A DNA stretch of 32,191 nucleotides. Origin: Fonticula-like sp. SCN 57-25. Its lineage: Eukaryota. This document shows, one piece after another, positions 1-32,191 of the stretch. The stretch is taken from the NCBI GenBank assembly GCA_001724245.1, contig MEDX01000101.1, forward strand, positions 1-32,191, given 5' to 3'. Under the pieces are notes generated by a model, which saw nothing but the letters and a program-made list of their open reading frames with translations, ran no database searches and had not been told where the DNA came from. Position 1 is the stretch's first letter, and every line of letters starts with the position of its first letter. The position numbers were made by a program, and so were the translations under genes.

Positions 1-88
1 TGTTTGTTGGCATGTTTCGGCAATGTTAAGTTTGCAAAATCGCATGCGTTTACGCATTTCCTAATTTGGTTCGAATCGTGGACAACAG

Positions 89-872
89 AGGCGTTCTGAA
101 GCGGACGAAGCGCGACAGGGGCGCCGACACGCCTGATGCTGCTGCTGCTTCGGCGGCGGTGGAAAAGAAGACGAAAAAGGCCAAGGAGGAGGTGAAGGAG
201 AATATGAGGGAAGGCGAGACGCGGTATTGGCTGATCAAGAGCGAGCCTGATGTCCGGTATGATTAGGATTCGGTCGTGGGGGATCCTGACGATTTGTTCA
301 TGTGCAGCATTGAAAAGGGGCACAAGGTGAGCTGCAGCATCGACGAGATGGAGTCGCAGCGCATTGTACCCTGGGAAGGCGTCGTACGCCATCATCATCA
401 TCTTTGTCTTGTTCTAACCCATCTTTTTCAGCGCAACATGGAGGCATCAAAGCACATGCGCGAGGGCATGCGCATCGGCGATCTCGCCCTCTTCTACCAC
501 TCGAGCTGCAAGATCCCCGGCGCCGTCGGCGTTGTGCGCGTCTGCTCTGCAGCCTACGCGGACCCGACGCAGTTTGATCCCACAAGCCCATACTTTGATC
601 CCCGATCCAAGGATGCCAAGGCCGATGCTGATGGCAAGTCTGAATCTGCTGATGCCGATGCCGATGTCGGCAAGAAAAGGGCGAGATTCATGCTTGTTGA
701 CTTTGAGTTTGTGCGTCGCTTCAAGAGGATTGTGTCGCTGAATGAGATCAGGGAGACGAAGGAGCTGGCGGGGATGGTGCTGCTGAAGAGGATGCGGCTG
801 TCGGTGCAGCCAGTGGAGAAGGAGGCATTCGAGATGATTTGTGAAATGGGTGATACTGACAAGCAGGAATAG
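89..872 (+). CDS. THYN1: EVE-domain protein (THYN1-like), 5' end probably outside the window; introns 257-307 and 384-431
   Basis: Spliced translation gives RYWLIKSEPDVR, WEGVRNMEA..HMR.GMRIGDLALFYHSSCKIPG, AYADPTQFDP..PYFDP and VLLKRMRLSVQPV, all hallmark EVE/Thy28 motifs. GT-AG junctions restore the frame. The start is uncertain (acceptor near 88, or ATG at 204). Confidence 0.9.
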
Positions 873-924
873 CGAAAAGCGAGTTTTTTAGAATAATTGA
901 AAGGGAATTGAACGAAATTCAACA

Positions 925-957
925 AGAATTGGACGAGAATTGGACTAGAATTGGACG
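925..957. repeat. Short tandem repeat, 11-mer AGAATTGGAC(G/T) x3, in the EVE 3' flank
   Basis: Read directly: agaattggacg agaattggact agaattggacg. Confidence 0.75.
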
Positions 958-1269
958 ATTTTTTGTTTGTTGATCATGATCGCCATCAAGATGTGCGTCA
1001 TTTGTAAAGTAAAAGAGTGTGTAACAGTAATAAAAGAGTGAATTTTCGTATCATTTTCTGCTGTTTTGTCATCGTAAAATCACATTTTAATCTCTTATCG
1101 TGATCATCCACGTAGTGAATCATGATCACGATCATGATCATGGTAAGCAGTTTTGATCTCGAAACCGATCAAGTGAGTAAAAGTAAGCCAAGAAACAAAG
1201 AACGGTTTTATATCATTTTTTGTTCATTTTTACACAAACATTCTTTCCTTCTTTCTCCACTTTGCTAAA

Positions 1270-1806
1270 TCAACCCCGGCGCTGCTGCTGCACCTGCTGC
1301 TGGAGCTTGACCGCCTCAGCCTGCCTCTTCTCCAGGTTGGCGTTCGTATCCGCGCCCGCCTTCTCTAACCGCGCCCTGTATCATCACACATCAGCACACA
1401 CGACATCAGGCAAAGATCCTGTCAATGCGCACATTTCGCCCTTGATGAACTCGATGCGCTTGCTCACATTCTGCTTGGCCTCGACCGTGTCCTGCTTGAC
1501 GAGAACGGGGCCGACGAGCTTGTAGATGACGGCGTCGTCCTTGAGCGACTCGAATTCCTAGCGAGAAAGAAGGGGATGTCAGCATGGCGAGCGGGCATGG
1601 CGAGCGGGATCATGCCTTTTTGACGCTCTCATTCTCGTTGAGCTGGGCGCCGAGCTGCTGCTGGCTGTCAACAATGTTGCTCAAGTCTGTTCAAATAAAT
1701 AAATAAATATTTAAGAAGGAAAGGAAGAGTGGTGAAAGAGCGCACCATCCTGAAGCTTCTGGAGAGCCTGGACCTCCTCCTCGAGGCGGGCTTCGAGCGT
1801 GCTCAT
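1270..1806 (-). CDS. PFDN6: Prefoldin subunit 6 (beta type), 120 aa; introns 1687-1745, 1558-1615 (GC-AG), 1376-1432
   Basis: Not in the ORF track. Spliced: MSTLEARLEEEVQALQKLQDDLSNIVDSQQQLGAQLNENESVKKEFESLKDDAVIYKLVGPVLVKQDTVEAKQNVSKRIEFIKGEM..., with the characteristic QLxENxxV and YKLxGPVLVKQ motifs. Spliced length 363 nt. Confidence 0.93.
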
Positions 1807-2115
1807 CGGGGATGTCGCTGGCAGCGGCGGTGGACAAAGAGACACTGAAAAGTACAGTCAGCGTTACGGTAATCTTACGGATTGTATGGACCTGAGACGA
1901 TGATCTTGTTATTGGTATATGTATTATATGTGTGTGCAATTGTTAAAGTAAACTTTTCTTCTTATACACGTCAGACTGATATATATACTGCACATAATTT
2001 GATAGAGAGCTTACTCGACTTCTGATCATCTTGGCCTTGAAGATCGCCATTCTTTACCAATATTTACCGTAAAGATGTGTCACCATTTCATTCCGCGTTT
2101 GCCGGTCTCGTCGGG

Positions 2116-3018
2116 ATGACCTTCTCCGAGTCTGTATCGAGCGTGCTCGCCATGCTATCTGATCGCGGCGTGCGCGAGTCGTACTGGGAGCCCGACGACA
2201 ACTCTTCCTATTGCCGTCTTTGCGGCACATCATTCACTTTCTTCACTCGCCGGCATCATTGCCGCCGATGCCTGCGCCTCTTTTGCGGGAGCTGCTCCGC
2301 AAAGCGCGATCGCCTCGTCCTCTTTGGCTACCCGAGCGATCGCGTGCGCGTTTGCGACAAATGCCACACGGAAGCTTCTATTGAAAACACTTTTCAGGTT
2401 CATATTCCCTTTTCTTTTTGTGGTCGATCGTGTCTCACATTGCTTTGATTTTGGTCTTGTTTTGCAGGAGACGCATCTGGTGCTGCTCGTCAATGGCGGT
2501 GTTTTCCAAAAACACTCGAAAGGATCTCTCAAACCCGTGAGCCTGAGCCTCAGCACTGACCGCCACCGCCTCGAATGGCGCTCGATGGAGCTCGGCAAGG
2601 CGCCATCCTCATCATCAGGCCGCCTCAATCTCATCAACATTGGCGACATCACCTCAATCGAGATGGACGGCGGCGATGTCGGCGTCACCTTCCGCATCGT
2701 CTCGCCCGGCCAGTCGCTCACGCTCGACGCCGGCAGCAGCGAGCACCGCCTCAAGTGGGTCGCCGCGCTGCGCGAAGCAATGGTGATGCTCACACCCGAG
2801 CGGCTGCAGCAGGGCGATCCCGCATCCGACATTGTCCAGCAGCTCGCCATGGGTAAAATGGTACGGCCATGTGGACGGTAAAAGTCACGTGTTCACATTA
2901 GTTGTAGCTTCAGGGCGACCTGGCGGACGGCGGGCGGCCTTCAAGGAGATCGCGCGTCGCGGGCGAGCAGCAGGAAGAGGAGCGGCGCGAGGAGGCAAGG
3001 TTCAGCAGCATCTTTTGA
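2116..3018 (+). CDS. FYVE zinc finger + PH-like domain protein, about 261 aa; introns 2398-2467 and 2861-2907
   Basis: WEPDD...CRLC...FTFFTRRHHCRRCLRLFCGSCS...RVRVCDKC is a FYVE finger. Exon 2 (GGVFQKHSKG...LSLSTD...LTLDAGSSEHRLKWVAALRE) is PH-like. The last exon is less certain. Confidence 0.85.
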
Positions 3019-3494
3019 TTATGTGTAAGCATAGGGGGTGGTGAAATGTGACACCCCGAGGGCATTCGGGGGGTGGGCACGGGTGTACACCCGGGCAGTG
3101 TACTTTTATGAGGCGTTGTACTCTATCAGCAGGTCTAGAATAGTACAGTTGCATAACAAAATGAGGCTGATTTCACACATGAATCTGGGGCAGATTGATA
3201 TTTAACAGGGGTGGATTCCACCCCATAATCATGGGTGGATTCATGGTTGTGAGCCTCTTTGCGACACTTACAATGCCTATCAATGCGATATCAACTATCA
3301 AATAGGCAGCATATCCTACATTTCAATTCACTACAGCAGTGCCACAGCATTGTATAATTATATATATAATTATTACTCTGTATTGAAAAAGGTCTCTCGA
3401 CTGTCTGGGTACAAAACAATGTCCACCATATCCAACAACACTGCCACAACCATGTGGCCCAATCCCAATTCGTGTTCATATCTTACATGCCCAT

Positions 3495-5672
3495 CTACGA
3501 TCTCAGGCTATTGACGATCTCGCTCAACTGCCTACCCTTTGTCTCTGGAATGTACCTAATTGTGAACGCGAGCGCCCCCATGAGGATCACGGCGAACGGC
3601 AGAAAAGAGTAGCTACCCAGCCCCTCATTCATGAACGGGAAAAGCTGCGCGATCGCAAAGTTGCACGCCCAATTGAACGGCATCGCAATGGACGCAGCTG
3701 ATTGGTGGATAAATCGGGTATGGATCGTTAATTATACGAATGGACCAATCAGAGATGAGAATAGCGAACCTGCGCCGACGGATGTCGTCGGAAAGATCTC
3801 GGAGATGATGAGGAAGGGGATCGGGCCGAGGCCGATAGCAAATGAGGAAACAAAGAGGTAAATGCAGGCGAGCTGCAGCCCGACAATGTTGAGCTCGAGA
3901 GAAAGAACCATAAGGCACGAAAAGGTGATCATGCCAACTTGGCCGCTAGGAAGATGAGATGGATCAGTAAGGGTATATGGTGGGAATACAAAAGAGAGTG
4001 ACAAAACTAATACTCTAAATGAAGCATATTTATACACAATATGACATAAATATAGACAATATGGTCAATAATAAAGAGACAGTATTGATAAAAGTACATA
4101 CACGATCCTTAGTAAGTATCCAAAAGTGAAACCATTTCAGACATCATGATCAGAAAAGAAGTCAAAAGTGATACAAATACAGAAAATATGACCATAATAA
4201 CTAATTTTCAAACATACATAAAAAGCAATAATATAATCAAATTTACGCTCTTTTCGCCCCCTTTTACCCTTCTTTTCCCTTCTACGTACATCAATAGAAG
4301 AGCCCTACGCCCCGCACGGTCCATCAAAAACACACTCACAATCGTCAGCACCACATTCAACGCCCCAATCGTCACAGTGATGACGTCAGCAGATTCCGGA
4401 AAAGACGATTCCAGAATGCTCGTCGAATAATAAAAAACGGCGTTAATTCCCGACAGCTGCTGCGTGCACTGCAGCACGATCGCGATCACGAGCGGAAGTC
4501 GAAGCGAGCGATCTTTGACCAGCTGGATGGCGGACTGACTAGTTTCGGAGGAGGAAGTGCTGGAGGCTTCCATGAGTTGGAGCTCGTCGGAGACGTCGGG
4601 GCGGCCGCGGAGGCGGCGGAGCACTTTTTCAGCATCATCTTGTTTGCCGCGAAGGAAGAGGAACTAAAGAGGGGGTTAGAAAAAGTGGAGAACGTGAAGG
4701 AAAATGTGGCAAAAGTAAAGAAAAAGTGCACAAAAAGTGGTCAAAAAGTGGTTAAAATGGTACAAAAGTGGTCAAAATGACACCGAAAGTGACACAAAAA
4801 ATGATCAAAATGATCTCAAAAAGATATCATCATAAAAAGCAACAAAACTACCATAAATTACCATAAAAACAACGCAAAAAGTAACAACAATGACCCAATT
4901 CCATTTCTCCTTTCGCACCCTTGGTGACTCTGGGCAGATGGGAAGGATGACGGTCTGCACGATGTCGAGGAACCCGACGATGCCGACGAGCCATCTCCAT
5001 TCCGGCACGTCCGACATGAACAGCCCGAGCACCTGCGACACCAAGATCCCCGTCGTGAGCGCGAGCTGAGTGAGCACGCCGATCGCTCCTCTCAAGTTGC
5101 TCGGCGAGATCTCGCCGAGATACAGCGGCACGACCACGGTGGCGATGCCCGCGCCGATGCCAATGAGCGTGCGGCCGAGGCCGAGCACCCACACGGATGG
5201 CGCGACGCTCATCAGGAGCGAGCCGAGGATGAAAAAGATGTTTGTGATGAGCATCGAGCCGCGGCGGCCGAGGCGATTGGCGAGCGATCCGCCCGTCATG
5301 CCGCCGACGAGGCCGCCAATGGAGAAGAGGCCGACGATGAAGCCCCACGTGCCGGAAGAGATCGAGAAGCAGGGAGGGAGAAGATAGTCGGCAGGGTCAT
5401 TCTGGCACGAGCGGATGACCTCTTCGGGGCTGTTGAGCACGCCAGCAGCGTAGCCATAGTTGAACGGGCCAATGACCGACACGGCTACCAATGCGGGGCG
5501 ACATCAATTAAGGGCAAACATGGGCAAAAAGGAAATCGAGGTACATACCGCAGATCCACATGAGATACGGCGTCATGACACCAGTGGGAGCATCTCGCGC
5601 TTTGACGTGGTTTATTAGCGGAGACGAGTCGGTCATGTGCTCGTCGGCAGATCTTTCGTCAGAGAACGGCAT
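3495..5672 (-). CDS. MFS sugar porter (GLUT/SLC2A-like), 480 aa; introns 5485-5548, 4664-4918, 3946-4289, 3698-3769
   Basis: Motifs LGRRG, PLYLGEISP..LRG, PESPRFL, QQLSGINAVFYYS, DRAGRR, GLGPIPF..SEIFP and PETKG. Spliced length 1443 nt. Confidence 0.95.
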
Positions 5673-6016
5673 GGGCCAAGTGCGGCGGCCTCGTAACAGA
5701 AGCCGATCGACCACCAAGCAGATAGTCTGCCCCAGATTCTGGGGTGCAAACTGGTGAGTTTGCAATAAACATGACGTGGTTCGCGCTAATCATAAAGTAC
5801 CAGGTAGAAAGCCATATTGAAAAAGAAGAAAAAATGGATTTTTATGCTGCTACAAGCTGCTTTATACTATTATACTACTGTATTTCCTTCATTTTTTCTA
5901 TTTTCTTTTACCATTACTGCCACTTATGCTTGCTCAACGTCAATGGCAAAAAAGATGACGTATCAAAATCAGAGTCTGCCCCAGACTTCAAATCTGGATT
6001 CGTTGGTCTTCTGTCG

Positions 6017-6259
6017 GTGAGTTCCCCCCGCGGCGCGTACCGGTCTGCCAGCGCCGCTGTAAAGAGTCGTCGGGCGTAGTGACGCCGTATTTATCGGGGG
6101 GTGCGTACCGTCTCTTAGTGTTCGCTAAAGCTTGGTATTGTTGGTCTTGAAGTGGAATAATTTTTGTGAGAGGGCGGGTCGGGTTTCCGTTGGTCTTTGT
6201 TTTTCCCTTTGCAAATGGTGAATCTGCAGTCTGACTAATCCCGATGCCGTTTGAAACAG
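6017..6259 (+). other. Putative 5'-UTR intron of the Rsp5/NEDD4 gene
   Basis: GTGAGT donor at 6017, branch-like GACTAAT at 6233-6239, and CAG acceptor at 6257-6259, 14 nt before ATG 6274. Confidence 0.55.
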
Positions 6260-6273
6260 CCCAGTTCCTTCCA

Positions 6274-12048
<5,775 letters not shown>

Positions 12049-12558
12049 GAGAGAGGAAAAAGTGGACTTTAAGGGTGAGAAAGTGCTTTGTAAGCGGTTT
12101 TTTTGTGGTTTTTTATGGTTTTTTTGGGGGGTTTTAATGATCGGGCCTCGAGATTGGAATCGCCATTGGCATGTGCGACATCAGAATGAGGAATGCTGCA
12201 AGAGATTTTCGAGTTAGTTTTTTTTTAATTTTTTCGTTTATTAATTCTCGTATGTTTTTATTCGCCCCGTAGTGGCGCGCAGGGAGAGATAGAATACAAT
12301 GCCATTTTCTAATTTATGTGACATTTAGCAGATAAAGTGCATGGCAGATCACGCACTTTATGACAGGAGAGCTTGATCAGATTTCGTCTCAAAAGCATAA
12401 TTTGGCCAAATATGATTTGTCATATAAATCATGATCAAACCAGTTTGATTTGAGACGAAACGCCCCATTCACTTCAAAGCCAGCGGGTTGCATCCTGCTG
12501 CTGTCCCGTGAGACTGATCAGCCTGCGGTGCTTCCGTGGCCTTTCGTTGCGGAAACCA

Positions 12559-13366
12559 ATGTCAGCAGCCGCACAGGCCGCGCAGGCGAGCGGCGCCCCC
12601 TCCATTCCCGTCCTCACGGTACGAATCAAGTTGGTATTGGCCATGTGTCTCATGTCCATGGTAGGCGATGGTGCGCTCGGCGGTCGATGGCGATGCGCAG
12701 TCGCCGACGCTGACGCTTGACTACTGCCGCCCCGAATGGACGTACACCACCCTGACACGCGATCTCGCGCGCGTGTACGCCGTCGCCGGCAAGCATCTCG
12801 AGTCGATCGGCCTCCCATTCCTTCCCTTTTGCGCTCGCTACTCCCCGATCCCCGCCGCCTTTGTGGGATCCCACTCGAGCGTCGTCCTCGGCGGCACCTT
12901 TGATCATCTCCACGCCGGCCACCGCCTCCTCCTCACCGCCTCCTCCCTCCTCGCGCGCGATCGCCTCGTCATCGGCCTGACCGGCACTGCCATGCTCGCC
13001 CGCAAATCGCGCGGCGATCTCGTCGAGTCCTTTGCCGATCGCGAGGCCGGGATCCGCAACTTTGTTTCGTTCGTGCGCCCCGGCCTCACTGTCGAGGTGC
13101 ACGAGCTGCACGACGCGTTCGGGCCGTCGGTCGAGGACGATGCGCTCACGGCCATCGTCGTGTCGCGCGAGACATCGGGCGGCGGATCGGCCGTCAACGA
13201 TGAGAGGGCGAGGAGAGGGATGAGCGTGCTCGAGGTGTTTACGGTGCCGCTCGTGCCGCCGCCAGATACTTTTGAGGAGGAACCGGACTTGGATTCAATG
13301 GTAAAGGTGTCAAGCACCGCCATCAGGGAGCGCATCGCAGCTGCAAAGGCAAAGGAGGTAAAGTAA
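12559..13366 (+). CDS. Phosphopantetheine adenylyltransferase (Cab4/COASY PPAT-domain type, no dephospho-CoA kinase domain), about 253 aa; intron 12619-12664
   Basis: VLGGTFDHLHAGH (HxGH nucleotidyltransferase motif), L.DAFGP, AIVVSRET..GG.AVN..R and KVSSTAIR. The start codon is less certain. Confidence 0.9.
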
Positions 13367-13623
13367 TTTTAGTGTATATTAAAGAAAAGAATATATTGAT
13401 AATTGGATGGATATTTGAACAGTAATGAGATAATTACATGCTTTTTAAATGATATTTAAACGAAATTTGGTACATTTTAGTTTTAGATATATTTTTTTTC
13501 GACATTTTTTCGCATTTTTTGCACATTTTTCATCGTAAATCTGAATCATATATTGTGACGGCCATACTAAAATACTCAAATCTGACTACAAACTAACTTT
13601 CCACGTGGCCCTGTAACTACCTC

Positions 13624-16379
13624 CTAAACGATAACGGTAACGGCGGCATTTCTCGCATTCGCCGCATTTCCCGCCACATTCTGCTGCTGCATTTGCTTCT
13701 TGCTCGGCCCCTTGCACTTTTTGCACGTGGCCCCACAGTGCCTACACGCATTCCTCTGCTGATCAATAACATACTGCTCGGCGATGCTGCTGATCTTTGC
13801 ATAAAGCTGCTCGTTAATCCCCTGCATGCGCTCTGCGCGCTCCTCAGCCGCCTTGAGCCTCACAAACATATTGTCATGAAGCGCAGCAAATGATTCGCTC
13901 AGGCGCTTGACGCGCATCACCGGATCCTCGAGCGCCGCCATCATCTGGAGCGATCGCTGCGCTTCGGCAACTTCGCGCTCAAGCTGCTTCACGGCACGTG
14001 CCTGGTCACGTGCACGCTTGTCGTCGGTCTTTTTTCCCGCCTTTTTTCCCATCTTGTTCCCGGGCCGCTGCATCATCATCTCATCGTCCGACTCGACCAT
14101 CTCGTCGGTTTCGTCGGTTTCGTCGGTTTCATCGTCGGTTTCATCGAGCGCGAACCTGACCGACGGCGATGCCGCGATCGCCGCCGCGCCGGTCACGATC
14201 GGCCTCGCGATCGGGTTCTCGAGCCTCGCCGTCATAATTTTCTCCATTTCCGCGAGCGCGTCCACGTGCTCGCGCGGCGGCCACTCCACTCCAATCCCCC
14301 TCAGCGTCTGCTCGAGCAGCGCGTTCGCCTCCCTGCGCTCCGCCTGCGCCGCATCCGCCGCATCCGCAGCCGATCCCGATTGTTCCGGGTCACGTGACGC
14401 AGCATCCGCCGCCACCCTTGCCTGCTCCGCGGCAAGATCGACTCGATCTTGCTGCTCGGCGATCGCCACGAGCGCGTCCAAAAGCCTGTTCTTGCGACCA
14501 CTTCCCGGTCCAGCGAGTCGATCTTGCAGCTCGTTGATGCGATCTGCTTCGCGGTTGTGCTTTTGGATGAGGTCGAGGCTTTCTGCGTCTTTGCGTTCGA
14601 TCTCGGATTTGAGCTGGGCCATGAGCTCTTGGGATTCGAGGAGGAGGTTGCGGTAGCGGTCGATCGTGGCAGAGTCTTGGATGGCTTGCTCTTCCTGAGG
14701 GAATGTTAGTGAAGGAAGGAAAGAAGGAGGGAACGAGAGATAGAAGGAAGGAGAAGAGAGGTATAGATATAGGTATAGATATAGATAGACATATACATAC
14801 ATGATCACATACAGATACAGATACAGATACACATACAGATACATATACATATACTCATACCCATACTCATACCCATACTCATACATGTACAGATACAGAT
14901 ACAGGTACAGATACCGACACATGTACATGTACATATACAGATATAGATAGACATACCCATACATATACCCATACAGATACACGTACACATACACATACAG
15001 ATATACATACAGATACATGATCACATACATGATCACATACAGACACAGATACAGATACAGATACACATATGCATACACATACACATACACATACACAAAC
15101 TCATACACATACATGTACATATACACATATTCATGATCATACCCATACAGATACACAATGTCATACTACACATACATACACATATACATATACATATACA
15201 TATACAGATACATACACTACCATCATACTCATACCTATACCCATACTCATACTCATTCCCAAATTATATCATCCCTATCTACCCCCCCTTTCCTCTCCTT
15301 CTACGTACGAGACTCTCACACTGATTGGTCAACCTCCCCAACAAATCCCCATAATCCTTATACACGCTATTCAGCGCATTATCCCCCTCATCCAGCTTCC
15401 TTCCCGCCTGCGTCAGCTGATGCTTGAGCAGATTAATCACCCCCTGAAGCTGCTCCAGCTCCTCGTCCGTCGGCAGCCTCATACCCAAATGCTTATTAAA
15501 AAGGTGCGCAAGAAAGGCCACGTTGAGATCGCGCCGCTTATTCTTGAGGTTTTCCGCGGTAATGTACCTGCGGCAGCCGGCCATTGTCGCGCACTTTAGC
15601 AGTGCTTTGTAGCGCTTTTCGACGTCGTCTTGCTCGAGCGCGCTCTTAATAAGCGGCAAATCGACCGACAGCGGCGCCACACGCCTAAGCAATCTCAATA
15701 TAACTTCGCCGTCCTCGAGGTCTTCGGCAAAGTTGGTGAGGCGGCGGTCAGTGCCGTCGCGCTTGATGTGGTAGTTTACCCAGCGCGTGAGGATGACTTC
15801 GGGGCCGAGCTCGCACAGCTGCTGCACGCCTTCGCGCTCTTCGAGCAGGTACACGAGCTCGGGGTGGCCGCTGACGCCGACGTTCGCGAGAAGGTAGGCG
15901 CGCATGATGTGCCAGAGGAGGCCGAGGACGATCTTGCGGTTGGCGTGGATGATGTCAAAGGGGCCGCAGTTGGTCATGCGCAGGCCGAGCTTGCCGACGC
16001 CTTCGAGCACGCGGTTAACGTTGCTGGTCGCGTCAAAGACGGCGCGCGCAGAGTTGGGCAGCGCGGCGGGGGGGGGTTGCTGGAAGGAGCTCGAGCCGTT
16101 GCCGGTGGGGGGTTTAACTGCGGCGCGCTGGGCGCGGAGGGCGGCGTGGTCAATGTTGGTGTGCATCTTGCTGATGTCGACGGAGCCGGATTTGACGGCG
16201 TTGACGAATTTGGCGAGGATGAGGCCGTCGATGCAGGCTTCGACGAGCGTGTTGCCGGCGAGAGGGAGGAGATGGCGGACATGCTTGTCTTCGGCCAAGA
16301 GCTCATTGAGCTCATCGACAATCGCCTGGCATTCGGCGTCTTCGTCGCGAAAGTAGCTGCCCGTTTCAAGCTGCACCAT
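13624..16379 (-). CDS. Fimbrin/plastin-type single actin-binding domain (CH-CH) fused to a long coiled coil and a C-terminal CxxC-xxx-CxxC motif, 713 aa; intron 14695-15308
   Basis: DGLILAKFVN, NVNRVL...LG..TNCG..DI.....IVLGLLWHI, HPELVYLL...E....L..LGPEVIL.RWVNYH, TNFAEDLEDG and DLNVAFLAHLFN correspond to fimbrin ABD1. Exon 2 is heptad-rich and ends ACRHCGATCKKCKG. Spliced length 2142 nt. Confidence 0.85.
14760..15255. repeat. Intronic hexamer microsatellite (ATACAC/ATACAG/ATACTC/ATACCC)n
   Basis: Read directly; it produces the spurious MYLYVY and HTHTHT ORF segments. Confidence 0.9.
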
Positions 16380-17014
16380 GACGGGAAGAGATCGGATCGG
16401 CTGAGGAAGGACAAAGGCGGCTCAAGAGATGAAGAGTGAGGCTGAGGAAATGAGTCTGAAAGTGGGACAGAGAGATGGAAGAAGTGGTGAGAAATGGGCG
16501 AGCGAGCAGGATAATAGACGCACAACCCCTCAAAGTGGTGAGCAGAGAAAAACACCGCGCTGGAAAGGCGCCAGCAGTGGGCGCGAAGGGGCGCCCAGCG
16601 ATAGGCACCCCAGGACGTGCTGACGACATGCCGCGCGTTGATCCCAAAGAAAAAAAAGGGGGACATTGCCTGCATGTACAACGAACGGAGAATTGGAATA
16701 CATGGCGGCAAAAGACGGAGGCCGACACCGCCGCACTCCCTTTCTGTCACATCCTCGGCCGCCCCTTGGCCGCCGCTGTCACCGCAAAGGGGCGATTTCC
16801 GCGCGGGAAACAAACGCACAGTCAGCAAATACCACATTTACTCACGTGGCCATCCACGTGGCCAATATCAGTCGTGCGTCGCTGTCTTCGCCTGCCTGTG
16901 TACCGCGGGGCGGCTTGGGGACCACACGTGGCGCGGATCCCCCTTTCGAGGCCCTTTTCGCTGCTTTTGTTTCTTGATATTTTTTATCATTGTTTTTGAG
17001 AGTGTCTTTTGCGA

Positions 17015-18178
17015 ATGGAGGCTGCTTTGAGTCGGCTTGAAGAGGCCGTCGAGGCGCATCTTGTTGACCTTGAGCGTGCCGAGATTGAGCGTCTCAAGGA
17101 TGGCGCTGATGACAGTGTCTTGTCGGGCGATGATGATGTTCTTCCTCCCGAGAACCGTTCTCAGCACCTTGCTCGTCTCGGTGATCAGCTTTCGCGCACG
17201 GCCGTCCAGATGACGCTGCTACACAATTCTGTTGCATCTGGCGAAGCATCGCCCTCTTCCGTGTCGCCGTCCATGACATCGCTCGCGACCGACATGCTGA
17301 ATCACGCTGCGCATCTCGCCAAGCTCACTCTCGGCGCGCGCGTGAGCCACGATGGCGCGTGCTACACGCGCGCCATCCACCGCGCCAGCGAGGCCGTTCT
17401 CGAATCGACGCGCGATCTCGCCCTCACCCTGAACGGCCGCACCGGCGCGGTCAATCCCGCCAATGGCGCGCGTTCCTACTTTCTCGACGCGACGCACTCT
17501 TCGCGCACCAGCCGCGCTCTGATGACCACCGGGATGACGTGGGATGCCGCGAATGCCCTCAAGTCTCTTCCCGCCAACAATGGCGCGGCCGTCCAGCGCG
17601 AGATCGACTCTTGCATCTACATGCTGCAGGATGCGCTCGACGAGCTCAAGGACGCGATCGCCGTCGCCCGCGAGTCGAACGCGTCGGGCGAGTCTTCCGA
17701 GGACGCCCCGGACGCGCACGCGATCCCCGATGACGATGACGATGACGCATTCCGATCGACCGCCGGCGGCGCCGATCTCCCGACGCTCATCCTCGCGCGC
17801 GCCGTGATCAACGTGTGCCAACTTTTGCTCCGCAAGACGTCTGTCCGCGTCGCCCCGCTCGCAGAAAACTCGAGCGAAGGGATCGCGTGGGCCGATTCGC
17901 TCGCCGCCATCGCGCGCGATCTGAGCGCCGCGAGCGACGACGTTGCTGTCGCGGTCGATCCGCTCGACGTCGAAGAACTTCGCGTGGCGGCGACGGCGCT
18001 GCTCAGCAACGGAAACTTGCTCGCTGAAAAGGCGCTGCTTTTCGCCGACGAAGAGAGCCGCGCGTGGTTTGCAAAGTGCGCCGACAAGTTGCAGACGGAC
18101 GCCAACGCGCTGTTTTTGCTTATTGGGGAGGGTGGCGATGCCGACGTCAAGGCAGCGGCGGCGGCGCCCAATAGGTAA
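17015..18178 (+). CDS. CCNDBP1: GCIP / cyclin-D1-binding protein 1-like, 387 aa, intronless
   Basis: TGMTWDAANALKSLPANNGAAV......MLQDALDELKDA followed by an acidic DDDDD tract and helical C-terminus (SAASDDVA) matches the GCIP family layout as I recall it. Confidence 0.72.
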   Translation: MEAALSRLEEAVEAHLVDLERAEIERLKDGADDSVLSGDDDVLPPENRSQHLARLGDQLSRTAVQMTLLHNSVASGEASPSSVSPSMTSLATDMLNHAAHLAKLTLGARVSHDGACYTRAIHRASEAVLESTRDLALTLNGRTGAVNPANGARSYFLDATHSSRTSRALMTTGMTWDAANALKSLPANNGAAVQREIDSCIYMLQDALDELKDAIAVARESNASGESSEDAPDAHAIPDDDDDDAFRSTAGGADLPTLILARAVINVCQLLLRKTSVRVAPLAENSSEGIAWADSLAAIARDLSAASDDVAVAVDPLDVEELRVAATALLSNGNLLAEKALLFADEESRAWFAKCADKLQTDANALFLLIGEGGDADVKAAAAAPNR

Positions 18179-18436
18179 AAGTAGGCTTGTTTTGCGTTGT
18201 TAAATATTGTTACGGCATTTCAGTGCGGCATGTACTCGTATGCATGTATATTTTTCTTTATGTGTGTGTGCATATGGTGTGGGATTATGATTGGGAACAT
18301 ACTTGTTTCTAGAATTGCTTTGTATCCCAAATAATAAACATTATCATTTCAGCTGAAATTTCCATCTTTGCTGGCCTCTATTGACTATATTTCGACACAA
18401 AACACGTGAAAATTCCCTTTCATTTCGCGCCACTTT

Positions 18437-19631
18437 CTAGTACGCCTGCGACGCCGCCTCCGCTCCACCAATCAGCGCGTTCTTTTCCACATCCTTGCGC
18501 GACGGGTTCTTGCCGCCGTTCGTCTTGTAGTACCTAAACACCATGACGAGGAGGAAGCCCGACGCGAGCGCGATGAGCCCCCACAGCAGCGCCGACGACA
18601 AAAACATAATCCCCCACGTGGCCCCGACGTCCTCGTTTCCGAATGCGTTGATCATGGAGATGATGCCGCCGTTGTTGAAAAAGATGCCGACAAAGCAGAG
18701 GATCATGACGATCGTGTGGATGGTAAAGTGGAAAAAGAACCACCAGTACTGCATGCTGGGCGTCGCGCCTTCGATGCGCGCCGCGTTGTAGATGGCGCGG
18801 TACCAGAAGAAGAGGGAAAAGGACGGGCCGGTGAGGACGAGGACAAACTGCCAGACAAAGGCCATGACAGAGTTGTTCTGGACCTGATCAGAGACGCCGG
18901 CGGTGAAGGCGATCAGGACGAGAAGGAAATTCCAGATGTACGAGACGGCGGTGCACATCCAGAGAATGTAGGCGGAGCGGACGTGCTTGCGCCGCGTCTC
19001 GTCGAGAATGTCGGCGGGGATGTCGTGGTACATGACGGGGTAGAAGCGAGGCCAGTTGGCCTTGCGGATCGTCACATCTATTTCGTCGACTTTGGCGCCA
19101 AGAGTGTCAATAAGCTCGTTTTTTTGCTCAAGCTCGCGCTCGCGGCGCTTCAATTCGGCGCGCTGAGGGGATCGGGTCAGTAAAGATCACGGTAAAACGG
19201 GGATCGCGGCGTACAAGCTGCTCGACGGTGTGGAGATCGTCGGCGACAGAGGTAAACTTGGGCGCCTTGGCGGGGGCGGCGGCGGGCGCGCCGCCACGGT
19301 GCTCGTCGATGCCGCCGCCGGGGCGGCAGGCGTGGTCGAGTAGGTGTTGGCGTAGGCGCCGCCGTACGAGGAGGTAGTGGAGGGGTTCACGGGCGTAGAC
19401 GAGTAGTCCGAGTCGCCAAAGGGGTTGGCAGTGTCGGCGGCAGCGTACGAGGAAGTGTACGTGTTGCTGTACGCGCCGGCAGAGGTCGATGCGTACGTGT
19501 TACCGCCGTAGCTGGTCGTACCCGCGCCGCCATCATAATCGGCCTGAGAGAGCACCGATATACATTAGAAAAGAGAGAAAAACAACGACTAAAGAGCGTA
19601 CGGCGAAAGGATTCACTTCCGCTTCATCCAT
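18437..19631 (-). CDS. SCAMP: Secretory carrier membrane protein; introns 19544-19601 and 19163-19214; apparent 1-nt frameshift near 19290
   Basis: N-terminal NPF motifs (VNPFA, ANPFG), coiled coil ELKRREREL, NWPRFYPVMYHDIPADI, four hydrophobic segments and FFWYRAIYNA. The spliced length of 1085 nt is not a multiple of 3. Confidence 0.88.
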
Positions 19632-19839
19632 GGTTGCACGGTCTTTCCCTAATCAAGCAAGGGAAAGTGAGGCTGCACGCGATGTCGACCGCCGCTGTCC
19701 CCAAACACAACGCGCTAAAAGTGGGGTTCTCCCCCGAGTCTGCCCCAGACTTGTAACCGCTCTGATTCTGTTCTGATTTCGTCTGATTTCCGACTGATTC
19801 TCGAGGCAATTGCATCGGCGCGCAACTCGAGATCTTGGC

Positions 19840-20988
19840 ATGGCGACGCCGCCGCCGCCGCTTCCCCCCGGCTGGGTGCTTGATCAGGTTGTCCTGCTGC
19901 ACCGCCATGGCGAGCGCAGCCCAGTGATGGAGCCCTTCCCCGATTTCCCCTTTGTCCGCTCTGATGGCGTGCGCCTCTGCACGCGATCCGACATTTCGCG
20001 GCTTCGCGCGGGCAATGGCGCGTACCTCGTTCGCTACGAGGATCGCGAGCTGGAGGATGGCCGCTGCGCCGCCGTGCAGCTGACGGACAAGGGCGCCGCC
20101 ACGATGGAGATGTTTGGGCGGCGCCTGCGCGCCCACTATGGAAATCAGGTCCCCATGACGTACGGCGGCAGCGCCGTCCAGGTCCGCAGCACCGAGATCG
20201 CGCGCGCCGTCTACTCGTCCATGTCGCTTCTCCGCGGCCTCTTTTCCGACATTTCTTCGCCCATCCGGATAGACGTGCGCGAGGAGCGCAGCGAGTACCT
20301 CTACCCCAATTTCCGCACGTGCCCCCGCTTCACGCATCTGACCAAGCAGCGCGTCAAGGCCAACCGCGATGCCAACGCCACCGAGGAAGCCGCCGTGCGC
20401 CGCATCCTCGCCCCGTACATCAACGCCAACATGCACGTCGGCATGCACGCGCTCTACGACGCCGTCGAGTGCGGCCGATCGCACAACGTTCCCGTCCCGC
20501 CCGTCGTCGATGATGCGCTCGTCGCTCGCCTCGAGCATCTCGCGACGCGCGAAACCTGGGGCCACTTTCACGACGACCCGCAGCTCTGCCGCCTCGGCTC
20601 GGCCAAGCTGCTCTCGTCCATCGCCGACGACGTGCGCGACCGCGCGCTCGGCGGGCCCGTGCAGCTCGCGCTCTACTCGGCGCACGACTCGTCCATCGTC
20701 GCGCTCATTGGCTCATTCGATATCAAGGACCGCACGTGGCCGCCTTTTGCGTCGTCGCTCGCCTTTGAAGTCATGCACAAGGAAAGTGCTGCGGGGCCGA
20801 CGGCGGCGAAAAAGGAGGCCAAAAAGGAGGCGGTTGTGCGTCTTTCGTTTGATGGAAAGACGCTTGTCATGCCAGAGTGCGGCGCGTATGCTGACGCGGC
20901 GACGCCAGAGCTGTGCCCAATCCAGCCATTTTTGAAGATTATGCAAGGTATGGTGCCAAAGGATTTGCACGCTGCATGTGCAATGTAA
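19840..20988 (+). CDS. Histidine acid phosphatase (branch 2, ACP6/lysosomal acid phosphatase-like), 382 aa, intronless
   Basis: VVLLHRHGERSP (RHGxRxP), QLT.KG, VRST..RA..S, LYPN...CPRF, LYSAHDSSI (HD motif) and WPPFAS.L.FE. Confidence 0.92.
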   Translation: MATPPPPLPPGWVLDQVVLLHRHGERSPVMEPFPDFPFVRSDGVRLCTRSDISRLRAGNGAYLVRYEDRELEDGRCAAVQLTDKGAATMEMFGRRLRAHYGNQVPMTYGGSAVQVRSTEIARAVYSSMSLLRGLFSDISSPIRIDVREERSEYLYPNFRTCPRFTHLTKQRVKANRDANATEEAAVRRILAPYINANMHVGMHALYDAVECGRSHNVPVPPVVDDALVARLEHLATRETWGHFHDDPQLCRLGSAKLLSSIADDVRDRALGGPVQLALYSAHDSSIVALIGSFDIKDRTWPPFASSLAFEVMHKESAAGPTAAKKEAKKEAVVRLSFDGKTLVMPECGAYADAATPELCPIQPFLKIMQGMVPKDLHAACAM

Positions 20989-21150
20989 TGTAAATTTAAT
21001 AATGTCAATACATGGAAATTACACTTGAAGTATATTAATTATGACATTTGCACCGCATAGGCAATGAAAAATTCATAATTAAATATGAATGCTGTCAATA
21101 CAAACATGGAAATTTCATCTGAATTTCATCTGAATTACAATGTATGTATC

Positions 21151-21186
21151 ATTAATTGTGACATTAATTGTGACATTAATTGTGAC
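21151..21186. repeat. Tandem 12-mer ATTAATTGTGAC x3 directly after the ZGRF1 stop codon
   Basis: Read directly. Confidence 0.8.
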
Positions 21187-21188
21187 TT

Positions 21189-24100
21189 TTATGTTGAATT
21201 CTGTTCGAAATCGCTTGATGGCGCGTCATATGAAAATGACCCTACTGCCGACATCTCCTCTTCAACAACCTCATTGGGCCGCCACGTGTCCAAGACGTCC
21301 ACGAGGACATCACCATTATAAAGCGCGCCCTTTTCGCGCATCAGACCCATAACACGCCGCCACGTGGCGCTCGTCTCGATTGCGTGACCACATGCAACAA
21401 GGATAAGATGACGTTTTGCGCGGGAAATTGCGACATTTACGCGACGCGCAGAGTCAACAAAGTCGTTTTGGCCGGCACGTGAGCGCACGCATGAAATTAT
21501 GATGACGTCACGTTCGGCGCCTTGGAAGGCGTCGACAGTCGAGACTTGTGGGAAGGAAGCTGATTGGGCAGATAATTGGTCTGATATCACTTTTGTTTGT
21601 GCTCGATCTAGGAAAGAATCAGTACATAAAAATACGTAAATAAGCAAAAAATATGCGTAAAAAGACACAAAAAAAGCAAAAAACATGCCTAAAAATACAC
21701 AAAAATACACAAAAATACACATGAACCTCCCAAAAAATCACCAAAAATCGTACATAAAGAGATGACACCGACACGGTCGTCTGAAATTCCGTTCTTTCTA
21801 AGCGCCTCAATAATCATGACAACGGCGCGCGCCTCATCAAAATTGCAAAAACTGTCGCCTTGCTTTCGCTCCTGCCCCTGATGAATGTCCACAAAGGAAA
21901 GTGCGGGCAGATTTGTAACGGCCGGCGGGCGATCATTGGCTTGTACGCCATGCTCAATTTGACCATTATAAAAGAGCGTATTCGATAGCTGCGCTATATC
22001 TGGGTGACACTACAAAAATTGATGTTAGAAAGACACATAAAAAGACACATAAAAAGGCACGAAATCATATAAAAAGACACATAAAAAGACACAGAATCAT
22101 ATACAATCATACAAAAATGCACATTAAAAACACATATATCTTTTCTTTTCGTACCCTATATTGAATCATGAGCTTTTGCACACTTGCACCTGCCTCATCC
22201 AATCTCTCAAAAAGCGTCCTTTCCAACCCCTTTACTCCACTTTCACCCCCCTTTTCACCCCCCGGCAATGTCGGCGGCAACTGAAGCGGGTCACCCACAG
22301 CAACAATCCCAGTCGGTTTAAATCTCACCGCAGGAACGACGCTCATTGGCTCAACCGCCTGGCTGCACTCGTCCAGTAAAAGGTAGCGACACGTGACGTC
22401 ATCAAGTGAGCGTGAGTTTGTGGACGCAAAGGTTGTTGCGATGAGAAAGGCGGCCGTGATTAGTGCGCGGCTGCGCTGCGATCGGAGTCGATCGAGAGCG
22501 GATTTTAGATATGGAATGTCGCCGGGCGGTAAATTATCAGACCGTAAAAGTTGCTGAATTTCCTTGATTTCTATCAAACTATTAGCGCAAATAAAGACAT
22601 AAAATGTACTAAAAATAGATAATAAAATAAATATACCTTCGTCGTTGTTGGACTGTTTGCTGCCGGCGACAAAGGGAAGAACGGGTCGGGCAATTCTCCG
22701 AATACTTCCGACGCGCACAAATTGCTCAAATCCCATGTCCAACAAGCACATCAGCACACGATCAACTATCAATCAACTTAATACATAATTAAATAGAAAA
22801 TATGGCCACGTACTGGCGACGTTTGTGACGGAAGCCAATGCGACTTTCATATCTTTATCGATCAGTTTTGCCACGCGATGCAGAAAGAGAACGATTGTGG
22901 CGACGAGCATTGACTTTCCCGCGCCAAACACGCCGTGAACGAGAAGGACGGGGTGATGAGGGCCGTTAGTTTGGGCGAGGCCACGTGCTACGTTGAAGAG
23001 AACGTCGCGCTGATGGGTGTTTAGCGAGTGTGTGTCAGCAATTGTGTGGGCAGTTGACATGACTTGTGAGGCTATCGAAGTTGGCTGAGCGCGAAGGGGT
23101 GTACTGTGAAAGTAGTTAGGAAAGTATTATGATAGAGTGTACGTACATGACGCCAGTTGCGATATATGACATAATAGGCGAATTTGCAATATCTGTATCA
23201 AGTGTATCTACATTCATATGTCAGTCAAAGTAAAAATTTCCTATTGTTCAGTACCGAGCATGAGAAATTCCGAGCTTGCGTCCGCGACACGAAGTGCGAT
23301 AATGCTGCTCATTCGCTCGAGTGTGGCCCATTGTTGGTCGCTCCCGGTGAGTGGCTTGAGCTCGACGCGGCCGTTACTGTCGGGGCCAAAAAAGGAGCTG
23401 CGCGCAAGTACGGCGTCTACCATGGTCGCGGTCGGCGCGAGTGCCCACAGGTCATCCTTGGCATAACTAAAACGGGCAAAAATGAGCTATAAAAAGGACT
23501 ATTAAATAGTTCATACTTGCTTGTGTGCATTTTGCGCTTGATTGTTGCGTGGTAAACGATGCCTTTGACCCACTTTTCGCGGCATCGAGCGAGCGTGCTG
23601 TCCACGTGAAGTGCGACGCCGCGCATGCGGCACGTGCGCTCATGCTCAGAGTTGAGTGGCTGGCCGACATTGCCGCCGTCAAGTCCAAGTGTAGAGTATA
23701 AAGTAATTGCGCTCTGAGCAAGTGCGACTTGTAAAAGTTCGGCGACGGCGGCAGAAAAGCAATCACGATAGGCGGCGACCGAGGCAAAAGTCGTCGGGAT
23801 TGCGGCTGTGCGCTGCGGTCGAGCTGACGCGCGCACCATTGGGGAGCCAAGCGAGGGAAAGAAAAGTGCCGCAGTGCATGAGGCAGAGTGTGGCGTCGGC
23901 AATGAAGCAGCAGATTTGCGTCTTGGGCGGTCGCCGTCGTCGTCATCGTCGCCGTCGTCGTCGCCTCTGCGATACCGCCCTTTTCTCATCTTGAACGCCA
24001 TCATTTTGCGCCGCTGTTTATGACGGCTCGTCTCATCTTCATCATCAATATCTTCGTCATAAACTGGTTTTCTCGCGGGAGCTTCATGGCGAGGCCGAGG

Positions 24101-24792
24101 TGGGTCCATGGGTGGCCTAATGGATAGAAGTGGTCGTTCATCGGGAGGCGGCGCAGCGACTGATGCAGAGTACTGCGCAAATACTTCGCAAAGAGAAAGC
24201 GACTGGGTAGACTCGCTCGGATTGGGCGGAGGCTCAACGGCGGGGGCGGGCTCGTCGCCGCCTTTCAGAAGCGCGAGCAGCTGTGCAGCTGGAACAAAAG
24301 TTAGAACCAAACATAAAATAAAAGAGGCGCACTTGAGCGAAGAGCCCCGGTGGGTGCTCTCGGTTGGTTTGGCTGTACTACTGGTCGAATTGGTACTTGA
24401 TGCAGCGTCAGCGAGCGGACGGGAACTACTGGCGACGGCAGAGCGGGTTGCGCGGGAAAAAAGGGCGACTGAGATGGTGGTCGCGACAAGCGCGTCCCGC
24501 GCGCAAGCCCGCCTCCAGGACGACGAAACCCAACAGATATTACTGGCGTCGAGGACGCCCGCGGTGCAGAAGGCGCGACAGGTTCGTCCAAGTCTATTAA
24601 GAATCGCTCCGTCTCGATTCGGCCGGGCTCGATGGCGGATGCCGGCGACCAGCTGTACAGCTCGCTCCCATTCTCATCAAGAAGCGTGGCGCGGCGCTCA
24701 CCCACACGAAGCCGCCCATCCTTGAACTTTTTCGTCTTTTGCGTGAGCTGCGTCGTGTACGTCACCTCATACTCGGACACGCCGTCGGCCAT
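21189..24792 (-). CDS. ZGRF1: ZGRF1-like protein (N-terminal DUF2439 + C-terminal UPF1-like SF1 helicase), 999 aa; introns 24289-24332, 23467-23516, 23193-23254, 23104-23146, 22766-22813, 22571-22636, 22010-22154, 21608-21753
   Basis: EYEVTYTTQLTQKTKKFKDGRL (DUF2439), YAKDDLW, HGVFGAGKS (Walker A as in ZGRF1), LLDECSQ, VGDPLQLPP, QYRCHP, STVDAFQGAERDVIIISCVR and RVNVAISRAKRHL. Spliced length exactly 3000 nt. Confidence 0.92.
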
Positions 24793-24826
24793 CGCCACCG
24801 TGCTGCCACCACGGCCCAGCGTCAAT

Positions 24827-24888
24827 TTTGAAAATTCCCGCCAAATCGCAATCGGGATTCAAATCGATCGCGATTATTATCACGTGAC
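24827..24888. promoter_or_regulatory. Candidate E2F site, CHR-like sites and E-box in the ZGRF1 / V-ATPase C bidirectional promoter
   Basis: TTCCCGCCAAA (reverse TTTGGCGGGAA) at 24835-24845; TTTGAA at 24827-24832; reverse TTTGAATCCC at 24854-24863; TCACGTGAC at 24880-24888. Confidence 0.45.
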
Positions 24889-25098
24889 TGGAAAACCTGC
24901 TCTTTTCCAAAATCGGTCTTTTGCCTTTCCCATTCGTGTTCCTCTCTTTTCGTGGTGGTCGACGGCCCGTTTTTCCTGCTTGATTCCAGGTTGCAGAGCC
25001 AGTACCTTTGGCATCTACAGGGAAGTGAGCGGGGATCTAGAAGGCCTTTTTCTGTTGTTTGATCTTTAGAGGACATCCATTTCAATTTTCTTTCTATA

Positions 25099-26695
25099 AT
25101 GTCGCAAAACAACACGTACTGGCTCATCGCCGTTCCGGGCGAAAACTCCAAGGAAGAGGTAAGTCTCCCGTCATTTATTTCTGCTTTCCCCGATACTTAC
25201 TCCTTTTCGTTTTTCCTTTAGACGTTTAACCGCGTCCGCAGCAAGACTGCTGAATTTGCCCAGTCGAGCCGCTTCGCGGTCCCCGAGCAGCTCAAGGTCG
25301 GCACGCTCGACGCCCTCATGCAGCTTTCGGACGACATGGGCAAGATGGACCAGGCCGTCGAGAGTACTCTCGGCAAGCTTGCGCAGTCGCTGAACATGCT
25401 TTTGGACAAGGAGAAGGAGCAGCTCGAGAGCCAGCTCACGGCCAATGCCGTCGATCTGCCAAAGTACATTACGACTTTCCAGTGGAACGAGGCCAAGTTC
25501 CCCGTCCGCAGCGGTGTCAAGGAGCTCGTAGACCTCATGTACAAGGTGCGTTTTCCTTTGTTTTATGGTTTTTTTGGGTATTAATATGTTGCGAGCAGCA
25601 AGTGTTTAGCATTGACAATGAGCTCAAGTCGAAAATGGCCGCGTTCACGTCGTCCAAGACGTCGCTCGCTTCCCTCGAGCGCAAGACTGGGTACGTTTTT
25701 CGCGGTGTTTTTCACAGAAACCGAGTTACTAATACGCTTGGAATTGCAGTGGCACGCTGATGGTCCGCAGCCTCGGCGACATTGTCAAGAAGGAGGCCTT
25801 CATCAACGATTCCGAGTACCTCATGACGGCGATGGTCGTCGTTCCCAAGTACGTTTCTCGGAACAAGCGCGGGAATGTGGGCATATTGTGGGATGCGTTG
25901 AAAAGTAGGACAATGTGACGCAGAGGATGACATTATTCCGTACCAGTCATAGGTTGCCTTTGAGTGCCTCTGAAAGATACCAGAAGGTCTGATGCTCACT
26001 GTCCCTTTTTCATTTTCTTTTGTTTGGTGTATTCTGATTGGCGGTTCTAACTGTTGATGCTAGGTCGTTGCAGAAGGAGTTCCTCTCGACCTACGAGGGC
26101 CTTTCACAGTTTGTTGTGCCGCGGTCAGCCGAGTACGCACTGCAATATGAAATTTGGGTTTTTTTGTCTAACAATTTTCTTTCTTTTTCCGCTCTTCAGG
26201 AAGGTTGCCGAGGACGCCGAGTTTCTGTTGTATGGCGTGACGCTTTTCAAGCGCATCTACGCCGACTTTAAGCAGGCTGCTCGCGAGCACAAGTTTATTG
26301 TGCGCGACTTTGCCTTTGATGAGAGCGAGATTGAAAAGGAGCGCTCTGAGCGCGACGCCCTCGGCGCCGACGTCAAGAAGCAGACGCTCATGCTCGTGCG
26401 CTGGATCAAGACCAACTTTTCCGAGGCCTTTGTCGCGTGGGTTCACATCAAGGCGCTGCGCACGTTTGTCGAGTCGGTATTGCGCTTTGGCCTGCCGGTC
26501 AACTTTGTGTCGTTCGCCGTGCTGCCGACAAAGAAGTCGGAGAAGAAGGTCCGCGACATTCTTGACTCGTCGTTTGCGCACCTGGTCGGCCGGGGAGGAA
26601 GCGAGACAATGGACGACCCCATGTTGATTCAGAGCGGGCAGTCCGAGTACTACCCTTACGTGTACTTTCCGCTCTCCCTCGATTTCATCAAGTAG
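25099..26695 (+). CDS. ATP6V1C: V-type H+-ATPase V1 subunit C, 379 aa; introns 25159-25221, 25546-25598, 25691-25749, 25849-26063, 26133-26199
   Basis: [89 protein letters not shown] and EYYPYV. Spliced length 1140 nt. Confidence 0.96.
25908..26004 (+). ncRNA. Candidate intronic box C/D snoRNA
   Basis: Box C-like AGGATGA at 25924-25930 and box D CTGA at 25989-25992. Terminal stem GGACA..GTGA.GCA / TGC TCAC TGTCC. The 11-nt TCCGTACCAGT (25937-25947) is antisense to the LSU rRNA segment ACUGGUACGGA, recalled from yeast 25S. Confidence 0.65.
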
Positions 26696-27101
26696 ATAGG
26701 ATGAGAGGATGGGCGAGAAGGGGAATTACCTCTTTTAATTCATTGTTTTTCTCTTTGTTCGGTGTGTGTGAGAATGTGCTGGCCGGCATGCGCTTGCCGC
26801 GCTTCTTTCGATCCGCTTTCCTCCTCACTCTAATAGACGGTCGCCGGGGATCAACTCGGCGGCTCTTTTAATCTTTGAATTCTTTCATTGTGACTCTTTA
26901 TTTCTTTATTCTCCTGCTCGCTCTTGGTGTTTTTTCATCAATCACATTCAGTAACGTAATAGATACTGCTCTTATGCCGAATTGAAAAGAAGTTGCAGCG
27001 GTTACTTAAAGAAAAAGTGTATTGTACAGCGAAAAGAAAGGCATGATGCAGATCAGGGCAAAACGGCAGTTGAGAAAGCTCATGCAAATTTGTGGCTAGA
27101 A

Positions 27102-27522
27102 TTAGGTTGAGAGGGCCGTCTGCATGTTGGCGATCATTGAGAGCGTGTGCGCCGTGTTGGCGGGCTGATGCCGCTCGACGGCGACGGCGCGGCTGAGATC
27201 GTCGAGCATCTCCTGGTTCTTGTTGAGGAGCGGCAGGCACGTGGCGAGGTACTCGGACTGAGCGGCGGTGACGGCGGCAGCGTCCTTGCGGAGCTGCTCG
27301 AGATCGCGCTGGAGGGCTTCGACGCGCAGGCGGGCCTTGAGGGGGTTGCTGTTGGGGCCCATCTTGCCGTCAAACCTGCGCAGGAATTGTGAGAAAAAAG
27401 AGGAAAAACAAAAAAAAAACGCACCGCTGTTCAAATTCAATTTCGAGCTTGTTGGCGACGTGCTGAAGGTCGCTGTCCGCCTGGCGGAAGCACATCTCCA
27501 GCTGCTGCACGGCAATCTCCAT
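27102..27522 (-). CDS. SKA2: Spindle and kinetochore-associated protein 2, 123 aa; intron 27376-27424
   Basis: MEIAVQQLEMCFRQADSDLQHVANKLEIEFE...NPLK...: the ME..V..LE..F..A.SDL....LE.E...NP pattern of SKA2. Spliced length 372 nt. Confidence 0.85.
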
Positions 27523-27544
27523 GGCGATGGTCGGGTCGGTCGTG

Positions 27545-27635
27545 TAACGGTTTGCGATTCGAAGTGAAAAACGACTCAAAAATCGACTCAGAAAACGCTG
27601 ACAGCGCATATATAATGCTCAAAGTGGGATTCAAA
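27545..27635. promoter_or_regulatory. Candidate MYB/MSA and CHR-like sites in the 155-bp SKA2 / SRP54 bidirectional promoter
   Basis: TAACGG at 27545-27550, TTCGAA at 27558-27563, and GGGATTCAAA (reverse TTTGAATCCC) at 27626-27635, identical to the ZGRF1 promoter 10-mer. Confidence 0.4.
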
Positions 27636-27677
27636 CCGACTTAGTGTGTCGTCGACGTCGATCCTCTTTCCGCAAAG

Positions 27678-29515
<1,838 letters not shown>

Positions 29516-29698
29516 GAGGATGCCGATGTTGTATAGTCAAGAGGTCAAATTACGAATAGAACTATTGAGAAATGAAAAGTATACTGTTTTCTATTTTACA
29601 CAAAAGAAGCATTGAAATACTGTTAAAACTTTTATTGCTTTGTGACATGGGTACACAAGAATGATAAGGAAAAGAAAGAAATGCTATGCACAATCATA

Positions 29699-31126
29699 TC
29701 AAAGTTGAAGATCGAGTACCCATTGACGAACAGATTGAAGCACAGGAGAGATGCGCTCGACCACAGTATCATCGTCGGTATGGAAAGGCTGTGCAGAAAA
29801 AGAGTCGAAAAGCGAGGAAGCAACGACAAAGTAAAGGTCCTTGAGGCCCAATTTCTCCACAAGGGTCTCGAGCTGCTTGGCGTTGATTGGGTGATCACGT
29901 GACACTGCGATTTGAAACAGACCTTCAGAGGTGATGGAATCCACCGCAGCCGGATGCTTGTTAAGCGGGTAATAATAGCGGTTTTCCGTCAAGTCAACTT
30001 GACTGACGTCATCAAAGTATCGCGCTTCAAGCTTGGGCAGACGCAGTGGTCTTTCCCTTTCATTATCGTCGCCGAGGTTACGGATGCGCATCTTGCCTCC
30101 GTTGCGCAGCGCCACGTGCGCGAGTCCCTCAAACACATAGCCTCTTATGTCACCTTCACAAAAAGGCCTGGCTCCTGCACTGACGTAGCTCACAAGCTCT
30201 GTGCGCTGGTAACGCAAGATACGTTCGGTTACGAGCATGGCAATGTGAGTAGATGCGTAACGCAAGCTTTTGGTCTGAAACTTGGGGGCGACAACGTGAA
30301 AGTGAAGTAGATGGGAATAATCTTCTTCGTCGGAAATATATCCAATGCTGCTCTGTGCCATTTGAAGACTCGAAGAGCTTATCGCGCCAAGCAATTCCAT
30401 CTCTCGCTGACAGTCATATACCTTATTGACCCTCTGAAGGACCTCGCGAGGGATCCCGCCCCATACACTGAACAATTTAGCAACACGGCTGGCGGGCAGA
30501 CGTTTAAAGAGCGCCGCTCGGCACATCTCCAGTTCTTCCATTGTCCACACGGGCATGAACGCCTTGAACGCATCTTGCACTTTAAGAAACCTCCTGAACA
30601 CGCTCCGGCGCGGCGACGTGACCATCACGACGCGCGCCGCACACTCGTGCGCGCCGTGCGCGTCCACGATAAACCACGTCGCGGGATCTTTTAGGTACTT
30701 TTCAAAGCCTCCTGTACCCGCTGCGCGCACTTGCACGGTCCCGTCTGGTAACAAAAGGTACCGATCGGAAGAGTTGGCGGAAACAAGACAGTCTTGCCTG
30801 GGCGGCTCATAGACAATCGTGGCTTTTTCCTTTGCAAGTCGCCACATCAAATACGCAGCAAAAAAGGTCTTGCCAATACCCGGGTTTCCAGTTACTACCC
30901 ACTTGGACGACCACGGGATGCCCGCCCTTGCAGTGAGCGTGTTGTACGTGCTGTCACTCAACAAATCGAAGAGCTGCGCATAGCAGGATCGCAAAAAAAA
31001 GTTGCTCTTCAGGGGCACGCGACCCAGAACAAAAACACCACGCGGAAGATCAACAAAGGCTCCATTCAACGATGCCTCTTGGCGAACCAGGGTGCCCCAG
31101 AAGGCGCTGATTTTCGCGTGGTCCAT
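29699..31126 (-). CDS. Crinkler/RHS-type P-loop NTPase + restriction-endonuclease-fold effector module, 475 aa from the first in-frame ATG, intronless, no CRN header domain
   Basis: FW..L...LP.GV..LG...R.CY..L, VTGNPGIGKT (Walker A), WFIVD (Walker B), TSP, FMPVWT.EEL..C, WGGIPR.VL, RGYVFEGLAH..L..GG, YYYP.....AVDS....LFQ..VS..HPI, LYFVV...F..F..Q and RQWVL.L match the CR-NTPase+REase C-terminal modules of Crinklers as I recall them. Confidence 0.82.
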   Translation of the reverse strand: MDHAKISAFWGTLVRQEASLNGAFVDLPRGVFVLGRVPLKSNFFLRSCYAQLFDLLSDSTYNTLTARAGIPWSSKWVVTGNPGIGKTFFAAYLMWRLAKEKATIVYEPPRQDCLVSANSSDRYLLLPDGTVQVRAAGTGGFEKYLKDPATWFIVDAHGAHECAARVVMVTSPRRSVFRRFLKVQDAFKAFMPVWTMEELEMCRAALFKRLPASRVAKLFSVWGGIPREVLQRVNKVYDCQREMELLGAISSSSLQMAQSSIGYISDEEDYSHLLHFHVVAPKFQTKSLRYASTHIAMLVTERILRYQRTELVSYVSAGARPFCEGDIRGYVFEGLAHVALRNGGKMRIRNLGDDNERERPLRLPKLEARYFDDVSQVDLTENRYYYPLNKHPAAVDSITSEGLFQIAVSRDHPINAKQLETLVEKLGLKDLYFVVASSLFDSFSAQPFHTDDDTVVERISPVLQSVRQWVLDLQL

Positions 31127-31519
31127 TCCACCGCAAGACACGATTGCGCATGCTGACCTCCGTTGGCAGTTGCCGCCGACATCATGACAATGTCATGTCA
31201 GCATAGAGTTCAATCGTGATGTGATTGGTTCGTTTTGGATGGAATCGCGATGCCAAGTGATCAGTGAAATTCAATCACTTTGCACCATAAGCAGGGCATA
31301 AAGAAAGCACGCAGTGGTCGAGCTGGGCGCCAAGAAATGATATAGGGGTATAATGGTGCTAAATGGTATTATAGAGGCCAGTAACACTGCAACAAAGCCG
31401 AATCGCTACATATTAAATCATCGCATGGCAATTATAAGCAAGAGATCGGCTCAAAGGTCGACTATTAACAACCCTATTGCCCTCGGACATACTTGAAGCT
31501 CTCCCAAGGCTTCCAAATA

Positions 31520-32191
31520 CTAGCTAAAACATAGCTTACTAACAGTAGCCGCGCACCCGCGCTCTGCGCAAAACATTAGAAACGCGTTGATAACTAAAGG
31601 GCAACGTACGGGTGCACGGGTTAGTGACACCTTCCCAGGTTCCGGCAGCAGTGCAGTAGGACGTGGGCGAGCCCTGGTAACCAGCAGCGCAGGTGCCGGT
31701 CGCCGTCGTCAACGAGTTGGTGACGGGAAAGTGGGCAGCTCCAATCGTGGTTGCAGCGCAGCTGATGCCTATCATCAAACATTAGCATGACAGCAAAGCA
31801 TGCTGCGAAAGCGTACGAGTGCACGACGCGGTGGCGGCGCCCCACTCACCAGTGTTGCTGCACGGGCGCGTGGCAGAACCGGAATAGCCCGAAAGGCACG
31901 TGCCAGTGGCGGAAGTGCCTGCGTTGGTCGTCGGGAAGTTGGCATTACCGACCCCGTCCGAAACAGCGGCGCAGGTGATCTCTGCATTGCAAAGTAAGTA
32001 ACTGGCATATGATGCAAAGAAAAACGCACTCGTGCAGGGATTCGACACAGCGCCCCACATCTTGTTGTTGCAGGAAGCAGTCGGGGTGCCTTGGAAGGTG
32101 GTCTGGCAAGTACCAGTGACGGTCGAGCCAGTGCCGGACTTGGGGAAGTTGGCGTTGCCCATCGAAGCAGCTTCGCAGGCAGAGTAGGTGC
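31520..32191 (-). CDS. Partial Cys-rich tandem-repeat protein (about 52-aa HRM/HormR- or sushi-like repeats); phase-1 introns 31982-32029, 31769-31816, 31564-31609; 3' end unresolved
   Basis: Three full repeats C....G.A.FP.T..G...TGTC..GY.G.PT..C...G.W..V.NPC, each ending at a GT-AG phase-1 intron. A fourth repeat starts (QRGCAATV) and breaks off at a GTAAGC donor (31539) or runs to a stop at 31520-31522. Confidence 0.75.

What the first reader, a model, noticed from the sequence alone, without database searches (positions are those of the whole stretch)
29699..32191. Possible splice fusion of Cys-rich HRM-like repeats onto the Crinkler toxin module (new header type)
Seen: the co-oriented repeat gene stops abruptly 8 codons into its fourth repeat at a phase-1 GTAAGC donor (31539), with no normal C-terminus. 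A CAG at 31155-31153, downstream of a branch-like GCTGAC (31202-31197), is phase-1 compatible with the CRN frame and gives ...CAATV-T-CAIVSCGGMDHAKISAFW.... CAIVSC resembles the CTRISC repeat junction. Any of the phase-1 repeat donors would also join in frame. Inference: a receptor-binding repeat array + NTPase + nuclease polymorphic toxin, or else an insertion that truncated the repeat gene. Caveats: the branch-to-AG distance (about 45 nt) is long, there is no pyrimidine tract, a GAG precedes the CAG, and an alternative acceptor exists at 31387-31389.
Basis: inference. Interest (0 to 1): 0.7.

Follow-up and report, generated by a model that had tools for sequence, protein, structure and literature searches.

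The report
Neighbouring genes, not a spliced fusion
A stand-alone Crinkler/RHS-type ATPase-plus-nuclease gene lies just downstream of a cut-short surface-protein gene in an uncultured protist, and the proposed splice joining the two has no support, so this looks like two ordinary neighbouring genes.

Summary
The features do not exceed chance, and the fusion reading is not supported.

- **Downstream ORF (31126..29699, minus strand, 475 aa).** It is an intronless member of the Crinkler/RHS (CR) family: a STAND-type P-loop NTPase followed by a restriction-endonuclease-like domain.
- **Its start.** The module begins at its own ATG, in a good Kozak context. Homologue alignments begin essentially at that Met (3 of 150 reach 3-8 residues further up), and the closest relative is also 475 aa and starts at the same place.
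- **No precedent for the fusion.** 54 relatives with N-terminal extensions were scanned and none carries a Cys-rich repeat. Five carry the Crinkler ubiquitin-like header and one carries PB1.
- **Proposed intron (387 nt).** It is six times the longest of 15 trusted introns (44-64 nt). Its acceptor scores -3.7, against 3.1 to 10.8 for the trusted set, and falls below 20 other AGs nearby.
- **Upstream gene.** It encodes Sushi/HRM-like modules, one per phase-1 exon, and ends in a truncated fourth module at TAG 31522-31520.

Best reading: two genes. The CR gene probably arrived by a rearrangement that replaced the 3' end of the repeat gene. No RNA data could be obtained, so this rests on sequence evidence only.

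The parts
32030..32191 (-). Repeat-gene exon holding the end of one Sushi/HRM-like module. It runs off the window edge, so the gene's 5' part lies outside the window.
   Evidence: A homologue, P0155 (83% identical), shows an EGF-like Cys pattern just upstream of this module.
31982..32029 (-). Phase-1 intron, 48 nt, donor GTGCGT, acceptor TGCAG.
31817..31981 (-). Exon encoding one complete four-Cys Sushi/HRM-like module.
   Evidence: Pfam gives HRM at 21.7 bits (cut-off 26.2) and Sushi at 19.0 bits (cut-off 20.7). The nearest Atlas cluster is 'Hormone receptor/Sushi repeat', score 0.95.
31769..31816 (-). Phase-1 intron, 48 nt, donor GTACGC, with a CTAAT branch-like site.
31610..31768 (-). Exon encoding the third Sushi/HRM-like module.
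31564..31609 (-). Phase-1 intron, 46 nt, donor GTACGT, with a TCTAAT branch-like site.
31520..31563 (-). Last visible exon. It holds the first eight codons of a fourth module (RGCAATV), then SKLCFS and the stop TAG at 31522-31520. Similarity to the other repeats ends at about 31543.
31534..31539 (-). It is plausible as a donor.
   Evidence: Its PWM score is 7.0, against 2.7 to 13.0 for the 15 trusted donors. It lacks the C at +4 that 13 of the 15 carry.
31271..31405 (-). A 44-codon hydrophobic ORF plus TGA. It lies behind the best acceptor-like AG in the region (31406) and the alternative AG (31387). It could be a terminal membrane-anchor exon of the repeat gene, but this is not significant.
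   Evidence: Acceptor PWM scores are 10.7 at 31406 and 4.0 at 31387. The best Kyte-Doolittle 19-residue mean is 2.16, which ranks 34 of 488 ORFs of similar length in the window. Frames were checked.
31193..31195 (-). In-frame TGA that closes the CR frame upstream. It is one of six in-frame stops between the two coding regions.
31153..31155 (-). It is phase-1 compatible but a very poor site.
   Evidence: Its PWM score is -3.7, against 3.1 to 10.8 for the trusted acceptors, and it falls below 20 other AGs in 31100-31600. The branch-like GCTGAC lies 44 nt upstream, against 6-23 nt in the trusted set, and a GAG lies in between.
29699..31126 (-). Intronless coding sequence of a header-less CR (Crinkler/RHS-type) protein, 475 aa (P0001). 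ATG is at 31126 and the stop at 29701-29699.
   Evidence: The start has G at -3 and G at +4.
30194..31108 (-). STAND/AAA+-type P-loop NTPase with a helical/winged-helix part (residues about 7-311). Walker A GNPGIGKT is at 30889-30866.
   Evidence: The model has pLDDT 89.1. VIA-align gives Z 10.3 to mS29, and Z 8 to 10 to NB-ARC, Cdc6/ORC, TnsC and MuB. The top Foldseek match is SAMD9.
29702..30169 (-). C-terminal restriction-endonuclease-like domain (residues 320-475). E333, H337, D396, Q405 and H412 are conserved. The near-invariant T407 and P436 are both Ala here.
   Evidence: The domain model has pLDDT 94.0. The VIA-align list is dominated by PD-(D/E)xK nucleases, but the best Z is only 4.9. 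Foldseek gives no match at E <= 0.001.
29631..29636 (-). AATAAA, 63 nt downstream of the CR stop. It may be a poly(A) signal.
   Evidence: Seen. It is not known whether this organism uses the signal.

Best explanation
These are two separate, co-oriented genes.

1. **Upstream gene.** This is the 3' end of a gene for an extracellular mosaic protein. It has an EGF-like part and then Sushi/HRM-like four-Cys modules, each encoded by one symmetrical phase-1 exon. Its fourth module is cut off after eight codons, and the frame closes at TAG 31522-31520.

2. **Downstream gene.** This is an intronless, header-less member of the Crinkler/RHS (CR) family, translated from its own ATG at 31126. By analogy with the family it is a STAND-type P-loop NTPase that controls a restriction-endonuclease-fold domain acting on nucleic acid. 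It has no signal peptide and no header, so it most likely acts inside the protist's own cell, as a selfish-element-derived or defence-type NTPase-nuclease, and is not exported.

The CR gene most likely reached this place by a rearrangement or insertion that replaced the original 3' end of the repeat gene.

Shown: gene identities, frames, splice-site quality and the N-terminal limit of homology. Inferred: independent transcription, the insertion history, nuclease activity and the site of action.
For: **The module begins at its own Met.**
- In the all-against-all search there were 2257 hits at E <= 0.001. In the 150 listed, alignments start at query residues 23-31 or later of the 497-residue stop-to-stop frame, except three that reach residues 15-20. 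Residue 23 is the Met.
- The closest relative, P0002 (67% identical), is also 475 aa. It starts Met-Asp at the same position and ends with the same VLDLQL.
- The ATG has G at -3 and G at +4.

**Header-less forms are common in the family.**
- Of 65 relatives whose alignment reaches the module start, 15 have at most 15 residues upstream, and 12 of those 15 start with Met.
- The nearest Atlas clusters are eukaryotic families of 486 and 509 aa. Structural TM-scores are 0.76 to the 486-aa cluster (not given for the 509-aa one), 0.77 to a Crinkler-header cluster and 0.75 to RHS proteins.

**No relative carries a Cys-rich repeat header.**
- Pfam on 54 relatives with extensions found PF20147 (Crinkler header) in 5, PB1 in 1, and no Sushi, HRM or EGF.
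- Of 46 extensions of at least 60 aa, none shows the repeat pattern.
- A search among 833-2375-aa proteins found nothing.

**The proposed splice is poor.**
- The intron would be 387 nt, against 44-64 nt in 15 trusted introns.
- The acceptor scores -3.7, against 3.1 to 10.8.
- The branch-to-AG distance is 44 nt, against 6-23 nt.
- There are six in-frame stops between the two coding regions.

**Hints of foreign or late arrival.**
- The gene has no intron in 1428 nt, while its neighbours have one every 150-450 nt.
- Its GC3 is 0.58, against 0.72-0.83 in eight housekeeping ORFs of the window.

**Family background.** CR C-terminal modules (NTPase + HTH + REase) are described as transposon-derived and as recombining with varied headers (review PMC5289972, section 11, read).
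Against: - No RNA evidence of any kind could be obtained, so independent transcription is not shown.
- Seven upstream ATGs lie within 175 nt of the start. This is awkward for a long 5' UTR and implies either a transcription start within about 25 nt of the ATG or poor translation.
- The 15 'trusted' introns were picked by me from a heuristic that could only find introns of 35-159 nt. The length argument is therefore partly circular. Long, simple-repeat-filled gaps in the HECT gene region suggest that long introns exist here.
- No target-site duplication, terminal repeat or leftover 3' piece of the repeat gene marks an insertion.
- Many header-less database relatives may be truncated gene calls.
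- The donor GTAAGC is itself acceptable, with a score of 7.0.
- The REase fold match is weak, with best Z 4.9.
Confidence: 0.8

Rival explanations
1. A 387-nt phase-1 intron (31539 to 31153) joins the Sushi/HRM repeat array to the CR module. The result would be a secreted or surface repeat-NTPase-nuclease protein with a new header type.
For: - The donor GTAAGC scores within the trusted range, at 7.0.
- The phases match.
- The repeat gene lacks an obvious normal end.
- CR modules are known to combine with varied headers (PMC5289972).
- Seven upstream ATGs would not matter if this region were intronic.
Against: - The acceptor scores -3.7, below all 15 trusted acceptors and below 20 other AGs nearby.
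- The branch-to-AG distance is 44 nt, with a GAG in between.
- The intron would be six times the longest trusted one.
- Homology barely enters the 22 codons upstream of the Met: 3 of 150 alignments reach 3-8 residues of them.
- None of the 54 extended relatives has a Cys-rich header.
- No longer fused form was found.
- Known CR headers are cytoplasmic-type Ubl or helical domains, not disulfide-rich ectodomains.
Confidence: 0.04
2. The repeat gene is not truncated at TAG 31522. A 134-153-nt intron runs from 31539 (or from GTTAGT at 31543) to the AG at 31406 or 31387, leading to a short terminal exon. In two of the three donor-acceptor combinations examined, that exon encodes a hydrophobic, membrane-anchor-like tail ending at TGA 31273-31271. 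The CR gene is still separate.
For: - The AG at 31406 is the best acceptor-like site in the region (10.7), and the one at 31387 scores 4.0, within the trusted range.
- The ORF 31405..31274 has a Kyte-Doolittle 19-residue mean of 2.16.
- A membrane anchor is the expected end of an EGF/Sushi ectodomain protein.
Against: - The hydrophobic ORF ranks only 34 of 488 among ORFs of similar length, so it may be chance in T-rich DNA.
- The best acceptor (31406) paired with the good donor (31539) gives the wrong frame, a 14-codon tail.
- The in-frame pairings need either the weak GTTAGT donor or the weaker acceptor, with the stronger AG lying upstream of it.
- No basic residues follow the hydrophobic stretch.
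- Only about 145 nt would be left before the CR start codon.
Confidence: 0.15
3. A multi-exon receptor: repeats, then the hydrophobic exon, then the CR module. This would be a transmembrane protein with an intracellular NTPase-nuclease.
For: - A phase-2 GTGCTT at 31310 (score 3.8) and the phase-2 AG at 31158 would keep the frame.
Against: - It needs three unusual introns in a row. The last acceptor scores -2.9.
- No relative with such an architecture was found.
Confidence: 0.03
4. The junction at about 31540 is an assembly chimera of a metagenome-assembled contig. If so, the truncation is not biological.
For: - The break falls inside a tandem repeat, near one end of a contig of about 33.6 kb (longest contig for P0001).
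- Repeats are typical sites of misjoins.
Against: - P0001 is recorded on 4 contigs and the repeat ORF P0154 on 2.
- There is no abrupt change of composition at the point.
- Reads could not be examined.
Confidence: 0.05

Closest known systems
CR (Crinkler/RHS-type) proteins with an NTPase + HTH + REase C-terminal module, as defined by Zhang et al. 2016. I saw that work only through the review PMC5289972, section 11.
   Same: It shares the P-loop NTPase followed by a REase-like domain. Some relatives carry the PF20147 Crinkler header (5 of 54). The Atlas model matches Crinkler and RHS clusters at TM 0.75-0.77.
   Different: It has no header domain, no LxLFLAK-type N-terminus and no signal peptide. 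The host is an uncultured protist close to nucleariids, not a known pathogen. T407 and P436, near-invariant in the family, are both Ala here.
Diversispora epigaea Glove_16g200 (P0008, 585 aa).
   Same: It has the same module from the FW motif to the C-terminus, at 29-30% identity.
   Different: P0008 carries the Crinkler N-terminal domain PF20147 in front of the module. The window protein starts at the module.
Capsaspora owczarzaki CAOG_008005, CAOG_009152 and CAOG_08836 (P0009-P0011).
   Same: They share the NTPase part at 33-46% identity.
   Different: They have long Cys-free, disordered or coiled-coil N-terminal regions. Several look partial.
Trypanosomatid retrotransposon hot spot (RHS) proteins, PF07999.
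   Same: The Atlas structure match is TM 0.75 over residues 1-461. Pfam RHSP appears weakly in one relative.
   Different: There is no RHS_N domain, and the window protein has no significant Pfam RHSP hit.
Sushi/CCP and HRM modules of animals, with one module per phase-1 exon.
   Same: It shares the four-Cys spacing with a Trp between Cys3 and Cys4, one module per symmetrical phase-1 exon, and nearest Atlas clusters of HRM/Sushi type.
   Different: The Pfam scores are below the curated cut-offs. The family is small and lineage-specific, with only 4 hits. The introns are only 46-48 nt.

Membership tests
CR (Crinkler/RHS-type) NTPase-REase module | Walker A and Walker B motifs of a P-loop NTPase | tested here: met
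   GNPGIGKT is present, with G80, P82, G83, G85 and K86 invariant. D155 is invariant across the 52 aligned sequences.
CR (Crinkler/RHS-type) NTPase-REase module | STAND/AAA+-like NTPase fold followed by a helical/winged-helix part | tested here: met
   The model has pLDDT 89.1. VIA-align gives Z 10.3 (rmsd 4.7, 201 aligned) to mS29, and Z 8-10 to NB-ARC, Cdc6/ORC, TnsC and MuB. Foldseek matches SAMD9, NLRs and AVAST5 at about 1e-5.
CR (Crinkler/RHS-type) NTPase-REase module | C-terminal restriction-endonuclease (PD-(D/E)xK) fold | tested here: inconclusive
   The domain model has pLDDT 94.0. The best VIA-align match is Z 4.9 (rmsd 3.8, 103 aligned) to R.BspD6I. Most of the top 15 rows are REase-fold nucleases. 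Foldseek finds nothing at E <= 0.001. E333, D396 and Q405 are conserved, but no canonical (D/E)xK lysine is present.
CR (Crinkler/RHS-type) NTPase-REase module | Sequence homology to proteins that carry the Crinkler header (PF20147) or are named Crinkler/RHS | tested here: met
   P0008 matches at E 1.6e-47 and carries PF20147. 5 of the 54 relatives scanned carry PF20147. The Atlas clusters are named Crinkler and RHS.
Crinkler effector in the full sense (header + toxin module) | N-terminal header domain (Ubl/LxLFLAK type or another CR header) | tested here: not met
   The ORF starts at the module. Pfam finds no header. The 414 nt upstream hold only short ORFs closed by stops.
   The donor scores 7.0, which is acceptable. 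The acceptor scores -3.7, against 3.1-10.8. The branch distance is 44 nt, against 6-23 nt. The length is 387 nt, against 44-64 nt. Caveat: the trusted set has 15 introns, was chosen by me, and the heuristic was capped at 159 nt.
   No RNA run was listed and no genome is held.
   0 of the 54 extended relatives have Sushi, HRM or EGF. 0 of the 46 extensions of at least 60 aa show the repeat pattern. Nothing was found among 833-2375-aa proteins (weak evidence).
Sushi/CCP - HRM fold group | Match to the curated family models | tested here: inconclusive
   HRM scores 21.7 bits against a cut-off of 26.2, and Sushi 19.0 against 20.7. The nearest Atlas cluster has HRM in 73% and Sushi in 56% of members, score 0.95.
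Sushi/CCP - HRM fold group | Four Cys per module, with a conserved Trp between Cys3 and Cys4 | tested here: met
   This is read directly from the exon translations.

The most novel reading that the evidence does not exclude
A CR NTPase-nuclease module has landed at the 3' end of a gene built of phase-1 Sushi/HRM exons and is being captured by exon shuffling. Through rare or regulated splicing, possibly via the hydrophobic exon at 31405-31274, the protist would make a surface or transmembrane repeat protein ending in a STAND NTPase-nuclease. That would be a header or receptor type unknown for this family.
Probability: 0.06. Interest if true: 0.75.

Novelty: new member of a known kind. Interest (0 to 1): 0.2.

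Why it matters
If the fusion were real, it would be the first CR/Crinkler module attached to a disulfide-rich extracellular array, and a live example of exon shuffling building a toxin or a receptor. The evidence points the other way.

What remains is modest. It adds a header-less CR module to the catalogue for free-living relatives of fungi. It also gives a possible example of such a module displacing the end of a host gene, which fits the published view that these modules derive from mobile elements.

The one-module-per-phase-1-exon layout of the Sushi/HRM repeats, in a protist outside animals, is a small point of interest for the history of exon shuffling.

Tried and rejected
- **RNA evidence.** No RNA holder was listed for 29600-32191.
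- **Own genome.** None is held, so paralogues in the genome could not be searched.
- **Metagenome scan with P0001.** It returned 1 locus (L001) at only 24% identity. Its upstream ORFs look like an ordinary Ubl-type header split by an intron and are not Cys-rich. The ENA contigs that carry P0002, P0003 and P0155 could not be fetched.
- **Longer fused forms.** None was found among 7998 candidates of 833-2375 aa. This is weak evidence.
- **Signs of an insertion.** No inverted or direct repeats, target-site duplication or dispersed copies touch 29500-31550. No remnant of repeat 4 lies downstream of the CR gene.
- **Hydrophobic ORF 31405..31274 as a membrane anchor.** It ranks 34 of 488, which is not significant. 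It is kept only as a rival explanation.
- **Profile search of the family against PDB sequences.** It gave only P-loop matches, with best E 0.0016.
- **Foldseek on the C-terminal domain.** Nothing at E <= 0.001.
- **Zhang et al. 2016.** It could not be read by DOI or by PMC id. I relied on the review PMC5289972 (passages, section 11). Its supplementary lists of header types were therefore not seen.
- **Literature searches.** Searches for Crinkler together with Sushi or cysteine-rich headers, and with nucleariids, Fonticula or Capsaspora, listed no paper describing such a fusion. I saw listings only, except for one passage of PMC6299283.
- **Earlier scan notes.** Nothing by place or by sequence. 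Three Crinkler-word notes from other genomes were not relevant.
Full report
**Setting.** The window is a gene-dense stretch of a eukaryote. Earlier notes of this scan on other pieces of the same genome call it an uncultured protist near Fonticula and the nucleariids (I did not check this). Pfam identifies an ordinary housekeeping neighbourhood: an EVE-domain protein, a sugar transporter, a HECT ligase, a CH-domain protein, SCAMP, a histidine phosphatase, an Upf1-like helicase, V-ATPase subunit C, SKA2 and SRP54. SRP54 ends at 29515 on the plus strand, 183 nt from the stop of the ORF in question. No whole genome is held and no RNA run was listed. Everything below therefore rests on sequence and comparison.

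**Checking the observation.**
- On the minus strand the repeat gene shows three phase-1 introns of 48, 48 and 46 nt (32029-31982, 31816-31769, 31609-31564).
- Each exon encodes one four-Cys module.
- Exon 4 starts at 31563 and reads RGCAATV. GTAAGC sits at 31539-31534.
- The frame does not end there. It continues through SKLCFS to TAG 31522-31520.
- GCTGAC (31202-31197), GAG (31160-31158), CAG (31155-31153) and the alternative CAG (31389-31387) are all present, and the CAG at 31153 is phase-1 compatible.

The compatibility is at chance level. Only two AGs lie in the 66 nt that are open upstream of the ATG, one in phase 2 and one in phase 1. The two genes happen to share one reading frame, which has six stops between them.

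**What the downstream ORF is.**
- The 475-aa protein (P0001) belongs to a large eukaryotic family: 2257 hits at E <= 0.001 and 147 at E <= 1e-30.
- Pfam itself gives only sub-threshold P-loop matches.
- Relatives include a Diversispora protein with the Crinkler N-terminal domain PF20147. Five of the 54 relatives scanned carry that domain.
- The Atlas places it next to clusters named Crinkler and retrotransposon hot spot protein, with TM 0.75-0.77 over almost the whole length.
- An AlphaFold model (pLDDT 89.1) shows a STAND/AAA+-type NTPase over residues about 7-311. VIA-align gives Z 10.3 to mS29 and Z 8-10 to NB-ARC, Cdc6/ORC, TnsC and MuB. SAMD9 is the top Foldseek match.
- The C-terminal 156 residues were modelled alone (pLDDT 94.0). 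They give a list dominated by PD-(D/E)xK nucleases, but the best Z is only 4.9 and Foldseek finds nothing. I call this domain REase-like, not proven.
- This is the NTPase + HTH + REase layout that the review PMC5289972 (section 11) reports from Zhang et al. 2016 as the commonest CR C-terminus.
- In this copy two near-invariant positions differ: T407 is Ala (50 of 52 have Thr) and P436 is Ala (50 of 52 have Pro).

**Where the protein starts.**
- In nearly all alignments homology begins at the Met or just after it, at the FW motif. Three of the 150 listed reach 3-8 residues into the 22 codons between TGA 31195-31193 and ATG 31126.
- P0002 (67% identical) is also exactly 475 aa, starts Met-Asp at the same place and ends identically.
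- P0004 and P0005 share a different, Cys-poor 23-residue leader.
- The ATG has G at -3 and G at +4.
- Of 65 relatives whose alignment reaches the module start:

| Residues upstream of the module | Relatives |
|---|---|
| at most 15 (12 of them start with Met) | 15 |
| 16-60 | 17 |
| 61-150 | 28 |
| more than 150 | 5 |

- Header-less forms of about 480-510 aa also fill the nearest Atlas clusters.
- Some header-less database entries may be truncated gene calls, so this supports a stand-alone form but does not prove it.

**Is there precedent for a Cys-rich header?** No.
- None of the 54 extended relatives has Sushi, HRM or EGF.
- Of the 46 N-terminal extensions of at least 60 aa, none shows the repeat pattern. 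The one Cys-rich extension (P0126, 11 Cys in 120 aa) is hydrophobic low-complexity sequence.
- The search among longer proteins found nothing (weak evidence).
- The headers described in the review are ubiquitin-like or helical, cytoplasm-type domains.

**Splice-site quality.** I took 15 introns as trusted. Thirteen came from a heuristic scan and two more repeat-gene introns were read by eye. Thirteen of the 15 lie in Pfam-identified genes or in the repeat gene. The comparison is:

|---|---|---|
| Length | 44-64 nt | 387 nt |
| Donor | GTRCGY in 13 of 15; PWM 2.7 to 13.0 | GTAAGC; PWM 7.0 (acceptable) |
| Branch A to 3' splice site | 6-23 nt | 44 nt, with a GAG in between |
| Acceptor PWM | 3.1 to 10.8 | -3.7, below 20 other AGs in 31100-31600 |

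Caveats: the set is small and was chosen by me. The heuristic could not find introns over 159 nt. The proposed intron is unique-sequence DNA and does not look like those.

**What happened to the repeat gene.**
- The modules are HRM/Sushi-like. Pfam scores fall just under the cut-offs, and the nearest Atlas cluster scores 0.95.
- A relative 83% identical (P0155) shows an EGF-like pattern in front of the first module seen here.
- Similarity to the other repeats stops at about 31543.
- No remainder of module 4 lies anywhere downstream. The only space left, 29516-29698, is AT-rich tail sequence.
- There are no terminal repeats or duplications.
- The CR gene has no intron in 1428 nt, in a neighbourhood with an intron every few hundred bases.
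- Its GC3 is 0.58, against 0.72-0.83 for eight housekeeping ORFs.

I therefore infer that the CR gene came in late, by a rearrangement that replaced the 3' end of the repeat gene. This is inference, not demonstration.

**An alternative ending for the repeat gene.**
- Behind them lies a 44-codon hydrophobic ORF (31405..31274) that could serve as a membrane anchor.
- The good donor (31539) paired with the good acceptor (31406) gives the wrong frame.
- The ORF ranks only 34 of 488 for hydrophobicity among ORFs of similar length.
- I keep this as a rival explanation at about 0.15. It does not change the verdict on the fusion.

**Verdict.** These are two neighbouring genes. The fusion is not supported (about 0.04, or about 0.06 counting multi-exon variants). 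The CR gene is a new member of a known family, header-less and probably acting inside the cell. Its activity may be weakened by the two substitutions. Interest is low.

Noticed in passing
window 31564-32191 (-): Each Sushi/HRM-like module is one symmetrical phase-1 exon, separated by 46-48-nt introns. This is the classic exon-shuffling layout of animal CCP modules, seen here in a protist outside animals. Relatives P0156 and P0157 have two modules with no intron between them.
   Followed up: partly
window 7200-11600 and 14700-15220: Long tracts of simple 6-12-nt repeats (TGTATG, TTTATTG, CT-rich, ATACAG types) lie between the HECT-domain ORFs, and also inside the long ORF 13627-15165. They are probably long repeat-filled introns or low-complexity coding sequence.
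   Followed up: no
window 31127-31300 (-): Seven upstream ATGs precede the CR start codon. One opens a uORF at 31185/31182 that overlaps the start in another frame. A CCAAT motif lies at about 31228, and TATA-like words at about 31373 and 31343.
   Followed up: no
P0004 and P0005 (relatives): Two relatives about 45% identical share a nearly identical 23-residue N-terminal leader with a basic KRGR patch, while the rest of the proteins has diverged. This may be a small conserved targeting leader, NLS-like.
   Followed up: no
window 29702-31126 (-): GC3 of the CR ORF is 0.58, against 0.72-0.83 in neighbouring housekeeping ORFs. The helicase ORFs at 21192-22772 are also low (0.44-0.48), so composition is uneven across the window.
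   Followed up: partly
window 29416-29515 (+): The SRP54 C-terminal tail is a run of 9-nt Gly/Met-rich repeats (GGMGG type).
   Followed up: no
L001 698-2269: A relative 24% identical on a 2.5-kb metagenome contig has what looks like a ubiquitin-like header. It lies in separate upstream ORFs, probably split from the module by an intron.
   Followed up: partly
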